Made by a program: the position numbers and the translations under genes | NCBI RefSeq assembly: GCF_053078305.1 | Contig: NZ_CP166879.1 | DNA: 64,000 bases | Strand: one strand, 5' to 3' | Shown here: positions 1 to 64,000 of the stretch, in pieces | How the letters are laid out: each line of letters opens with the position of its first letter | Position numbering within the stretch: the stretch's first letter is position 1 | The notes under the pieces: model-generated | Seen by the model: only the letters and a program-made list of their open reading frames with translations | Database searches by the model: none | What the model was told of the DNA's origin: nothing

Positions 1-1
1 A

Positions 2-625
2 TTAATCCAGTTGCGTAATATCAAAAGCGGCGCGGTCGATCACCGCAATGATCTTTTTTATTTGTGCATCAGTGATATCGCTCTGGTTGACGCGTAAATC
101 CAGCACCGCTTTAAAATTATCCAGCGCCCGCTTCATTTGCGGGTTCTGGCGCAGCGCAGCACCAACGCAACGCGCTTTGATGCGTTCTTCAATCATCTCC
201 ACCTGTTCGCGGTTTTCTTCCAGCCACTGCGCGCCTTGTTCGGTCAGCGCAATCTGCTTCTTACCACCTTCCTCTTCGCGGATGGTAATCAGCGACTGCT
301 CCTGCAGAAAATCCAGCGTCGGGTAGATGACGCCCGGGCTTGGGGTGTAATTCCCCTGGGTTAGATTCTCAATCGCTTTAATCAATTCGTAACCGTGGCT
401 GTCATCGCGCGAGAGAATATCCAGAATCACCAGACGCAATTCACCGTGACCAAAGAAACGTTGCCGACGACCGCCGCCGCGACCGTGGCGACCACCGCAA
501 CATTGACCGTGTTCATGCTGGTGACCGTGTCCGCAGTGCTCGTGTTCTGACTTCTCACCTTTGCAGCAGCCCTCATGGCGTGGCTGGCCTTCATGTTTAC
601 AACACCCTTCGTGATGATGGCTCAT
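2..625 (-). CDS. yqjI: PadR-family metal-responsive transcriptional repressor YqjI
   Basis: 207-aa ORF. His/Cys-rich N-terminus (MSHHHEGCCKHEG...) followed by a PadR-type winged-helix region. Divergent from yqjH as in K-12. Confidence 0.93.
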   Translation of the reverse strand: MSHHHEGCCKHEGQPRHEGCCKGEKSEHEHCGHGHQHEHGQCCGGRHGRGGGRRQRFFGHGELRLVILDILSRDDSHGYELIKAIENLTQGNYTPSPGVIYPTLDFLQEQSLITIREEEGGKKQIALTEQGAQWLEENREQVEMIEERIKARCVGAALRQNPQMKRALDNFKAVLDLRVNQSDITDAQIKKIIAVIDRAAFDITQLD

Positions 626-644
626 ATCAGCCTCCTTTTGCTTA

Positions 645-660
645 ATTAGATATATCTAAT
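645..660. promoter_or_regulatory. Perfect 16-bp palindrome ATTAGATATATCTAAT, candidate YqjI operator
   Basis: Self-complementary 16-mer 20 bp upstream of the yqjI start. A near copy lies upstream of yqjH (876-890). PadR regulators bind palindromes. Confidence 0.5.
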
Positions 661-725
661 TTATATCTGATATGAGCGCTCTTGCAAGTGTAAAAATGAT
701 TTTTAAATGTGGACTCATCTCACAC

Positions 726-760
726 GTAGGCCGGATAAGGCGTTCACGCCGCATCCGGCG
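726..760. repeat. REP (repetitive extragenic palindromic) element
   Basis: gtaggccggataaggcgttcacgccgcatccggcg matches the E. coli REP consensus. Confidence 0.75.
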
Positions 761-841
761 TTGAGTAATGATGCCTGAGAAGAGGCGGTTCGTCTTGTCA
801 GACTATAGACATATCAGTTCTACAAATCGCTTGCATTTATC

Positions 842-862
842 ATGATTAACAATCATTATCAT
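842..862. promoter_or_regulatory. Fur box-like site in the yqjH promoter
   Basis: atgattaacaatcattatcat matches about 13/19 of GATAATGATAATCATTATC by eye. yqjH is a known Fur-regulated gene. Confidence 0.55.
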
Positions 863-875
863 TTGCGAAAATTAT

Positions 876-890
876 TTAGATATATCTGAT
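876..890. promoter_or_regulatory. Second copy of the TTAGATATATCT(A/G)AT operator-like motif
   Basis: ttagatatatctgat lies 23 bp upstream of the yqjH ATG and differs by one base from the palindrome at 645-660. Confidence 0.45.
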
Positions 891-912
891 TACCATCACG
901 AAGGCGATAACA

Positions 913-1677
913 ATGAATAACTCCCCCCGCTACCCGCAGCGCGTTCGCAATGATCTGCGCTTCCGTGAACTGACTGTGTTACGCGTTGAGCGCATCAGCG
1001 CCGGTTTTCAGCGCATTGTCCTCGGCGGCGAGGCGCTGGACGGTTTTACATCGCGCGGCTTTGACGATCACAGCAAACTCTTCTTTCCTCAACCTGACGC
1101 TCACTTTGTGCCGCCAACGGTAACGGAAGAGGGCATCGTCTGGCCGGAAGGACCACGCCCACCGTCGCGTGACTATACGCCACTGTATGACGAACTACGC
1201 CATGAACTGGCGATTGATTTCTTTATTCACGAAGACGGCGTCGCCAGTAGCTGGGCAATGCAGGCCCAACCGGGCGATAAACTCACGGTGGCAGGTCCGC
1301 GCGGTTCGCTGGTGGTGCCGGAAGATTACGCGTATCAGCTGTATGTCTGCGATGAATCCGGAATGCCCGCACTGCGCCGCCGCCTGGAAACGTTGAGCAA
1401 ACTTGCCGTTAAACCGCAAGTTAGTGCGCTGGTTAGCGTGCGGGATAACGCCTGTCAGGATTATCTCGCGCACCTTGATGGTTTTAATATCGAATGGCTG
1501 GCACATGATGAGCAGGCGGTAGATGCGCGTCTGGCGCAGATGCAAATCCCTGCCGATGATTACTTCATCTGGATAACCGGCGAAGGTAAAGTCGTTAAGA
1601 ATTTAAGCCGCCGCTTTGAAGCGGAACAGTATGACCCACAGCGGGTACGTGCAGCGGCTTACTGGCACGCAAAGTAA
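913..1677 (+). CDS. yqjH: NADPH-dependent ferric-chelate (siderophore) reductase YqjH/NfeF
   Basis: 254-aa ORF recognised as the E. coli siderophore-interacting FAD-binding protein. Position next to yqjI fits. Confidence 0.93.
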   Translation: MNNSPRYPQRVRNDLRFRELTVLRVERISAGFQRIVLGGEALDGFTSRGFDDHSKLFFPQPDAHFVPPTVTEEGIVWPEGPRPPSRDYTPLYDELRHELAIDFFIHEDGVASSWAMQAQPGDKLTVAGPRGSLVVPEDYAYQLYVCDESGMPALRRRLETLSKLAVKPQVSALVSVRDNACQDYLAHLDGFNIEWLAHDEQAVDARLAQMQIPADDYFIWITGEGKVVKNLSRRFEAEQYDPQRVRAAAYWHAK

Positions 1678-1696
1678 CTGATATATAAAAAGAAAA

Positions 1697-1723
1697 AGGC
1701 TGACGATTTCTCGTCAGCCTTTG
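1697..1723. terminator. Rho-independent terminator after yqjH
   Basis: aggctgacga-tttc-tcgtcagcct perfect 10-bp stem, A-run upstream and T-run downstream. Confidence 0.8.
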
Positions 1724-1730
1724 CTATATC

Positions 1731-1750
1731 TGGCCCTGCTGTCTTTGAAC
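1731..1750. repeat. Degenerate copy of the ileX 3' end (candidate attL remnant)
   Basis: tggccctgctgtctttgaac versus the tRNA 3' end tggcccctgctggacttgaac (10535-10555). By eye there is one indel and about three substitutions. Confidence 0.5.
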
Positions 1751-1803
1751 TGAATGCATATTTTGTTGATAAATAAAGATTATGTGTTTTTGATTTTCGT
1801 TTT

Positions 1804-1827
1804 GTATGCCTTTTTGTATGCCTTTTT
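1804..1827. repeat. 24-bp arm-type repeat (2 x GTATGCCTTTTT), left copy
   Basis: gtatgcctttttgtatgccttttt is identical to 10389-10412. Each copy lies tens of bp inside a putative island junction. Confidence 0.7.
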
Positions 1828-1985
1828 TGAAAAAGATACCCTTGTTGTTTGATCGTCGATAACGGGTATCAATGTGCACATGCAAATCGATGGCGTTTAT
1901 GTGTGCGCTGTCGAACGTTTGAAAATGGTTTTAGGGCGGTTTTAATGCTGGTTGATGTGGCGCTCTGTGGCGCTCGTTTTGGTGT

Positions 1986-2066
1986 GCTGGTGGCGGGGGT
2001 CGAACCCGCATACATGATCAGCCTGTACAGGCTGGCACCGACTCTACCCGTTGAGCGTACACCAGC
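1986..2066 (-). ncRNA. tRNA-like RNA 1 (canonical acceptor, D and T arms; aberrant anticodon arm; no encoded CCA)
   Basis: Minus strand has a 7-bp acceptor GCTGGTG/CACCAGC, U8-A9, and D arm GCTC-AACGGGTA-GAGT. T arm is GCGGG-TTCGACC-CCCGC. The central arm is the palindrome CAGCC-TGTACA-GGCTG (6-nt loop) flanked by extra nucleotides. Confidence 0.45.
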
Positions 2067-2086
2067 AAAAAAGCGATGAGGTTGTT

Positions 2087-2185
2087 GGCTGCTGGTGGTG
2101 GGGGTCGAACCCACATAAACATCCCGCTTTCTGGAAGCTATACAAGCGGACGCCGCTTTACCGATTAAGAGTACACCATACAGCC
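2087..2185 (-). ncRNA. tRNA-like RNA 2 (diverged paralogue of RNA 1 with extended acceptor-like helix)
   Basis: T arm GTGGG-TTCGACC-CCCAC. Terminal helix GGCTG..TGGTG / CACCA..CAGCC. UA plus a GG-containing D-like loop. Long central hairpin TCCGCTT...AAGCGGG. The 5' end coincides with the start predicted from the promoter at 2193-2221. Confidence 0.4.
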
Positions 2186-2192
2186 AGGTAAA

Positions 2193-2221
2193 ATAGTAAT
2201 CATGCGTTATGTGCGGGTAAA
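2193..2221 (-). promoter_or_regulatory. Candidate sigma70 promoter for the tRNA-like RNAs
   Basis: On the minus strand, TTTACC (2221-2216), a 17-nt spacer, then TACTAT (2198-2193). The predicted start near 2185-2186 is the first base of tRNA-like RNA 2. The weak -35 suggests activator dependence. Confidence 0.4.
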
Positions 2222-2260
2222 GTCTGTTTCGTCTGGTAGCACCAGATGAACGGGTATCAT

Positions 2261-2330
2261 TATTTCACCTGATTTCACGTGATTTCGCTTAATTTCACAA
2301 AAATCACCTTCTTTCACCTTCTTTCACAAA
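2261..2330. repeat. Seven helically phased TTTCAC (minus strand GTGAAA) repeats, about 10-bp period
   Basis: Seven consecutive decamers: tatttcacct, gatttcacgt, gatttcgctt, aatttcacaa, aaatcacctt, ctttcacctt, ctttcacaaa. They lie between the Mor-like gene and the promoter at 2193-2221. Confidence 0.7.
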
Positions 2331-2461
2331 AAACAAATCATCATTAAAGCGCCTGATTCGCTCTCTGATGCGTTTTGGTGTTTTTGTGGCGTCCGTGATG
2401 CCCTGAAAGGGGATTTTTGCGATAGCGGCGCAAATATAACGGTTGCTGCTGGTATCTGTGG

Positions 2462-2869
2462 TTAGTCTTGCGTGATTTTATTGGCGTGCTTCTTTCTCAG
2501 TCGTCGTATGATGTCGTAAATATGGGTTTCGGATATTGCGTACTCTTTGCGTAATGCCTGCAATTTTTCGCCGTTATCCCACCTGTAGTAAATCTCGTAT
2601 TCGCGCAATGCTGCGAAAAGTGATCTGCCTGTTGGAAGGTAAAGACTTCGCCCACCAGCATAGAAGGCGATTGCAGCGACAACCCGCTTTGCGATTCTGA
2701 AAGCGTCTGCCTCCTCCATGCCATTACGGGTAAGTTCCGCTACTGAATGCGACACGATATCAGCAAGCGAATCACACCATGCATCACCTGGTTTATCTCC
2801 GTTGTCTATGGCGTCGATGAATTTAAGCCGCTCGATGTCTTTTGGTACGTGATGGGTTTGCTCGTTCAT
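2462..2869 (-). CDS. Mor-family (phage Mu middle-operon-regulator-like) transcriptional activator
   Basis: 135-aa ORF. The C-terminal part (...YLPTGRSLFAALREYEIYYRWDNGEKLQALRKEYAISETHIYDIIRRLRKK) resembles the Mor/C HTH region from memory. Confidence 0.6.
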   Translation of the reverse strand: MNEQTHHVPKDIERLKFIDAIDNGDKPGDAWCDSLADIVSHSVAELTRNGMEEADAFRIAKRVVAAIAFYAGGRSLYLPTGRSLFAALREYEIYYRWDNGEKLQALRKEYAISETHIYDIIRRLRKKHANKITQD

Positions 2870-2982
2870 CCGGTAGCCTCTTGCGTTGGTGTATCTGGTC
2901 CTACCAGTTTAATTTAACGTCGCAATAAAACGATATACACGCACACAATCAGAAAAGCCGTCTGACTGTTCCGGTCCCGTGC

Positions 2983-3255
2983 TTACTTCTGGTAGCTACG
3001 CCAGATTTTTTTACATCTCCCTCCTATCCCCATTTCTGCGTAAGTGCGGTTTACTGCTTTCCTCAGGTCTGCGTAGTTCTCCTCTGGCGGCTCCGGTGGC
3101 CTCTGTGCCTTCCCGTAACATTCTGCCCTGCGCATTGCCACCCGTTCGCGTTCCCTGTCAGTCTCCACCAGCATCATCACTTCAGCCCATCGCGCCGCCG
3201 CTCTCCGGTAAAAGCCCTTCGCCTCCAGCTCTTCCGCTATGCTGTCATGTACCAT
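2983..3255 (-). CDS. Small PerC/Pch-like (or ANR-like) transcriptional regulator
   Basis: 90-aa ORF with motif LEAKGFYRRAAARWAEVM, which I associate with PerC/Pch-family activators. GAGGGG Shine-Dalgarno upstream. Confidence 0.45.
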   Translation of the reverse strand: MVHDSIAEELEAKGFYRRAAARWAEVMMLVETDRERERVAMRRAECYGKAQRPPEPPEENYADLRKAVNRTYAEMGIGGRCKKIWRSYQK

Positions 3256-3265
3256 CGTTCACCCC

Positions 3266-3676
3266 TCAGAACGGAATATTGTCACCGTAAGGGTCATCGC
3301 CTCCCACTGGTGGCTGATTACCCTGTGTGCCTGTGGTCCTGCGTCTGTTGCCACCTGGTCGCGCCGTTTTCGCACTGATTACGCTGTCTGCAATGACCTG
3401 ATAACCCTGCCGCGTTTCCCCGTTCTGTCCGGTCCACTGACTGACCTGCATCACACCGGATACGCTGATTACGTTGCCTTTCTCATGTCCTGCCAGTTGG
3501 TCGGCCTGTTTGCCAAATGCCAGGACAGACAGCCATAACGTTGCCTGCCCGTCCTGCGCCTGACTGCATGGCAGCGATACCGCCATACGTGCCAGCGTCA
3601 TCGGTGTGCCCTTACTGGTCTGTTTTGTCTGCGGGTCGTCAATCAGTCGCCCGTAAGCTGCTATCTGCGCTGTCAT
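3266..3676 (-). CDS. Single-stranded DNA-binding protein (island-encoded SSB)
   Basis: 136-aa ORF with an OB-fold-like N-terminal part, a Gly/Pro-rich linker and a C-terminal acidic tip ending DDPYGDNIPF (compare the SSB DDDIPF tail). Confidence 0.8.
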   Translation of the reverse strand: MTAQIAAYGRLIDDPQTKQTSKGTPMTLARMAVSLPCSQAQDGQATLWLSVLAFGKQADQLAGHEKGNVISVSGVMQVSQWTGQNGETRQGYQVIADSVISAKTARPGGNRRRTTGTQGNQPPVGGDDPYGDNIPF

Positions 3677-3777
3677 GATTCCACCTCTCCGGTTTTAACG
3701 TTGATGGTTGTTACCTGTTCCGCTTCTGCAATCTCCCGCTCTGTCAGCGTGGTAAAGTTTGCCGCTGCTGTGCTCAT
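3673..3777 (-). CDS. Possible 34-aa micro-ORF translationally coupled to ssb
   Basis: MSTAAANFTTLTEREIAEAEQVTTINVKTGEVES. Its TGA overlaps the ssb ATG (ATGA). No clear Shine-Dalgarno. Too short for the ORF track. Confidence 0.2.
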   Translation of the reverse strand: MSTAAANFTTLTEREIAEAEQVTTINVKTGEVES

Positions 3778-3916
3778 GAATGCACTTATCAGCCAGGGGG
3801 CTTTCGCGTGTCTTTCTGCCGTGTTGTGGCCCTTCGTTCATGAGCAAAACACTTAAATAAAACTAAAGTGATTTTCTGTGTTTTCGTGCTGCTCTGCTCT
3901 GTGTTTTTTTGCCGTT

Positions 3917-4120
3917 TACTCACCACTACTCACTTTTTTTACTCACTTTTTGGAATCGCTCACTTCGTCTCACCTGAGATTTTTGGTGTTTTTATGTGTG
4001 TGTTTTATAAGTGGTTTTTTACTACTCACTTTTTTGCCTATATACAGGTGAGAAAGTGAGTAATTTTGTTAATTTTTTGTAAAATTACTCACTTTACTCA
4101 CTTTTGCTCCTCACTTTTTT
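3917..4120. repeat. Iteron array, putative island replication origin
   Basis: At least 8 direct copies of (T)ACTCACTTT(T), for example at 3927, 3940, 4023, 4086, 4095 and 4109. Inverted copies (gtgagaaagtgagta) lie at 4048-4062. AT-rich spacers. The array abuts the stop codon of the RepA-like gene. Confidence 0.7.
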
Positions 4121-5516
4121 ACAGCGGTACTACGTCATCGCCGTCAATGCGTATAGTCTCGTCTTTCTCCAGTTTTGCTAACCATCGCCGCATGTTTTTC
4201 ACGTCATACCCAAGCCGTTTCATGTCGTCGCGCAACAACGAAATAGTGCACTTGTCGCCGTGCTGTGTGCGTGACCGGATGCAGCCCCATAGCGCGGTAT
4301 GGTTTTCCGTCTTGTTGCCAGCCTCCTCGATGCGCTCCACTTCAACGGGATGACGCGGCTTATCCACCACAACCAGAGACGTGATTAACTCCCCGTCAGC
4401 GTCGGTAAAAAGCTCAACTACCCGCAAATCGTAGGCAGCTTCTTTGAGTTCCTCTGCGTCCTTCATTTTGGTACATGAGATAACCAGCGCTTCGCTTCCT
4501 GCGTCCTCCCTGCGTATCCGGTATTCAGCATCCAGTGATGCACGAAATGCACTGGAACCACGCGCCCCCTTTGTTTCATCCTTGCCGGAATGGTGAACCA
4601 CCAGCACCGTTGCCCCTGTGCGCCGTTTCAGTTCGTCACACCCACGGATAAACGCCCCCATATCACGGGAATCATTTTCATCATTGCCACCAAAGCAACG
4701 CGCCAGCGTATCCAGAATAATCATGCGTACAGGTTTACCCGTTTCCCGTTCCACCTGGCGGGCAGCGATAACCATTTCATCAACATCAAGCGGGGCAGCC
4801 GGAAAGATGGGGCGGTTTACCAGATACAGATTTTTCACCTGCTCACCGTGCACAACCTCCCAGGCTTTTACACGACGCGGAACGCCGATACCGCCTTCAC
4901 CAACCACATAGAGAACAGCGCCATGCGCCACCCTGCGGCCTCCCCACTGGCGGCCCGTGGAAACGTGACACGCCCACGAACCCGCAAGGAACGATTTATA
5001 GGAACCGCTCGCCCCGTATATGCTGCACAGCGATACCGCCGGAATAATCCCCTTAACCACGTAATCCAGTTGCGTGTCATATCCGGCAGAACCAACGCTC
5101 ATCGGTAGCTTTGTTTTGCGCTGGTGGCCTTTTTCTTCCTGCTTTTCCCCGCGCTCCCGTTCCAGATATTCGCGCCAGTTCTCCCGCTTCTGGCTGTGCA
5201 TCCCATCGGGGTAGTAATTCGCATCCTGTACGCCTGCCGCTGCCAGTTTTTGCGCGATGGCATTAATATTTGATGGTCTGATATGGCTTGCTTTGTACAG
5301 CCGGACGCAATAGCGCCCCTCGTCAATGATTTTCGTGTCTGCCAGTTCTGCCAGTTGCTGCTCCCCAAGCCATACAGGTGGCACATTATCGCCAGCAAGT
5401 CGGCCCTCCTGCTCCTGCCACTGCTTCGCGTGTGCCCAGGCATCACTACCCACAAAAATAATGACCTCGGTCATTTTGTCGTAAGGCTGTTTTTTTAAGT
5501 TCGGTGCGCTTTTCAT
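4119..5516 (-). CDS. RepA-like RecA-fold replicative helicase/initiator (AAA_25-type)
   Basis: 465-aa ORF. Walker A-like GASGSYKS, Walker B MIILD, VLVVHHSGKD motif typical of RSF1010 RepA-like ATPases. Its start overlaps the upstream ORF stop (ATGA). Iterons lie immediately downstream. Confidence 0.7.
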   Translation of the reverse strand: MKSAPNLKKQPYDKMTEVIIFVGSDAWAHAKQWQEQEGRLAGDNVPPVWLGEQQLAELADTKIIDEGRYCVRLYKASHIRPSNINAIAQKLAAAGVQDANYYPDGMHSQKRENWREYLERERGEKQEEKGHQRKTKLPMSVGSAGYDTQLDYVVKGIIPAVSLCSIYGASGSYKSFLAGSWACHVSTGRQWGGRRVAHGAVLYVVGEGGIGVPRRVKAWEVVHGEQVKNLYLVNRPIFPAAPLDVDEMVIAARQVERETGKPVRMIILDTLARCFGGNDENDSRDMGAFIRGCDELKRRTGATVLVVHHSGKDETKGARGSSAFRASLDAEYRIRREDAGSEALVISCTKMKDAEELKEAAYDLRVVELFTDADGELITSLVVVDKPRHPVEVERIEEAGNKTENHTALWGCIRSRTQHGDKCTISLLRDDMKRLGYDVKNMRRWLAKLEKDETIRIDGDDVVPL

Positions 5517-5812
5517 TTCTTACCCCTGAATGCGTTAATCATCTTTTTCATCTTCTGTATTTTTGCCAGTGCCTTTACGTTGCTGGTGGGCACGTTACGC
5601 GGTACCGCCTGCACCAGAGAAAAATCACGGGAAAACTGATAAACAGGCATCACGCAGTCATATTCGTAGCCTTTACGGCGGTAGGTGACGCACCGCCCCG
5701 CCACGCCCTTAATCATTACCGTGCCGCCGTACTGGTCGCGGTAAATATCACCGCGCTTAAATTCAGGGCGAGGCTTGCCGCTGGCAGTTAAGCCAGTTTT
5801 TTTCATGTTCAT
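5513..5812 (-). CDS. Small basic protein, function unknown (possibly DUF4222-like)
   Basis: 99-aa ORF whose stop overlaps the replicase ATG, so it is operonic with the replicase. Confidence 0.5.
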   Translation of the reverse strand: MNMKKTGLTASGKPRPEFKRGDIYRDQYGGTVMIKGVAGRCVTYRRKGYEYDCVMPVYQFSRDFSLVQAVPRNVPTSNVKALAKIQKMKKMINAFRGKK

Positions 5813-5885
5813 TTTTTTATCCTTTGTTCTGGTCAGTTACGCCGTTGCTGCATAAATGCGGTTAGCGGTGCCTGTCGTTGCCTTA

Positions 5886-6200
5886 TCACGAATGGCGATA
5901 ATCAGCACTGATATCTCCGTTACGACAACGCCAGTTGTACACCTCCACAACCTCACTGAATCCGGCCACAAGTTCAGCCGTAACAGCGATGGAATCGCCC
6001 AGGCTGCGCAGTTCGTCCATGTCAGGATCAATGCTGTCACTCATGCCAGAAAGTAAGCGCCCTGTGATAGCCAGCCCTTCAAGCAGTTTGCGGGCGTAGA
6101 AATCAGCATCATCAAACATCGCTCTCGCTTCCCGTGCGTCAGCTGCTTTTATGGTTGTAACCAGTTGTTCAAGTATTCTGGTGTTACACACATCACGCAT
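5886..6200 (-). CDS. Hypothetical acidic protein translationally coupled to icd-like 1
   Basis: 104-aa ORF. Its ATG lies 5 nt before the icd-1 stop (ATGCGTGA, 6200-6193), the same geometry as P1 icd-ant coupling. Confidence 0.5.
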   Translation of the reverse strand: MRDVCNTRILEQLVTTIKAADAREARAMFDDADFYARKLLEGLAITGRLLSGMSDSIDPDMDELRSLGDSIAVTAELVAGFSEVVEVYNWRCRNGDISADYRHS

Positions 6201-6363
6201 GACTCACCCCCTCACGAATAAGGGTGACAAAAATCAGATGGGTGTGCGGAAGTTGTGCGCGTGCTTCGTGCTCAGTGGCAGCGGTAACGGTGAATATTGC
6301 AATGCTGCCTGTCAGGCACTGCATAAAGCGCCAGACAAAGTAAGGGCGTGCGGATACAGCCAT
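6193..6363 (-). CDS. Icd-like (host cell-division-inhibitor-like) small protein, copy 1
   Basis: 56 aa MAVSARPYFVWRFMQC...TVTAATEHEARAQLPHTHLIFV.... AGGAG lies 8 nt upstream of the ATG at 6363. The ORF track shows an in-frame 164-aa extension that I interpret mainly as RNA. Confidence 0.65.
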   Translation of the reverse strand: MAVSARPYFVWRFMQCLTGSIAIFTVTAATEHEARAQLPHTHLIFVTLIREGVSHA

Positions 6364-6371
6364 GTGAAAGG

Positions 6372-6586
6372 CTCCTATGTTTGAGGTAAGGAGTCTCGCT
6401 ACTACGCTGCTAAACATGGTGGCGAGACGTAACAGGGTTAGCAGACTGGCAACATAGAAACCAGCGAGCGCAAAGGCTCCCCCGTTACGCCCCGCCATAA
6501 TGCGGGTATGGGTAGGTTTACGGACACAAAAAAACCGCATATCGGAATGTAAGCGGCTGTCCGCTATGTTATTCAGGCTGCTAAAC
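6372..6586 (-). ncRNA. c4-like antisense RNA cassette 1 (targets, antisense core, SD-overlapping target)
   Basis: Plus-strand text: targets ctatgtt at 6564-6570 and 6375-6381, and ctgctaa at 6578-6584 and 6407-6413. Antisense aacatag at 6451-6457 and ttagcag at 6438-6444. Exact reverse complements. The distal target overlaps the icd-1 SD. Confidence 0.6.
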
Positions 6587-6649
6587 CCGGTCGCCATGTG
6601 GGTGACTCCGGCATCATACAGCCCGAAAGAAGAGGCGATCAACATGTTT

Positions 6650-6820
6650 TTATCCATGTGATGCCTCCTGACGGATACGGGCGACAAAAATCAGATGTGC
6701 GTGCGGCAGCCGGGCGCGTGCTTCGTGCTCAGTGGCAGCGGTAACGGTGAATACATCGATGTTACTGTGGTGGCACTGCATAAAGCGCCAGACAAAGTAA
6801 GGGCGTGCGAATACAGCCAT
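6650..6820 (-). CDS. Icd-like small protein, copy 2
   Basis: 56 aa MAVFARPYFVWRFMQCHHSNIDVFTVTAATEHEARARLPHAHLIFV.... AGGAG lies 8 nt upstream of the ATG at 6820. Confidence 0.65.
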   Translation of the reverse strand: MAVFARPYFVWRFMQCHHSNIDVFTVTAATEHEARARLPHAHLIFVARIRQEASHG

Positions 6821-6828
6821 GTGAAAGG

Positions 6829-7043
6829 CTCCTGTAGTGAAATTAAGGAGTCTCGCTACTACGCTGTCAAACATGGTGGCGAGACGTAACAGGGTTGACA
6901 GACTGGCACTACAGGAACCAGCGAGCGCAAAGGCTCCCCCGTTACGCCCCGCCATAATGCGGGTATGGGTAGGCTTACGGACACAAAAAAACCGCATATC
7001 GGAATGTAAGCGGCTGTCCGCTGTAGTATTCAGGCTGTCAAAC
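6829..7043 (-). ncRNA. c4-like antisense RNA cassette 2
   Basis: Targets ctgtagt at 7021-7027 and 6832-6838, and ctgtcaa at 7035-7041 and 6864-6870. Antisense actacag at 6908-6914 and ttgacag at 6895-6901. The backbone is nearly identical to cassette 1. Confidence 0.6.
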
Positions 7044-7106
7044 CCGGTCGCCATGTGGACGACTCCGGCATCATACAGCCCGAAAGAAGAGGCGATCAAC
7101 ATGTTT

Positions 7107-7295
7107 TTAAGCATGACTCACCCCCTGACGAATACGGGCGGCGAATACAGCGACACAACCGGACGGGCAACGGTTACGCGCTTCGCGTTCCGTCCAGGCG
7201 GTTACGTGGATGATTTGACGTTCTGACGTGCCAAAGGTGATAAAGCGCCAGATAAAGGCGGTTTGAGAATGTACGAGGGCAGGGGTAGTAGCCAT
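7107..7295 (-). CDS. Icd-like small protein, copy 3 (diverged)
   Basis: 62 aa MATTPALVHSQTAFIWRFITFGTSERQIIHVTAWTEREARNRCPSGCVAVFAARIRQGVSHA. AAGGAGG lies 8 nt upstream of the ATG at 7295. Confidence 0.6.
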   Translation of the reverse strand: MATTPALVHSQTAFIWRFITFGTSERQIIHVTAWTEREARNRCPSGCVAVFAARIRQGVSHA

Positions 7296-7303
7296 GATGG
7301 CAG

Positions 7304-7514
7304 CCTCCTTTATCGTTGGGATATACCCACCGCTGGAGGTTCCAATCTCGCTGGCGGTGGACTGCACGGAGTTGGAACTACTGGCGATAAAGGAAACCAG
7401 CCTGACCGAAGTCAGCCCCATACAGCCCACCATTGATAAGGTGTGCGTGTGCGCCGATACAAAAAAAGACGCGTTCGGCGTCTGTATCGCCTTTATCTCC
7501 AGCGGGGTTCCAAT
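7304..7514 (-). ncRNA. c4-like antisense RNA cassette 3 (diverged backbone, same architecture)
   Basis: Targets cctttatc at 7490-7497 and 7307-7314, and gttccaa at 7507-7513 and 7339-7345. Antisense gataaagg at 7386-7393 and ttggaac at 7372-7378. Strong hairpin GACGC-CGAAC-GCGTC plus U7 at 7461-7482. Confidence 0.55.
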
Positions 7515-7825
7515 CCCGACACCCGTTTTATGAGGTGCGCGGGAATCATAGCCATTTTTGATACTGGCGATCAACTGATTTTCTCTGGCGGGTATTTGGC
7601 GCGGATGCCTGTTACCTGTGGCAATATACACACGACTGTATACAATACACATCGGTTAACTCCTTATATTCCGTTGATGGCCCGTAGTGTTATTGCATTG
7701 CGGGTATTTTTTACCTGCCGTTAATTGAATGCGGCAAGGCATCACGACGGTTAACCCGTTTTGCATAACGTGAGGCGTTTTATTTTCTGCGCTGGTGGCT
7801 TTTATATTTCACATATGGGAATTTA

Positions 7826-8029
7826 TTATTCCTGCTGATAACGCTCCTCTACTTTCTTCTCAAGCCATGATTTCACCTCATCCTCAAACCAGCCAACGCG
7901 GCGTAATCCACGCTTAAAACCAGGAATAAATTCACCAGCCTTAACCATTGTGTCAATGCTCGTTGTACTAAGGCGAAGAAGATTTGCGACTTCTCGTTTT
8001 GTAAGGATTTTCTTTTCTGTAATGTTCAT
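7826..8029 (-). CDS. AlpA-family phage/island HTH regulator (excision/transcription control)
   Basis: 67-aa ORF. ...LTKREVANLLRLSTTSIDTMVKAGEFIPGFKRGLRRVGWFEDEVKSWL... matches the AlpA/Phage_AlpA pattern from memory. Confidence 0.8.
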   Translation of the reverse strand: MNITEKKILTKREVANLLRLSTTSIDTMVKAGEFIPGFKRGLRRVGWFEDEVKSWLEKKVEERYQQE

Positions 8030-8121
8030 ACTTTGCGTTCCTTTTGTTTCAGGCGCTAACTTGCCTAAACTTGTTCAAGGATATGCAAACACGGTAAAAG
8101 CTGGCATTGCGGAATATTACG

Positions 8122-8145
8122 AAAAAAGCCCGTAATATTACGGGC
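8122..8145 (-). terminator. Rho-independent terminator after the int-orf298 unit
   Basis: On the minus strand, GCCCGTAATATTACGGGC followed by TTTTTT, about 20 bp after the orf298 stop. Confidence 0.7.
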
Positions 8146-8166
8146 GGTCATATGTTCAGAAGTCTG

Positions 8167-9063
8167 TCAGTCGTCAACGTCTGCAAGCCACTTACCTATG
8201 CATGTTGGTGTGGCACCGATATCAACGCCTGCTTTGGTTAGTGCGCGGCTTAACTTGCTGTGACCGTTTTCAAGCGCCCTTCGTGGGTTTGACGCCTCTT
8301 CTTCTCCGGCTATAGCGGTGATTAGTCTTTTGATAACTCTGGCCTGAAGATTGGTTGTTTTCTTTGATGGGGGTGGTTTATTGATGTTTAATTCATCCAT
8401 GTTTTCAATAGAAGCGGTACGCCCTCCGTTTATGGCTAAATCTATCTCACTTCTGGAAATAAAAATATCGTTACGTGATATATCCCATCCCTGTAATAAA
8501 ATCGCAGCTTTAAAATCATCCTCGTCATCGTTATCGATTATCTGAATGTATTTAGTATTTGTTGTATCGTGAAATGATAATCTTTCAATGTCTGCGCTGT
8601 TAGCCTTTACATTAAGCAATCCATCAGCTTTAACATATATTTCTTTTGCGGGTGTTATTATTTGTGCGTTTTTTATCTCTGGCTCATCTTCAGCAAAAAT
8701 ATTCATGCTGAAATAATCACCATATGATGAGTAATGATAGTTTATGTTGAGTCCTGCATGTGCATAATAAAAAACATCTATTGGAGTGAGTAGCTTATTT
8801 ATAGATGTGGCATCAATGATTACATTGCAATATTCATTTGTGTAATGCTGGTATAATGTTTTATTAGCACTGATAAGCTCAGGCTTTACCCCTTCATAAT
8901 ACTTTAATGTCAGTTTTTCATTTATATTAATGCGATACAAAAAACGCATCCTCCTCGTAGCGATGAAATGAAGCAAATCATCAACGTCACACTCAAGCCT
9001 TCTGGCTGCCTTGTCTAACGGGTAATAATCCCTTTCAGGAAGGTTTATTTTTTTGTTTGCCAT
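8167..9063 (-). CDS. AT-rich orphan protein of unknown function (island cargo)
   Basis: 298-aa ORF starting 4 nt after the integrase stop. Its central part is visibly more AT-rich than neighbouring genes. I recognise no motif. Confidence 0.6.
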   Translation of the reverse strand: MANKKINLPERDYYPLDKAARRLECDVDDLLHFIATRRMRFLYRININEKLTLKYYEGVKPELISANKTLYQHYTNEYCNVIIDATSINKLLTPIDVFYYAHAGLNINYHYSSYGDYFSMNIFAEDEPEIKNAQIITPAKEIYVKADGLLNVKANSADIERLSFHDTTNTKYIQIIDNDDEDDFKAAILLQGWDISRNDIFISRSEIDLAINGGRTASIENMDELNINKPPPSKKTTNLQARVIKRLITAIAGEEEASNPRRALENGHSKLSRALTKAGVDIGATPTCIGKWLADVDD

Positions 9064-9067
9064 GCCC

Positions 9068-10348
9068 TTAACCGTTAACCATTTTTAACCCACGATAGCC
9101 ACCCGTGGCGCTTACGCTCCCGCTGGCAGCTGCCTCTACAAAATCCCCCCACCACGCCATTAACGGGCGTCGCTGCTCGAGATAGGTTGAGCGGTTGTAC
9201 GCACGGCGAACCTCGTTTTTATCTATGTGTGACAATGCCGCCTCGATTACGTCAGAGTCAAAACCTTGCTCGTTAAGTGCGGTACTTGCTATTGAGCGCA
9301 AGCCATGAGCAACCAGCCGCCCACTAAAACCCATGCGTTTTATTGCTGCGTTTGCTGTTTGTACGCACATATGGCGCTGCGGGTCGCTGTTGTGTGGAAA
9401 TATAAACTCACGATGCCCGCTTATTGGCTTCATGACGTCCAGAATGGCTAACGCCTGCTTCGAGAGTGGTATTACGTGTTCCCTGCGTTGTTTAAGTCTG
9501 TGCTCTGGTATGCGCCATTCCTTCACCTCAAAATCAATTTCACACCAGCGCGCGCCAGCTGCTTCACCTGGTCGGCAAATTGTCAGTAGCTGCCACTCAA
9601 TGACCAGCCGCGTTTGTCGTTCCACCCGTGCCGTTGCCAGCTTCTGCATAAATTCGGGGAGTTCTTCAGGGCGTATTGCTGGCATGTTCTTAACGCTTGG
9701 CGCGTTAAATGCCTTGCTTATCTCTGATGCCGGATTCGCGGCAATCATTCCGGTATTAACGGCGTAATACATGACCTCATTGATTCGCTGTGCTGTCCTT
9801 CTGACGGTATCTAATTTCCCCTGGGCGGCTAATGGTTTTAATGCTTCGATGAAATTGCTTGCTATCAGGTCTGCTATTGGCCTGTTACCGACTGACGGGA
9901 ATACATTACGCTCCAGCGAACGCCATATATCGCGTAGTGTATCTTCTGCGAGTCCTTGCCCTTTTTTAAGTTCAAACCAGAGCGTAGCTACATGCCTGAA
10001 GGTGTTCTCTCTCTTCATCACTTCACTAAGGCGCTGTTTCTCTCTGTGCTCTTTTGGGTCAATGCCACCAGAAAGAAGCGCTCTGTATTCGTCTTTTATC
10101 TTTCGCGCGCCCGCAATGCTGATTTCTGGATATGCGCCAATGCTTAACATGGCCCGTTTTTTTGTGTGTGGCTTGTAGTAGCGGTAACGCCACAAGCAAG
10201 AGGCGCTTTTGTGCTTAATCACCAGTTCCAGCCCTTCGCCGTCAGTGATGAAAAGGTCCTTTTTTTCGTTGCTGGCTTTTCGCTGGAGGCTTTTTATCGT
10301 TGCGGGTGATAAAGACTTAACTTTTTTGGTCACCGGTTCAACTCCCAT
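9068..10348 (-). CDS. P4-type tyrosine integrase (DUF4102 N-terminal arm-binding domain plus catalytic domain)
   Basis: 426-aa ORF. Catalytic-type motifs ICRPGEAAGARW, HGLRSIAST and LSHIDKNEVRRAYNRSTY (R...HxxR...H...Y). Lies next to a tRNA gene. Confidence 0.9.
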   Translation of the reverse strand: MGVEPVTKKVKSLSPATIKSLQRKASNEKKDLFITDGEGLELVIKHKSASCLWRYRYYKPHTKKRAMLSIGAYPEISIAGARKIKDEYRALLSGGIDPKEHREKQRLSEVMKRENTFRHVATLWFELKKGQGLAEDTLRDIWRSLERNVFPSVGNRPIADLIASNFIEALKPLAAQGKLDTVRRTAQRINEVMYYAVNTGMIAANPASEISKAFNAPSVKNMPAIRPEELPEFMQKLATARVERQTRLVIEWQLLTICRPGEAAGARWCEIDFEVKEWRIPEHRLKQRREHVIPLSKQALAILDVMKPISGHREFIFPHNSDPQRHMCVQTANAAIKRMGFSGRLVAHGLRSIASTALNEQGFDSDVIEAALSHIDKNEVRRAYNRSTYLEQRRPLMAWWGDFVEAAASGSVSATGGYRGLKMVNG

Positions 10349-10388
10349 AAGCTGTTAAAGGCATATGCAAATCTGTGTTTTTTCCGGC

Positions 10389-10412
10389 GTATGCCTTTTT
10401 GTATGCCTTTTT
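10389..10412. repeat. 24-bp arm-type repeat, right copy
   Basis: gtatgcctttttgtatgccttttt is identical to 1804-1827 and lies 41 bp upstream of the integrase start codon. Confidence 0.7.
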
Positions 10413-10435
10413 AATCTTGCTTATACGCTATCAAA

Positions 10436-10450
10436 CTGGCCCAAACTGAA
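10436..10450. repeat. Candidate right junction motif ctggccc-a-aactgaa
   Basis: Shares both heptamers with 1730-1754 (ctggccc-11 nt-aactgaa). Confidence 0.35.
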
Positions 10451-10454
10451 CAAT

Positions 10455-10492
10455 AAAAAACCCGCGTTCCTTGTCTGGCGCGGGTTTGCTTT
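10455..10492 (-). terminator. Rho-independent terminator downstream of ileX
   Basis: On the minus strand, AAACCCGCG-ccagacaaggaa-CGCGGGTTTTTT. Confidence 0.75.
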
Positions 10493-10531
10493 GTTTAACT
10501 TGCCGTAACTTGTCTTTACTTGGTGTCGATT

Positions 10532-10607
10532 TGGTGGCCCCTGCTGGACTTGAACCAGCGACCAAGCGATTATGAGTCGCCTGCTCTAACCACTGAGCTA
10601 AGGGGCC
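10532..10607 (-). tRNA. ileX: tRNA-Ile2 (anticodon CAU, lysidine-modified)
   Basis: 76-nt GGCCCCTTAGCTCAGTGGTTAGAGCAGGCGACTCATAATCGCTTGGTCGCTGGTTCAAGTCCAGCAGGGGCCACCA. Full cloverleaf, encoded CCA, located between mug and yqjH as in K-12. Confidence 0.93.
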
Positions 10608-10731
10608 ATGGTAGCGGATTATAAAGTAACTCCGTGTCGCAATCCAGCCATTACCGCGCGCCTGCTGTTTTTATAAACAATGTATTTTCAATCCGTTATA
10701 CTTTTCCTGATGATGTTAGAAAGGAGTAAAT

Positions 10732-11238
10732 ATGGTTGAGGATATTTTGGCTCCAGGGTTACGGGTCGTGTTTTGCGGTATCAACCCTGGGCTTTCATCC
10801 GCCGGGACTGGTTTTCCCTTTGCTCATCCGGCAAATCGCTTCTGGAAGGTGATATATCAGGCCGGGTTTACCGACCGTCAGTTGAAGCCGCAGGAGGCAC
10901 AGCATCTGCTGGATTATCGTTGTGGCGTCACCAAACTGGTAGACCGTCCAACGGTGCAAGCCAATGAAATTTCAAAGCAAGAGCTACACGCAGGTGGGCG
11001 TAAGCTGATTGAAAAAATTGAAGATTATCAGCCGCAAGCGTTGGCGATTCTGGGTAAACAAGCATATGAACAGGGATTCAGCCAGCGCGGTGCACAGTGG
11101 GGGAAACAAACGCTCAGCATTGGTTCGACGCAGATTTGGGTGCTGCCAAATCCCAGTGGTTTAAGTCGCGTTTCACTGGAGAAACTGGTTGAAGCGTATC
11201 GCGAGCTGGACCAGGCGCTGGTGGTGCGTGGGCGATAA
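10732..11238 (+). CDS. mug: G/U mismatch-specific DNA glycosylase
   Basis: 168-aa ORF recognised as E. coli Mug (GINPGL motif). Confidence 0.93.
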
Positions 11239-11280
11239 AAAACGCCACCGAAAAGGTGGCGTTTGTGCAAAGGGACAGGT

Positions 11281-11313
11281 GCCGGGTGCGGCGTAACGCC
11301 TGATCCGGCCTAC
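11281..11313. repeat. REP element
   Basis: gccgggtgcggcgtaacgcctgatccggcctac, between the convergent mug and rpoD. Confidence 0.55.
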
Positions 11314-11316
11314 CGA

Positions 11317-13158
<1,842 letters not shown>

Positions 13159-13352
13159 AAGACGGTATCCACACTTATTTCATGAGGTTGGTGTTGGGCG
13201 ATTGACCCGATGTCCTTCAGCCGTTAACGCTGAAATCCAACGGTTGTTTACCGCCAACGATAATTACGAGGGCGTACTTATATATTTGCCGCTGCCTCTC
13301 AGTGCGGCTGTCGGGGGCTTCCCGATCGCTCTTCGGCACTTAAGCCGTTAAA

Positions 13353-15098
13353 TCACTTTTTCGCCAGCTCCTGGTTTAATGTCCAGAGCTCCAGGCGTTC
13401 TTCGTTGCTTAAACCATGCGTGCGCTCACGAGCGATTAACTCTTCCTGGCGCAGTTCAAGCAGCGAATCAAACATATGGTTGAGTGAGTCGGTGAAGGTT
13501 TGCTCAGCAATATTCTTATCTGCTATATCGTCCCACATCGACAGTTTTTCAAGGGTGGCAGCATTATTTGTACCACGATAGTGCTCTAAAAGTTGCCCGG
13601 TGGTCAGACCTGGCTGGGAGAGACAAGTGTTGACCAGTTCTCTGAATAAGCCAAGTCCAGGGAGCTTATTTTCATCCAGATTCTCAAGCGGCGGGACCAA
13701 CGTCGCTAATTCTGGATTTTGCACCAGCAACCCTATAAGTATACGCATGGTCGTGCGTTTTAGCTGCGGAACAGGGCGAGAAACGCCGCTCTCTGCCGCT
13801 TTTGGCATTAATCGTTCAAGCTGGCTGTCATCAAGTATGCCTAATTTGTTGCCTAATTCCTGACGAAGATATATTCGCAGCGTTTCGCCCGGCACTTGCG
13901 ATATCAATGGCAGTGCCAGCGTACTCAAACGTGCGCGCCCGTCAGGGGTACTCAGATCAACTTGCGGCATCAGGCTGTTAAACAGAAATGCGGAGAGTGG
14001 CATCGCCTGCTCCATCCGCGCTTCAAACGCTTCTTTACCTTCTTTTCGTACCAGCGTGTCAGGGTCTTCGCCATCAGGCAAAAACATAAAGCGTAGCTGA
14101 CGGCCGTCTGTCATGTAAGGCAGCGCCGTTTCCAGCGCTCGCCATGCGGCATCACGGCCTGCACGGTCGCCGTCATAACAGCAAATGACATTGTTGGTCG
14201 CGCGGAACAACAGTTGTATGTGATCGGCGGTGGTTGACGTACCTAACGACGCAACGGCGTAATTAATGCCGTATTGCGCCAGCGCCACCACGTCCATATA
14301 GCCTTCGACCACAAGCAGACGATTGGGTTCAGCGTTATCCTGCTGCGCTTCATAAAGACCGTAAAGCTGGCGGCCTTTATGGAAAATGTCTGTTTCCGGC
14401 GAGTTCAGGTATTTGGGGGTATCGTTGCCCAGCACACGCCCGCCAAAACCAATCACCCGACCGCGTTTATCGCGAATGGGGAACATCACCCGCTCGCGGA
14501 AACGATCGTAACTGCGCCCCTGATCGTTAGTGACCAACATGCCCGCATCAATCAATGACTGGCGATTTTCTGGATTGCCGCCAAACCTCTTCAGGACGTT
14601 GTCCCAGCCGGGGGGCGCAAAACCAATCGCAAAGCGGGCGATAACCTCGTGGCTTAATCCGCGTTTTTCCAGATACTGGCGCGCAGACGTGGCAACAGGT
14701 TGCTGTAAAGATTGTTGGTAAAACGTATTCAGACCGTCCATCAACTGATAAAGCGTTTGCCGCTGATGGCGCTCGATCTGGCTGGGGCCGCTACCTGCTT
14801 CAAATGGCACTTCAAGATTGTGCATTGCTGCCAGCTCTTCGACCGTTTCGACGAACTCGAGCTTGTCGTAGTTCATCAGGAAGTCGATCGCGTTGCCGTG
14901 CGCGCCACATCCAAAGCAGTGGTAAAACTGTTTCTCACCGTTAACGGTGAAGGACGGGGTTTTCTCGTTGTGGAATGGACAACACGCGTGGAAATTCTTG
15001 CCCTGCTTTTTCAGCTTCACACGGGCATCGATCAGATCGACGATGTCGGTGCGTGCCAGCAGATCATTAATGAATACGCGTGGGATTCGTCCAGCCAT
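13353..15098 (-). CDS. dnaG: DNA primase
   Basis: 581-aa ORF. Zinc-finger CPFHNEKTPSF and a TOPRIM region. Confidence 0.98.
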   Translation of the reverse strand: MAGRIPRVFINDLLARTDIVDLIDARVKLKKQGKNFHACCPFHNEKTPSFTVNGEKQFYHCFGCGAHGNAIDFLMNYDKLEFVETVEELAAMHNLEVPFEAGSGPSQIERHQRQTLYQLMDGLNTFYQQSLQQPVATSARQYLEKRGLSHEVIARFAIGFAPPGWDNVLKRFGGNPENRQSLIDAGMLVTNDQGRSYDRFRERVMFPIRDKRGRVIGFGGRVLGNDTPKYLNSPETDIFHKGRQLYGLYEAQQDNAEPNRLLVVEGYMDVVALAQYGINYAVASLGTSTTADHIQLLFRATNNVICCYDGDRAGRDAAWRALETALPYMTDGRQLRFMFLPDGEDPDTLVRKEGKEAFEARMEQAMPLSAFLFNSLMPQVDLSTPDGRARLSTLALPLISQVPGETLRIYLRQELGNKLGILDDSQLERLMPKAAESGVSRPVPQLKRTTMRILIGLLVQNPELATLVPPLENLDENKLPGLGLFRELVNTCLSQPGLTTGQLLEHYRGTNNAATLEKLSMWDDIADKNIAEQTFTDSLNHMFDSLLELRQEELIARERTHGLSNEERLELWTLNQELAKK

Positions 15099-15126
15099 AG
15101 GCCCCGATTTTTAGCAATTCATAAAC

Positions 15127-15161
15127 GAAAATAAGCCGCGCATTCCTTTCGGAAGCACGGC
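15127..15161 (-). terminator. Internal attenuator/terminator between rpsU and dnaG (T1-like)
   Basis: On the minus strand, GCCGTGCTTCC-GAAA-GGAATGCGCGGC followed by TTATTTTCGTTT. A leaky terminator is known in the rpsU-dnaG-rpoD operon. Confidence 0.6.
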
Positions 15162-15208
15162 CTTACAACTACAACTCGGTCTGATCGGAGAGCAACGCTC
15201 TCGGGGAA

Positions 15209-15463
<255 letters not shown>

Positions 15464-15661
15464 TCAACGCCAGCTTATTTCAAAATGGTGCGGAATTTTA
15501 CTGCAATTGCTGCTGCTTTGTAAAGCACCGCGGCCTTTTTTGAAAGGGACTTTTATAAGGGTGAGGAGTATACACGAGGCTTTCTCCAGGGGCGAACAAA
15601 GTTTTACATCAACCCGCATTGGTCCTACACTGCGCGGTAATAAAGCGAGGTAAAACAAGTC

Positions 15662-16675
15662 ATGCGTGTACTGGGTATTGAAACTTCCTGCGATGAAACC
15701 GGCATCGCCATTTACGACGATGAAAAAGGTTTGTTAGCCAACCAATTGTATAGTCAGGTGAAATTGCACGCTGACTACGGGGGCGTTGTGCCTGAGCTGG
15801 CCTCCCGCGATCATGTGCGTAAAACCGTACCGTTGATCCAGGCGGCGCTAAAGGAGTCTGGTTTAACGGCAAAAGACATTGATGCTGTGGCCTATACCGC
15901 AGGCCCTGGATTAGTCGGCGCGCTGCTGGTTGGCGCGACCGTGGGGCGTTCTCTGGCGTTTGCCTGGGACGTTCCGGCGATCCCTGTACACCATATGGAA
16001 GGGCATCTGTTAGCGCCGATGCTGGAAGATAACCCGCCGGAATTTCCGTTTGTTGCGCTGCTGGTTTCCGGCGGTCATACGCAGTTAATCAGCGTGACTG
16101 GCATTGGTCAGTACGAGCTGCTCGGCGAGTCTATCGATGATGCCGCCGGTGAAGCGTTTGATAAAACCGCGAAGCTGCTGGGGCTGGATTATCCTGGCGG
16201 ACCGTTACTGTCGAAAATGGCGGCTCAGGGTACTGCCGGGCGCTTTGTTTTCCCGCGTCCGATGACCGACCGTCCGGGGCTGGATTTCAGCTTTTCTGGT
16301 CTGAAAACCTTTGCGGCGAACACGATTCGTGACAACGGCACCGACGACCAGACGCGTGCTGATATCGCCCGCGCCTTTGAAGATGCGGTGGTCGATACGT
16401 TGATGATTAAGTGTAAGCGTGCGCTGGATCAGACGGGCTTTAAGCGACTGGTCATGGCGGGCGGCGTGAGTGCTAACCGCACGTTACGGGCGAAGCTGGC
16501 TGAAATGATGAAAAAACGCCGCGGCGAAGTGTTCTACGCGCGTCCGGAATTTTGTACTGATAACGGCGCGATGATCGCCTATGCCGGAATGGTGCGGTTT
16601 AAAGCAGGCGCGACGGCGGATCTCGGCGTTAGCGTACGTCCGCGCTGGCCGCTGGCGGAGTTACCGGCTGCGTAA
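15662..16675 (+). CDS. tsaD: tRNA N6-adenosine threonylcarbamoyltransferase
   Basis: 337-aa [23 protein letters not shown]... (Kae1/TsaD family). Confidence 0.97.
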
Positions 16676-16717
16676 AACTATTGGGTGCCGGAGAGCAATT
16701 TCCGGCACCGTCCTCAC

Positions 16718-18181
16718 TTAAAGCAACACCACGGGCATCCACAGTAAGCCGGTAATCACCAGCAACACGAGGAATATCAACCCAAAAATCGCCCCCAGTC
16801 GCCAGTAATCCGCCGTTGGCAGATAACCACTACCGTAGTAAATCGGACTGGGTCCGGTGGCGTATGGTGTAAGAATGCTCCCCAGACCAATTGCCGCGCC
16901 AACCATCAGGCAGAACACCGGCAGCGGGATTTCCGGCATCGCCAGCGCGGCGGCAATCATCATCGGTGCGAGGGCGGAGGTATACGCCGTGGCGCTGGCG
17001 AAAAAGTAGCGCAGTAGATAAAACACCACAATCAACGCCACCATCACCATCGTTGGCGAATAACCGCTTAAGCTGCCTGCTAACAGTTTGCCAAACCAGC
17101 TAATAAAACCGGTGTTGTTGAGTCCGGTCGCGAGGGTGATAAGCGAGGCCAGCCAGAAGAAAACGTTCCACGCCGCTTTATTACTGACAATGTCGTCCCA
17201 ACTGATAATGCGCAGAAGCAGCATCAGCGCCACCACGCTGTAACCGACCATCGCGGCATCGATATAATCACCGCCGAAAATCCACAGCACCAGCGCGCCT
17301 ACCATCAGCCCCAGCATCCGTTTTTCACGCGAACAGAGCGGGCCCATTGCCTGCAGTTCCGTCTCTGCCCAGCGCGGCACCTGATCGCCTGACTTCAGTA
17401 CAGGCGGGTACAACACGTAAGCCAGCCAGGGAATCAGCAGGACCAGTAAAATACTGAGCGGCAACATCCCGAGGAACCAGTCGCCCCAACTCAGCGTGGC
17501 GTGAGATGCACTTTTCATCAGTCCAATTAACAGCAAGTTTGGTGCCATCGCCGTCAGGAAAATGGCGCTGGTCACGCAGTCGGCAACAATCCCCATCCAC
17601 ATGATGTACGAGCCAATGCTGCGTGAACTGCTGTCGTTTGGTTGTGATTGATAGAGCGGCGGCAGGTTACGGATGATGGGATAGATAATCCCCGCACCAC
17701 GCGCCGAGTTGGACGGTGTGACAGGTGCCAGGATCAGCTCGGAGAACATCACCGCATAGCCAAGAAACAGCGTGCGATGCCCCATCTTTTTCACCAGAAT
17801 CAGCGCGATACGTCGCCCCAGCCCGGTTTTTTCATAGCCTGTGCCAAACATAAAGGCGGCGAAAATCAGCCAGATAACCGAATTAGAAAAACCGGAAACG
17901 GCCCACGAGAGGGATTTTGCAGTGAATTTAAAGCCTGGCTGAGCGAGCTGCTCCGGGCTGAACAGCAGCCAGGGAGAGAGTATGGCGATGATGGATATAC
18001 CCACCATCGCCACCACGGCACCCGGCACGGGTTCGAGGATCAGTCCAACGATTACGCCAGTAAAAACGGCAAAGTAGAGCCAGGTATGACTCTCCAGCCC
18101 TGCGGGAACCGGAATTAGAGCAATAATGGCGATGACCGCCAGCGGCGCAAGGTATCGCCACCATTCAGTGGAAGGTTTCAT
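16718..18181 (-). CDS. ttdT: L-tartrate/succinate antiporter
   Basis: 487-aa polytopic membrane ORF next to ttdAB (DASS family). Confidence 0.9.
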   Translation of the reverse strand: MKPSTEWWRYLAPLAVIAIIALIPVPAGLESHTWLYFAVFTGVIVGLILEPVPGAVVAMVGISIIAILSPWLLFSPEQLAQPGFKFTAKSLSWAVSGFSNSVIWLIFAAFMFGTGYEKTGLGRRIALILVKKMGHRTLFLGYAVMFSELILAPVTPSNSARGAGIIYPIIRNLPPLYQSQPNDSSSRSIGSYIMWMGIVADCVTSAIFLTAMAPNLLLIGLMKSASHATLSWGDWFLGMLPLSILLVLLIPWLAYVLYPPVLKSGDQVPRWAETELQAMGPLCSREKRMLGLMVGALVLWIFGGDYIDAAMVGYSVVALMLLLRIISWDDIVSNKAAWNVFFWLASLITLATGLNNTGFISWFGKLLAGSLSGYSPTMVMVALIVVFYLLRYFFASATAYTSALAPMMIAAALAMPEIPLPVFCLMVGAAIGLGSILTPYATGPSPIYYGSGYLPTADYWRLGAIFGLIFLVLLVITGLLWMPVVLL

Positions 18182-18228
18182 CGTGTTATGCCTGCGAAAA
18201 AGGAGAGGGGCGAGCCTCTCCGGGAGGG

Positions 18229-18834
18229 TTATTTGATGTAATGGACGTGCTCGCAGATCTCTTCCACGATGGGATCGCGGCGTTCGGCGAACAGCTTTTT
18301 GTTTTCGGCTATCAGGTTGTTGCCGTGGGTATCAATAGAGACAATCAGCGGGCCGAACTCTTTGACCCGGCAGACCCACAGTGACTCCGGCATCCCGAGT
18401 TCTGTCCAGTGCACCTCTTCAATCTCTTCCACCTGGGTTGCCGCCAGCACCGCGCAGCCTGCCGGGAAAATCACATGTAGCGCCTTGAATTTCTGGCAGC
18501 CTTCTTCGGTCAGCGGCCCCATTCCGCCTTTGCCGACCACCAGTTTCACGCCGGTCTGCTCGATAAATTCACGTTCAAAACTTTCCATACGCATACTGGT
18601 TGTCGGACCGACGGAAACCATCTCCCATTTGTCGCCGTTTTTGCGCACGATGGGGCCAGCGTGGAAAATCGCTTTGCCGTTGAGATCGTAAGGGATCGGA
18701 CGTTTCAGTTCGATCAATCGGCGGTGACAAACGTCACGGCAGGTCACCAGCGTACCGGTCAGATAGATCACATCGCCGACGTGAATATCTTGCAGATCTT
18801 CAGCTTTGATCGGGGTTGTCAGGATCTTTTTCAT
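18229..18834 (-). CDS. ttdB: L(+)-tartrate dehydratase beta subunit
   Basis: 201-aa ORF overlapping the ttdA stop. Confidence 0.93.
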
Positions 18835-19742
18835 AACGCGCTCCGGGTGTGAGACAGATTTTCAAAGGTGAGATCGGCATGAACTCGCAGTGTGCCGCGA
18901 CGATGCGCCCAGCAGCCGGTAGAAACAGCAACGCCGATGGTTGACGGATGGCGGGCGGCAGATTCGATATGCACGCCCATCACTGAACTGTTGCCAGTCA
19001 GCCCTTGTGGACCAATCCCCAGACGGTTGAGTCCTTCTTCCAGGCGTAGCTCCAGCTCTGCCGCTTTTGGATTGGGGTGGCGGCTGCCAATCGGGCGCAA
19101 AATGGCTTTACGCGAGAGTACGGCGGCGGTTTCCACCGAGGTGGCGATGCCCACGCCCACCAGTACCGGTGGACAGGCGTTTACGGCGAGGGTGGAGATA
19201 TTTTCGAAGACGAATTTCACTACGCCTTCGTAGCCTTCTGACGGCATTAACACTTTCGAGCGGCCAGGTAGCGTGCAGCCGCCGCCTGCCATGTAAACTT
19301 CGATTTCCGCATCGTCACCGTCGGGGACGATATCCCAGGTGACCCACGGTACGCCGCTGCCGGTATTTTTGCCTGTGTTCACTTCGTCAAAAATTTCTAC
19401 CGCATTGTGACGTAGTGGCGCTTTGACGGTTGCCTCTTCCACGGCTTGTTTGAGTATGCTTTGCAGCTCGCCAAGCAGTGGGAAGCGGGAACCGACTTTA
19501 ACGAAGAACATAATCTCCCCGGTGTCCTGACAGGCAGGACGATTCAGGTCAATCGCTTTTTGCATGTTGTCGAACATCGTATGGTAGATAATTTTCCCCA
19601 TCGACGACGTTTCGGCATCCTTTAGCTGTTTTAGTTTATCCACCACGTCATCAGGCATTCGGGTAGAAATCATGGCGGTAAAGTTAGCGACAATCTCCGT
19701 CAACTTATTCACTGCCTGTTGCTTATTACTTTCGCTCATCAT
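18831..19742 (-). CDS. ttdA: L(+)-tartrate dehydratase alpha subunit
   Basis: Start set at [11 protein letters not shown]... (303 aa). The 18 extra N-terminal codons in the track ORF are probably untranslated. Confidence 0.9.
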
Positions 19743-19948
19743 GGCAACTCCAGTTTCTGTATTTGTCTGGAAAAATTCACCGCCACAAACTACCACTAAA
19801 AATGTGGTTTTATATTTTTTGCCACCGTGAATATGTAATTAACAGTTCGTGAATCAACGCGAAAATAAGTATGAATATTGCGCCAGAGCAGGGAATGGCA
19901 ATGTTTTGCGAAATACACTGCGCTTATCACAACTGCGGATAATTAACG

Positions 19949-20881
19949 ATGCTGAATAGCTGGCCTTTAGCCAAAGATTTGCAGGTACTGGTAGAAATCG
20001 TCCACAGCGGGAGTTTTAGCGCCGCAGCGGCGACGCTTGGGCAGACGCCCGCATTTGTCACCAAGCGGATCCAAATCCTTGAAAATACGTTGGCAACAAC
20101 GCTGCTGAACCGCTCCGCTCGCGGCGTGGCGCTGACTGAAAGTGGTCAACGTTGTTACGAACATGCGCTGGAAATCCTCACCCAATATCAGCGACTGGTC
20201 GATGACGTCACGCAAATCAAAACGCGCCCGGAGGGGATGATTCGTATTGGTTGCAGTTTTGGTTTTGGGCGCAGCCATATTGCGCCAGCCATTACCGAAC
20301 TGATGCGCAATTATCCTGAGTTACAGGTGCATTTTGAATTGTTCGATCGACAAATTGATTTAGTGCAGGATAATATTGATCTGGATATTCGTATTAATGA
20401 CGAAATTCCTGATTATTATATTGCGCATCTTTTGACAAAAAATAAAAGAATATTATGCGCAGCACCTGAGTATCTGCAAAAATATCCGCAGCCACAATCC
20501 CTACAGGAATTAAGTCGTCATGACTGTCTGGTGACCAAAGAGCGCGATATGACCCACGGAATATGGGAGTTGGGGAACGGTCAGGAGAAAAAATCGGTGA
20601 AGGTTAGCGGGCATCTTTCCTCCAATAGCGGCGAGATTGTGCTGCAATGGGCGCTGGAGGGCAAAGGGATTATGCTGCGTTCCGAGTGGGATGTGTTGCC
20701 GTTTCTGGAGAGTGGCAAACTGGTGCAAGTATTGCCGGAGTATGCACAAAGCGCCAATATCTGGGCTGTTTACCGGGAGCCGCTCTATCGCAGCATGAAA
20801 TTACGTGTCTGCGTGGAATTTCTGGCGGCATGGTGCCAGCAACGGCTGGGCAAACCCGATGAAGGCTATCAGGTCATGTAG
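19949..20881 (+). CDS. ttdR: LysR-type activator of ttdABT
   Basis: 310-aa ORF with an N-terminal LysR HTH, divergent from ttdA. Confidence 0.92.
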
Positions 20882-20893
20882 ATCCACCAGAAA

Positions 20894-21511
20894 TCACTCG
20901 GGATCCTTTTCGCGCTTTCTTTTGAATTTCGTCCAGATTTTTGTCTCCTGACGACGCCACAGACGCTGGATGTTGTCATGATGACGCAGCAGGATCAGGC
21001 AAGAGAGCATCGAAACCGGGAAGGTGAATTGTGGCTTAAACCACCAGACATAAAACGGAGCAATCAGTGCACTGACAATCGCTCCCAGCGACGAGTATCC
21101 GCTCAATAGCACGGTCAGTAACCAGGTTCCCGCCATTACTCCGGTGAGATCCCAGCCAATGGGTGCGATGGCACCAAAAGCGGTAGCAACGCCTTTTCCT
21201 CCTTTAAATCCGAAGAAAACGGGCCAGATGTGTCCAAGACAGGCGGCGATGGCAATTAAGCCTAGCCAGAAGGGGCTGACACCTAATTCATACGCGCCCC
21301 AGACGGGCAACATTCCTTTCAGAACGTCGAAAATCAGTACTGCTACGGCTGCTCCCTTGCCACCGATACGTAACACATTGGTTGCGCCTGGATTGCCGGA
21401 GCCGCTGGTTCGCGGATCGGGCAGCCCACACAAGCGGCAAACCAGAATGGCACTGGAAATGGAGCCGCAGAGGTACGCGATGAGGATCATTCCAGGCGCG
21501 ATTGCACTCAT
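20894..21511 (-). CDS. plsY: Glycerol-3-phosphate acyltransferase PlsY
   Basis: 205-aa membrane ORF ([10 protein letters not shown] motif). Confidence 0.95.
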
Positions 21512-21615
21512 AAGCTGTTCCGTTTTGAAAATTCGTGTTCAACGATGAATCTGTGGATAATACGCACATTTCGCCGGAAGTGGTATCCGGTTAGCCAAAA
21601 AGCAGGCAGGACGTG

Positions 21616-21984
21616 ATGGATATTGTATTTATAGAGCAACTTTCGGTAATCACCACTATTGGTGTTTACGACTGGGAACAGACCATCGAACAGAAGTTAG
21701 TGTTCGATATCGAAATGGCGTGGGATAACCGTAAAGCGGCGAAAAGTGATGATGTGGCGGATTGCCTCAGCTACGCTGACATTGCAGAAACGGTGGTCAG
21801 CCACGTCGAGGGGGCACGTTTTGCGCTGGTGGAGCGCGTGGCGGAAGAGGTGGCGGAGCTGCTGTTAGCACGCTTCAACTCGCCGTGGGTGCGTATCAAA
21901 CTCAGCAAGCCAGGCGCAGTGGCGCGGGCGGCGAATGTTGGCGTAATCATTGAGCGTGGCAATAATCTGAAAGAAAATAATTAA
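21616..21984 (+). CDS. folB: Dihydroneopterin aldolase
   Basis: 122 aa from MDIVFIEQLSVITTIGVYDWE.... The track ORF begins one codon earlier at a GTG. Confidence 0.93.
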   Translation: MDIVFIEQLSVITTIGVYDWEQTIEQKLVFDIEMAWDNRKAAKSDDVADCLSYADIAETVVSHVEGARFALVERVAEEVAELLLARFNSPWVRIKLSKPGAVARAANVGVIIERGNNLKENN

Positions 21985-22074
21985 TTTTACAGCTGTTAAA
22001 CCAAACGGTTATAACCTGGTCATACTGCAGTAGTTCGGACAAGCGGTACATTTTAATAATTTAGGGGTTTATTG

Positions 22075-22896
22075 ATGAGCGATATGCACTCGCTGCTGAT
22101 AGCGGCAATATTGGGTGTGGTCGAAGGATTGACAGAATTTCTGCCGGTATCCAGCACGGGCCATATGATTATTGTCGGTCACTTGTTGGGGTTTGAGGGC
22201 GACACGGCGAAAACCTTTGAAGTTGTGATCCAGTTAGGATCAATTCTGGCGGTAGTAGTGATGTTCTGGCGGCGTCTGTTTGGCCTGATTGGCATCCACT
22301 TTGGCCGCCCGTTGCAGCACGAAGGAGAAAGCAAAGGTCGTTTAACGCTGATCCACATTTTGCTGGGGATGATTCCGGCGGTGGTACTGGGGCTGTTGTT
22401 CCACGACACGATTAAGTCATTGTTTAACCCGATAAATGTGATGTATGCGCTGGTCGTTGGCGGTTTGTTGCTGATTGCCGCCGAATGCCTGAAGCCGAGA
22501 GAGCCGCGTGCGCCGGGTCTTGATGATATGACCTATCGTCAGGCGTTTATGATTGGCTGTTTCCAGTGTCTGGCGCTGTGGCCGGGTTTCTCCCGTTCCG
22601 GGGCGACCATTTCAGGTGGGATGCTGATGGGGGTGAGCCGTTACGCTGCTTCCGAGTTTTCGTTCCTGCTGGCGGTGCCGATGATGATGGGCGCAACGGC
22701 GCTCGATCTCTACAAAAGCTGGGGCTTCCTGACAAGCGGCGATATCCCGATGTTTGCCGTTGGGTTTATCACCGCTTTTGTGGTGGCGCTGATAGCGATT
22801 AAAACCTTCCTGCAATTGATTAAGCGCATTTCGTTTATCCCGTTCGCCATTTATCGCTTTATTGTGGCGGCTGCGGTGTATGTCGTGTTCTTTTAA
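22075..22896 (+). CDS. uppP: Undecaprenyl-diphosphate phosphatase
   Basis: 273 aa from [30 protein letters not shown].... Confidence 0.95.
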
Positions 22897-22908
22897 TTGA
22901 GGAATAGT

Positions 22909-23063
22909 GTCGGATGCCTGGCGTTGTCCACGATTGCGTAGGCCGAATAAGGCGTTCACGCCGCATCCGGCAATCAACGCCTGATGCGACGCTTGCGCGT
23001 CTTATCAGGCCTACAACTGTCGTTGACGTGTAGCCGGATAAGGCGTTTACGCCGCATCCGGCA
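22909..23063. repeat. BIME (cluster of REP elements)
   Basis: Three REP-like units (ggccgaataaggcgttcacgccgcatccggca, gatgcgacgcttgcgcgtcttatcaggcctac, gccggataaggcgtttacgccgcatccggca). Confidence 0.75.
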
Positions 23064-23076
23064 AAATGCCCAATAC

Positions 23077-24315
23077 TCATTCAGGCTTTGGGCAACGTTG
23101 TTCCTTCCAGCTGGCTACCGCCGCAATCCGCCGTCGGGTCAGCTCCTCGCGAATCTCCACGCCTTTAAATCCCGCTTCAACGACGGCTTTTGTCGGCACT
23201 GACTGCGCCACTTCCCAGGCTTCGCGCAACCAACGGCCTTGCGGGTAGTCCGCTGATTCAAAACCGGTTCTGCCGCGCACGTCAGCCTCGCTGGTCAGCG
23301 CCAGTTGCTCGACACGCTGCGGTTTACGCCAGGCATCGATGGAATCAAATAATTTGACGATGGTTTTTGGGTTCAGCATTGGGAAGGTGTGGATGAGATC
23401 GTGAAACTCAGCCACCAGTCTGGCTAAATCGCGAATTTCATTTGGCACGCGCAGACGCTGGCATAGTTGTTCCACTAACTTAACACCCGCCGGGCCATGA
23501 CCATGATGACGCGGCCAGAGTTCTGGCGGCGTCAGTCCTTTACCGAGATCGTGGCATAAAGTTGCGAAACGGACATCGACCTGCGGACTCAGCATCGCCG
23601 CCATTGAGAGCGTCATTAAGGTATGAATACCCGTGTCGATTTCCGGATGCCACCTGGCAGGGGCCGGAACGCCAAACAGGGCGTCAATTTCCGGGAATAA
23701 AACGCGAAGTGCACCGCAATCGCGCAGTACCTGGAAGAACACCTGGGGATTGCTGGTGGTGAGGGCGCTTTCCGTCTCTTTCCACACCCGTTCAGGCGTC
23801 AGGTGTTCCAGTTCACCCGCATGGGTCATCTCGCGCATCAACGCCAGAGTTTCATCGGCAATACGAAAACCGAGGTGGGCATAACGCGCAGCAAAACGCG
23901 CCACGCGCAGTACGCGTAACGGATCTTCGCCAAAAGCGGGGGAAACATGGCGCAACAGACGATTTTGCAGATCGCCCAGACCGTTGTACGGGTCGATAAT
24001 CTCGCCGTTATCGTCCTGGGCCAGCGCATTAATGGTCAGATCGCGACGCTTAAGATCATCTTCCAGCGTGACATCCGGTGCGGCATAGCAGGTAAAACCG
24101 GTGTAACCGGAGCCGGATTTCCGTTCGGTACGTGCCAGCGCATACTCTTCATGCGTTTGCGGATGCAGAAACACAGGAAAATCGCGGCCTACCTGCTGGT
24201 AGCCCGCGTCGAGCATCTCCTGTGGCGTACTGCCGACCACTACCCAATCTCTGTCTTTGACCGGTAGCCCTAACAATGCATCCCGAACAGCACCACCGAC
24301 CAGATAAATCTTCAC
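23077..24315 (-). CDS. cca: CCA-adding tRNA nucleotidyltransferase / phosphohydrolase
   Basis: 412-aa [29 protein letters not shown].... Confidence 0.97.
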
Positions 24316-24378
24316 GCCATCATCCCTTCGTCAAATACACAATTCCTAATAATAAGACAGTGCAACGAAGAAGGCGAT

Positions 24379-24999
24379 TTAGTTCATCCAGCGATCTTTG
24401 CGTTTGCGGCTTGGGATCAGGTGCGGCAGTACCAGACCGAGCAGCAAGCCAAGCCCCAGCACGCCGCCGCCATACATAAACCATTGCATGATGATGGTGC
24501 GCTGTTTGTCATCCAGCTGTACGCTGGCGGCATCGACCTTTTTCTGCGCGACAATCAGCTCGTTTTTCAGTTTCTGATTTTCTTCTTTTAACCCATTGAT
24601 CACGCTGTCGCTCTGCGCCACTTTTTGCTGCATTTCTGCGGTGCGCTGATTCCAGGTGTTATCGATATTGGTGAGTTTATCGGTCAGGGTTTTGACCTGA
24701 TTTTCCAGATCTGGCACACGGGAGCGCAGGCTTGGCTCAGTGCTAAGTTGTTTCAACGGGATCCAGGCGGTACGGCCAGAGCTGTCTTTCACCTGGGCAT
24801 AATTGGTGTTGGCGTCAGTTTGTAATAAGGTCACTTCCTCGCCGGCGTTAACCGTGCCCACGAGGCGATAATGATCTCCCGGACCGCTGCGGACCCAGGT
24901 ATTCAGTTCGTCGGAAACATAGCGCGTTTCTTCAGCGTGTGAGACGGCAGTCGCGCTAAGTGCGAGTAAAGTTAATCCGATCAGGCGTAATTTTGGCAT
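24379..24999 (-). CDS. ygiM: SH3-domain inner-membrane-anchored protein YgiM
   Basis: 206-aa ORF with a signal peptide, coiled-coil region and C-terminal TM segment. Confidence 0.9.
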   Translation of the reverse strand: MPKLRLIGLTLLALSATAVSHAEETRYVSDELNTWVRSGPGDHYRLVGTVNAGEEVTLLQTDANTNYAQVKDSSGRTAWIPLKQLSTEPSLRSRVPDLENQVKTLTDKLTNIDNTWNQRTAEMQQKVAQSDSVINGLKEENQKLKNELIVAQKKVDAASVQLDDKQRTIIMQWFMYGGGVLGLGLLLGLVLPHLIPSRKRKDRWMN

Positions 25000-25240
25000 C
25001 AGGCTGTCGTTATTGTCATGGAAAGTGGAACGATAGTAGTGGCATCAGTGTCGCTACGCAAAGCATTCGACATCAATCGGAATCCTCTGTGTCAGGTCTT
25101 GCCACTGCTTCAAACTTTTACGCCCGTCAAATTGCCCGTTGCATGGCAATTTGGCGCAAAATACTATCTACTGACAAAAAAGATCGCATTAAGTTCGCCG
25201 TTCATCGTCACTTATGTGACATAACCGATAAGTAAAGGCC

Positions 25241-26542
25241 ATGGCTCAGGAAATCGAATTAAAGTTTATTGTTAATCACAGTGCCGTTGAGGCGTTGCGT
25301 GACCATCTCAATACGCTGGGCGGCGAGCACCATGACCCCGTGCAGTTGCTGAATATTTACTACGAAACGCCGGATAACTGGCTGCGTGGGCACGATATGG
25401 GCTTACGTATTCGTGGCGAAAACGGTCGCTATGAGATGACCATGAAAGTTGCAGGAAGAGTGACAGGCGGCTTACACCAGCGCCCGGAATATAACGTGGC
25501 GTTGAGCGAACCGACGCTCGACCTGGCGCAGTTTCCCTCGGAAGTCTGGCCGAACGGCGAATTGCCCGCCGATCTCGCTTCCCGCGTACAACCGCTGTTC
25601 AGCACCGATTTTTATCGCGAAAAATGGCTGGTGGCGGTCGATGGCAGCCGAATTGAAATCGCTCTCGATCAGGGTGAGGTGAAAGCGGGGGAATTTGCTG
25701 AACCTATCTGTGAGCTGGAACTGGAGCTGCTTAGCGGCGACACGCGCGCGGTGCTGAAACTGGCGAACCAACTGGTATCGCAAATCGGATTACGCCAGGG
25801 CAGCCTGAGCAAAGCGGCGCGTGGCTATCATCTGGCGCAGGGCAATCCGGCGCGTGAAATCAAACCGACCACCATTTTGCATGTTGCGGCAAAAGCCGAT
25901 GTGGAACAGGGGCTGGAAGCGGCGCTCGAGCTGGCGTTAGCGCAATGGCAGTATCATGAAGAACTGTGGGTACGCGGCAACGATGCGGCGAAAGAACAGG
26001 TGCTGGCAGCCATTAGCCTGGTCCGTCATACGCTGATGCTGTTCGGTGGTATTGTGCCGCGTAAAGCGAGCACTCACTTACGTGATTTGCTGACCCAATG
26101 CGAAGCGACCATTGCTTCTGCGGTTTCTGCCGTGACGGCGGTCTACTCTACCGAAACGGCAATGGCGAAGCTGGCGTTGACCGAATGGTTGGTAAGCAAA
26201 GCATGGCAGCCATTTTTAGATGCCAAAGCGCAGGGCAAAATCAGCGACTCCTTCAAACGCTTTGCCGATATCCATCTTTCCCGCCATGCCGCTGAACTGA
26301 AAAGCGTTTTCTGCCAGCCGTTAGGCGATCGCTACCGTGACCAGTTGCCACGCCTGACGCGTGATATTGACTCAATACTGTTGCTGGCGGGTTACTATGA
26401 TCCTGTCGTCGCGCAAGCCTGGCTGGAGAACTGGCAGGGGCTGCATCACGCTATTGCGACCGGGCAACGCATCGAAATTGAACATTTCCGTAATGAGGCA
26501 AACAATCAGGAACCGTTCTGGTTGCACAGCGGAAAACGTTAA
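25241..26542 (+). CDS. ygiF: Inorganic triphosphatase (CYTH plus CHAD domains)
   Basis: 433-aa [14 protein letters not shown]... (the ExExK CYTH signature). Confidence 0.93.
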
Positions 26543-26564
26543 TCAGGCAAGGATAAAATCGCTT

Positions 26565-29405
26565 ATGAAGCCGCTCTCTTCACCGTTACAGCAGTACTGG
26601 CAGACCGTTGTTGAGCGGCTGCCAGAGCCTTTAGCCGAGGAATCACTTAGCGCACAGGCGAAGTCAGTACTTACTTTCAGTGATTTTGTGCAGGACAGCG
26701 TGATTGCGCATCCAGAGTGGCTGACGGAACTGGAAAGCCAACCGCCGCAGGCCGACGAATGGCAGCATTACGCGGCATGGTTGCAGGAGGCGCTCAGTAA
26801 TGTGAGTGACGAAGCCGGGTTAATGCGCGAGCTGCGGCTGTTCCGTCGGCGCATCATGGTACGTATCGCCTGGGCGCAAACGCTGGCACTGGTTACTGAA
26901 GAGAGCATATTGCAGCAGCTCAGCTATCTGGCGGAGACGCTGATTGTTGCGGCGCGTGACTGGCTATATGACGCCTGCTGCCGCGAGTGGGGAACGCCGT
27001 GCAATGCGCAGGGCGAAGCGCAACCGCTGCTGATTTTAGGCATGGGTAAGCTGGGCGGCGGGGAACTGAATTTCTCCTCTGATATCGATCTGATTTTTGC
27101 CTGGCCGGAACATGGTTGTACGCAGGGGGGACGCCGGGAACTGGATAACGCGCAGTTTTTTACCCGCATGGGGCAGCGGCTGATTAAAGTGCTGGATCAA
27201 CCAACGCAGGATGGCTTCGTCTATCGCGTGGATATGCGGCTGCGTCCGTTTGGCGAAAGTGGCCCGCTGGTGCTGAGCTTTGCCGCGTTGGAAGATTATT
27301 ACCAGGAGCAGGGGCGCGACTGGGAGCGTTACGCGATGGTCAAGGCGCGTATTATGGGCGATAGCGACGGCGTCTATGCTAACGAGTTGCGTGCGATGCT
27401 GCGCCCGTTTGTTTTCCGTCGTTACATCGATTTCAGCGTGATTCAGTCGCTGCGCAACATGAAAGGGATGATTGCCCGTGAAGTGCGTCGACGTGGTTTG
27501 ACCGACAATATCAAACTCGGCGCAGGCGGCATTCGCGAAATTGAATTTATCGTTCAGGTGTTCCAGCTCATTCGCGGCGGGCGCGAACCGTCGCTGCAAT
27601 CGCGCTCTTTACTGCCAACGCTCAGCGCCATTGCCGAGCTGCATCTGCTTTCTGAAAACGATGCTGAACAATTGCGAGTGGCGTATCTGTTCCTGCGGCG
27701 TCTGGAAAACCTGCTGCAGAGCATTAACGACGAACAAACCCAGACGCTTCCTTCTGATGAGCTTAACCGTGCGCGGCTGGCGTGGGCGATGGACTTTGCT
27801 GACTGGCAGCAACTGACTGGGGCGCTGACCGGACATATGACCAATGTGCGCCGGGTGTTTAATGAATTGATTGGCGACGACGAAAGTGAAACTCAGGAAG
27901 AGTCGCTGTCGGAACAGTGGCGTGAGCTGTGGCAGGACGCGTTGCAGGAAGATGACACTACACCAGTGCTGGCGCATCTTAGCGAGGACGATCGCAAACA
28001 GGTGCTGACGCTGATTGCTGATTTCCGCAAAGAACTGGATAAGCGCACTATCGGGCCACGCGGGCGTCAGGTGCTCGACCATCTGATGCCGCATCTGCTA
28101 AGTGATGTCTGTGCGCGTGAAGACGCTGCCGTTACGCTGTCGCGCATTACCGCCTTGCTGGTGGGGATTGTTACCCGCACCACCTATTTAGAATTGCTCA
28201 GTGAATTCCCCGCGGCGCTTAAACATTTGATTTCTCTGTGTGCCGCGTCGCCGATGATTGCCAGCCAGCTGGCGCGTTATCCATTATTGCTGGATGAATT
28301 GCTCGATCCAAACACCCTTTACCAGCCGACGGCGACCGATGCCTACCGCGATGAGTTGCGCCAGTATTTGCTGCGCGTGCCGGAAGATGACGAAGAGCAA
28401 CAGCTTGAGGCGCTGCGTCAGTTCAAACAGGCGCAGCTGTTACGCATTGCGGCAGCGGATATCGCCGGTACGCTGCCGGTAATGAAAGTGAGCGATCACT
28501 TAACCTGGCTGGCGGAAGCCATGATTGACGCCGTTGTTCAGCAGGCGTGGGTTCAAATGGTTGCCCGCTACGGTAAGCCAAATCACCTGAACGATCGCGA
28601 AGGGCGTGGTTTTGCGGTGGTCGGCTACGGCAAGCTGGGCGGCTGGGAGTTAGGCTACAGTTCCGATCTTGACCTTATCTTCCTCCATGATTGCCCAATG
28701 GATGCGATGACTGACGGTGAGCGGGAAATCGACGGGCGGCAGTTTTATCTGCGTCTGGCGCAACGCATTATGCATCTGTTCAGTACGCGTACCTCTTCCG
28801 GCATTTTGTATGAAGTGGATGCTCGACTGCGTCCGTCCGGGGCGGCGGGAATGCTGGTGACATCCGCAGAAGCATTTGCCGATTATCAGAAAAACGAGGC
28901 CTGGACGTGGGAACATCAGGCGCTGGTGCGTGCACGTGTAGTGTACGGCGATCCGCAGCTCACCGCGCACTTTGACGCGGTGCGTCGTGAGATTATGGCG
29001 CTGCCGCGCGAAGGCAAAACCCTGCAAACAGAAGTGCGGGAAATGCGCGAGAAAATGCGCGCTCATCTCGGCAATAAACATCGCGATCGCTTTGATATCA
29101 AAGCCGATGAAGGCGGAATTACCGATATCGAATTTATTACCCAATATCTGGTGTTGCGCTACGCTCATGAAAAACCGAAGTTAACGCGCTGGTCAGACAA
29201 CGTGCGCATTCTGGAACTGCTGGCACAAAACGACATTATGGAAGAGCAGGAAGCGATGGCGCTGACCCGTGCTTACACGACGCTTCGCGATGAACTTCAT
29301 CATCTGGCATTACAGGAATTGCCGGGCCATGTGTCGGAGGATTGCTTCACCGCAGAGCGTGAACTGGTGCGGGCAAGCTGGCAGAAGTGGCTGGTGGAAG
29401 AATGA
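26565..29405 (+). CDS. glnE: Glutamine synthetase adenylyltransferase/adenylyl-removing enzyme
   Basis: 946 aa from [21 protein letters not shown].... The track ORF (26361) extends 68 codons upstream into ygiF. Confidence 0.95.
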
Positions 29406-29452
29406 AGTATGGTATTATCGCGCGCAAATTTTGAATCTCTCAGGAGACAGGA

Positions 29453-30886
29453 ATGAAAGTAACGCTGCCAGAGTTTGAACGAGCAGGAGTGATGGTGGTT
29501 GGTGATGTGATGCTGGATCGTTACTGGTACGGTCCCACCAGCCGTATCTCGCCGGAAGCGCCGGTGCCCGTGGTTAAAGTGAATACCATCGAAGAACGCC
29601 CGGGCGGCGCGGCTAACGTGGCGATGAATATCGCTTCTCTCGGTGCTAATGCACGTCTGGTCGGGTTGACGGGCATTGACGATGCAGCGCGCGCGCTGAG
29701 TAAATCTCTGGCCGACGTCAACGTCAAATGCGACTTCGTTTCTGTACCGACGCATCCGACCATCACCAAATTACGGGTACTTTCCCGCAACCAACAGCTG
29801 ATCCGTCTGGATTTTGAAGAAGGTTTCGAAGGTGTTGATCCGCAGCCGCTGCACGAGCGGATTAATCAGGCGCTGAGTTCGATTGGCGCGCTGGTGCTTT
29901 CTGACTACGCCAAAGGTGCGCTGGCAAGCGTACAGCAGATGATCCAACTGGCGCGTAAAGCGGGCGTTCCGGTGCTGATTGATCCAAAAGGTACCGATTT
30001 TGAGCGCTACCGCGGCGCTACGCTGTTAACGCCGAATCTCTCGGAATTTGAAGCTGTTGTCGGTAAATGTAAGACCGAAGAAGAGATTGTTGAGCGCGGC
30101 ATGAAACTGATTGCCGATTACGAACTCTCGGCTCTGTTAGTGACCCGTTCCGAACAGGGTATGTCGCTGCTGCAACCGGGTAAAGCGCCGCTGCATATGC
30201 CAACCCAGGCGCAGGAAGTGTATGACGTTACCGGTGCGGGCGACACGGTGATTGGCGTCCTGGCGGCAACGCTGGCAGCGGGTAATTCGCTGGAAGAAGC
30301 CTGCTTCTTTGCCAATGCGGCGGCTGGCGTGGTGGTCGGCAAACTGGGAACCTCCACGGTTTCGCCGATCGAGCTGGAAAACGCTGTACGTGGACGCGCA
30401 GATACCGGCTTTGGCGTGATGACCGAAGAGGAACTGAAGCTGGCTGTAGCGGCAGCGCGTAAACGTGGTGAAAAAGTGGTAATGACCAACGGTGTCTTCG
30501 ATATCCTACATGCCGGGCACGTCTCTTATCTGGCAAATGCCCGCAAGCTGGGTGACCGCTTGATTGTTGCCGTCAACAGCGATGCCTCCACCAAACGGCT
30601 GAAAGGGGATTCCCGCCCGGTAAACCCACTCGAACAGCGTATGATTGTGCTGGGCGCACTGGAAGCGGTCGACTGGGTAGTGTCGTTTGAAGAAGACACG
30701 CCGCAGCGTCTGATCGCCGGGATCCTGCCAGACCTGCTGGTGAAAGGCGGTGACTACAAACCGGAAGAGATCGCCGGGAGTAAAGAAGTCTGGGCCAACG
30801 GCGGCGAAGTGTTGGTGCTCAACTTTGAAGACGGTTGCTCGACCACTAACATTATCAAGAAGATCCAACAGGATAAAAAAGGCTAA
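29453..30886 (+). CDS. hldE: Bifunctional heptose 7-phosphate kinase / heptose 1-phosphate adenylyltransferase
   Basis: 477-aa [28 protein letters not shown].... Confidence 0.97.
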
Positions 30887-30966
30887 CCGGAAAGCGGTTC
30901 ACAGATCTCGCTTCGTACATGGCAGGCCTATTGACGCTGTTGTTTTTTCAACCTAGAGTAAAGGAA

Positions 30967-31108
30967 CAAGGGTAAGGGAGGATTTCTCCCCCCTCTGATG
31001 AGTTGTTAGTAAGTCGGGAAACTTAACAGTAACAACACAACCAGTATGATGACGAGCTTCATCATAACCCTTTCCTTCTATAAGGCCCCTTCCTCGGGAG
31101 GGGCTTTC
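30967..31108 (+). ncRNA. sibE: Sib antisense antitoxin RNA (ends approximate)
   Basis: Fully overlaps ibs on the opposite strand. GC-rich hairpin ggcccct...aggggc plus T-rich tail near 31084-31108. Confidence 0.55.
31006..31065 (-). CDS. ibsE: Ibs type I toxin, 19 aa MMKLVIILVVLLLLSFPTY
   Basis: Hydrophobic 19-aa ORF below the track cutoff. K-12 order is yqiK-ibsD/sibD-ibsE/sibE-hldE. The D versus E assignment rests on position only. Confidence 0.7.
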   Translation of the reverse strand: MMKLVIILVVLLLLSFPTY

Positions 31109-31341
31109 CCGTTTCAGCCCCTTGCTGACTCCCCGATTGTTGATGAGCGCCGGACCCCGCGCAACGCTTTCCCTGAAGCAGTTTTGCCTTCCCCGAGCGG
31201 TCACGCAAAACGCTGCAACGTCCTGAGCATTTGCACCTTTTAGCGGAACGCAGATATAAAAAATCCCCGGCTTTTTGGGCCAGGGATATGCGTTAATGAA
31301 ACCTTCTTGACGCTGATTTTTTTTCAACCTAAAGTAAAGGA

Positions 31342-31483
31342 ACAAGGGTGAGGGAGGATTTCTCCCCCTCTGATTGGCTGTTAATAAGCTGCGAAACTTA
31401 CGAGTAACAACACAATCAGTATGATGACGAGCTTCATCATAACCCTTTCCTTATACAAGGCCCCTTCTTCGGGAGGGGCTTTC
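31342..31483 (+). ncRNA. sibD: Sib antisense antitoxin RNA (ends approximate)
   Basis: Same architecture as the first copy. Confidence 0.55.
31381..31440 (-). CDS. ibsD: Ibs type I toxin, 19 aa MMKLVIILIVLLLVSFAAY
   Basis: Second copy, 375 bp from the first. Confidence 0.7.
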   Translation of the reverse strand: MMKLVIILIVLLLVSFAAY

Positions 31484-31678
31484 CCGTTTCAGCCCCTTGC
31501 TGACTTCCCGATTGTTGATGAGTGCCGGATCCCGCGCAATGCTTTCCCTGTGGCAGTTTTGCCTTCCCCGAGCGGTCACGCAAAACGCTGCAACGTCCTG
31601 AGCATTTGCACCTTTTAGCGGAACGCAGATATAAAAAATCCCCGGCTTTTTGGGCCAGGGATGTTCATAGCTGAAAAT

Positions 31679-33340
31679 TTATTCTACGTTTTCGGCGACG
31701 GGAGTTGTTGAGGTTAAGGGTGAAGTCAATGCCGCCAGCGAGCCGCCTGAAACGCCAATTTCATTGAGCAAGGAGTCAATCAGCGGTGCCTGTGTGCGGT
31801 AAGAAAGGGCGGCAGACAATGCCTGCTCTGCAAGGTTTCCTCCACTAACGCTACCTGCGCTCGCATCACCCGCAGTACCACCACGATTCAGTCCATCGAC
31901 CTGAATGATCTTAATACCATCGATCGACTTCATCGGCTCAACGGATTTCTCAATTACCGCAGGCAGCGCCTGCAATAATGCCAGTTTGAATTTAAGGCTG
32001 GTTTGTTCATCAGAAAGTACGTTGATAGCATCGTTCAGCGCACGTTGTGCTTCTGCTTCCGCCAGACCTTTTTTACGCGTAGCTTCAGCTAACTCAACGA
32101 TCGCCGCCGCCTGCATCTCTGCGGCTTCTTTTTCTGCTTTTGCCCGCACGGTCAGTTCAACCGCTTTGGTTTCTGCATCCTGCGCGGCAGCGATTAGGGC
32201 AACTTGTTTAGCACGATCGGCTTCTGCGGTCTGGCGAGTGGTTTCAACGTTTTGTTGGGCGCTTACTGCTTCTGCGAGTGCAAGGTTAGCACGCGCTTCT
32301 GCCTGGGACTGTTGTTCCGATTTGGCGGCAATAGCGATCGATTTCGTCTGGTTAGCGATTTCGGTGACCTGCTGCTGTTCGATCTCTTTAATGCGAACTT
32401 CACGTTCAGCTTCAACTTTTCTTGAGCGGACGGCCTGTTCGCGGTCGATTTCTGTTTCCTGAATCTGTCGTTCAGCCAGAATTCGCGTCTGCTCTGCTTC
32501 ACGACGACGTTCAGCTTCAAAAGCCGCAATTTTCGCATTCTGCTCAGCGGTACGGGTTTTAACCTGCTGCTCCTGCTCAAGCGTCATAAACGCTTCTTGT
32601 TGTTCAATCTCCAACTTGCGCGAAAGTGCATCACGGTTTTTCTCACGCACCGCAACTTCTACATCCTGTTCAACTTCGTTACGCTCGCGGCGACGGCGCT
32701 CCGTCTCCTGAGTCAGTTTGGTTAAACCTTCGGCGTCAAAGGCATTGTTCGGATTGAAATGTTCTTTCGAGGTCTGGTTAAAGTTGGTAAGTGAAACGCT
32801 TTCCAGTTCCAGGCCGTTTTTCGACAGATCTTCAGCTACGGTATTTTGTACTCCCTGCACGAAGTTCTCGCGGGTATCCTGTAACTCATGCATGGTCATT
32901 TGCGCAGCTGTTGCACGGAGGGCATCGACAAATTTATCTTCAACCAACATACGTAAGTCTTCAGGCGACAGGGTGCGTTGCCCCAGCGTCTGGGCAGCGG
33001 TGGCAATCCCTTCTACTGAAGGTTTTACCCGCACAAAGAAAGCGACTACTACATCGACGCGCATACGATCTTTCGTAATCAGGCTATCAATGGTTGAGCG
33101 GCTGACTTCCAGCTTCAGAGTATTCATATTGATGGGGATTATTTCATGAAAGATCGGCATCACGATTGCGCCACCGCTCATTACCACTTTTTGCCCACCT
33201 AAACCAGTACGAACAAAAGCTTGCTCTGCCGAAGCGCGACGATAGAGCCTGGCGAAAATAATTCCAATAATAAACAGAATGCATACGGCAATAATCGCGG
33301 TAAACATCCAGGAGGGCACAGAATTAACAATATCATCCAT
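31679..33340 (-). CDS. yqiK: Flotillin-like (SPFH/band 7) inner membrane protein
   Basis: 553-aa ORF with an N-terminal TM segment, an SPFH domain and a long Ala/Glu-rich coiled coil. Confidence 0.93.
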   Translation of the reverse strand: MDDIVNSVPSWMFTAIIAVCILFIIGIIFARLYRRASAEQAFVRTGLGGQKVVMSGGAIVMPIFHEIIPINMNTLKLEVSRSTIDSLITKDRMRVDVVVAFFVRVKPSVEGIATAAQTLGQRTLSPEDLRMLVEDKFVDALRATAAQMTMHELQDTRENFVQGVQNTVAEDLSKNGLELESVSLTNFNQTSKEHFNPNNAFDAEGLTKLTQETERRRRERNEVEQDVEVAVREKNRDALSRKLEIEQQEAFMTLEQEQQVKTRTAEQNAKIAAFEAERRREAEQTRILAERQIQETEIDREQAVRSRKVEAEREVRIKEIEQQQVTEIANQTKSIAIAAKSEQQSQAEARANLALAEAVSAQQNVETTRQTAEADRAKQVALIAAAQDAETKAVELTVRAKAEKEAAEMQAAAIVELAEATRKKGLAEAEAQRALNDAINVLSDEQTSLKFKLALLQALPAVIEKSVEPMKSIDGIKIIQVDGLNRGGTAGDASAGSVSGGNLAEQALSAALSYRTQAPLIDSLLNEIGVSGGSLAALTSPLTSTTPVAENVE

Positions 33341-33366
33341 TATTAAATTTCCTTTTGATTAATAAA

Positions 33367-33996
33367 TTACAATATTTGGGGCCAGGGATTGTTTTCCGCC
33401 AAATATCGCGTTGCAGAAAGTCGGCAAATAATTAACACTTTGTCTCCTTTAGTGAAAATTTTTCCTTCTTCAGGCTCCAGTAGTAAATAATGTATTTGGC
33501 CAAATTGATCGGTGAGTTTTCCTTCGCAGGGATTACCTGAAGTGGCTTGATGACCGGTAATTAATGCCATGCTACCAATATATTCTTCTTCTGTAATAGC
33601 TGAACTATGGTCGCGTGGAATCCAGGGCGCAACTATTTTACCGGTATAATGCACCGCAATAATCGTAAACAGTAAACTGACAGGAACCACGAACAGGTTC
33701 GACAGTGGTGATTGCCAGACCATGATGCAGGCATGCTGCAACAGGATGCCAATAAGACCAAAAAAACCAGCCAGCAAGCAGAGAACGACGAGAGCTGGCA
33801 ATCTTCCGATATTGAGATAATGAAGTGCCTGGCTAATATGACCTGTGGTTATGGAATCATAATGGTCAAGATGTGCATCAAGAGCACCGGAGAGCATGTG
33901 ACCGCAGATAAGCGCAAAAATTTCTAAAAGGCCGATCAACAGTACAAAGGAAATAGCGAAAAGATAAGGGGTATTATAGTCGGCGAATAAAATCAT
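33367..33996 (-). CDS. yqiJ: NfeD-like inner membrane protein
   Basis: 209-aa membrane ORF upstream of yqiK. Confidence 0.9.
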
Positions 33997-34264
33997 ATGT
34001 CACTCCAATGTCCATTTAGTGACGCAATATTTACTTTGGGATAGTTTCCTTGCTTACATTTATCTTTGTTAATAATAACACATGTTAGAGAAGTTCTGGA
34101 AGAGAAAGTCTTTTAATATGGTTTTTTATTTTTCACTAAAAAGTGTGATCGAGGACAATATATTTACGCACGTTATGTTTAAAGGCACTACACTGATTGG
34201 GGAATACTGAAATCAGAAAAAGCATATGGCCTTAAAAGGTATGCGATAACCGGAGGATGTGCTT

Positions 34265-34465
34265 ATGGATCATAGTCTTAATTCTTTAAATAATTTCGAT
34301 TTCCTGGCGCGTAGTTTTGCCAGAATGCACGCAGAAGGTCGCCCGGTCGATATTCTGGCCGTTACTGGTAACATGGATGAAGAACATAGAACCTGGTTTT
34401 GCGCACGTTATGCCTGGTATTGCCAACAGATGATGCAAACCAGAGAACTTGAATTAGAACACTGA
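34265..34465 (+). CDS. glgS: Surface composition regulator GlgS
   Basis: 66 aa from [31 protein letters not shown].... Confidence 0.92.
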
Positions 34466-34499
34466 TATTACGGGCCGTCTGGCCCGTTTTTGTGTTGCT

Positions 34500-34799
34500 T
34501 TATTCTGCTTTATCAATAGGCGGGATAGCCGGAGGAGATTGAAGATCTGCTACCGAATTATTGCGCGCTTCCAGTTCACTGATGCGCTGCTCCAGTAACG
34601 CCAGTTTTTCACGAGTCCGTAACAGGACTTGCGTCTGTACGTCGAATTCTTCGCGGCTCACCAGATCGAGACGCGTCAGCTGCGCTTGTAGGGTTTGGCG
34701 GATTTTTTTCTCCACATCTTCCCCGAACTCCCTGATTCCTTTAGGCATTGATTCGTGAACCTGGCGAGCGATTTGCTCAATTTTTTTCGGGTCAATCAT
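34500..34799 (-). CDS. ubiK: Ubiquinone biosynthesis accessory factor UbiK (YqiC)
   Basis: Start set at [21 protein letters not shown].... The track ORF has 20 extra upstream codons. Confidence 0.88.
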
Positions 34800-34920
34800 T
34801 GTAGTTTCCCTGTACTGATAGGTGTTGAGTGCCATTGTAGTGCGATAAGGGTAAGTCATAAACCAGAATTATGTGAAGCTATGCGTTGCTGCCGCTAATC
34901 ATTAGCGTTATAGTGAATCC

Positions 34921-35070
34921 GCTTATTCTCAGGGCGGGGCGAAATTCCCCACCGGCGGTAAATCAACTCAGTTGAAAGCCCGCGAGCGCTTTGGGTGCGA
35001 ACTCAAAGGACAGCAGATCCGGTGTAATTCCGGGGCCGACGGTTAGAGTCCGGATGGGAGAGAGTAACGA
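34921..35070 (+). promoter_or_regulatory. FMN riboswitch (RFN element) in the ribB leader
   Basis: gcttattctcagggcggggcgaaattccccaccggcggtaaa...ccggggccgacggttagagtccggatgggagagagtaacga carries the conserved RFN helices and lies upstream of ribB. Confidence 0.9.
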
Positions 35071-35174
35071 TTCTGTCGGGCATGGACCCGCTCACGTTAT
35101 TTTGGCTATATGCCGCCACTCCTAAGACTGCCCTGATTCTGGTAACCATAATTTTAGTGAGGTTTTTTTTTACC

Positions 35175-35828
35175 ATGAATCAGACGCTACTTTCCTCTTT
35201 TGGTACGCCTTTCGAACGTGTTGAAAATGCACTGGCTGCGCTGCGTGAAGGACGCGGTGTAATGGTGCTTGATGATGAAGACCGTGAAAACGAAGGTGAT
35301 ATGATCTTCCCGGCAGAAACCATGACTGTTGAGCAGATGGCGCTGACCATTCGCCACGGTAGCGGTATTGTTTGCCTGTGCATTACTGAAGATCGCCGTA
35401 AACAACTCGATCTGCCAATGATGGTAGAAAATAACACCAGCGCCTATGGCACCGGTTTTACCGTGACCATTGAAGCGGCTGAAGGTGTGACTACCGGTGT
35501 TTCTGCCGCTGACCGTATTACGACCGTTCGCGCAGCGATTGCCGATGGCGCAAAACCTTCTGATCTGAATCGCCCGGGCCACGTTTTCCCACTTCGCGCG
35601 CAGGCAGGTGGAGTACTGACGCGTGGCGGTCATACTGAAGCGACTATTGATCTGATGACGCTGGCAGGCTTTAAACCGGCTGGTGTGCTGTGTGAGCTGA
35701 CTAATGACGATGGCACGATGGCGCGTGCACCAGAGTGTATTGAGTTTGCCAATAAACACAACATGGCGCTCGTGACTATTGAAGACCTGGTGGCATACCG
35801 TCAGGCACATGAGCGTAAAGCCAGCTGA
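35175..35828 (+). CDS. ribB: 3,4-dihydroxy-2-butanone-4-phosphate synthase
   Basis: 217 aa from [29 protein letters not shown].... The track ORF starts 31 codons upstream inside the leader. Confidence 0.96.
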
Positions 35829-36089
35829 AAACCGCTGCTTAATTTACTGCCTTAATCAAGAAACCGAAGTTGTAGCAGGCTTCGGTTTTTATTTTTCCCT
35901 GCTATGCAAGATGTTAATTCCGCTTCTCTTTCTATGAGAAAATTTCATTAATATCAGGCATTCTTTTTCATTATGATCAAAATCATATAATTGTTCCGTT
36001 ATTATGCGACCATATGAATATATCCGAAAAAGGATATGTGAAATTTATGCGCTAAATGTTTAGTATTGTTAAATATTAAGGGTAAAAGG

Positions 36090-36260
36090 ATGTTTATCGC
36101 CTGGTACTGGATTGTATTGATTGTTCTGGTTGTGGTGGGTTATTTCCTGCATTTGAAACGTTATTGTCGGGCATTTCGCCAGGACAGAGACGCACTGCTT
36201 GAAGCGCGGAACAAATACTTAAACAGTACGAGAGAAGAGACAGCCGAAAAGGTAGAATAA
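36090..36260 (+). CDS. Hypothetical small single-TM protein
   Basis: 56 aa MFIAWYWIVLIVLVVVGYFLHLKRY... with AAAGGA 1 nt upstream of the ATG (tight spacing). Not recognised. Confidence 0.4.
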   Translation: MFIAWYWIVLIVLVVVGYFLHLKRYCRAFRQDRDALLEARNKYLNSTREETAEKVE

Positions 36261-36317
36261 GGCTTTAGTGAAACTAGCAGAAGTTGTCCATGCGCTGGAC
36301 AACTTCTGATGTTGCTT

Positions 36318-37091
36318 TTAACCAATTCCCGCCGTTTGTAGCAGCACTAAACTGAATCCCATCACTGACATTCCACATAGTACGCCATAGCTGGGGTTAT
36401 TATTAGGGTCAATCTCTTTGGCGAGCGGCATTAATTCATCAACCGAGAGCGCCACCATAATTCCTGCAACCGCCGCCATGATTGCCGCCATGACCACGGG
36501 GGAAATCATGCTACCGAGGATTAACCACGCCAGCACACCACCAAGAATTTCTGCCAATCCAGAAATCCCCGCCCACAGAATTGCCGTGCGTTTAGAACCC
36601 GTTGCTGCATAAACCGGGCCTGCAACCGCCAGACCTTCAGGAATATTGTGCAACGCGACGGCCAGTGCGATGCCAAATCCCAGCTCCAGGTTGCTGCTTG
36701 CCGTGACAAAGGTGGCAATCCCTTCCGGGAAGTTATGCAGACTGATGCCGAGAGTGAGCAGAATGGCTGTGCGCTTGATCGATTTTGGCAACGGCTGCAC
36801 CGATTTTTGCATTAAATCCTGCGGATGCGCATGTGGCAACATGCGGTCCAGGCCAAAATAGCCAAGCAGACCGAAGATAAACATTCCATAACCCAACACA
36901 GGCGACATTCCTTCAGCTGCTAGTGCGGCAGGAAGCATTTCCATTAATGAGATGAGCAACATGATCCCCGCCGCAAATCCTAGCGAAAACGCCAGTAAGC
37001 GGTTCGAGGGTTTTTGCCCGAGAACGCCGAGAAACGCGCCAATAAACGTGGCTGCCCCCGCCAGTATGGTCAGAATGAGAGGTACTGACAT
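36318..37091 (-). CDS. zupT: ZIP-family zinc transporter
   Basis: 257 aa from [22 protein letters not shown].... Confidence 0.95.
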
Positions 37092-37206
37092 CGACAACTC
37101 CTTATAAATCTTCACCTTCAGGCAGATCGTCAAAATAACTGATGATCATCATCATTGTTATCCGGGTTCTTACTCCGCCGAACAAGCGTATTGTGAGGAT
37201 ATCAAA

Positions 37207-38022
37207 ATGACACCTTTAGTTAAGGATATCATCATGTCTTCAACACGTATGCCAGCATTGTTTTTAGGTCACGGTAGTCCGATGAACGTGCTGGAAGATA
37301 ATTTGTATACCCGCAGCTGGCAGACGTTAGGGATGACATTGCCACGCCCGCAAGCGATTGTGGTAGTTTCGGCTCACTGGTTTACCCGTGGAACAGGAGT
37401 GACCGCGATGGAGACGCCGCCCACGATTCATGACTTTGGTGGCTTCCCGCAGGCGCTGTACGATACGCATTATCCTGCTCCGGGTTCGCCTGCGCTGGCA
37501 CAGCATCTGGTTGAGCTGTTAGCGCCGGTCCCGGTGACGCTGGATAAAGAAGCCTGGGGCTTTGACCACGGTTCCTGGGGCGTGCTGATTAAGATGTATC
37601 CTGACGCGGATATCCCGATGGTGCAGTTGAGTATCGATAGTAGCAAACCTGCCGCCTGGCATTTCGAAATGGGGCGAAAACTCGCGGCGCTGCGTGATGA
37701 AGGAATAATGTTGGTCGCCAGCGGCAACGTGGTGCATAACCTGCGTACAGTGAAGTGGCACGGTGATAGTTCACCGTATCCGTGGGCGACGTCGTTTAAT
37801 GAGTATGTGAAAGCGAATCTGACGTGGCAAGGGCCAGTAGAGCAGCATCCTCTGGTGAATTATCTCGACCATGAAGGTGGCGCGTTATCGAACCCAACGC
37901 CAGAGCACTATCTGCCGTTGTTGTATGTGTTAGGTGCGTGGGATGGGCAGGAGCCAATTACCATTCCGGTCGATGGTATAGAAATGGGCAGTTTAAGTAT
38001 GCTGTCGGTGCAGATAGGCTAA
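37207..38022 (+). CDS. ygiD: 4,5-DOPA dioxygenase extradiol-like protein
   Basis: 271-aa ORF. The start could instead be the internal MSSTRMP. Confidence 0.9.
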   Translation: MTPLVKDIIMSSTRMPALFLGHGSPMNVLEDNLYTRSWQTLGMTLPRPQAIVVVSAHWFTRGTGVTAMETPPTIHDFGGFPQALYDTHYPAPGSPALAQHLVELLAPVPVTLDKEAWGFDHGSWGVLIKMYPDADIPMVQLSIDSSKPAAWHFEMGRKLAALRDEGIMLVASGNVVHNLRTVKWHGDSSPYPWATSFNEYVKANLTWQGPVEQHPLVNYLDHEGGALSNPTPEHYLPLLYVLGAWDGQEPITIPVDGIEMGSLSMLSVQIG

Positions 38023-38059
38023 CAATTACCGGATGGCGAATGCCATCCGGCATCATTGA

Positions 38060-39220
38060 TTATTCAACAAAAATATGTGGATAAAACCGAGACATATCCT
38101 GGGTGATCAATGCACGGTCTTCACGAATGCCAATTCCGGCGGGTTGATCGTTCACCAGCCAGCTACCAATCAGCATATAGCTGTCGCCGAATTTCGGTAA
38201 CGGGTGGAATTGCTGAACAATCATCCCTTCTTCGCCATACGGACCTTCCGCTGCTTCAATGGTTTTGCCGTTCTCAATGATCGACACGTTTGCGCCTTCA
38301 CGGGAGAAGATCGGTTTAACCACATATTTTTCCATTTGCGGATGATCATCTTCCGCAAAATAAGCGGGCAGCAGGTTCGGGTGATTCGGGAACATCTCCC
38401 ACAGTAGCGGTAGAAGTGCCTTGTTGGAGATAATGCTCTTCCACGCCGGTTCCAGCCAGCGTACGCCTGCATCCTCCAGCTTGGTGGAAAACATCTCACG
38501 CAACATAAATTCCCACGGATACAGCTTGAACAGGTTGGAAATTACCTGATCCTGTAAATCCGTGAACTGACCTTTTTCACCTAACCCGATATCGTCAATG
38601 TAGAGGAACTCGGTAGCGATTTCAGCTTCCGTCGCGCAGTCCTGCAAATACTGAATGGTACCGCGATCTTCCACCGTGTCGCGACAGCAGGTGAGATGCA
38701 GCAACTGGAAGCCATACTGTTCACGCAGCTCAACGAAGCGATCGATCAGTTTTTCTTGCAGACTGTTAAACTGGTCGCTGCCCTCCGGCAAGTTACCGGC
38801 GTTAAGCTGATCTTCCAGCCAGATCCACTGAAAGAACGCCGCCTCGTATAGTGACGTTGGCGTATCGGCGTTATTTTCCAGAAGTTTAGGTTCGCCAGTG
38901 CCATCCCACGCCAGATCAAGACGCGAATAAAGCGATGGCTGGTGCGTCAGCCATGACTGGCGCACAAAACTCCAGGTGTGTTTTGGTATGCGGAATTTGG
39001 TCATCAGCTCATCGCTGGCGATCACTTTTTCCACCACTTTCAGGCACATCTGGTGCAGTTTGGCGGTGACTTCTTCCAGCTTTTCAACCTGGGCGAGGGT
39101 CAACTTGTAGTAAGCATCTTCACACCAGTACGGCTCGCCGTACATGGTGTGAAAATTGAAACCGTATTCGTGGGCTTTCTCACGCCAGTCCGGGCGCTCG
39201 GTAATACTGACTCTTTCCAT
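38060..39220 (-). CDS. ygiC: Glutathionylspermidine-synthase-like ATP-grasp protein
   Basis: 386-aa ORF downstream of ygiB. Confidence 0.92.
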
Positions 39221-39225
39221 CGGTA

Positions 39226-39897
39226 TCAGCCACCCATTGAACGAGAAGAGGTACCGGTTGCGCTACGCTGCATAGTGCTTTGTTTGGCAACAGATTCACC
39301 AAAACCGCCACGGGTAACGGTAGTGGTGGTCGCCGGTTTTGGTGCCATGGCTGTCTTCGGTACGGTCATGGTGCGGCCTGGCTGGGCTGCGCCATAGTTT
39401 TTACCCGTCGCGTCGGTATATTTACCGTAAGCCGGGCTGGCTGGGTTTTTCGAGGAGAACAGCGGCTGCTGTGCAAATCCCGCACCGCCGCCCATCAGAC
39501 GACCCATCATGTAACCGGCCATCAGCGGCATCCAGAAACTCCCGCTGGATTGCTGGGCCTGCGCCTGGTTTTCTGGTGCCATGCCAGCCTGGGCTGGTGC
39601 CTGCTGGCACTGACCTTCACCAAATTCAGCAACACAGTCTTCACGGGTGGCGTATTTCGGCGCAGTACGTTCGGCTTCTTTCAGCGCATTGTTGTACGCG
39701 GTGGTACATTCGGCGCTTTTGCCTGGGTTTGCAGCTGAACAGTCGTCAGCATTTTGATAGAGAGACACTGTTTCATCACTCTTTTCACAGCCAGCCAGCA
39801 TAAAAACAGTGGCAACTGCGAGAGCGACTGGTGTCAGATGGCGTGCGCTCCAGTTTTTGCGGAACGATGCGTGGCGTATGGATTTTGTCCGTTTCAT
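39226..39897 (-). CDS. ygiB: DUF1190 lipoprotein-like protein
   Basis: 223 aa from [37 protein letters not shown].... Confidence 0.9.
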
Positions 39898-40044
39898 TTT
39901 TGTCTTCCGGGACCAGTGGTAAATACCCATCAGAATAGAGGATGGCTGGTCGAAATTGAAGCGAGAAGGGGGAAGAATGCGGCAGATAACCCGTATCTTT
40001 ACGTTGCCTTACGTTCAGACGGGGCCGAAGCCCCGTCGTCGTCA

Positions 40045-41526
40045 TCAGTTACGGAAAGGGTTATGACCGTTACTGGTGGTAGTGCGTGCGGATGTTTGCT
40101 GAACGACGGGTGCAGGGCTATCAGGCGCATAACCATCAGCAATAGCATTCTGTTCCGGCGTTTGCGGGGCAACGTTTTCCGGATTAGTGGAAACCGGTTT
40201 GCTCAGCGCATTGTTCAGTGCCAGCAGATCCTGCTCGTTCAATGTACCCAGGGCTGACTTAATATTCAGCTGATTAATCAGGTAGTTATAACGCGCATTC
40301 GCCAGCTCTTGCTTGGCGTTGTACAGCGTGGTGGTCGCATCCAACACATCAACAATGGTACGCGTACCGACCGAGTAGCCCGCTTCCATCGCGTCTAATG
40401 AGCTTTGGGCGGAAACCACGGCTTGTTTGTAGGCGTTAATACTACTGATAGAAGCATTAATGTTGTTGAAGGAGGAACGTACGGTTTGCACGACGCTACG
40501 ATGCGCGCTTTCCAGTTGCTCGCTGGCACCAACAAAGTTGTACTGGGCCTGTTTCACCTGCGAGTTAACCATTCCGCCCTGATAAATCGGCAGCGAGAAG
40601 CTCAGGCCAACTTTGTTCTGGCCCATATTGCTATCGTCATACTGGGTACCAGCGGCACCACGGGTTTTCGAACCGCTATAAGAGGTGTCAGAAATCCCGG
40701 TAGAAGCCGTTAAATCCAGAGTCGGTAAGTGACCATCCTGCGCCTGGCGAATTTGCTCGCGCGCCAGGTCCTGGCTCAAGCGTGCCTGTAACAGCGACAG
40801 GTTGCGTTTTTCGGCTTCTTTCAGCAGCGCGTTAACCGGCTGTGGTTTGTCGGTTTTAAAGTTTTCGACATTCAGCGCCGCCAGTTCCGGATAGTAGTTA
40901 CCGGTGATCTGGCGCAGCTGCTCTACCGCGTTATCAAGGTTATTACGTGCGGTCACTTCGTTCGCCAGCACGGTATCGTACTGCGCGCGGGCGTTCTGCA
41001 CGTCGGTGATCGCTACCAGGCCCACGTTAAAACGTTGGGTGGTTTGATCTAATTGACGGTAGATCGCTTCTTTTTGCGCCTGTGTATAGGAAAGAACGTC
41101 AATAGCATTCAACACGTTGAAATAAGCGGTCGCGGTGTTGAGGATCAAGGTTTGCTGATCGGTCTGATACGTGACGTCCTGAATCCCTGCTGCTTTTTCC
41201 TGCAGCGTTAACGCACGCCATTTCGACATATCAAAAATGGATTGAGTTAACTGCAGGGACGCACTGGTCGCGTTAGAGTTGATGCCGTTCGCGTCGCGGT
41301 AGCCGTTGCTATAGGTGTAATCTGCACCTAAACCAAGCTGTGGCAGTAATGGACTGCGCGCTTCATTAATTTTTTCAAAGGCAGCATCACGATCGGCGGC
41401 AGACTTACGCAATTCCGGGTTACTAAGGCGTGCTTGCTGATAAACTTGCATCAGGTTCTCGGCCTGGCTCAACGAACTGAACCCAGAAAGGCTCAGGCCG
41501 ATAAGAATGGGGAGCAATTTCTTCAT
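40045..41526 (-). CDS. tolC: Outer membrane efflux channel TolC
   Basis: 493 aa from MKKLLPILIGLSLSGFSSLSQAENLMQVYQQA.... Confidence 0.98.
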   Translation of the reverse strand: MKKLLPILIGLSLSGFSSLSQAENLMQVYQQARLSNPELRKSAADRDAAFEKINEARSPLLPQLGLGADYTYSNGYRDANGINSNATSASLQLTQSIFDMSKWRALTLQEKAAGIQDVTYQTDQQTLILNTATAYFNVLNAIDVLSYTQAQKEAIYRQLDQTTQRFNVGLVAITDVQNARAQYDTVLANEVTARNNLDNAVEQLRQITGNYYPELAALNVENFKTDKPQPVNALLKEAEKRNLSLLQARLSQDLAREQIRQAQDGHLPTLDLTASTGISDTSYSGSKTRGAAGTQYDDSNMGQNKVGLSFSLPIYQGGMVNSQVKQAQYNFVGASEQLESAHRSVVQTVRSSFNNINASISSINAYKQAVVSAQSSLDAMEAGYSVGTRTIVDVLDATTTLYNAKQELANARYNYLINQLNIKSALGTLNEQDLLALNNALSKPVSTNPENVAPQTPEQNAIADGYAPDSPAPVVQQTSARTTTSNGHNPFRN

Positions 41527-41730
41527 TTGCATTCCTTGTGGTGAAGCAGTATTTAGCGCGATCAAACTGTAAAATTATTGCGGATTCTAGCAGAAGCCGC
41601 TACCGCAAAAGGTTGGCGTTACGTGCCATAGGGCGTTAATGTGCCTCAATTTAACACATGACTGCTCAAACGGCAGTCAAACGTCGCTGAAATTCACATT
41701 TAATTCACTATTAGTGCCAGGACATTAACA

Positions 41731-42360
41731 ATGCTTAAGCCAGACAACCTGCCCGTTACATTTGGCAAAAACGATGTAGAAATTATTGCACGAGAAACAC
41801 TTTATCGCGGCTTTTTTTCATTAGATCTTTATAGATTTCGTCATCGTCTATTCAACGGGCAAATGAGTCATGAGGTACGGCGGGAAATTTTTGAGCGCGG
41901 TCACGCCGCAGTCTTGCTACCCTTTGACCCAGTGCGTGATGAAGTTGTGCTGATTGAGCAGATTCGAATTGCCGCGTACGACACTAGCGAAACCCCCTGG
42001 CTACTGGAGATGGTTGCCGGGATGATTGAAGAGGGTGAAAGTGTGGAAGATGTTGCCCGTCGCGAAGCGATTGAAGAGGCGGGGCTGATAGTCAAACGGA
42101 CCAAACCGGTGTTAAGTTTCCTGGCAAGCCCGGGGGGCACCAGTGAGCGTTCGTCAATTATGGTGGGCGAAGTGGACGCCACGACCGCAAGCGGTATTCA
42201 CGGTCTGGCTGATGAAAACGAAGATATTCGCGTTCATGTGGTAAGCCGGGAACAGGCATACCAGTGGGTAGAAGAGGGGAAAATCGACAACGCAGCGTCG
42301 GTCATCGCTTTGCAATGGCTGCAGCTGCATCATCAAGCGTTAAAAAATGAGTGGGCATAA
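41731..42360 (+). CDS. nudF: ADP-ribose pyrophosphatase (Nudix)
   Basis: 209-aa ORF with Nudix box [22 protein letters not shown]. Confidence 0.95.
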
Positions 42361-42783
42361 ATGAAGCGTTACACACCTGACTTTCCTGAAATGATGCGCC
42401 TGTGCGAGATGAACTTTTCACAATTGCGCCGTTTGTTACCGCGCAATGACGCACCCGGCGAAACTGTAAGCTATCAGGTGGCAAACGCACAATATCGGCT
42501 GACGATTGTGGAATCGACCCGATACACTACCCTGGTGACAATAGAACAGACTGCGCCCGCGATCAGTTACTGGAGCCTTCCGTCAATGACGGTGCGTCTG
42601 TATCATGACGCGATGGTGGCTGAAGTGTGTTCAAGCCAGCAGATTTTTCGCTTCAAAGCGCGGTATGATTATCCTAATAAAAAGTTGCATCAACGCGACG
42701 AAAAGCATCAAATTAACCAGTTTTTAGCGGACTGGTTGCGATACTGTTTAGCACATGGAGCGATGGCGATTCCGGTTTACTAG
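42361..42783 (+). CDS. yqiB: DUF1249 protein YqiB
   Basis: 140-aa ORF starting immediately after the nudF stop. Confidence 0.9.
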
Positions 42784-42807
42784 CGTCGTGAAACCTAAGG
42801 ACACCAT

Positions 42808-43635
42808 TTGGAAAGCCTGTTAACCCTTCCTCTGGCTGGTGAGGCCAGAGTCAGGATTTTACAAATTACCGATACTCACCTGTTTGCACAAAAGCACGAA
42901 GCCCTCTTAGGGGTAAACACCTGGGAAAGCTACCAGGCGGTGCTGGAGGCGATTCGTCCACACCAGCACGAATTCGACCTGATTGTCGCGACAGGTGATT
43001 TAGCGCAGGATCAATCCTCTGCGGCCTATCAGCATTTCGCTGAAGGCATCGCAAGTTTTCGTGCGCCCTGCGTCTGGCTGCCGGGCAACCACGATTTCCA
43101 GCCCGCGATGTACAGCGCGTTACAGGATGCGGGTATCTCCCCGGCGAAGCGGGTGTTTATTGGTGAGCAATGGCAAATCCTGTTGCTGGATAGCCAGGTG
43201 TTTGGCGTGCCGCACGGTGAGCTAAGCGAGTTTCAGCTTGAGTGGCTGGAACGTAAACTGGCTGATGCGCCAGAGCGCCATACGTTGCTGCTGCTGCATC
43301 ATCATCCGCTACCTGCGGGTTGTAGTTGGCTTGATCAACACAGCCTGCGTAACGCGGGCGAACTGGATACCGTGCTGGCGAAGTTTCCGCACGTCAAATA
43401 CTTGCTGTGCGGTCATATTCATCAGGAGCTGGATCTCGACTGGAACGGTCGCCGCCTGCTGGCAACGCCGTCGACCTGTGTGCAGTTTAAGCCGCACTGT
43501 TCCAACTTTACGCTGGATACTATCGCGCCCGGCTGGCGTACTCTCGAGTTACATGCTGATGGCACGCTGACCACCGAGGTGCATCGCCTGGCGGACACAC
43601 GTTTCCAACCTGATACCGCTTCAGAAGGCTACTGA
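42808..43635 (+). CDS. cpdA: 3',5'-cyclic-AMP phosphodiesterase
   Basis: 275-aa ORF with a TTG start. Metallophosphoesterase motifs DTH, GD and GNHD. Confidence 0.93.
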
Positions 43636-44216
43636 TGTCTACGCTTCTTTATTTACACGGTTTCAACAGCTCGCCGCGCTCTGCAAAAGCGAGCTTGTTA
43701 AAAAACTGGCTGGCGGAACATCACCCTGACGTTGAGATGATCATTCCGCAGTTGCCGCCGTATCCTTCCGACGCGGCAGAGCTGCTGGAATCCATTGTCC
43801 TAGAACATGGCGGCGATTCGCTGGGTATTGTCGGTTCGTCACTGGGGGGATATTACGCCACCTGGTTGTCACAATGTTTTATGCTGCCCGCAGTGGTGGT
43901 AAACCCGGCGGTGCGCCCGTTTGAACTGCTGACGGACTATCTCGGTCAGAACGAGAACCCCTACACCGGGCAGCAATATGTGCTAGAGTCACGCCATATT
44001 TACGATCTTAAAGTCATGCAGATTGACCCGCTGGAAGCGCCGGATTTGATCTGGCTGCTGCAACAGACGGGAGATGAAGTGCTGGATTACCGCCAGGCGG
44101 TGGCGTACTACGCTTCCTGCCGCCAGACTGTCATAGAAGGCGGCAACCACGCATTCACGGGCTTCGAAGATTATTTCAACCCGATCGTCGATTTTCTTGG
44201 TCTGCACCATCTCTGA
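43635..44216 (+). CDS. yqiA: Esterase YqiA
   Basis: 193-aa alpha/beta hydrolase ORF (GSSLGG). Confidence 0.92.
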
Positions 44217-44241
44217 CGATCAACTCGAATTGCTAACTTAA

Positions 44242-46137
<1,896 letters not shown>

Positions 46138-46165
46138 TAATCCTCCCGCCAGAAGAATAAAACAT

Positions 46166-46198
46166 AGCCCGGTATACAAGTGTATACCGGGCTTTTTT
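46166..46198. terminator. Bidirectional terminator between parE and the TonB-dependent receptor gene
   Basis: agcccggtataca-ag-tgtataccgggct followed by tttttt. Confidence 0.8.
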
Positions 46199-46200
46199 GA

Positions 46201-48342
46201 TCAAAATTCCATTTTCACCGTGAATTGCACTTCACGCGGATCGCCAATCTGATTCCCCAGATTATTTGTGGCGATGGAAGAGGTGTAATACGTTTTATCA
46301 AACAGGTTTTTGACGTTTAATTGCAGTGTGACCGGATACTGCAATTTCATTTTGTATGCGGCGAAGGCATCGGCAACGAAATAGCCTGGCAGATAATAGT
46401 CAGCCCCATTGGTTGCCGAACGACGGCTTACGCCATGTCCACCACCGCCAAACGTCAGTGTGTTATTGCCAGGCATGTTATGAATGTCATAGGTCAGGAA
46501 TAGCGAACCGGTATGACGAGGAACATTCGGCAATGGTTTCCCTGCATAATCAGGATCTTCCAGAACCTTAGCATCGGTATAGCCGTAGCTGGCAATGATA
46601 TTAATGTTTTCAGTTAATGCTCCCGCAAGGTCGACTTCTACCCCTCTTGAACGAACGCGGCCTGCCGTTTTGGCGATGGTTTCATCACCAATACTTTCGG
46701 TATACAACACGTTACGTTTATGGATATCAAACAGCGCAATATCTGCGGTTATACCATCGAACAGCTCGAATTTTGCCCCGACTTCGTAAGCATTAGATGA
46801 TTCCGGTGGAAGATCTCCGATGTAGCTGGCAATTGACGATTGCGGCATAAATGTTTGCGAATAATTAGCAAATAAGGATACCGATGGCGTCAGTTTGTAG
46901 ACTAACCCCAGTTTGGGCGTCCATTGTTCATCGCGGCTGTCAGTATTGACATTAAAAGGACGGCCTTTACCCGCATACTGCGTGTAATACTGATAGCGGA
47001 TCCCGGCGACGGCAATCCAGTTATCGGTCAGATAGAGCGCATCCTGTGCATAAGCTGAGTAGCTCTCCTGTTTGATCGTCTGATCACTGTCCGACGCCGA
47101 AACCGTTGTGCATTTGCTGGTATTGCCATAAACGGGGTTGTAGATATTGAAATCTTTAGCGTTTTTACAGCGAATCATATCTGTGCGCAGAAGATCATAA
47201 TATTCATATGACACCCCACCCAGAATCTCATTATAGAACCCAGCAATATCAACATTCCCTTGCAGATCCGCACGAGTAGAATGCATACGCTGGGTAGATC
47301 CCTGAGTTGCATCAACACGCCGTGTCAGCGTTCCTGTCGTTGCATCATACGCGGTAACGCGAGCCTGATTGTCGCTGTATTTATCCTGGCTGTAGCTGTA
47401 ATCAAAGCGCGCTGTCCACTGGCTATTGAGATGATATTCTGCGTTGAGTTGCGCCAGATCGGACTGACCATCTGTAATATTAAACGGTTCGTCAAAACGT
47501 ATTTTTCGATCAACGTTTACGGGCTGTTTCGTCGTAAGGTCGAAAATCGTTCCACGATCGAACGGAGTTTTATAGTCCCGATGGGAATAGAGCATGGTTA
47601 CTGTTGCATTATCACCAAACCAGGTGAGTGACGGGGCAATAAATGTACTGCGCTCTTTACCGAAGTTTCGCCAGTAATCTTCATCCTGCACTTCCCCCGT
47701 CAGGCGGTATGCCAGCTGAGTGCCTTCAATGGGACCTGTGATATCAAGTTGCCCAGTGCCTCCGCCAAAACTGGAGGACGTGGCTGAGACAGAACCATGG
47801 AATGTTTTTTCCGGGCGCTTGGTCACGACGTTAATCAATCCACCAGGATCGAGAATGCCATACAGCGTGGAGGCCGGACCTTTTAGCACTTCCACACGTT
47901 CTGTGGCGGCGTTGAAACTGCGAGGAAGTACAGTTCGCAGGCCGTTGGTCATGATGGAGCCATCCCGGTTAGCACCAAACCCACGACGTACAAAGGCGTC
48001 CTGAGTTCCGCCTAATGTATTGGTCTGTACCACGTTACTGACGTTATAAAGCGCTTCATCCAGCGTCGTTGCATTCTGATTTTCCAGAACCTGATCGCTA
48101 ACCGTATTGACCACCTGCGGGATATCCAGCATCGGCATATCGGTTAATGTCGCCGTGGAAGTGCTCAGAGGTTGATAACCATCGGTCGCCTCAGTTGCGG
48201 TATTTGCATCCGCTGTAACAGTGATTGTTTCGCCATCTTTGGTCGTTGCAGTGTCGGTTGCATGAATCATTGGTGCTGCAAAGAGCAGTGAAAAGAGCGC
48301 CCGACCTTTGATTCCTGAGAATGAAGGTGTGAACTTAGCCAT
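46201..48342 (-). CDS. TonB-dependent siderophore receptor (fit-like cluster)
   Basis: 713-aa ORF with a signal peptide, TonB-box-like ETITVTA and a C-terminal ...FTVKMEF aromatic terminus. Confidence 0.9.
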   Translation of the reverse strand: MAKFTPSFSGIKGRALFSLLFAAPMIHATDTATTKDGETITVTADANTATEATDGYQPLSTSTATLTDMPMLDIPQVVNTVSDQVLENQNATTLDEALYNVSNVVQTNTLGGTQDAFVRRGFGANRDGSIMTNGLRTVLPRSFNAATERVEVLKGPASTLYGILDPGGLINVVTKRPEKTFHGSVSATSSSFGGGTGQLDITGPIEGTQLAYRLTGEVQDEDYWRNFGKERSTFIAPSLTWFGDNATVTMLYSHRDYKTPFDRGTIFDLTTKQPVNVDRKIRFDEPFNITDGQSDLAQLNAEYHLNSQWTARFDYSYSQDKYSDNQARVTAYDATTGTLTRRVDATQGSTQRMHSTRADLQGNVDIAGFYNEILGGVSYEYYDLLRTDMIRCKNAKDFNIYNPVYGNTSKCTTVSASDSDQTIKQESYSAYAQDALYLTDNWIAVAGIRYQYYTQYAGKGRPFNVNTDSRDEQWTPKLGLVYKLTPSVSLFANYSQTFMPQSSIASYIGDLPPESSNAYEVGAKFELFDGITADIALFDIHKRNVLYTESIGDETIAKTAGRVRSRGVEVDLAGALTENINIIASYGYTDAKVLEDPDYAGKPLPNVPRHTGSLFLTYDIHNMPGNNTLTFGGGGHGVSRRSATNGADYYLPGYFVADAFAAYKMKLQYPVTLQLNVKNLFDKTYYTSSIATNNLGNQIGDPREVQFTVKMEF

Positions 48343-48440
48343 TTAGTCTGTTATCCCAAAAACTCACGGATTGTCGTGAGTGAAAATTGTTTCTTGTTGC
48401 TCACTAAGCACTATCCGTTTGTTATTTCACCATCGGATAT

Positions 48441-48460
48441 GTAATTGAGAATCATTCAAC
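48441..48460. promoter_or_regulatory. Fur box-like site in the divergent receptor/ABC promoter region
   Basis: gtaattgagaatcattcaac resembles GATAATGATAATCATTATC. Confidence 0.45.
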
Positions 48461-48664
48461 CATGCGGTAATGTAGTAGTAAATGAGAAATAACAAAAAAT
48501 TGCTACATGTGTTTTTTTGAGAGGTTAATGCAATTCAATTGATGGTAATTTATTAATATTTAATGATTTTATTTTTATCTTTAAAAATATTTCACCTGTT
48601 ATTTACCTTGTTTTTGTATGGCTTTTAACTTCTTGACTACTACATTTTGTGGCGTCAAACTCTC

Positions 48665-48684
48665 AAAAGAGAATGAGTTTTATT
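48665..48684. promoter_or_regulatory. Second Fur box-like site
   Basis: aaagagaatgagttttattt lies just upstream of the ABC ATPase start. Confidence 0.35.
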
Positions 48685-48715
48685 TTTGTTTGTCTTTGAT
48701 TAAGTTGGCGTACAC

Positions 48716-49525
48716 GTGGCACATAACGCAAAAGGGCAGGGGCTGATCCTCGACAATGTTTCTGCCGGGTATCACAAGAAAATCATTGTTGATGGTGTTT
48801 CTTTCTCCGTTCCCACAGAAAAAATGACCGTTCTGGTTGGGGCAAACGGCTGTGGAAAGTCGACGTTGCTCAGCACCATTGCACGTATCTTGCAACCCAT
48901 GGGCGGCTCAATATTGCTGGATGGTAAAGCGATTCACGAGCAACCAACGAAAGCGTTATCCCGTAGACTTGGGATCTTGCCGCAGTCGCCATTATTGCCG
49001 GAGGGCTTAACCGTTTATGAACTGGTGTCGCGTGGGCGTTTTCCCTGGCAAAATTTCATACGTCAATGGAGCGACGCCGACGAGCAGGCGGTAGAAGAGG
49101 CCCTGAAATTAACCGGTACGCAGGAGTTTGCTCATTTACCTGTTGAAAAACTCTCTGGTGGGCAGCGCCAGCGTTGCTGGATTGCGATGGTGTTGGCGCA
49201 AAAGACGCCTTATATCCTACTGGATGAACCCACAACCTGGCTTGATTTACGTTATCAGGTTGAAATTCTTGAGTTATTACATGATTTAACGCGTCATCAC
49301 GGGCGTACAGTCGTCGTGGTGTTGCATGATCTGAATTTTGCCGTCAATTATGGTGATACGTTGATATTTTTACGCCAGGGGAAAGTGGTGCGTGTGTTGA
49401 ATGAGGGGGAGCATTGCACGCCTGAGCTGGTAAAAGCTGTCTTTGACGTTGATGTTCACGCATCAATAAATACTCTGACGGGAAAGCCGTTCTTCATGCC
49501 GTTTCGTGGTGTAGAAAAAGTATGA
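48716..49525 (+). CDS. Iron-siderophore ABC transporter ATP-binding protein
   Basis: 269-aa ORF (GTG start). Walker A GANGCGKST, signature LSGGQRQR, Walker B ILLDEP. Confidence 0.9.
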   Translation: MAHNAKGQGLILDNVSAGYHKKIIVDGVSFSVPTEKMTVLVGANGCGKSTLLSTIARILQPMGGSILLDGKAIHEQPTKALSRRLGILPQSPLLPEGLTVYELVSRGRFPWQNFIRQWSDADEQAVEEALKLTGTQEFAHLPVEKLSGGQRQRCWIAMVLAQKTPYILLDEPTTWLDLRYQVEILELLHDLTRHHGRTVVVVLHDLNFAVNYGDTLIFLRQGKVVRVLNEGEHCTPELVKAVFDVDVHASINTLTGKPFFMPFRGVEKV

Positions 49526-50505
49526 TGCGCACAGGGCTGGTTACTGTAATTTTCCTCACCTTACTGCTGGTGGGATGCGTGGTATATCCAGGGATTGGTG
49601 CCCGATTTATTGCACCACAAACGGTGTTGCAGGCATTTCTTCATTTTGATCCGCAAAACTTCGATCACAGCGTAATTGTAAGACTCCGTTTGCCGCGTTT
49701 AGCGGCAGCATTGCTTACCGGTGCTTCTCTTGGTGTTGCCGGTGCTTTGTTGCAGGCTGTCATTCGTAACCCATTGGGGGAGCCACATATTTTAGGCTTA
49801 AATGCCGGAGCCGCTCTTGCTGTCGTTGCCGCCAGTGCGCTTGGACTGGCCTTTCCGGCTGGACGCCCACTGCTGGCATCTACGGGGGGCGCGTTATTGT
49901 TCCTGTTGATATTGCTGCTTTCCTCCGCAGGGCGTTCAGGGTTAACGCCAATGAAAGTTACTTTATGCGGCGTGGCGCTATCGGCGTTCGTGTCCTCAAT
50001 AACGGCTGCAATCCTGATTCTTGACGAACAAACACTGCTGGCGATGCGGACATGGCTAGCAGGTGATTTAGCGGGGCAGGATTGGGTGACGCTGGGTACG
50101 TCCGTCTGGTTTTCTCTGGGGGGATTTGTGTTAGCCATTTACCTTGCGCCCTCTCTTAACATGTTGGCACTGGGTGATCGCATGGCGCAGGGGCTGGGCG
50201 TCTCGGTACTCCGCACGCGAACATTCACCCTGCTTGCGATCGCGTTGCTCTGTGGCGCAGCCGTATCGATTGCTGGCCCCATTGGTTTTGTCGGCCTGCT
50301 AGTACCGCAGATTGTCCGGCGTCTGGTATCAGCGGATCTGCGCGTTCTGCTCCCTCTTTCAGCTTGTGTCGGCGCGCTTTTGTTATTACTGGCAGATATT
50401 ATTGCTCGGACGCTCTTCACGCCCCATGAGTTAGCGACCGGTGTCATGACGGCGTTAGTTGGTGCGCCTGTTTTTGTCATTATGGCGACGAGGATGTTCA
50501 AATGA
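49522..50505 (+). CDS. FecCD-family iron-siderophore ABC permease
   Basis: 327-aa polytopic ORF. Its start overlaps the ATPase stop. Confidence 0.9.
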   Translation: MMRTGLVTVIFLTLLLVGCVVYPGIGARFIAPQTVLQAFLHFDPQNFDHSVIVRLRLPRLAAALLTGASLGVAGALLQAVIRNPLGEPHILGLNAGAALAVVAASALGLAFPAGRPLLASTGGALLFLLILLLSSAGRSGLTPMKVTLCGVALSAFVSSITAAILILDEQTLLAMRTWLAGDLAGQDWVTLGTSVWFSLGGFVLAIYLAPSLNMLALGDRMAQGLGVSVLRTRTFTLLAIALLCGAAVSIAGPIGFVGLLVPQIVRRLVSADLRVLLPLSACVGALLLLLADIIARTLFTPHELATGVMTALVGAPVFVIMATRMFK

Positions 50506-51551
50506 GTCGGATAATGAACGTCGGGCTACGCCCACTACGTGTTGGTAAGTTTTCGACACTGGTACGCCCTAAAAATCTGGTGTTGCTTGGTGGGCTGTTT
50601 CTGTTTGCGGTTGGAATACTGATATTCGGTCTGATGCATGGTTCTTTTTCTGTCCCGGCATCGGAAGTAGGACGAGCGTTGTTTGCTCCAGAAAACGTAA
50701 GCACAGACGCACGTTATATTGTGCAGGATATTCGCTTGCCGAGAGTCATCATGGCATTGCTATGCGGAGCCATGTTAGGTATGGCGGGGGCCGCGATGCA
50801 ATCCATTGCGCGTAACGGCCTTGCCGATCCTGGTTTAATCGGCGTCAAAGAAGGATGTAGCGTGGCGGTGCTGTGGCTGATTTTCCAGTTTCCAATGCTG
50901 GGAATGTTCTGGCGTCCAGTGGCTGGTCTTGCTGGTGGCTTGTTGGTGGCTTTAATCGTGATTTTTTGTGCACGCGATATTTCCCGCCCGCGATTTGTTC
51001 TGATTGGTATTGGTGTTTCCTGGTTTTTCGCCGCCGGTATCGGTGTATTTATGACCACTGCAGATGTTCGAGATGTACAAACTGCATTGATGTGGTTATC
51101 GGGAAGCCTGCATGCAGCTAACTGGATGTTAGTCGGTATTTCAGCCTGTTGGATGTTGCCAGCCACTCTTTTATTGCTGTTCACCGCCAGGACGGCGGAT
51201 ATCGCTCTGCTTGGTCATCAGGTTGCAACCGGGTTAGGGGTGAATAGTTCTCGTCTGGCGTTGTTACGTGTCGCCGCACCAATAATCCTGACAGCCGTCT
51301 GCGTTTCGTGTGTTGGTAACATCGGTTTTGTCGGATTGATAGCACCCCATATATCACGTTTTATTCTACGTGGCGGGCAGACGACATTACTGCTGGGGAG
51401 CGCCGTATCGGGGGCGTTGTTAGTCATCCTGGCGGATAGCATTGGTCGTTTGGCTTTTTTGCCTTTGCAACTGCCTGCCGGAATCATTATTTCATTGATT
51501 GGTGGACCATTCTTTTTGCTACTGCTCTGGCAGTGCAGGAACAGTTTTTAA
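50502..51551 (+). CDS. FecCD-family iron-siderophore ABC permease (second subunit)
   Basis: 349-aa polytopic ORF, paralogous to the preceding permease. Confidence 0.9.
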   Translation: MSRIMNVGLRPLRVGKFSTLVRPKNLVLLGGLFLFAVGILIFGLMHGSFSVPASEVGRALFAPENVSTDARYIVQDIRLPRVIMALLCGAMLGMAGAAMQSIARNGLADPGLIGVKEGCSVAVLWLIFQFPMLGMFWRPVAGLAGGLLVALIVIFCARDISRPRFVLIGIGVSWFFAAGIGVFMTTADVRDVQTALMWLSGSLHAANWMLVGISACWMLPATLLLLFTARTADIALLGHQVATGLGVNSSRLALLRVAAPIILTAVCVSCVGNIGFVGLIAPHISRFILRGGQTTLLLGSAVSGALLVILADSIGRLAFLPLQLPAGIIISLIGGPFFLLLLWQCRNSF

Positions 51552-51561
51552 TGGGAGTTAT

Positions 51562-52509
51562 ATGCGTTTATTTTTTTCTCTGCTGATACTGTTGTCATTC
51601 TTTGCCCGCGCGACAGAACCTGTTCAGGTCTTTACTGATGATTTAGGGCGCAAAGTCACTGTTCCTGCTCATCCAAAGAGAATTGTCTCTTTACACGATC
51701 TTGATATCACTATTCCTCTGATTGAGCTCGGTGTACCTCCTGTCGCCAGCCACGGGCGAACTCGGCCTGACGGTAGCCATTTCATTCGATCAGGCGCGTT
51801 ATTGACAGGTGTCGACTTTGATAATTCATCGATCGCTTTTATTGGCACCGCTGATATTGATATTGAAGCGATTGTGGCGGCAAAGCCTGACCTGATTATC
51901 ACAGAACCGACCCGTAATACGCCCATTGAACAACTGGAAAAAATTGCGCCCACGGTGAGCATTGATCATCTCAAAGGAGGCGCGCCAGAAATCTACCGCA
52001 AGCTGGCAGAACTGACAGGAACGCAGTCGCAGCTGGCGATACTTGAACGCCGCTATCAGGCACAAATCAATGCGCTGAAGGCGACGCTGGACAGCCAAAA
52101 AATAACGGTATCGGTGATTCAGGCAAATCAGGGAAAAATTAATGTGATGCATAGCTATCATTCGCTGGGGCGGGTATTACGCGATGCTGGTTTTCGCTTT
52201 CCGCCGCTGATTGAGAGCATTCCTGAAGGTGGGCGAATGGATGTGAGCGCGGAGCGTTTACCTGAACTGGATGCCGATTTTGTTTTTGCAACCTGGCGCG
52301 GTGACACCGGTGGTAAACCTCAGGATGAGCTGGCAGCAATGGAAAAAGTCATGCCGGGATGGTGTCAGTTTCTGACTGCCTGTCGTTCCGGGCGTTATGT
52401 GCTGATTTCTCGTGAAGAGGCAATTTCTAACTCCTTTGCATCTCTGGGGCTGATGGCTGCGCAGATACAATCACAAATTGCGGGGCGACCTTTACCGGAG
52501 GCCAAATGA
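51562..52509 (+). CDS. Periplasmic iron-siderophore binding protein
   Basis: Start set at MRLFFSLLILLSFFARA (signal peptide, GGGAG SD). The track ORF has 21 extra codons. Confidence 0.85.
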   Translation: MRLFFSLLILLSFFARATEPVQVFTDDLGRKVTVPAHPKRIVSLHDLDITIPLIELGVPPVASHGRTRPDGSHFIRSGALLTGVDFDNSSIAFIGTADIDIEAIVAAKPDLIITEPTRNTPIEQLEKIAPTVSIDHLKGGAPEIYRKLAELTGTQSQLAILERRYQAQINALKATLDSQKITVSVIQANQGKINVMHSYHSLGRVLRDAGFRFPPLIESIPEGGRMDVSAERLPELDADFVFATWRGDTGGKPQDELAAMEKVMPGWCQFLTACRSGRYVLISREEAISNSFASLGLMAAQIQSQIAGRPLPEAK

Positions 52510-53393
52510 TTCAGAAAGACAAAACGCGGGTTGATATTTATGGTGAGCGTTTTCGCACTCGCGCGAGTCAGTTAACGCCTGGGTTAAGAGCTGTCGCCAG
52601 CTATATTAATGAGCATCGTGAAGTGGTACTCGAGCAAACGGCGATGGAAATTGCGGCCACGTTGAACACTTCCGATGCCACAGTTATCAGGGCTATACAG
52701 GCCCTGGGGTTTGCCGGGCTGCGTGATCTGAAACGCACTCTGGAACAGTGGCTTGGTCCAGCCCTTAGTTCCAGCGAAAAGATGTCTACGACGGTGAGTA
52801 ACTTGACGAGCGATGTTAACACCGCAATCGACTTTGTTCTTGAAGGGCATTTGTATACCTGTAATGTCCTGTCAGAGCCTGAAAACCGCCACGCGCTTGC
52901 GCAAGCGGTAGCGTTGTTGGTACAGGCACGGCAAGTCGCAATTTTTGGCATTGGCGCTTCGGGTATTCTGGCGGACTATACCGCACGACTATTCAACCGC
53001 ATAGGTTTGCCAGCCACGGCACTAAACCGTACGGGTATTGGCCTTGCCGAGCAACTGATCGCGCTTCAACGTGGCGATGTTCTGATCATGATGGCGCAAA
53101 AATCTGCGCACCGGGAAGGGCTGACAACGCTGCGTGAAGCGAGACGGCTGGGGATCCCTGTTATTTTGCTGACAAACGCGCTGGATTCACGTTTTAGCAA
53201 AGACGCCAGTATCGTGATTCATGTTCCGCGCGGGGATGAAAAGGGGAAAACGCCACTACATGGTACGGTATTGTTGTGCCTGGAAATGATTGTCTGGTCG
53301 GTGGCTTCCGCGGTGCCGCAGCGTGCGGTTAAAACCATTAAGCGAATTAACGATTTCCATCGGGGGCTGAAAACGGGAAGAAAGAATGGCTAA
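52506..53393 (+). CDS. RpiR/MurR-family regulator (HTH_6 plus SIS domain)
   Basis: 295-aa ORF with an N-terminal HTH (...MEIAATLNTSDATVIRAIQALGF...) and a SIS-like C-terminal half. Overlaps the binding-protein stop. Confidence 0.8.
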   Translation: MIQKDKTRVDIYGERFRTRASQLTPGLRAVASYINEHREVVLEQTAMEIAATLNTSDATVIRAIQALGFAGLRDLKRTLEQWLGPALSSSEKMSTTVSNLTSDVNTAIDFVLEGHLYTCNVLSEPENRHALAQAVALLVQARQVAIFGIGASGILADYTARLFNRIGLPATALNRTGIGLAEQLIALQRGDVLIMMAQKSAHREGLTTLREARRLGIPVILLTNALDSRFSKDASIVIHVPRGDEKGKTPLHGTVLLCLEMIVWSVASAVPQRAVKTIKRINDFHRGLKTGRKNG

Positions 53394-53401
53394 TCTGACC
53401 T

Positions 53402-53429
53402 GAGGCCGGTAGCAACACCGGCCTCTTTT
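53402..53429. terminator. Bidirectional terminator between the RpiR-like gene and ygiN
   Basis: gaggccggt-agcaac-accggcctc followed by tttt. Confidence 0.75.
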
Positions 53430-53437
53430 CAGGAATG

Positions 53438-53752
53438 TTAAATCCCCGGTTGCAGAATACGGATATTCATCTCCAGCACGTCGCCTTTTACGGCTTCGCT
53501 GTACGCCTTCATGTGCGGGGTTTGCAGATGCGCTTCAAGGTGCGCGATGCTTTCCCACTGCTCAATCATCACGATAGAGTCCGGTGCCATAGACTGGAAA
53601 CTCACGCCAGCAGCGCAATCCACCATTGGCGCATAGCCGTGGCAACCTTCTTCTTTCAGTACGGTTGGAACGATTTTAGCAAACTGATCCAATACCGCCT
53701 GACGGTGATGTTGACCAGGACGAGTACGGATTTCTGCGATTACGGTAAGCAT
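53438..53752 (-). CDS. ygiN: Quinol monooxygenase
   Basis: 104-aa ABM-domain ORF MLTVIAEIRTRPGQHHRQAVLDQF.... Confidence 0.93.
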   Translation of the reverse strand: MLTVIAEIRTRPGQHHRQAVLDQFAKIVPTVLKEEGCHGYAPMVDCAAGVSFQSMAPDSIVMIEQWESIAHLEAHLQTPHMKAYSEAVKGDVLEMNIRILQPGI

Positions 53753-53782
53753 GGTTAACTCCTTCTAAAGCCTGAGCTCTAG

Positions 53783-54364
53783 TTAACCAAAAATTTCCAC
53801 AAGATGCTTGCGATATTCTTCAGTATAGCGGGGAACATCAGGCATTTTTATCACGTCATTAGCGATAAATGTCGGCAGCGGTTCCATGCCAAGGAATTGG
53901 TTTGCTTTATGGAACGGCAGATACACACCGTCGACGCCAACGCCGTGGAAGAATTGATCTTTTTCGGTGAAGGCTTCCATTGGTGCGTTCCAGGTCAGAG
54001 AAAGCATATATTTTTTGCCCTGTACCAGGCCGCCGGAACCGTATTTTTTCGACGGATCTTTGCGGGTACGACCATCGCTGGCATACAGCGTCCCGTGACC
54101 TTCGGTGAATACATCATCAATGTATTTTTTCACTGTCCACGGCGCGCCCATCCACCAGCCTGGCATCTGCCAGATCACCACATCAGCCCAGAGAAAGTTT
54201 TGTACTTCCGCTTTGACATCGTAGTCGCTGTCGGCGCGAACGATGCGAACATCATGCCCGAGGTCGCGCAGTGTGCCATCCGCGACTTCGGTCAGGGTGT
54301 CGTTCAGTTGACCATTGGAGTGGGCGAATTTTTTCGCGCCGTTGATAATCAGGATGTTGCTCAT
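53783..54364 (-). CDS. mdaB: NADPH:quinone oxidoreductase MdaB
   Basis: 193-aa flavodoxin-like ORF. Confidence 0.95.
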   Translation of the reverse strand: MSNILIINGAKKFAHSNGQLNDTLTEVADGTLRDLGHDVRIVRADSDYDVKAEVQNFLWADVVIWQMPGWWMGAPWTVKKYIDDVFTEGHGTLYASDGRTRKDPSKKYGSGGLVQGKKYMLSLTWNAPMEAFTEKDQFFHGVGVDGVYLPFHKANQFLGMEPLPTFIANDVIKMPDVPRYTEEYRKHLVEIFG

Positions 54365-54473
54365 TTTTTAACCTCAAGGTGAGACGTTTGCCGACTATAG
54401 TACGTCACAGAGCGGTACGGTGAAATTAGCAAAATGTGCAAAGTCTTTTGCGAATTTAGCAAAAGTCTTACCC

Positions 54474-55823
54474 TTACCAGCTTACCTTCGCCTCAAATCC
54501 ACCTTGTTCCGCATTCCCAAACTCAACATTCATGCCATGCAGCTTGGCGATTCGCTGGACAATCGATAGCCCAAGTCCACTGCCGGTAGCGGTTTGTCCG
54601 GGTGGGCGATAGAAGCGTTCGCCAATTCGCGCTAGTGCCTCTGGCGTCACACCGGGGCCGTTATCCCTCACGATGAAATTATCGGCATTCAGCGTGACGT
54701 CTACCACGCTGCCCTGTGGACTGTAGCGCACGGCGTTATCCAGCAAATTTCGCACCAACAAACTTAGCAATAGCGGTTGCCCGGTGCGTTTGATGCTGTG
54801 GGCATTGAGTGTCAGTCGCACGTCAATTTTCGCCTGCTGCGCCGTGTGGTAAATATCCATCACCGACGATTGCAGGAGATCTTCAAGCGGGATCTCCGCG
54901 ACGTCCTGAAGGTTATCCAGTGAGTCCAGCCGCGATAGCGTGAGCAGTTGATCAACCAGACGAGTAGCGCGATCGATCCCGTAATGTAATTGAAGCAGTG
55001 CTTTTTTCCGCGCCTGCGGATCATCGTCAGAGAGCTGCGCAACTTCGGTTTGCACTTTCAGCGCCGTTAACGGGCTACGAAGTTCGTGAGCTGCGTCGGA
55101 GGTAAAGCGTCGTTCACGAACCATCATCGCATGTGTGCGGGCGAACAGTTGATTTAGCGACTCAACCAGTGGTCGCACTTCGCTGGGTACGCCAGTCGCG
55201 TTTAGTGGTTTTTCCGAGTCAGGGTCACGCATACGTAGTGCCAGCGCCAGTTTGTTCAGCGGCGCGAGTTCACGACCCAGTAGTACCATCATGATGATTA
55301 ACATAATCGGCAGTGCGACCAACCACGGGATCAATTGCCCGGCAACAATCGCCAGCGCCATGTCTTCACGGTATTCCCATTCCTGACCAACAACGATGCG
55401 ATATTTGCCATCAGGTGAGGTCATCCAGACAAAACGCCATTGATCTTTATCGCCCACCAGTTGCCCGTCAGCAAAACCTTCCCGTTGATAGCTATAGGGA
55501 ATATCTTCTCCGTTATCGCCATCGTTAAGGACCATTCTGCCGTCGTGGGTAAAGATGGCAAAGGTCAGCGCATCGTCATCAACATGACCGTGTTTTAATT
55601 TATTTGGCGTCTGTGCCATGCGATCCGCCGCGTTGATTTCGTTGAGATCGAGCGTACTTAACCGCTTGGCAAACAGCATCAGTTGGGTGTCGAACAACTC
55701 ATCGACGTTATCCGTTGTTTGTTTCCAGGCGACAAAGCTGGAAAGCAGCCAGGTCACCGAGGCCAGAATTAAAAAGATTAGCGTCAGCCTGACGCGCAGA
55801 CTAAGACGTTGGGTAAATTTCAT
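54474..55823 (-). CDS. qseC: Sensor histidine kinase QseC
   Basis: 449-aa ORF with two TM segments, the H-box [10 protein letters not shown] and an ATPase domain. Confidence 0.95.
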
Positions 55824-56479
55824 TTCTCACCTAATGTGTAGCCAATACCATGCACGGTACGAATAAAATCACTACCGAGTTTGCGTCGCAGATGATGCAC
55901 ATGCACTTCAACGGCATTACTGGTGACATCTTCGTCCCAGGTATACAGTTTCTCTTCAATCAGTTTGCGCGGCAGTACCCGACCAGCGTTACGCATCAGT
56001 AATTCCAGCAGGGCAAATTCTTTTGGTTTCAGCGTTAAGGGTTCGCCAGCCAGCGTGGCGATACGTTTGCCGGGGTCGAGCATGACGTTCCCGTGGCGCA
56101 GTTCGTTGCTGGCCTGGCCGTTGGTTCGGCGCATCAGTGCTTCCAGCCTGGCGGCGACTTCTATCAACGCAAAAGGTTTACACAGATAATCGTCAGCTCC
56201 CAGACGCAGCCCCTCTACACGTTCCGCCAGCGCATCGCGCGCGGTCAGGATCAGTACCGGCTCACGCTGACCTTTTTCTCGCCATTCGCGCAAAATATCG
56301 CGACCATCCATGCCTGGTAAGGTTAAATCCAGGATCACCGCATCATAAGGCGCGCTATAAAGCGCCTCTTTTCCCTGACGACCTTGTGTAAACCAGTCGA
56401 CGCTAAAACCCATTTTACTAAGGCCCGTTTTGATGCCGTCGCCAATCAGCATGTCATCTTCTATCAGTAAAATTCGCAT
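55820..56479 (-). CDS. qseB: OmpR-family response regulator QseB
   Basis: 219-aa [18 protein letters not shown].... Overlaps the qseC start. Confidence 0.96.
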
Positions 56480-56630
56480 TTTTTCATCCCTGCGATAACC
56501 GTATTTGCTGCCAGTAAACCGTGTTGTAACGCGCTCTGTACAGCATTAAATTTTATTTTTTTCCCTTAAGAAGTTGTTAAGGACTATCTTGTTAAATGCT
56601 CGGAAACAGACATTAAAGGGAGTAACAAAC

Positions 56631-57023
56631 ATGAAAAAATTCGCAGCAGTAATCGCAGTAATGGCCCTGTGCAGTGCACCGGTGATGGCAGCAGAGCAGG
56701 GCGGTTTTTCTGGCCCATCGGCAACGCAAAGTCAGGCTGGAGGATTCCAGGGGCCGAACGGCAGCGTAACGACTGTAGAAAGCGCAAAATCCCTGCGTGA
56801 CGACACCTGGGTAACCCTGCGCGGCAATATCGTTGAACGCATCTCTGACGATCTCTACGTGTTCAAAGATGCCAGCGGTACTATCAATGTTGATATCGAT
56901 CACAAACGCTGGAACGGCGTGACGGTGACGCCGAAAGATACGGTTGAGATTCAGGGTGAAGTCGATAAAGACTGGAATTCTGTTGAAATTGACGTCAAAC
57001 AGATCCGCAAAGTAAATCCGTAA
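56631..57023 (+). CDS. ygiW: Periplasmic OB-fold (BOF) stress protein YgiW
   Basis: 130 aa from MKKFAAVIAVMALCSAPVMA (signal peptide). Confidence 0.92.
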   Translation: MKKFAAVIAVMALCSAPVMAAEQGGFSGPSATQSQAGGFQGPNGSVTTVESAKSLRDDTWVTLRGNIVERISDDLYVFKDASGTINVDIDHKRWNGVTVTPKDTVEIQGEVDKDWNSVEIDVKQIRKVNP

Positions 57024-57075
57024 TTGTTACCGCTCCCGGGATGCGTTCCCGGGAATAATTTCGCAGGGAGGCAAC

Positions 57076-57558
57076 ATGACAAACCTGACACTGGATGTAA
57101 ACATTATCGATTTCCCATCAATCCCTGTGGCGATGTTGCCGCACCGCTATAGCCCTGAGTTGCTCAACTACAGCGTGGCGAAATTTATCATGTGGCGTAA
57201 AGAGACGGGGCTTTCTCCTGTTAACCAAAGCCAGACTTTTGGCGTCGCCTGGGACGACCCTGCCACCACCGCACCGGAAGCGTTTCGCTTTGATATCTGC
57301 GGCAGCGTTAGCGAACCGATTCCCGATAATCGTTATGGTGTGAGCAATGGTGAACTTACCGGTGGACGTTATGCCGTGGCCCGCCACGTTGGCGAGCTGG
57401 ACGATATTTCACACACGATATGGGGCATTATTCGCCACTGGCTGCCTGCAAGCGGCGAGAAAATGCGTAAAGCACCGATTCTGTTTCACTACACCAATCT
57501 TGCCGAAGGGGTGACGGAGCAGCGACTGGAAACGGATGTTTATGTGCCGTTAGCGTGA
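57076..57558 (+). CDS. ygiV: GyrI-like domain transcription-associated protein YgiV
   Basis: 160-aa ORF. Confidence 0.9.
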   Translation: MTNLTLDVNIIDFPSIPVAMLPHRYSPELLNYSVAKFIMWRKETGLSPVNQSQTFGVAWDDPATTAPEAFRFDICGSVSEPIPDNRYGVSNGELTGGRYAVARHVGELDDISHTIWGIIRHWLPASGEKMRKAPILFHYTNLAEGVTEQRLETDVYVPLA

Positions 57559-57666
57559 TGGGGAATCTTTACCGGAGTGTGAGCCAAATCACTCGCGATA
57601 AGTTTGAGCGAACAATGCCACAGGCGTATTGTTGTTGGGCTTATAATTTCTCCGGTAAGGAATACC

Positions 57667-59274
57667 ATGTATACGCGAAATTTATTATGGCTGGTCAGCC
57701 TGGTAAGTGCGGCTCCTCTCTACGCTGCTGACGTTCCCACCAACACACCGCTCGCTCCGCAACAAGTCTTTCGTTACAACAATCATAGCGACCCAGGTAC
57801 GCTCGACCCGCAAAAGGTGGAGGAGAATACTGCCGCGCAGATTGTGCTGGATCTGTTTGAAGGTCTGGTATGGATGGACGGTGAAGGCCAGGTGCAGCCC
57901 GCTCAGGCTGAACGCTGGGAGATAATGGACGGCGGCAGGCGCTATATTTTCCATCTGCGTAGCGGTTTGCAGTGGTCCGACGGTCAGCCTCTGACGGCAG
58001 AGGATTTTGTCCTCGGCTGGCAGCGCGCGGTTGACCCGAAAACGGCAAGCCCTTTTGCTGGCTATCTGGCACAGGCGCACATTAACAATGCCGCGGCTAT
58101 TGTTGCGGGTAAAGCAGATGTTACATCGCTGGGTGTCAAAGCGACGGATGATCGAACTCTTGAAGTTACGCTTGAGCAGCCGGTTCCTTGGTTCACGACG
58201 ATGCTCGCCTGGCCGACGCTCTTCCCGGTTCCTCATCATGTCATCGCTAAACATGGCGATAGCTGGAGTAAGCCAGAGAACATGGTTTACAACGGTGCCT
58301 TTGTGCTTGATCAGTGGGTAGTTAACGAAAAGATTACTGCACGCAAAAATCCAAAGTACCGCGATGCGCAACATACAGTATTGCAACAGGTTGAGTATCT
58401 GGCGCTGGATAATTCGGTCACCGGCTATAACCGCTATCGCGCGGGAGAGGTCGATCTCACCTGGGTTCCGGCGCAGCAAATTCCCGCCATTGAAAAATCA
58501 CTGCCTGGCGAGCTACGAATTATTCCGCGTCTGAACAGCGAATATTACAACTTCAACCTTGAGAAACCGCCATTTAACGATGTGCGAGTGCGTCGGGCGC
58601 TATATCTTACGGTTGATCGACAGCTTATTGCGCAAAAGGTACTGGGGTTGAGGACGCCCGCAACCACGCTGACGCCGCCAGAGGTAAAAGGCTTTAGCGC
58701 GACGACGTTCGATGAACTGCAAAAGCCAATGAGTGAGCGCGTCGCGATGGCAAAAGCCTTGCTGAAACAGGCGGGATACGACGCCTCTCATCCGCTACGC
58801 TTTGAGCTGTTCTACAACAAGTACGATCTGCATGAAAAGACCGCGATAGCGTTGTCTTCCGAATGGAAAAAATGGCTGGGTGCACAGGTGACGCTGCGCA
58901 CAATGGAGTGGAAAACCTATCTTGATGCCCGACGAGCCGGTGATTTCATGCTGTCTCGGCAGTCGTGGGATGCGACGTACAATGATGCTTCCAGCTTCCT
59001 GAACACGCTCAAAAGCGATAGTGAAGAAAACGTCGGTCACTGGAAAAATGCGCAGTATGACGCCTTACTAAACCAGGCCACGCAGATCACTGATGCGACA
59101 AAGCGTAATGCGTTGTATCAGCAGGCAGAAGTGATCATCAACCAACAGGCACCGCTGATTCCTATCTACTATCAGCCGTTAATCAAACTGCTTAAACCCT
59201 ACGTTGGCGGTTTTCCGCTGCATAATCCCCAGGATTATGTCTACAGCAAAGAGTTGTATATCAAGGCACATTGA
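57667..59274 (+). CDS. ygiS: Periplasmic family-5 (oligopeptide-type) solute-binding protein YgiS
   Basis: 535 aa from MYTRNLLWLVSLVSAAPLYA (signal peptide). Confidence 0.9.
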   Translation: MYTRNLLWLVSLVSAAPLYAADVPTNTPLAPQQVFRYNNHSDPGTLDPQKVEENTAAQIVLDLFEGLVWMDGEGQVQPAQAERWEIMDGGRRYIFHLRSGLQWSDGQPLTAEDFVLGWQRAVDPKTASPFAGYLAQAHINNAAAIVAGKADVTSLGVKATDDRTLEVTLEQPVPWFTTMLAWPTLFPVPHHVIAKHGDSWSKPENMVYNGAFVLDQWVVNEKITARKNPKYRDAQHTVLQQVEYLALDNSVTGYNRYRAGEVDLTWVPAQQIPAIEKSLPGELRIIPRLNSEYYNFNLEKPPFNDVRVRRALYLTVDRQLIAQKVLGLRTPATTLTPPEVKGFSATTFDELQKPMSERVAMAKALLKQAGYDASHPLRFELFYNKYDLHEKTAIALSSEWKKWLGAQVTLRTMEWKTYLDARRAGDFMLSRQSWDATYNDASSFLNTLKSDSEENVGHWKNAQYDALLNQATQITDATKRNALYQQAEVIINQQAPLIPIYYQPLIKLLKPYVGGFPLHNPQDYVYSKELYIKAH

Positions 59275-59411
59275 TGCCTTTATCGCCGTCGGAGCACGTC
59301 CGGCGGCGCTATTCACGCTGATCTCCTGTGACTCGACGCGGCAGATAATGTAGTATCTCCGGCAATATTGCCCCTTTGAAGGCTGGCGAATAAGTTGAGG
59401 AATCAGAATTA

Positions 59412-61670
59412 ATGAGCGATATGGCAGAGCGCCTTGCGCTACATGAATTTACGGAAAACGCCTACTTAAACTACTCCATGTACGTGATCATGGACCGTGC
59501 GTTGCCGTTTATTGGTGATGGTCTGAAACCTGTTCAGCGCCGCATTGTGTATGCGATGTCTGAACTGGGCCTGAATGCCAGCGCCAAATTTAAAAAATCG
59601 GCCCGTACCGTCGGTGACGTACTGGGTAAATACCATCCGCACGGCGATAGCGCCTGTTATGAAGCGATGGTCCTGATGGCGCAGCCGTTCTCTTACCGTT
59701 ATCCGCTGGTTGATGGTCAGGGGAACTGGGGCGCGCCGGACGATCCGAAATCGTTCGCGGCAATGCGTTACACCGAATCCCGGTTGTCGAAATATTCCGA
59801 GCTGCTATTGAGCGAGTTGGGGCAGGGGACGGCTGACTGGGTGCCAAACTTCGACGGCACTTTGCAGGAGCCGAAAATGCTACCTGCCCGTCTGCCAAAC
59901 ATTTTGCTTAACGGCACCACCGGTATTGCCGTCGGCATGGCGACCGATATTCCACCGCATAACCTGCGTGAAGTGGCTCAGGCGGCAATCGCATTAATCG
60001 ACCAGCCGAAAACCACGCTCGATCAGCTGCTGGATATCGTGCAGGGGCCGGATTATCCGACTGAAGCGGAAATTATCACTTCGCGCGCCGAGATCCGTAA
60101 AATCTACGAGAACGGACGTGGTTCAGTGCGTATGCGCGCGGTGTGGAAGAAAGAAGATGGCGCGGTGGTTATCAGCGCATTGCCGCATCAGGTTTCAGGT
60201 GCGCGCGTACTGGAGCAAATTGCTGCGCAAATGCGCAACAAAAAGCTGCCGATGGTTGACGATCTGCGCGATGAATCTGACCACGAGAACCCGACCCGTC
60301 TGGTGATTGTGCCGCGTTCCAACCGCGTGGATATGGATCAGGTGATGAACCACCTCTTCGCTACCACCGATCTGGAAAAGAGCTATCGTATTAACCTTAA
60401 TATGATCGGTCTGGATGGTCGTCCGGCGGTGAAAAACCTGCTGGAAATCCTCTCCGAATGGCTGGTGTTCCGCCGCGATACTGTGCGCCGCCGACTGAAC
60501 TATCGTCTGGAGAAAGTCCTCAAGCGCCTGCATATCCTCGAAGGTTTGCTGGTGGCGTTTCTCAATATCGACGAAGTGATTGAGATCATTCGTAATGAAG
60601 ATGAACCGAAACCGGCGCTGATGTCGCGGTTTGGCCTTACGGAAACCCAGGCGGAAGCGATCCTCGAACTGAAACTGCGTCATCTTGCCAAACTGGAAGA
60701 GATGAAGATTCGCGGTGAGCAGAGTGAGCTGGAAAAAGAGCGCGACCAGTTGCAGGGCATTTTGGCTTCCGAGCGTAAAATGAATAACCTGCTGAAGAAA
60801 GAACTGCAGGCAGACGCGCAAGCCTACGGTGACGATCGTCGTTCGCCGTTGCAGGAACGCGAAGAAGCGAAAGCGATGAGCGAGCACGACATGCTGCCGT
60901 CTGAACCTGTCACCATTGTGCTGTCGCAGATGGGCTGGGTACGCAGCGCTAAAGGCCATGATATCGACGCGCCGGGCCTGAATTATAAAGCGGGTGATAG
61001 CTTCAAAGCGGCGGTGAAAGGTAAGAGCAACCAACCGGTAGTGTTTGTTGATTCCACCGGTCGTAGCTATGCCATCGACCCGATTACGCTGCCGTCGGCG
61101 CGTGGTCAGGGCGAACCGCTCACCGGCAAATTAACGTTGCCGCCTGGGGCGACCGTTGACCATATGCTGATGGAAAGCGACGATCAGAAACTGCTGATGG
61201 CTTCCGATGCGGGTTACGGTTTCGTCTGCACCTTTAACGATCTGGTGGCGCGTAACCGTGCAGGTAAGGCTTTGATCACCTTACCGGAAAATGCCCATGT
61301 TATGCCGCCGGTGGTGATTGAAGATGCTTCCGATATGCTGCTGGCAATCACTCAGGCAGGCCGTATGTTGATGTTCCCGGTAAGTGATCTGCCGCAGCTG
61401 TCGAAGGGCAAAGGCAACAAGATTATCAACATTCCATCGGCAGAAGCCGCGCGTGGCGAGGATGGTCTGGCGCAACTGTACGTTCTGCCGCCGCAAAGCA
61501 CGCTGACCATTCATGTTGGGAAACGCAAAATTAAACTGCGTCCGGAAGAGCTACAGAAAGTCACTGGCGAACGTGGACGCCGCGGTACGTTGATGCGCGG
61601 TTTGCAGCGTATCGATCGTGTTGAGATCGACTCTCCTCGCCGTGCCAGCAGCGGTGATAGCGAAGAGTAA
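59412..61670 (+). CDS. parC: DNA topoisomerase IV subunit A
   Basis: 752-aa ORF with the active-site region ...AAMRYTE.... Confidence 0.98.
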
Positions 61671-61903
61671 TATGCCGGGGAGGGCGCTGTTTCCTCCCGC
61701 TTGCAAGGAACGCCGGATGAAACGTTAAGTCGTCATCCGGCAGCGTATTCAACCCCCGGAAACGATAAAAATTCCCTTGAAACCGTTGTTTATTCATGCG
61801 TTGCGATTAACAATACGCTTTTCCAGAGAGCGGCTTTTAACAATGCCCTAACCTGATTTCAGGTGACGTACAATGCCAGTCTCTCAGACCTTCAGAGGGT
61901 GTT

Positions 61904-62641
61904 ATGCTATATATCTTTCGTCTTATTATTACCGTGATTTACAGCATCTTAGTCTGTGTATTCGGCTCCATTTACTGCCTTTTCAGCCCGCGTAACCCGA
62001 AACATGTGGCCACCTTTGGGCATATGTTTGGTCGTCTTGCGCCGCTGTTCGGCCTGAAAGTTGAGTGCCGCAAACCTGCAGATGCTGAAAGCTACGGCAA
62101 TGCTATCTATATCGCTAACCACCAGAACAACTATGACATGGTGACAGCATCGAACATTGTGCAACCGCCGACGGTGACGGTAGGTAAAAAGAGCTTGCTG
62201 TGGATCCCCTTCTTCGGGCAGTTGTACTGGTTAACCGGCAACTTATTGATCGACAGAAACAATCGCACTAAAGCTCACGGCACTATTGCGGAAGTAGTGA
62301 ATCATTTCAAAAAACGCCGTATTTCCATTTGGATGTTCCCGGAAGGTACCCGCAGCCGTGGTCGCGGCCTGCTACCGTTCAAGACCGGGGCATTTCACGC
62401 GGCAATTGCGGCGGGCGTCCCGATTATTCCCGTGTGCGTCTCTACAACTTCGAATAAGATTAATCTTAATCGACTGCACAACGGTCTGGTGATTGTCGAA
62501 ATGCTGCCGCCAATTGACGTCAGTCAGTATGGCAAAGATCAGGTTCGTGAGCTGGCTGCCCATTGTCGTTCGATAATGGAACAAAAAATCGCCGAGCTCG
62601 ATAAAGAAGTCGCAGAGCGCGAAGCCGCCGGAAAAGTTTAA
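61904..62641 (+). CDS. plsC: 1-acyl-sn-glycerol-3-phosphate acyltransferase
   Basis: 245-aa ORF with the HXXXXD motif NHQNNYD. Confidence 0.96.
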   Translation: MLYIFRLIITVIYSILVCVFGSIYCLFSPRNPKHVATFGHMFGRLAPLFGLKVECRKPADAESYGNAIYIANHQNNYDMVTASNIVQPPTVTVGKKSLLWIPFFGQLYWLTGNLLIDRNNRTKAHGTIAEVVNHFKKRRISIWMFPEGTRSRGRGLLPFKTGAFHAAIAAGVPIIPVCVSTTSNKINLNRLHNGLVIVEMLPPIDVSQYGKDQVRELAAHCRSIMEQKIAELDKEVAEREAAGKV

Positions 62642-62715
62642 GTCGGCAATCTGTATTTTTGCGGGGAACACTTTCCTGCACGGTATTACTTTAGCCAGTT
62701 TTACATGGAGCAAAT

Positions 62716-64000
62716 ATGTCACTCAGTCGGCGTCAGTTCATTCAGGCATCGGGGATTGCACTTTGTGCAGGCGCTGTTCCCCTGAAGGCCAGCGCAGCCG
62801 GGCAACAGCAACCGCTACCCGTTCCGCCGCTGCTTGAATCTCGCCGTGGGCAACCGCTGTTTATGACTGTACAACGTGCGCACTGGTCATTTACGCCAGG
62901 GACACGCGCGTCGGTCTGGGGAATCAATGGTCGTTACCTGGGGCCGACTATCCGCGTCTGGAAGGGCGACGATGTTAAGCTTATTTACAGCAACCGCCTG
63001 ACAGAAAATGTCTCAATGACGGTGGCCGGGCTACAGGTACCAGGCCCGCTGATGGGCGGTCCGGCACGGATGATGTCGCCAAACGCTGACTGGGCACCCG
63101 TACTGCCCATTCGCCAGAACGCAGCTACTCTGTGGTATCACGCCAATACTCCCAACCGCACGGCTCAGCAGGTCTATAACGGCCTTGCCGGAATGTGGCT
63201 GGTGGAAGATGAAGTCAGCAAGTCGCTGCCTATCCCCAACCATTATGGTGTGGATGATTTTCCGGTCATTATCCAGGATAAACGGCTGGATAACTTTGGT
63301 ACGCCAGAATACAACGAACCGGGAAGCGGCGGCTTTGTTGGTGATACGCTGCTGGTTAACGGTGTGCAAAGCCCGTACGTTGAAGTCTCGCGTGGCTGGG
63401 TGCGCTTGCGACTGCTGAACGCGTCGAACTCTCGTCGCTATCAACTACAGATGAGCGATGGTCGCCCGTTACATGTGATTTCTGGCGATCAGGGATTCCT
63501 GCCTGCTCCTGTATCGGTGAAGCAACTTTCGCTGGCACCGGGCGAGCGCCGCGAGATTCTGGTGGATATGAGCAACGGTGATGAAGTGTCGATCACCTGT
63601 GGTGAAGCGGCGAGCATTGTTGATCGTATTCGCGGCTTCTTTGAGCCATCCAGTATTCTGGTTTCTACCCTGGTGCTAACGCTGCGCCCAACCGGCCTTC
63701 TGCCGCTGGTCACAGACAGTCTTCCGATGCGCCTGCTGCCAACTGAAATCATGGCCGGTTCGCCGATTCGCAGTCGCGATATCAGTCTGGGTGATGACCC
63801 GGGTATTAATGGACAGCTGTGGGACGTCAACCGTATTGATGTCACCGCGCAGCAAGGAACGTGGGAACGCTGGACGGTACGCGCGGACGAGCCGCAAGCG
63901 TTCCATATTGAAGGCGTGATGTTCCAGATCCGTAACGTGAATGGTGCGATGCCGTTCCCGGAAGACAGAGGCTGGAAAGATACCGTTTGGGTTGACGGAC
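62716..64000 (+). CDS. ftsP: Cell-division multicopper-oxidase-like protein FtsP (SufI), 3'-truncated by the window end
   Basis: Open frame from the ATG at 62716. Tat signal MSLSRRQFIQASGIALCAGAVPLKASA. Missing from the ORF track because no stop lies in the window. Confidence 0.9.
   Translation, partial: MSLSRRQFIQASGIALCAGAVPLKASAAGQQQPLPVPPLLESRRGQPLFMTVQRAHWSFTPGTRASVWGINGRYLGPTIRVWKGDDVKLIYSNRLTENVSMTVAGLQVPGPLMGGPARMMSPNADWAPVLPIRQNAATLWYHANTPNRTAQQVYNGLAGMWLVEDEVSKSLPIPNHYGVDDFPVIIQDKRLDNFGTPEYNEPGSGGFVGDTLLVNGVQSPYVEVSRGWVRLRLLNASNSRRYQLQMSDGRPLHVISGDQGFLPAPVSVKQLSLAPGERREILVDMSNGDEVSITCGEAASIVDRIRGFFEPSSILVSTLVLTLRPTGLLPLVTDSLPMRLLPTEIMAGSPIRSRDISLGDDPGINGQLWDVNRIDVTAQQGTWERWTVRADEPQAFHIEGVMFQIRNVNGAMPFPEDRGWKDTVWVDG

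Follow-up and report, generated by a model that had tools for sequence, protein, structure and literature searches.

Why should DNA that specifies small regulatory RNAs also be readable, three times in succession, as one uninterrupted protein frame? The question is raised by an array of three cassettes in the window, the 64,000-nucleotide stretch of contig NZ_CP166879.1 that was analysed, where an element has the gene order tRNA, int, alpA, three cassettes and replication genes. Each cassette contains an isrK/seqA-like RNA, a C4/CI-like RNA and an icd gene, and the region probably serves a P4/PICI-type satellite as its module for immunity and early control, in which three homologues of the P4 eta/kil unit stand in tandem. 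The long frames and the flanking genes are as follows.

7826..8029, minus strand: alpA/vis-like excisionase-regulator gene (Pfam Phage_AlpA and HTH_17), upstream of the array, the counterpart of P4 orf88
7660..7665, minus strand: AAGGAG Shine-Dalgarno (SD) sequence of long frame 1, read in the sequence, followed by 7 nt and the ATG at 7652-7650
7107..7652, minus strand: long frame 1, eta-like, 181 aa, an ORF with a 119-codon leader in phase with icd1
6650..7114, minus strand: long frame 2, 154 aa, an ORF with a 98-codon leader in phase with icd2
6193..6657, minus strand: long frame 3, 154 aa from the ATG at 6657, an ORF with a 98-codon leader in phase with icd3
5886..6200, minus strand: orf104, a listed ORF, the first gene past the array
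4119..5812, minus strand: replication module downstream of the array (Pfam matches; PGAP names in a close relative, L004)
5513-5812, minus strand: DUF4222 gene of the replication module (Pfam)
4119-5516, minus strand: RepA/AAA_25 helicase gene of the replication module (Pfam)

The original prediction held that each cassette is a single stop-free frame in phase with its icd, and direct reading confirmed this together with all of its coordinates for the SD, the ATG and the 8-nt overlaps: the icd frame has no stop in any of the three leaders, whereas the other five frames have 1-8 stops each. In dinucleotide-preserving shuffles (5000 trials), the chance of a stop-free frame was 0.8% for unit 1, 2.1% for unit 2 and 1.6% for unit 3; units 2 and 3 are 87% identical copies, so the window holds about two independent cases. 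Long frame 3 is open even further back, to a TTG at 6687 (164 aa from the TTG). It had also been claimed that only the C-terminal thirds look like Icd, and this agrees with the Icd-like model NF033153, which matches all three units in their C-terminal thirds only (E = 3e-15 to 1.6e-10) and covers aa 133-176 of long frame 1. The same frame carries Phage_ASH at aa 35-129 (Pfam) and matches P4 Eta with E = 4e-6 (BLASTP). In units 2 and 3, Phage_ASH gave no match at E <= 0.01, and neither unit had any Pfam match. No late promoter was identified upstream of long frame 1, and orf104 had no family match in Pfam and NCBIfam model searches.

The icd genes themselves start inside the long frames, and their stops overlap the next start codon.

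7107..7295, minus strand: icd1, kil-like, 62 aa, with its own SD and an internal ATG at 7295
ATG at 6820, minus strand: internal start of icd2, inside long frame 2
ATG at 6363, minus strand: internal start of icd3, inside long frame 3
7107..7114, minus strand: junction 1, ATGCTTAA, where the icd1 stop overlaps the ATG of long frame 2
6650..6657, minus strand: junction 2, ATGGATAA, where the icd2 stop overlaps the ATG of long frame 3
6193..6200, minus strand: junction 3, ATGCGTGA, where the icd3 stop overlaps the ATG of orf104

AGGAGG or GGAG stands upstream of each of the three internal ATGs, and a G-rich SD precedes every overlap (GGGGGTGAGTC at junctions 1 and 3, AGGAGGCATCAC at junction 2). 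Overlap of the icd stop with the start of the next gene is general, irrespective of which gene follows; P1-like phages have it as ATGA, satellites mostly as ATGnnTRA. Among unique tandem unit-2-type cassettes of other elements, 29/30 had an ATGnnTAA junction exactly 294 nt before the icd ATG, in frame and open. Since the leader is in phase with icd, a ribosome starting at a junction ATG would make an N-terminally extended Icd, with no reinitiation at icd; termination-reinitiation would be confined to the three 8-nt overlaps. The composition is rut-like, i.e., C-rich and G-poor, at the start of icd1 (C/G 2.1-2.6) and within icd3 (2.4).

Superimposed on the leaders are the regulatory RNAs and their candidate promoters.

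7545..7574, minus strand: promoter-like site 1, TTGATC-18-TATGAT, PLE-like, a consensus match inside long frame 1
7462..7538, minus strand: isrK/seqA-like RNA 1 (Rfam isrK 63.8 bits; gathering score 50), carrying the a1/b1 targets
7350..7437, minus strand: C4/CI-like antisense RNA 1 (Rfam C4 77.6 bits; own model 103 bits)
7070..7099, minus strand: promoter-like site 2, TTGATC-18-TATGAT, a consensus match inside long frame 2
6985..7063, minus strand: isrK-like or a1b1 region 2 (Rfam isrK 32.3 bits, c4-a1b1 29.3 bits, both below their gathering scores)
6872..6959, minus strand: C4-like RNA 2 (Rfam C4 72.3 bits), with targets at 6870 and 6839
6613..6642, minus strand: promoter-like site 3, TTGATC-18-TATGAT, a consensus match inside long frame 3
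6528..6606, minus strand: isrK-like or a1b1 region 3 (Rfam isrK 33.3 bits, below the gathering score), with targets at 6584 and 6570
6415..6502, minus strand: C4-like RNA 3 (Rfam C4 73.3 bits), with targets at 6413 and 6381

The C4 matches of the window, at 72-78 bits, compare with a gathering score of 45; the isrK and c4-a1b1 matches of units 2 and 3 are weaker. In each unit the loops show exact complementarity of 7-10 nt to the unit's own targets, including the icd SD. C4-like RNA 1 has the loops GTTCCAA and CCTTTATCG, with a TTGGAAC target at 7513 and a b2 target, CGATAAAGGA, from 7315 that overlaps the icd1 SD; C4-like RNA 2 has CTGTCAA and CCTGTAGTG, with a TTGACAG target at 7041; and C4-like RNA 3 has CTGCTAA and CTATGTT, so that the three units have three different loop specificities. 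An intrinsic-terminator-like site (stem 7483-7467 plus a T-run) lies in isrK RNA 1. The C4 structure is borne out by covariation: pairing holds in 97.8% of cells, and at 17 pairs both partners have changed.

Within each long frame lies a promoter-like site, a feature absent from the original prediction, and these sites would decide when the long frames can be translated. Their position is equivalent in every unit, past the ATG of the long frame, and the start predicted about 7 nt past site 1 coincides with the 5' end of the isrK match (7538). The long-frame ATG precedes the predicted transcript start by 114 nt in unit 1 and by 51 nt in each of units 2 and 3, and consequently the long frames would be translatable only on RNA started further upstream or by reinitiation after the preceding icd. 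This arrangement counts in favour of an alternative according to which the long frames are shadow ORFs, i.e., untranslated stretches in which a constrained, stop-poor RNA is open by chance in the icd phase and the openness is inherited with the RNA. The ATGnnTRA junctions of the array would then be ordinary coupling sites between icd and the next gene, copied by cassette duplication, and the frames would have been spread as proteins by gene callers and Pfam (Phage_ASH).

The alternative could be weighed by following the frame through related cassettes, in unbiased surveys anchored on the C4 5' arm (open meaning at least 95 codons for the P4-type and unit-1-type). The P4-type cassettes were open in 81/86 cases, the C4-to-kil distance being 138 or 135 nt in 81/86, and satellite cassettes of the unit-2/3-type in 36/37, with an anchor-to-ATG distance that was always 227 nt, made up as 92+135 or 91+136. 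Unit-1-type cassettes were open in 40/54. The P4-type and unit-2/3-type counts stand against only 2/66 for P1-like phages, in which the lengths fall into all three classes modulo 3, and the contrast argues against chance openness. So does the finding that indels come as multiples of 3 or as compensating pairs in satellites only, as does the extent of the satellite frames, which stay open past the promoter up to a start codon that has an SD or overlaps the preceding stop. Homologues with in-frame leader stops, which the original prediction had named as a sign of an untranslated leader, accordingly proved to be a feature of phages (64/66 P1-like cassettes) and not of satellites, where icd-frame stops arise from uncompensated indels only. 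The natural variants with a broken frame (L025, L085, L096, L118, L183) fit the shadow ORFs. So do the Stx-type phages, in which the RNA part of unit-1-type cassettes is open for 71-88 codons and the frame closes at the promoter, so that some of the openness has been inherited along with the RNA. Under a column-shuffle null, the probability per sequence of a stop-free icd frame over the C4-to-ATG stretch was 0.57, 0.82 and 0.72 for the three types, i.e., 57-82% of shuffled sequences were stop-free, again as chance openness would have it. The statistical support for selection on openness appears moderate, since a stop-free frame is not rare under this null and the sequences are related.

A count of polymorphic stop sites by frame was rejected because it overstates avoidance, given that frames other than that of icd may have lost ancestral stops; the count was redone with rare sites only and with the column-shuffle null, and both lowered the case to moderate. 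Upstream open stretches of 380-500 codons in some loci (L005, L009, L015, L020) were likewise rejected as N-terminal domains, their translations resembling chance frames, a resemblance that speaks for shadow ORFs. The frame statistics leave out many IMG/VR loci that have Icd-like domains but no C4, having been retrieved through Icd. A degenerate pattern of the C4 3' arm found only 4 loci in the species-genome collection, and these precise RNA types are thus mostly limited to Escherichia within that collection; a four-seed nhmmer search was less sensitive than the covariance model.

If the frame is kept, is it kept for its protein? The original prediction had offered, as its own alternative, that the long proteins are real and the region dual-coding, and had proposed comparing dN/dS with RNA covariation in homologues. 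The part of that comparison concerning amino acids gave no support to dual coding. Leader pN/pS was 0.79-1.04, equal to that of control frames, with neither codon periodicity nor an excess of changes at third positions, while the adjacent icd/kil genes, at 0.23-0.44, were clearly under purifying selection; the P4 type, which has been studied experimentally, gave the identical signature, 0.97 for the leader and 0.37 for kil. For the unit-1-type icd the value was 0.36 when restricted to 186-nt genes (a value of 0.82 was an artefact of pooling icd genes of different lengths). The substitutions in the leader follow RNA pairing, in line with the 17 double-sided pair changes, and are radical in the protein, as in GLTSVRL, GPTSVGL and GLPSGRL. 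The third-position difference between 6974 (AAG) and 6517 (AAA), pointed out earlier as synonymous for Lys, is indeed present. In locus L005, a -1 indel and a +1 indel enclose 31 codons that are read in another frame, after which the frame returns to phase, and the N-termini of the long proteins are unrelated between elements. The neutral leader, the constrained icd/kil and the frame switch in L005 together indicate that what is kept, at the level of sequence, is openness and not protein sequence. The neutrality and lack of periodicity would suit untranslated frames as well.

Dual coding would mean that the 154-181 aa proteins are functional, with a sequence-dependent Ash/Eta domain belonging to the Bro network and a C-terminal Icd domain. 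It can appeal to the databases, where the window's long frames are what the Ash family protein (PF10554) and Icd-like (NF033153) models annotate, and where the long Ash-Icd form, at 57-96% identity, is frequent in E. coli, Shigella, Salmonella and Citrobacter, about 290 long-form proteins having been found. It can also appeal to E. coli STEC1585, in which a 474-aa ORF joins an N-terminal domain of AntA type, in frame, to Ash and Icd, and to the treatment of eta as a Bro-network gene in PMC10111431. Set against the unconstrained leader, the radical substitutions, the 31 shifted codons of L005 and the unrelated N-termini, dual coding is very improbable. The Ash part, which PGAP often splits off as a pseudogene, seems to behave as translated RNA sequence and not as a protein domain under selection. 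A literature search on Ash family and Icd-like proteins (PF10554) yielded nothing relevant.

Experimental precedents bear on whether such a frame is translated at all. For P4, PMC10111431, drawing on Forti et al. 1999, states that eta translation prevents termination, and orf45 of Gifsy-1 is translated and required for the coupled translation of anrP (PMC4825925). With these precedents and the satellite frames in view, shadow ORFs are an unlikely explanation, and the best reading, which we hold to be the probable one, is that translation of the eta kind bypasses three RNA immunity locks in series.

The bypass would work as follows. In each unit the internal promoter-like site would start an isrK/seqA-like leader carrying the C4/CI-like antisense RNA, whose two loops would pair with the upstream a1/b1 and with a2/b2 over the ribosome-binding site of icd, the counterpart of P4 kil. 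Judging from P4, in the immune state transcripts would come from the internal promoters and the C4-like RNA would keep icd untranslated, leading to an early end of transcription and silent replication genes. Unit 1 would be bypassed on RNA coming from the alpA side, ribosomes entering at the AAGGAG-ATG (7665-7650), and units 2 and 3 by ribosomes that end the previous icd and restart at the overlapping ATGnnTAA. Ribosomes would then sit over the target sites and the terminator of isrK, and over the C4 sequence and the C-rich beginning of icd. As in P4 eta, it would be the act of translation, whatever the amino acids, that makes the transcript immune to the RNA lock and to termination. The three 8-nt overlaps would hand ribosomes down the array, from unit 1 through units 2 and 3, and on to orf104 and the helicase operon. 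A relay had been part of the original prediction; the idea that ribosomes, and not a product, are handed from icd to leader to orf104 and replication fits the comparative evidence and the experimental precedents, whereas P1 icd-ant did not stand up as its model, P1 having no open leader, and P4 eta/kil is the better precedent.

A more tentative proposal, which we regard as a fair conjecture short of a probability, is that the array acts as a hierarchical override, with three C4-type RNAs of distinct specificity and a single derepression that opens the whole replication operon. The closest likeness of unit 1 is to the leaders of Stx phages and that of units 2 and 3 to leaders of the P1 type, and such an array could sense or silence three different partners. 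Translation into unit 1 would be relayed via the two ATGnnTAA junctions past the downstream RNA locks and terminators, and selection would then act on ribosome coverage over ~1.4 kb of regulatory RNA and not on any protein.

No new principle is revealed by the locus. What the analysis does is to join two database views of one DNA, the C4 and isrK RNAs of Rfam and the Ash and Icd proteins of Pfam and NCBI. The Ash part is probably best seen as a frame that is maintained so that translation can drive read-through, and not as a protein domain, which bears on the annotation of hundreds of E. coli/Shigella "ash family" proteins and pseudogenes. The eta/kil logic of P4 would be extended to PICI-like satellites with two or three serial immunity cassettes, a compact natural system in which to study how ribosome traffic overrides control by antisense RNA and terminators.

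The arrangement is one already described for P4, the three-cassette array being its only unusual part. P4 eta and kil are reportedly nested genes within the CI RNA immunity region. The constitutive promoter PLE is internal to the long frame, upstream of seqA, and translation of the long frame prevents Rho-dependent termination (timm), rendering transcription insensitive to immunity. In the P4 sequence the open frame has ATGs at 8767, 8764 and 8761, giving 199, 198 or 197 aa (eta), and encloses both the isrK match (8692-8615) and the C4 match (8507-8420); kil starts at ATG 8365, encodes 65 aa and has an AGGAGG SD and an Icd-like product. As in unit 1 of the window, Phage_ASH (aa 22-146 of Eta) is paired with an Icd-like part (aa 146-193). 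At the kil/epsilon junction, the stop of eta and the start of epsilon share the 8 nt GTGCGTAA. PMC10111431, which summarises Forti et al. (1999, J Bacteriol 181:5225), states that only transcription from a late promoter further upstream allows full-length Eta to be translated, with coupling to the alpA homologue. P4 and the window are alike in a frame that starts before the internal promoter (in the window, a promoter-like site), crosses seqA (isrK) and CI (C4) and ends as an Icd-like gene of about 60 aa with its own SD-ATG, in the 8-nt overlap into the next gene, in the alpA-like gene upstream, and in a frame that is kept while leader pN/pS is ~1. They differ in that P4 has one unit and the window three in tandem. 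The P4 frame has an ATGA overlap with the alpA homologue, whereas long frame 1 starts 174 nt past alpA with its own SD and no such overlap, and in units 2 and 3 the start codon overlaps the stop of the icd before it and not alpA. The downstream genes differ too, being orf104, DUF4222 and the RepA helicase in the window and epsilon, orf151 and alpha in P4.

In immI of P1 and P7, C4 RNA is processed from a leader and icd translation is coupled to the next gene. The window shares with it a C4 RNA that has a1/b1 and a2/b2 targets, b2 lying on the icd SD. Across the RNA region, identity to P1 is ~78% for units 2 and 3. P1 differs in that its icd frame is closed by a TAG 11-12 codons before the ATG, with a TAA in the b' loop, and in that an ATGA overlap leads onto ant1, whereas no antirepressor gene (Ant domain) follows the icd genes of the window, the next feature being another cassette or orf104.

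At the isrK-orf45-anrP locus of Gifsy-1 in Salmonella, the isrK sRNA carries a terminator, and transcripts that read through it are processed to yield a C4-like species (PMC4825925). Unit 1 of the window, ~83% identical to the equivalent Stx-phage region, is similar in having an isrK above the gathering score with a terminator-like site, units 2 and 3 remaining below that score at 32-33 bits. The nucleotide sequence of orf45 is conserved and its amino-acid sequence variable (PMC4825925). It differs from the window frames in being 45 codons long, in starting inside the transcript of the isrK promoter and in being out of phase with anrP, which it overlaps by AUGA; Gifsy-1 has no icd and no frame that reaches upstream of the promoter, whereas the frames of the window start before the promoter-like sites and run in phase into icd.

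The array lies in the setting of a P4/PICI-type satellite. Its three tandem cassettes, or units, each made up of an isrK/seqA-like RNA, a C4/CI-like RNA and an icd gene, are followed by orf104, a DUF4222 gene and a RepA/AAA_25 helicase gene.

Features of the array and its surroundings
7652-6193, minus strand: three head-to-tail units (direct reading)
7350-7437, 6872-6959 and 6415-6502, minus strand: C4 antisense RNA, one per unit (Rfam, 72-78 bits; gathering score 45)
7462-7538, minus strand: isrK/c4-a1b1-type leader 5′ of the unit-1 C4 (Rfam, 63.8 bits)
7574-7545, 7099-7070 and 6642-6613, minus strand: promoter-like sites, TTGATC-18-TATGAT (consensus scan)
7826-8029, minus strand: alpA-like gene
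8167-9063, minus strand: 298-aa ORF, flanked by the integrase and alpA genes, with no Pfam or NCBIfam match
9068-10348: integrase gene
10535-10607: tRNA, anticodon CAU, adjoining the integrase gene (Rfam scan)

The isrK/c4-a1b1-type matches 5′ of C4 in units 2 and 3 were weaker (Rfam) than that in unit 1, and the Icd-like model NF033153 matched the final third of each of the three ORFs listed for the array. Unit 2 shares 87% identity with unit 3, at a repeat period of 457 nt, and the unit-1 C4 5′ arm lies 479 nt upstream of its unit-2 counterpart. The closest E. coli relative (L004) keeps this gene order, with two units in place of three. Arrays of two units are common in the set of loci gathered for comparison, the unit1-unit2-unit2 form was seen among them only in the window, and it is this three-unit array that is unusual; the junction between two unit-2-type cassettes also occurs in other E. 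coli. As for the surroundings, a below-threshold Rfam match to “Plastid-ycf2” (10534-10607, plus strand) is the antisense strand of the tRNA, and the 298-aa ORF resembles by eye, at its N-terminus, an ORF of 350 aa in the equivalent place in locus L086.

The coordinates in the original prediction were all correct, as judged by direct reading and the ORF listing. The internal icd ATGs lie at 7295, 6820 and 6363, and the leaders that precede them (119, 98 and 98 codons) contain no stop in the icd frame, as had been claimed, against 1-8 in every one of the remaining five frames. Such a stop-free frame arose in 0.8%, 2.1% and 1.6% of dinucleotide-preserving shuffles of units 1, 2 and 3, respectively; as unit 3 duplicates unit 2, the window by itself amounts to about two independent cases. 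Long frame 1 matches Pfam Phage_ASH over residues 35-129. Searching with the protein retrieved about 290 long proteins that combine Ash and Icd, at identities of 57-96% and under the names “ash family protein” or “Icd-like protein”. Frames of this kind are already present in databases, and the long frames of the window are of the P4 eta type.

Whether the frame is kept was followed in cassettes retrieved from IMG/VR by exact matching of the C4 5′ arm alone, with no conditioning on ORFs.

Cassettes with the icd frame open for at least 95 codons (“open”)
P4-type: 81/86 open; C4-to-kil distance 138 or 135 nt in 81/86
Unit-2/3-type, satellites: 36/37 open; anchor-to-ATG distance always 227 nt (92+135 or 91+136), the exception being L025 (91+135)
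Unit-1-type: 40/54 open; 10 further open for 90 codons
P1-like phages: 2/66 open; distance 220-223 nt, all three classes modulo 3

The junction ATGnnTAA was found exactly 294 nt 5′ of the icd ATG, in frame and with the frame open, in 29 of 30 unique tandem cassettes, and in satellites icd-frame stops occurred only in sequences with an uncompensated indel. The open in-phase leader is confirmed, and it is a family trait of satellites. The statistical case for selection on openness is only moderate, because a null that shuffled the column variation expected a stop-free C4-to-ATG stretch in 57%, 82% and 72% for the three types, the surveyed sequences are related to each other, and Stx-type phages, in which the frame closes on reaching the promoter, likewise have 71-88 codons open across the RNA part of unit-1-type cassettes.

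Two further observations were made. The T-run of the isrK terminator has 7, 8 or 9 T in unit-1-type cassettes that are otherwise near-identical (L099, L100, L183), mostly on contigs whose size far exceeds that of a satellite. Located about 60 nt 5′ of the C4 5′ arm, this variation throws the upstream frame out of register, and nothing compensates for it. A degenerate pattern for the C4 3′ arm gave one match in an actinobacterial MAG (L088 2859-2891, Pseudonocardiaceae), possibly by chance or contamination.

The original prediction had allowed, as an alternative to a translational relay, that the long proteins are real and the region dual-coding. In the icd frame the pN/pS of the leader was 0.79-1.04, indistinguishable from two control frames and with no excess at third positions, as against 0.23-0.44 with a clear third-position excess for icd/kil; the P4 type, in which translation is known to matter, behaved alike (0.97 for the leader, 0.37 for kil). 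Where the “Ash” sequence varies, it tracks the RNA pairing (as in GLTSVRL, GPTSVGL and GLPSGRL), and pairing held for 97.8% of the C4 structure, 17 pairs having changed on both sides, compared with 40-48% for slid partners, in an alignment fitted to the model, which favours structure. Locus L005 carries two indels, -1 in the isrK hairpin and +1 in the b′ loop; the 31 codons between them, which make up the entire 5′ half of C4, are in another frame, and the phase with icd is restored thereafter. The leader protein sequence is therefore not under selection: conservation concerns an open in-phase path and not a product, and the long proteins as such are unsupported.

Nearly everywhere the next start overlaps the stop of icd, as ATGA in P1-like phages (47 unique) and in satellites mostly as ATGnnTRA, sometimes in an 11-nt form, regardless of the gene that follows. 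The three junctions of the window are this standard icd coupling site, and two of them open the long frame of the next unit. The promoter-like sites fall within a repeated box flagged by the repeat finder (family D6), and promoter-like hexamers were found at the same position in all relatives examined, with TTGACT...TATATT in Stx-type phages. The start predicted from site 1 is the 5′ end of isrK, 7538. The predicted transcripts of the units themselves would therefore begin downstream of the ATGs at 7652, 7114 and 6657, which could be used only on RNA arriving from further upstream, exactly as for P4 eta. The box itself, AAAAC(A/C)nGTTGATCGCC, forms the -35 part of the site, occurs once per cassette and in the long frames would encode “NQLIAS” or “NMLIAS”.

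The C4 loops of each unit match targets in their own unit, one of them over the icd SD, and the three pairs of loop sequences differ between units.

C4 loops
Unit 1: GTTCCAA and CCTTTATCG
Unit 2: CTGTCAA and CCTGTAGTG
Unit 3: CTGCTAA and CTATGTT

Judged by these sequences, each unit would be a complete and distinct lock, and we infer that translation would bypass three such locks in series. C-rich, G-poor stretches at the start of icd1 and within icd3, with C-rich segments at 7310-7207 and 6296-6219, are suggestive of the kind that Rho uses. The unit-1 RNA region (7350-7538) is about 83% identical to the leader 5′ of Rha/antirepressor genes in Stx-converting phages, and units 2 and 3 (6415-7063) are about 78% identical to the c4 region of P1/P7/D6; together with the different loops, these resemblances may point to cross-talk of the satellite with different resident phages. 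In phage TL-2011c (L003 2539-2622) an sRNA-Xcc1 match (79.6 bits, above the gathering score) is found immediately 3′ of the Rha gene located after the isrK-C4 leader.

Icd-like domains were also met in other arrangements. In E. coli STEC1585 (L296 1227-2651) a 474-aa frame, split by PGAP into three pseudogene fragments, joins in phase an AntA-type antirepressor N-terminal domain, an Ash region and an Icd-like end, and the next cassette has a truncated icd. A different context is found in L037-L063 and similar loci (~1294-1660), where a single frame, open for 270-470 codons upstream, contains two Icd-like domains separated by 69 codons, with no C4 or isrK match. In several two-gene arrays (L018-L029, ~1483-1680) no C4 was detected upstream of the first icd-like gene, while the second has a full cassette.

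The precedent is phage P4 (NC_001609), in which the frame ending at 8168 is open for 217 codons, with ATGs at 8767, 8764 and 8761 giving 199, 198 or 197 aa, and contains both an isrK match (8692-8615) and a C4 model match (8507-8420). An internal AGGAGG-ATG at 8365 gives a 65-aa product; the open frame and this inner gene are the nested genes eta and kil. The 199-aa product matches Phage_ASH (aa 22-146) and is Icd-like at aa 146-193, and epsilon starts at 8175, overlapping the eta/kil stop as GTGCGTAA. In the 1999 work of Forti et al., eta nonsense mutations reportedly caused premature termination, and their suppression restored read-through. According to PMC10111431, which cites Forti et al. 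1999, Kil is a truncated Eta made from occasional read-through, full-length Eta can be translated only once an upstream late promoter fires, coupled to the alpA homologue, and translating Eta prevents termination. Likewise, orf45 of Gifsy-1 is translated, with a conserved nucleotide and a variable amino-acid sequence, and the coupled anrP requires its translation (PMC4825925). The termination-reinitiation relay was essentially the right idea, P1 icd-ant being the wrong model for it: in P1 itself, unlike in the window leaders, the icd frame is closed 11-12 codons 5′ of the icd ATG, and the mechanism would be that of P4 eta/kil.

Follow-up and report, generated by a model that had tools for sequence, protein, structure and literature searches.

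Which role can be assigned to a gene for a protein of 104 amino acids that resembles no described family, and that starts inside the last codons of the third of three icd genes, each under its own antisense RNA? Such a gene, orf104, lies on the minus strand of the window, as we call the whole stretch of 64,000 nucleotides analysed here. The original prediction placed it in the slot that the antirepressor occupies in P1, and regarded it as a candidate output of an RNA switch: a helper derepressor, an anti-defence factor or a replication licensing factor. The acidic ORF itself is present as described (pI 4.55, 19 D+E against 12 K+R), and so are the position of its ATG within the end of icd and the three antisense locks upstream. 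The reasoning about its expression and its role had to be changed at several points.

The island and its regulatory array

The island is a PICI/P4-like satellite of about 8.5 kb, located on the minus strand of a segment of the E. coli chromosome at tRNA-Ile2 (anticodon CAT, 10532-10607). Its genes are transcribed in the order integrase, 298-aa ORF, AlpA, RNA/ORF array, orf104, DUF4222, RepA/AAA_25, SSB, PerC and Mor-like (Table 1). It has the integrase, alpA and replication genes in this order at a tRNA and falls into the size class of about 8-15 kb, as is typical of Gram-negative PICIs, and no phage structural or lysis genes were found in it. The same island, at 97-98% identity, occurs in 7 of 5426 complete E. 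coli genomes. The 298-aa ORF has no match in Pfam, NCBIfam, PHROGs or PADLOC; at its place related islands have ORFs of unrelated length, from 277 to 357 aa.

Several smaller observations concern the surroundings. On the plus strand of the window, Rfam finds two Sib antitoxin RNAs, an FMN riboswitch and naRNA4 (30931-31080, 31307-31455, 34921-35069 and 22941-23011), which are ordinary features of the E. coli chromosome; hence the window is chromosomal. At the distal end of the island there is a tRNA-like sequence (1985-2066, minus strand) that scores 35 bits with the Rfam tRNA model and is not called by ARAGORN. In locus L001, which represents the closest E. coli relatives, PGAP labels the distal tRNA-like element as tRNA-Tyr, with an adjacent 'tRNA-OTHER', and similar elements are also found beyond Mor in loci L002 and L025.

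Table 1. Features of the island, in the order of transcription (positions refer to the window)
Feature	Position	Strand	Remarks
Integrase, adjoining tRNA-Ile2	9068..10348	-	proximal end of the island
ORF of 298 aa between integrase and alpA	8167-9063	-	
AlpA/HTH_17 regulator	7826..8029	-	operon head; Pfam
Unit 1 Ash/eta-like ORF	7107..7652	-	isrK 7462-7538, C4 7350-7437, icd-like 7107-7295
Unit 2 eta-like ORF	6650..7114	-	holds isrK-like 6985-7063, C4 6872-6959, icd-like 6650-6820
Unit 3 isrK/seqA-like element and promoter-like sequence	6528..6642	-	isrK/seqA-like 6528-6606 (below threshold); TTGATC-18-TATGAT 6613-6642
C4 antisense RNA gene, unit 3	6415..6502	-	Rfam, 73.3 bits
Targets of C4 unit 3	6373..6413	-	a2 6407-6413, b2 6373-6381; b2 spans icd SD
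Last icd-like ORF (icd-1 of the original prediction)	6193..6363	-	56 aa; NCBIfam NF033153 'Icd-like', E 9e-12
SD-like GAGGGGGUG	6205..6213	-	4 nt 5' of orf104 ATG, inside icd coding sequence
Stop/start overlap ATGCGTGA, last icd-like ORF and orf104	6193..6200	-	8 nt
orf104 CDS	5886..6200	-	104 codons; ORF listing and PGAP CDS annotation
Recombination joint	5824..5907	-	homology breakpoints
Relic coupling junction CATTCGTGA	5886..5894	-	homologues have CATGCGTGA with embedded primase ATG
DUF4222 gene	5513..5812	-	next in operon after orf104, 73-nt gap
RepA-family (AAA_25) helicase gene	4119..5516	-	

Between alpA and orf104 the minus strand carries, from 7652 to 6193, a repeated RNA/ORF array of three tandem isrK-C4-icd units. 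The three C4 antisense RNA genes (7437-7350, 6959-6872 and 6502-6415) score 72-78 bits with Rfam RF01695, for which the gathering score is 45. Each of them has two loops, a' and b', that are complementary to its own 7-nt a2 and 9-10-nt b2 sequences located just downstream, and the b2 of each unit spans the Shine-Dalgarno sequence (SD) of the icd that follows; with both the family match and the loop complementarity these are C4 modules. Compensatory changes among the units make each C4 fit its own targets only, so that the array has three specificities. The icd-like copies score 44.8, 54.9 and 56.0 bits with NF033153 (cut-off 25), and are thus Icd-like; for the last copy tblastn gives 49% identity to P1 Icd.

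An isrK/seqA-type RNA (Rfam RF01394) is found in unit 1 at 7538-7462, and the isrK-like and c4-a1b1-like elements of units 2 and 3 were found at permissive thresholds only. Every unit has the promoter-like sequence TTGATC-18-TATGAT, with its -10 element ending 7 nt before the isrK-like 5' end. At all three icd ends (7107/7114, 6650/6657 and 6193/6200) there is an identical 8-nt overlap with the next ATG, which gives the eta-like ORF of unit 2 such an overlap at each end. A longer eta-like ORF begins at the ATG at 6657, and the last icd-like ORF forms its C-terminal part. In the manner of P4 eta/kil, each C4 gene is crossed in frame by a long ORF that continues into icd, the lengths being 164 aa (6193-6687), 154 aa (6650-7114) and 181 aa (7107-7652); given that the Pfam Phage_ASH match covers the part that overlaps the RNA genes, this family may partly describe an RNA locus. 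Locus L001 has two units only, compared with three in the window, so their copy number varies.

A genuine gene for a small helical protein

In matching E. coli islands PGAP labels orf104 as a hypothetical protein, and one could argue that it is a non-functional or untranslated ORF, a by-product of constraints on the junction sequence and the mRNA leader. Its lack of a known domain and its very narrow family would agree with this. We nevertheless reject this idea on dN/dS and conservation and regard it as highly improbable. The dN/dS ratio is 0.05-0.35, well below 1, in all informative pairs; homologues down to 52% identity keep the length and 26 invariant residues; the SD and the start are conserved; and a distant paralogue is recognisable through reciprocal HMM matches. 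The structure prediction that had been proposed as a check gave a confident AlphaFold2 model, a three-helix bundle (H7-19, H22-53, H61-93; pLDDT 87.4, pTM 0.76) with a disordered tail from about residue 94 and a conserved tip, TGRLLS...ELRSLGDS. Hence orf104 is a genuine gene for a small acidic three-helix protein.

As to what kind of protein this is, the original prediction recognised nothing in it, and our searches agree: orf104 has no family match in Pfam (E<0.01), NCBIfam, PHROGs, PADLOC or a PDB profile search, and in particular no AntA, Bro-N, pRha or KilAC domain according to Pfam, PHROGs and NCBIfam. Fold searches returned generic helical bundles only and nothing specific, and neither the 50,697 phage records nor the 72,556 plasmids searched gave a tblastn match. 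An exhaustive HMM search of 1.8 billion representatives returned 8 matches, which are the eight representatives of the orf104 family itself at 50% identity, with no bridge to a known family. The family comprises 49 protein clusters at 90% identity, nearly all from Enterobacteriaceae, with additional members in Plesiomonas and metagenomes. It is rare and patchy, being present in 38 of 5426 complete E. coli genomes, and a scan of species-representative genomes yielded two loci only.

At many loci, an ORF of 98-108 aa directly 5' of orf104 is its distant paralogue (hhalign E 7e-5 over 83 columns), and among 2165 ORFs reciprocal HMM matches occur only between the orf104 group and the paralogue group. 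The orf104 type and the paralogous 98-108-aa type are thus the two branches of a superfamily that is very narrow and specific to satellites. Where both are present they form a tandem pair; the paralogue lies at 5712-6008 in L002, 5199-5525 in L010, 6688-7008 in L009, 3347-3664 in L020 and 5685-6008 in L025, and the window is without it. A 77-aa member of the superfamily is found directly 5' of toprim in L023 (1940-2173).

How would this gene be expressed? Its ATG (6200-6198) precedes the TGA of the icd-like ORF (6195-6193), and ATGNNTGA is the start sequence of orf104 in all ten homologous loci, with the 8-nt overlap kept. As the upstream stop is formed by a T together with the GA of ATGNNTGA, the third residue is a near-invariant Asp and the second is free. 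The statement that no independent SD is evident was wrong. GAGGGGGUG is separated from the ATG by 4 nt, and its duplex with the anti-SD is predicted at -12.1 kcal/mol, compared with -5.4 to -6.6 for five neighbouring genes, and a G-rich SD is present 5-9 nt upstream in 10 of 10 homologous loci, irrespective of the preceding ORF. The argument that orf104 probably depends on icd translation for want of an SD fails with this, since a strong and conserved SD is there. The conclusion itself retains some ground from the layout, the conserved overlap and the precedent of Gifsy-1, where translational coupling at the orf45-anrP stop/start junction was shown experimentally (PMC4825925). According to folding predictions, a local hairpin pairs this SD in the window, where its probability of being unpaired is 0.09. 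The same is predicted for L001 and L002, and pairing is inconsistent elsewhere among the homologous loci, so that sequestration of the SD is a weak support for coupling.

The mechanism we propose would work as follows. orf104 would be transcribed within an operon that runs through the three tandem isrK-C4-icd units. Each C4 would pair with its own a2 and b2 and so mask the SD of icd, which, as in P1 and P4, would halt translation and transcription ahead of the downstream genes. With the block removed, ribosomes that reach the end of the last icd/eta-like ORF would terminate 8 nt inside orf104 and restart at its ATG, aided by the strong SD that would otherwise be partly buried in the hairpin. 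Given the P1/P4-like layout, the conserved overlap and the Gifsy-1 coupling, we consider it likely that orf104 is gated by RNA immunity and translationally coupled. That it should be under all three locks, as originally proposed, would apply to transcripts coming from upstream. A constitutive promoter lies inside P4 eta, the translation of which is reported to prevent termination (PMC10111431), and if the promoters of the units work as in P4 eta, transcripts born in unit 3 would meet the last lock only. Nor should orf104 be called the output of the switch: the whole replication operon lies downstream of the C4 locks together with it.

Neighbours and mosaic alleles

The most regular property of the superfamily is its neighbourhood. 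In 11 of 12 genomic contexts a member lies immediately 5' of a Toprim_3/DUF927 primase, the exception being the window, where DUF4222/RepA follows orf104. The toprim gene was found in 32 complete E. coli genomes, with orf104 directly 5' of it in 32/32 and never without it; in these genomes the end of orf104 is CATGCGTGA, which contains the ATG of the Toprim_3 gene, and the DUF927 gene comes next. The adjacency to Toprim_3(+DUF927) is also found in Klebsiella grimontii, E. albertii, Tenebrionibacter and a freshwater metagenome, in which the primase is a fused protein of 910 aa. Three of the four most divergent relatives recovered have it too; in the fourth (L023/L024), DUF927 comes first and the homologue of orf104 follows after about 1 kb. 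As far as the searches show, neither the superfamily nor its fixed place before the Toprim/DUF927 primase has been described.

On its upstream side orf104 has varying neighbours: icd, the orf98 paralogue, a 279-aa ORF after Bro-N, or five small ORFs. Up to five ORFs lie between icd and orf104 in relatives, sibling islands have differing sets of small unknown ORFs in the zone from the last icd to the replication genes, and a scan of nine related loci detected no C4 RNA in L009, L021 and L023. Since the adjacency to the primase is kept while upstream neighbours change, the conserved partner of orf104 is the primase module and not icd. The 'ant' slot is a fair description of the window alone, which has a layout like P1 c4-icd-ant1; the neighbour that is kept throughout the family is the Toprim/DUF927 primase.

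Sibling satellites have AntA, Bro-N or pRha genes upstream of their C4 units, in addition to orf104. These genes lie between alpA and the Ash/C4 unit (L027 4201-5037, L021 3142-3735, L025 3213-4524) and are coupled to this unit by the same 8-nt overlap; the island of the window has none of them.

Why is the window the exception? According to our comparison of alleles, it is a recent recombinant in which an unrelated DUF4222/RepA module has replaced the primase, with a breakpoint at about codon 93. The orf104 allele of the window differs at 1 nt in the first 278 from the L027 allele that lies 5' of toprim, and the two diverge after nt 278, through the disordered tail. In the direction of transcription, the window matches orf104 alleles of the primase type as far as 5908 and islands of the DUF4222/RepA type from 5823 onwards. 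The ATG of the primase at the junction has become ATT in the window, and the folded part of orf104 is intact after the swap. A domain shared by RepA or DUF4222 and the toprim/DUF927 proteins was considered as a cause of the retention of orf104 and rejected, as no similarity between them was found. Between two RepA-type islands, seven codons of orf104 differ synonymously and four non-synonymously (omega 0.15, naive P 6e-4); this dN/dS rests on few and clustered differences, six of the 13 nucleotide changes being clustered. An orf104 that is intact beside an unrelated RepA argues against a strict dependence on Toprim/DUF927.

A similar mosaicism is seen where the primase is present. Between L002 and L015 the flanks are 97-99% identical, and the first 250 nt of orf104 only 55-82% (dS 0.39), which indicates that orf104 alleles move as cassettes with breakpoints at conserved junctions. 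Divergent alleles, of about 75% amino acid identity, stand beside primases that are 97-99% identical; hence allele and primase do not co-vary. The boundaries of cassettes in these satellites consist of a G-rich SD, about 5 nt, and then CATGNNTGA, the 8-nt stop/start overlap, which forces the C-termini of the proteins to ...SH[AV]. They are found at 6193-6200, 6650-6657 and 7107-7114 in the window, at 5255-5262, 5712-5719, 6001-6008 and 6308-6315 in L002, and in the chains of L010 and L025. As the breakpoints of homology between islands fall on them, the conserved junctions seem to act as recombination joints as well.

Possible roles and known systems

The reading that we prefer, though tentatively, is that orf104 is a gated and coupled early-operon gene, the product of which would probably be a replication accessory or regulator of the satellite in the position of Cnr. 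Our confidence that it is a real, gated and coupled early gene is much higher than that in the reading as a whole. Normally orf104 would hold the place of P4 Cnr, as the last small ORF, and its stop would run into the start of the Toprim_3/DUF927 primase gene. The deepest and most consistent of our signals is this link to the primase module, which makes a replication accessory the best guess; judged by synteny, the replication licensing factor would be the best fit among the three functions suggested originally. Against a replication role count the absence of homology to Cnr, the swapping of alleles independently of the primase and the persistence of the gene beside an unrelated replication module, and the same three points keep alive a role directed at the helper or the host. 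The association with the primase could alternatively be due to lineage inheritance and not to function, and the coupling to toprim is not specific, as every gene in the chain uses the same junction.

Could orf104 be a derepressor of the helper instead? On this view it would be an analogue of P4 epsilon, P1 Ant or AnrP, a predicted binder of the helper repressor that is made only upon opening of the RNA immunity switch and that induces the helper prophage. In the window its position is that of P4 epsilon, down to the 8-nt overlap, and also that of P1 ant1 and of anrP (PMC4825925); a small acidic helical protein with one strongly conserved tip would suit a protein-binding module; the independent swapping of alleles would be expected of a factor matched to a variable external partner; and the gene has stayed intact beside an unrelated replication module. 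Nevertheless, there is no similarity to epsilon (PF25738), AntA, Bro-N, pRha or KilAC, the adjacency to icd is not kept, with up to five intervening ORFs and loci where C4 went undetected, and AntA, Bro-N or pRha are already present in satellites whose orf104 alleles are the same or related. Especially these sibling genes, located upstream of the C4 units, weaken the idea, and in our opinion it is less supported than a replication accessory and unlikely, if worth keeping in mind. The more specific version, that orf104 is a new type of small antirepressor, unlike epsilon in sequence, which is released by the C4/icd switch and induces or reprograms the helper, we consider improbable.

Rather unlikely, too, is an early effector directed at the host or phage, which would counter defence, inhibit a host factor or interfere with the helper, and which would be carried as a swappable accessory cassette in the variable zone that separates immunity from replication genes. 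The differing small ORFs that fill the zone from icd to replication in sibling islands would fit this, as would the small size and acidity of the product, the rarity of the family and the fact that orf104 is an island of local divergence between satellites otherwise 97-99% identical. On the contrary, orf104 differs from the genes around it in the variable zone in having a fixed place at the side of the primase even among deeply divergent relatives, and the selection on it is purifying and not diversifying. No PADLOC model matches it, which bears on a defence role only and not on anti-defence, given that PADLOC holds proteins of defence systems.

What would follow depends on the reading. If orf104 controls replication, a large group of non-P4 satellites would have in it a counterpart of Cnr. 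Should it act on the helper, it would bear on how Gram-negative PICIs talk to their helpers, and if the antirepressor reading were true, PICI-like satellites would actively wake the helper, with swappable alleles setting helper specificity. Independently of this, two things are new: a superfamily of small helical proteins, restricted to satellites and without a characterised member, that delimits the Toprim_3/DUF927 replication module on its 5' side, and the shuffling of cassettes by satellites at the conserved SD-CATGNNTGA coupling junction. The regulatory frame is known from P1, P4, Gifsy-1 and PICIs, so the finding adds a protein and not a principle.

Among known systems P4 Cnr offers the nearest comparison for a replication role. 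Cnr (ORF106, Pfam PF17345 DUF5375) regulates copy number, its gene being located directly 5' of that for the P4 alpha primase-helicase, and it is said, by Ziegelin et al. 1997, to act on alpha. Like orf104, it is an all-alpha protein of about 105 aa and the last small ORF before a Zn-ribbon/Toprim_3 primase, in an operon of alpA, eta (C4/CI), small ORFs and primase; a typical P4-like element reads alpA-eta-orf75-cnr-alpha and is the same kind of coupled chain, and the pre-primase place belongs to Cnr in P4-like elements (PMC8628076). The two differ when secondary structures are compared, with four helices in Cnr (H7-29, H37-56, H58-71, H86-100) and three in orf104, and the helicase domain of the partner is D5_N/DUF5906 in the one case and DUF927 in the other. 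In the window, moreover, the pre-primase place is lost, with DUF4222/RepA in its stead. Homology of orf104 to Cnr was rejected, for there is no Pfam match and hhalign of 30 orf104 against 25 Cnr sequences gives a probability of 0.8%. Homology to the 75-aa ORF of P4-like elements was likewise rejected on comparison.

P4 epsilon (PF25738 'Derepression', 95 aa) is the antirepressor of the C repressor of the helper P2. Its reading frame opens 8 nt before the end of the eta/kil ORF, which is icd-like and spans the CI/C4 RNA, as the eta-like ORFs of the window span C4. The overlap measures 8 nt in P4 (8168-8175) and in the window (6193-6200), and a start at the eta/kil end is found at only some homologous loci. 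Unlike epsilon, the orf104 family stays beside the primase and not beside icd. Homology was rejected here as well: orf104 has no PF25738 match, hhalign gives a probability of 0.3%, and epsilon itself scores 170 bits with this model.

The isrK-orf45-anrP region of Gifsy-1 shares with the window an upstream isrK-type RNA and a small ORF the stop of which overlaps the next start (PMC4825925); it differs in that its downstream gene product, AnrP, leads to AntQ expression, and in having no replication module. In Gram-negative PICIs, which are described as having four zones, Integration, Bro, Replication and Late, and in which C4/isrK elements have already been reported, int and alpA are followed by the C4/isrK RNA zone and then by replication genes with SSB (PMC10111431), and in other E. 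coli PICIs PerC and Mor follow (PMC11773190), all as in the window. The island of the window is distinguished by its triplicated immunity unit, and it is without a Bro-domain protein or recognisable late or packaging genes. orf104 is not described in these two papers.

The P1 immI region (c4-icd-ant1/ant2) shows, according to the P1 record, the same elements: a C4, a2 and b2 over the SD of icd, icd, and an overlapping gene that needs icd, with the same geometry of C4 loops and targets as in the units of the window. It has one unit only, with an overlap of 4 nt, and its Ant1 is an antirepressor of 347 aa. The window carries three copies of the module, each with a specificity of its own, and as in P4 they lead into a replication operon. 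With its identical 8-nt overlap, the junction at orf104 resembles the eta/kil-epsilon junction of P4 even more closely than that of P1.

Follow-up and report, generated by a model that had tools for sequence, protein, structure and literature searches.

A leader terminator homologue upstream of each C4 antisense RNA in three tandem IsrK-C4 type immunity cassettes

Introduction

In the window analyzed here, a stretch of 64,000 nucleotides from contig NZ_CP166879.1 (assembly GCF_053078305.1), a hairpin followed by a U-tract recurs at the same place in three tandem minus-strand cassettes (6193–7574), which were recognized by direct reading of the sequence. The question arises whether transcription stops at this hairpin and whether the antisense RNA encoded just downstream has an influence on it. 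The hairpin and its U7 tract are the already described terminator that ends an IsrK/seqA-type leader RNA just upstream of a C4/CI antisense RNA. This element is known from the immunity cassettes of P1, P4 and lambdoid phages and is present here three times in a row. With a probability of roughly three in four, it acts as a Rho-independent leader terminator of an IsrK-C4 antisense immunity cassette (seqA-t1-CI in P4, a1b1-c4 in P1) that is stimulated by C4.

Organization of the three cassettes

Each cassette consists of a promoter, an IsrK-like leader RNA with the target sites a1 and b1, a GC hairpin with U7, a spacer of about 25 nt, the C4 antisense RNA, the target sites a2 and b2 with the SD, and an Icd-like ORF (Table 1). 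A preliminary description of the locus had assigned the hairpin to the leader of a cassette for antisense immunity, between the upstream targets and the antisense RNA. This placement was confirmed, and direct reading reproduced all coordinates given there for the hairpins, the outer arms and the A-runs (6528–6534 and 6985–6991 on the plus strand). The −10 box of the promoter-like site ends 7 nt ahead of the isrK model start in each cassette.

The leader of unit 3 contains, in this order, hairpin 1, the a1 hairpin (a1 UUGGAAC, 7513–7507), b1 (GAUAAAGG, 7497–7490) and the terminator. Near the Icd-like ORF, complementarity to the C4 of the same unit locates a2 at 7345–7339 and b2 at 7315–7306, the latter overlapping the SD. 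The upstream targets are a1 UUGACAG (7041–7035) and b1 ACUACAG (7027–7021) in unit 2, and a1 UUAGCAG (6584–6578) and b1 AACAUAG (6570–6564) in unit 1. Because units 1 and 2 are identical in sequence over the hairpin/U-tract stretch, the window holds two independent versions of the hairpin and not three.

The stop codon of the Icd-like ORF of unit 1 overlaps the ATG of the following ORF (6200–5886).

Table 1. Annotated and predicted features of the three cassettes (positions within the window).
Unit	Feature	Position	Strand	Evidence or remark
3	sigma-70-like promoter, TTGATC-N18-TATGAT	7545–7574	−	hexamers common to all three cassettes
3	IsrK-like leader RNA	7462–7538	−	RF01394, 63.8 bits (gathering score 50)
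3	candidate terminator, AGACGC-CGAAC-GCGUCU and U tract (7467–7461)	7461–7483	−	−7.4 kcal/mol
3	outer helix, 5′ arm CGAUAC	7484–7489	−	reading, fold, covariation
3	outer helix, 3′ arm GUAUCG, downstream of the U tract	7455–7460	−	reading, fold, covariation
3	C4-type antisense RNA	7350–7437	−	RF01695, 77.6 bits (gathering score 45)
3	Icd-like ORF, 62 aa	7107–7295	−	NCBIfam NF033153, E = 3.7e-16
2	promoter, TTGATC-N18-TATGAT	7070–7099	−	
2	IsrK-like leader RNA, P1-type	6985–7063	−	RF01394, 32.3 bits (below gathering score), E = 9e-5 in local search
2	predicted anti-terminator hairpin, AGCGG-ACAG-CCGCU	7009–7022	−	prediction and N1/N2 covariation
2	terminator-like hairpin, GCCGC-(14 nt)-GCGGU, then U7 (6991–6985)	6985–7014	−	
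2	outer helix, CGGACA (7020–7015) / UGUCCG (6983–6978), around terminator and U7	6978–7020	−	
2	C4-type antisense RNA	6872–6959	−	RF01695, 72.3 bits
2	Icd-like ORF, 56 aa	6650–6820	−	NF033153, E = 6.9e-15
1	promoter, TTGATC-N18-TATGAT	6613–6642	−	
1	IsrK-like leader RNA, P1-type	6528–6606	−	RF01394, 33.3 bits (below gathering score), E = 4.9e-5 in local search
1	predicted anti-terminator hairpin, AGCGG-ACAG-CCGCU	6552–6565	−	
1	terminator-like hairpin, GCCGC-(14 nt)-GCGGU, then U7 (6534–6528)	6528–6557	−	
1	outer helix, CGGACA (6563–6558) / UGUCCG (6526–6521)	6521–6563	−	
1	C4-type antisense RNA	6415–6502	−	RF01695, 73.3 bits
1	Icd-like ORF, 56 aa	6193–6363	−	NF033153, E = 9.4e-12

Assignment to known RNA families

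Unit 3 matches the isrK model over its full length (1–77) and above the gathering threshold. This threshold is not reached by units 1 and 2, which carry a 13-nt insertion in the terminator loop, and P7 also remains below it (43.7 bits). The P1-type leader is a divergent isrK relative that is poorly covered by the Rfam model; that of unit 2 additionally matches c4-a1b1 (RF03163) with 29.3 bits. All three units align to all three helices of the isrK model (two 5′ hairpins, an unpaired linker, and the GC hairpin with its U-run), which are reproduced by RNAfold, and the final 22 model positions are exactly the hairpin and the U-run. Expression as a separate RNA of about 77 nt that binds Hfq is a trait of the family and may likewise apply to these leaders. 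For C4, the gathering threshold is exceeded by all three units, and each C4 contains exact complements of 7–10 nt to its own a1, b1, a2 and b2.

Comparison with related phage systems

The isrK-C4 tandem with a spacer of 22–26 nt was found in 12 of 12 fetched phage loci. It is also present in phage F039, whose record itself annotates both RNAs, and a like layout occurs in P1, P7, P4, phiKO2, PY54 and Stx phages.

Units 1 and 2 follow the type of the immI operon of P1 and P7 (P51b - a1 b1 - c4 - a2 b2 - icd - ant). P1 matches their layout base for base (GCGGACA / CCGC..GCGG / U-run / UGUCCG) with equal spacing to c4, and in P1/P7, as here, Icd lies downstream and a2 and b2 are located at the SD. 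The a-sites of unit 2 are those of P1, the a-sites of unit 1 those of P7. In contrast to units 1 and 2, the U-run of P1/P7 is interrupted (UAUUUUU) and the inner stem is longer (−7.5 kcal/mol). Furthermore, P1 is a plasmid prophage with one cassette; in its record, the targets a1 and b1 are given as 'putative' only, and no terminator is annotated.

A comparison with P4 had already been drawn in the preliminary description and fits. P4 contains a homologous hairpin: isrK matches at 8692–8615 of NC_001609, ahead of the CI RNA. The parts follow one another as they do here (PLE - seqA - t1 - CI RNA - seqC), with scores of 60.8 bits for isrK and 74.9 bits for C4. Further common features are a GC hairpin with U7 (GACGCG-CCA-CGCGUC) enclosed by an outer helix (GCGACA/UGUCGC), targets whose sequence is complementary to the antisense RNA loops, and a cassette that forms part of a replication operon leader and has an integrase as its neighbor. 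P4 differs in its single cassette, in a distance of 107 nt from terminator to CI as against about 25 nt, and in lacking an Icd-like ORF.

The anti-immunity locus of N15, phiKO2 and PY54 (CA RNA - icd - antA/B) has isrK and C4 matches with the spacing found here, and in the phiKO2 record a 'putative terminator' is annotated exactly at the homologous hairpin. Unlike the present array, these loci reside on linear plasmid prophages, comprise a single cassette and have antirepressor genes downstream.

The cassettes also have an RNA family in common with IsrK of Salmonella Gifsy-1 (RF01394; downstream STnc1160/orf45). There, a 77-nt RNA was shown experimentally to end at the homologous terminator, which some transcripts pass, and downstream of IsrK a processed RNA of about 80 nt (STnc1160) is generated (PMC4825925). 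In Gifsy-1, unlike here, the short RNA is described as a translation activator of the read-through mRNA (orf45-anrP). Its downstream genes encode an antirepressor and Q-type functions, whereas here Icd and replication genes follow.

The hairpin and U-tract as an intrinsic terminator

As terminators, GC-rich stems of at least 5 bp with a short loop and at least 5 U right after the stem were considered. The minus strand of unit 3 reads CGAUAC-A-GACGC-CGAAC-GCGUC-U7-GUAUCG and, with a stem of 6 bp, a loop of 5 nt and U7, has the features of the intrinsic terminator that it had been taken for. In units 1 and 2, the U7 tract stands at the matching place and the inner hairpin is weaker, as described before; it has 5 bp, a 14-nt loop and a stability of about −6.3 kcal/mol. 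Among the three cassettes, a simple terminator scan limited to loops of 3–8 nt called unit 3 only (7483–7467) and left units 1 and 2 uncalled. The scan alone was not above chance (6 sites vs. 3.8 ± 1.6 in shuffles), and the strength of the observation lies in homology.

For the collection of homologues, loci were anchored on Icd ORFs and an isrK DNA pattern, since a search with an nhmmer profile of the three C4 copies had recovered C4 in only 42 of 80 IMG/VR loci. Among the 149 homologues pooled, which came from phages and IMG/VR contigs, 142 had a GC hairpin with T5 or longer at the matching position. As in a t1-type arrangement, the hairpin immediately follows a complementary target and has the leader promoter on one side and the antisense RNA gene on the other. 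The end of b1 lies 6–7 nt from the terminator stem, and 6–8 nt is the commonest range in 87 homologues. Termination at the U-tracts of this window is predicted on sequence grounds.

Dependence of termination on the antisense RNA

For P4, work by Briani, Ghisotti and Deho from the year 2000 is said to have located t1 between PLE and cI; efficient termination at t1 reportedly needs CI RNA together with seqA, and CI reportedly stimulates it in vitro. A comparable dependence on C4 is suggested for units 1 and 2 by their predicted folds. Here, the 5′ outer arm and the last two nucleotides of b1 are predicted to pair with the 5′ arm of the terminator, giving the hairpin AGCGG-ACAG-CCGCU. In unit 2, this hairpin has A7022 and G7021 in common with b1, and CCGC in common with the terminator. 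The predicted energies are similar (−6.4 to −6.9 kcal/mol for the anti-terminator vs. −6.3 to −6.6 kcal/mol for the terminator), so that by prediction units 1 and 2 possess what characterizes a classical attenuator, an upstream hairpin of comparable stability that shares bases with the terminator 5′ arm. With a1/b1 masked, the terminator stem of these units is predicted to form with a probability of 0.96, compared to 0.06–0.10 in the free RNA; only one of 30 linker shuffles gave a value as low as that of the native linker. Covariation (A-U, G-C, U-A) is seen at the pair that closes the anti-terminator; the P1-like phage SJ46 has a C.A mismatch at this pair.

For unit 3, no switch is predicted: the terminator probability is 0.93 free and 0.96 masked, and the native value is not below that of linker shuffles. 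Nor is an anti-terminator predicted for P1 or P4. The anti-terminator is not family-wide either, the native terminator probability being below that of the shuffled linker in only 61 of 114 sequences (0.65 vs. 0.78). Because P4, the reported case of antisense-stimulated termination, has no predicted anti-terminator, the real mechanism may differ from the one outlined for units 1 and 2. Across 87 homologues, masking of a1/b1, a thermodynamic proxy, raised the terminator probability by more than 0.3 in 29 and lowered it to that extent in none.

The main competitor of C4-stimulated termination is a constitutive, leaky terminator that would set a fixed ratio of short RNA to read-through and insulate the tandem cassettes, with C4 acting only on translation at a2/b2. 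We regard this as rather unlikely, despite several points in its favor. The terminator of unit 3, of P4 and of many homologues is predicted to form with or without masking of a1/b1, the terminator of each downstream cassette lies about 100 nt past the upstream Icd stop codon, and P1 c4 is documented to repress the translation of icd at a2/b2. The Gifsy-1 system gives termination control no support as well: Hershko-Shalev et al. (2016) had raised the possibility that termination of IsrK is modulated by the C4-like RNA, and their own co-expression test was not supportive, because constitutive expression of the C4-like RNA left the toxicity of IsrK unrelieved. On the other hand, a constitutive terminator would leave a1 and b1 without a job, although they are conserved beside the terminator in every family member, and the predicted anti-terminator overlapping b1 in the P1-type units speaks against it. 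So does the result that is reported for P4 t1. Stimulation of the terminator by C4 is therefore preferred.

The enclosing outer helix

The only new detail of the leader terminator, and a small one, is the conserved helix that encloses it. The preliminary description had listed GATAC/GTATC for unit 3, where the helix is present with 6 bp, one pair more. For units 1 and 2, the helix was said to abut the upstream target directly, which holds: b1 adjoins the 5′ arm of the helix according to direct reading and to complementarity with C4. The inner stem and the outer helix occur together in the RNAfold MFE structure of all three units (local z-scores −3.0 to −3.3), and both persist in folds of the whole 249-nt leaders.

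The outer helix is missing from the Rfam isrK model and covaries across about 100 loci. In a sequence-only MAFFT alignment, 77% of its cells were paired and six of seven pairs had changed on both sides, while in a control with slid 3′ partners at most 46% of the cells paired over the whole structure. Cognate flanks of the helix scored 5.83 vs. 4.29 for swapped flanks and 0 of 2,000 permutations reached the observed value, all without correction for shared ancestry. An inverted repeat recognized by a protein at the DNA level was considered and rejected, as the arms vary freely and yet stay complementary; about 34 cells are G-U, pairing in the transcribed sense only, which likewise disfavors this reading.

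The preliminary description had combined two ideas in an attenuation model. Antisense-dependent termination at this place fits the known idea for P4 t1, which has also been put forward for IsrK, and is retained. The second idea, that antisense RNA at a1/b1 selects between the outer helix as an anti-terminating structure and the terminator hairpin, is very improbable. The helix is conserved and its 5′ arm adjoins b1, as such a switch would have it, but one helix lies inside the other, and all predicted folds contain both. Moreover, the decision in intrinsic termination is made while the U-tract still sits in the RNA:DNA hybrid. Since the 3′ arm of the outer helix lies past the U-tract and is untranscribed when the polymerase decides, it cannot compete with termination, and the geometry contradicts the proposal.

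Protein-coding reading of the stretch

That the stretch encodes proteins ('Ash family protein' or long Icd-like ORFs of 154–181 aa) and the hairpins are incidental is hardly credible: three ORFs (7652–7107, 7114–6650, 6687–6193) do span whole cassettes, Pfam Phage_ASH matches aa 35–129 of the first, and in a related island PGAP has annotated a 154-aa Icd-like protein as well as an 'ash family protein'. However, the Phage_ASH match covers exactly the part occupied by the isrK and C4 RNAs, and no family is matched by the remainder of the long ORFs of units 1 and 2 beyond the C-terminal Icd domain. In addition, three RNA families match with structure, and the helices covary, including G-U pairs that fit the transcribed strand only. 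The 'cI/ash' ORF of P4 is known as an RNA gene. Family searches of the long ORFs (NCBIfam, Pfam) led to the rejection of the hairpin as part of a coding ORF.

Proposed mechanism and implications

In the model of C4-stimulated termination, each cassette would be transcribed from its own promoter. Part of the transcripts would stop at the U-tract and yield an IsrK-like RNA of about 77–80 nt bearing a1 and b1, and the remaining ones would read through into the C4 precursor and the mRNA of the Icd-like ORF and, after the last cassette, of the replication genes. By pairing with a1/b1 of the nascent leader, C4 would increase termination and thereby limit its own synthesis as well as downstream expression. 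In units 1 and 2, the nascent RNA would form the anti-terminator first. Binding of C4 at b1 would then take away two of its five pairs and free CCGC to close the weak terminator stem before U7. The strong terminator of unit 3 is predicted to form regardless.

The outer helix could form in read-through RNA only, where it would stack on the terminator stem and leave U7 as an internal loop. It may serve as a closed leader hinge between the target strand and C4, or as a determinant of processing or of Hfq/RNase E. We tentatively suggest, with the odds against it, that the outer helix is a functional element of the read-through precursor, that its 5′ arm in the P1-type units is one half of a b1-gated anti-terminator, and that the three cassettes are attenuators in series.

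As the elements belong to a known regulatory family, no new element class has to be claimed. In mechanistic terms, the outer helix is corrected from a competitor of the terminator to a helix that does not compete with it. For specialists in phage and satellite immunity, a conserved helix is added that current family models omit, and the database calls of an 'Ash family protein' over this stretch are seen to coincide with a conserved RNA locus. With the predicted P1-type anti-terminator that overlaps b1, the a1/b1 sites of P1, long without explanation, would gain a function. If the less probable suggestion of attenuators in series is true, each cassette would be a self-contained attenuator switched by antisense RNA, and the three cassettes, differing in their specificities, would together put a triple lock on the replication operon of the island.

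Architecture and setting of the immunity cassettes

Reading of both strands resolved the minus strand from 7574 to 6193 into three tandem units of ~457 nt each. Every unit contains an isrK match (RF01394) ~25 nt upstream of the C4 antisense RNA in the Rfam search. The c4-a1b1 model (RF03163) also matches hairpins 1 and 2 of every isrK match, with scores short of its gathering threshold. Each isrK start lies 7 nt past the end of a promoter-like TTGATC-N18-TATGAT, and an Icd-like ORF (NF033153) closes each unit. The target sites upstream (a1, b1) and downstream (a2, b2) of each C4 RNA in its own unit are exactly complementary to it over 7-10 nt, with b2 located on the SD sequence. Units 1 and 2 diverge from one another almost solely in their target and antisense loops, a pattern suggestive of specificity swapping; their b-sites are unlike those of both P1 and P7. 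On the leader, the unit 3 C4 loop CCUUUAUCGCC can pair in either of two overlapping registers: GAUAAAGG (b1) and GGCGAUA, the latter taking in the 5′ arm of an outer helix that encloses the terminator hairpin and the U-tract. Two overlapping registers are also present in phage ASU11.

Features of the cassette array, its surroundings and related loci
Feature	Position	Strand	Remark
C4 RNA, unit 3	7437-7350	-	RF01695, within 72-78 bits (gathering score 45)
C4 RNA, unit 2	6959-6872	-	RF01695, within 72-78 bits (gathering score 45)
C4 RNA, unit 1	6502-6415	-	RF01695, within 72-78 bits (gathering score 45)
isrK match, unit 3	7538-7462	-	63.8 bits, above gathering score 50
isrK match, unit 2	7063-6985	-	32.3 bits, below gathering score 50
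isrK match, unit 1	6606-6528	-	33.3 bits, below gathering score 50
a-site, unit 1	6578-6584	-	UUAGCAG, P7 a-site
a-site, unit 2	7035-7041	-	UUGACAG, P1 a-site
Leader stretch able to pair with C4 loop, unit 3	7484-7497	-
Outer helix, unit 3	7489-7484 with 7460-7455	-	6 bp
Terminator-loop stretch with UCCGAUA, unit 1	6540-6550	-
Terminator-loop stretch with UCCGAUA, unit 2	6997-7007	-
Terminator-loop stretch with UCCGAUA, L083	8292-8302
104-aa ORF	5886-6200	-
Unit 3 ORF with PF10554 match	7652-7107	-	aa 35-129 (7266-7550)
Ash stretch, L216	3049-3375
Ash stretch, L081 (P4)	8168-8584
isrK, P4	8692-8615
CI RNA (C4 match), P4	8507-8420
Insert before CI RNA, P4	8508-8614		107 nt
tRNA-Met(CAU)	10532-10607		adjoins island integrase
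naRNA4 repeat element	22941-23011
Two tandem Sib antitoxin RNAs	30931-31455
FMN riboswitch	34921-35069

The array is located within an integrative island comprising, in transcription order, tRNA-Met, integrase, a 298-aa ORF, AlpA and the three cassettes, followed by a translationally coupled 104-aa ORF, DUF4222, an AAA_25-domain protein and SSB. A related E. coli island has the identical gene order with two cassettes, and its counterpart of the AAA_25-domain protein is annotated as a RepA-family helicase. The ATG of the 104-aa ORF and the stop codon of the preceding, last Icd-like ORF overlap (AUGCGUGA). The 104-aa ORF matched no family and stands in the position occupied in P1 by ant, which follows icd. 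The tRNA-Met(CAU), the naRNA4 element, the Sib RNAs and the FMN riboswitch represent an ordinary E. coli chromosomal context. Of 5426 complete E. coli genomes, 1047 carry cassettes similar to 6193-7574, the annotated copies of the Icd-like gene numbering 2 to 4. No end-to-end match to the three-cassette array could be found in these genomes, the best match (96.5%) having two cassettes.

The probable leader terminator and its homologues

A positionally conserved U-tract hairpin is present in all three units, and its coordinates in the preliminary description were all correct on direct reading. Unit 3 reads CGAUAC-A-GACGC-CGAAC-GCGUC-U7-GUAUCG, and units 1 and 2 read CGGACA-GCCGC-(14 nt)-GCGGU-U6-G-UGUCCG; as the latter two are identical over this stretch, the window holds two independent versions. 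The inner and outer helices co-occur in the MFE structure of all three local segments (RNAfold) and are retained in folds of the whole 249-nt leaders. The feature corresponds exactly to the GC hairpin and U-run that form the final 22 positions of the isrK model. A consensus terminator scan called unit 3 alone and by itself gave no excess over shuffles, so that the case rests on homologues.

The tandem of isrK, a 22-26-nt spacer and C4 was found in 12 of 12 fetched phage loci (Stx phages, P27, mEp460, ASU11, P7, phiKO2, PY54 and a Yersinia phage). Phage F039 has it as well, with both RNAs annotated in its record. Among 149 pooled sequences (the three of the window, 15 named phages and IMG/VR loci gathered by an Icd-anchored and an isrK-pattern scan), 142 carry, at the expected position, a GC hairpin with a run of at least five T behind it. 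P1 shares the layout of units 1 and 2 (GCGGACA, ACCGCAG..UUGCGGU, AUUUUU, G, UGUCCG) between its annotated b1 site and c4, and a ‘putative terminator’ is annotated on the homologous hairpin of phiKO2. P4 has the hairpin GACGCG-CCA-CGCGUC followed by U7, with the outer helix GCGACA/UGUCGC, but its isrK terminator and CI RNA are 107 nt apart, whereas almost all other loci have ~25 nt. The P4 insert holds a second AUUAUGGUGUGG motif, which resembles the start of the C4 5′ arm.

U-tract strength varies within the family, since the U-run is interrupted in P1 and P7 (UAUUUUU) and in two IMG/VR isrK-pattern loci, L135 and L192 (GGUUAUUAU), the others having U6-7. Most P1-type cassettes (units 1 and 2, P1, P7, IMG/VR variants) carry a UCCGAUA motif in their large terminator loop; in the wastewater contigs L217 and L218 another sequence takes its place. 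No partner sequence for the motif could be found.

In Gifsy-1, IsrK is a 77-nt RNA ending at the homologous terminator, which some transcripts read through, and a processed ~80-nt RNA, STnc1160, is located downstream (PMC4825925). The IsrK authors remarked upon the likeness to P4 seqA/CI and raised the possibility that termination at the IsrK terminator is modulated by the downstream RNA (PMC4825925). The element described here belongs to this known kind, the IsrK/P4 t1 leader terminator of C4-type immunity cassettes. Briani, Ghisotti and Deho are said to have described in 2000 the Rho-independent terminator t1 of P4 between PLE and cI; its efficiency reportedly required CI RNA and seqA, CI RNA is said to have stimulated t1 in vitro, and t1 reportedly served CI autoregulation. 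For the window, we infer that termination would occur at these hairpins, that it may depend on the antisense RNA and that the outer helix may have a role.

Predicted anti-terminator in P1-type leaders

The preliminary description had proposed attenuation in which antisense pairing chooses between outer helix and terminator. The general idea matches the IsrK and P4 t1 work, but the proposed switch had to be abandoned: in predicted folds the terminator lies inside the outer helix, whose 3′ arm is made only once the U-tract has been transcribed, so that this helix cannot be the terminator's alternative at the moment of decision.

Nascent RNAs were folded over the stretch that begins at the isrK match start (for P1, 7 nt before it) and closes with the terminator 3′ arm. 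Units 1 and 2 are predicted to favour the hairpin AGCGG-ACAG-CCGCU, a putative anti-terminator whose 5′ arm consists of the final two b1 nucleotides and the start of the outer arm and whose 3′ arm takes in the CCGC of the terminator. In the free RNAs the terminator stem has a predicted probability of 0.10 and 0.06, against 0.96 with a1/b1 masked, and the energies of anti-terminator (-6.4 to -6.9 kcal/mol) and terminator (-6.3 to -6.6 kcal/mol) are nearly equal. Values as low as the native ones occurred in 1 of 30 linker shuffles. P1-type sequences close this hairpin with A-U, G-C or U-A, except for SJ46 (C.A).

This effect is not general. For unit 3, P4 and P1, the terminator is predicted regardless of masking. 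A fixed leaky terminator, which would also insulate the cassettes from one another, is a plausible though less likely alternative. With masking, the terminator probability rose by over 0.3 in 29 of 87 homologues; a drop of that size occurred in 0 of 87. Over 114 homologues, the native probability was modestly below that of shuffled-linker controls (0.65 vs. 0.78; lower in 61 of 114).

A protein-coding stretch is a weak alternative to the leader terminator, as the Pfam Phage_ASH match on the unit 3 ORF covers exactly the isrK and C4 stretch and, outside the Icd domain, nothing matched the long ORFs of units 1 and 2. The stretch matched by PF10554 (‘Ash protein family’) is exactly the RNA region of isrK, C4 and a2/b2; ‘ash family protein’ is the PGAP label for the corresponding stretch, and ‘cI/ash’ the name that the P4 record gives to the ORF over the CI RNA. 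The Ash protein family looks like the translation of a conserved RNA locus.

Covariation of the outer helix

Sequence comparison shows that the outer helix is real. When 40 diverse sequences were aligned plainly with MAFFT, without structure fitting, 77% of the cells in columns 53-59 with 87-93 are standard pairs, comparable to the terminator stem (75%), and both partners vary in 6 of 7 pairs (e.g., G-C 16 vs. C-G 12; elsewhere A-U 18, G-C 12, G-U 6). Sliding the 3′ partners by 1-3 columns left no more than 46% of the cells of the whole structure paired. A swap test with the register re-optimised for every pairing gave 5.83 for cognate and 4.29 for non-cognate flanks, and 0 of 2000 permutations, which ignore shared ancestry, reached the observed mean. 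The arms include CGAUAC/GUAUCG, CGGACA/UGUCCG, GCGACA/UGUCGC, GCACAU/AUGUGC, GCUGAC/GUCAGC, CGAUAUG/CAUAUCG and CGGCC/GGCCG, among others. That G-U pairs are confined to the transcribed sense argues for a helix in RNA. In Rfam, the isrK consensus stops at the U-run, without the outer helix; the outer helix and the predicted P1-type anti-terminator are small, testable additions.
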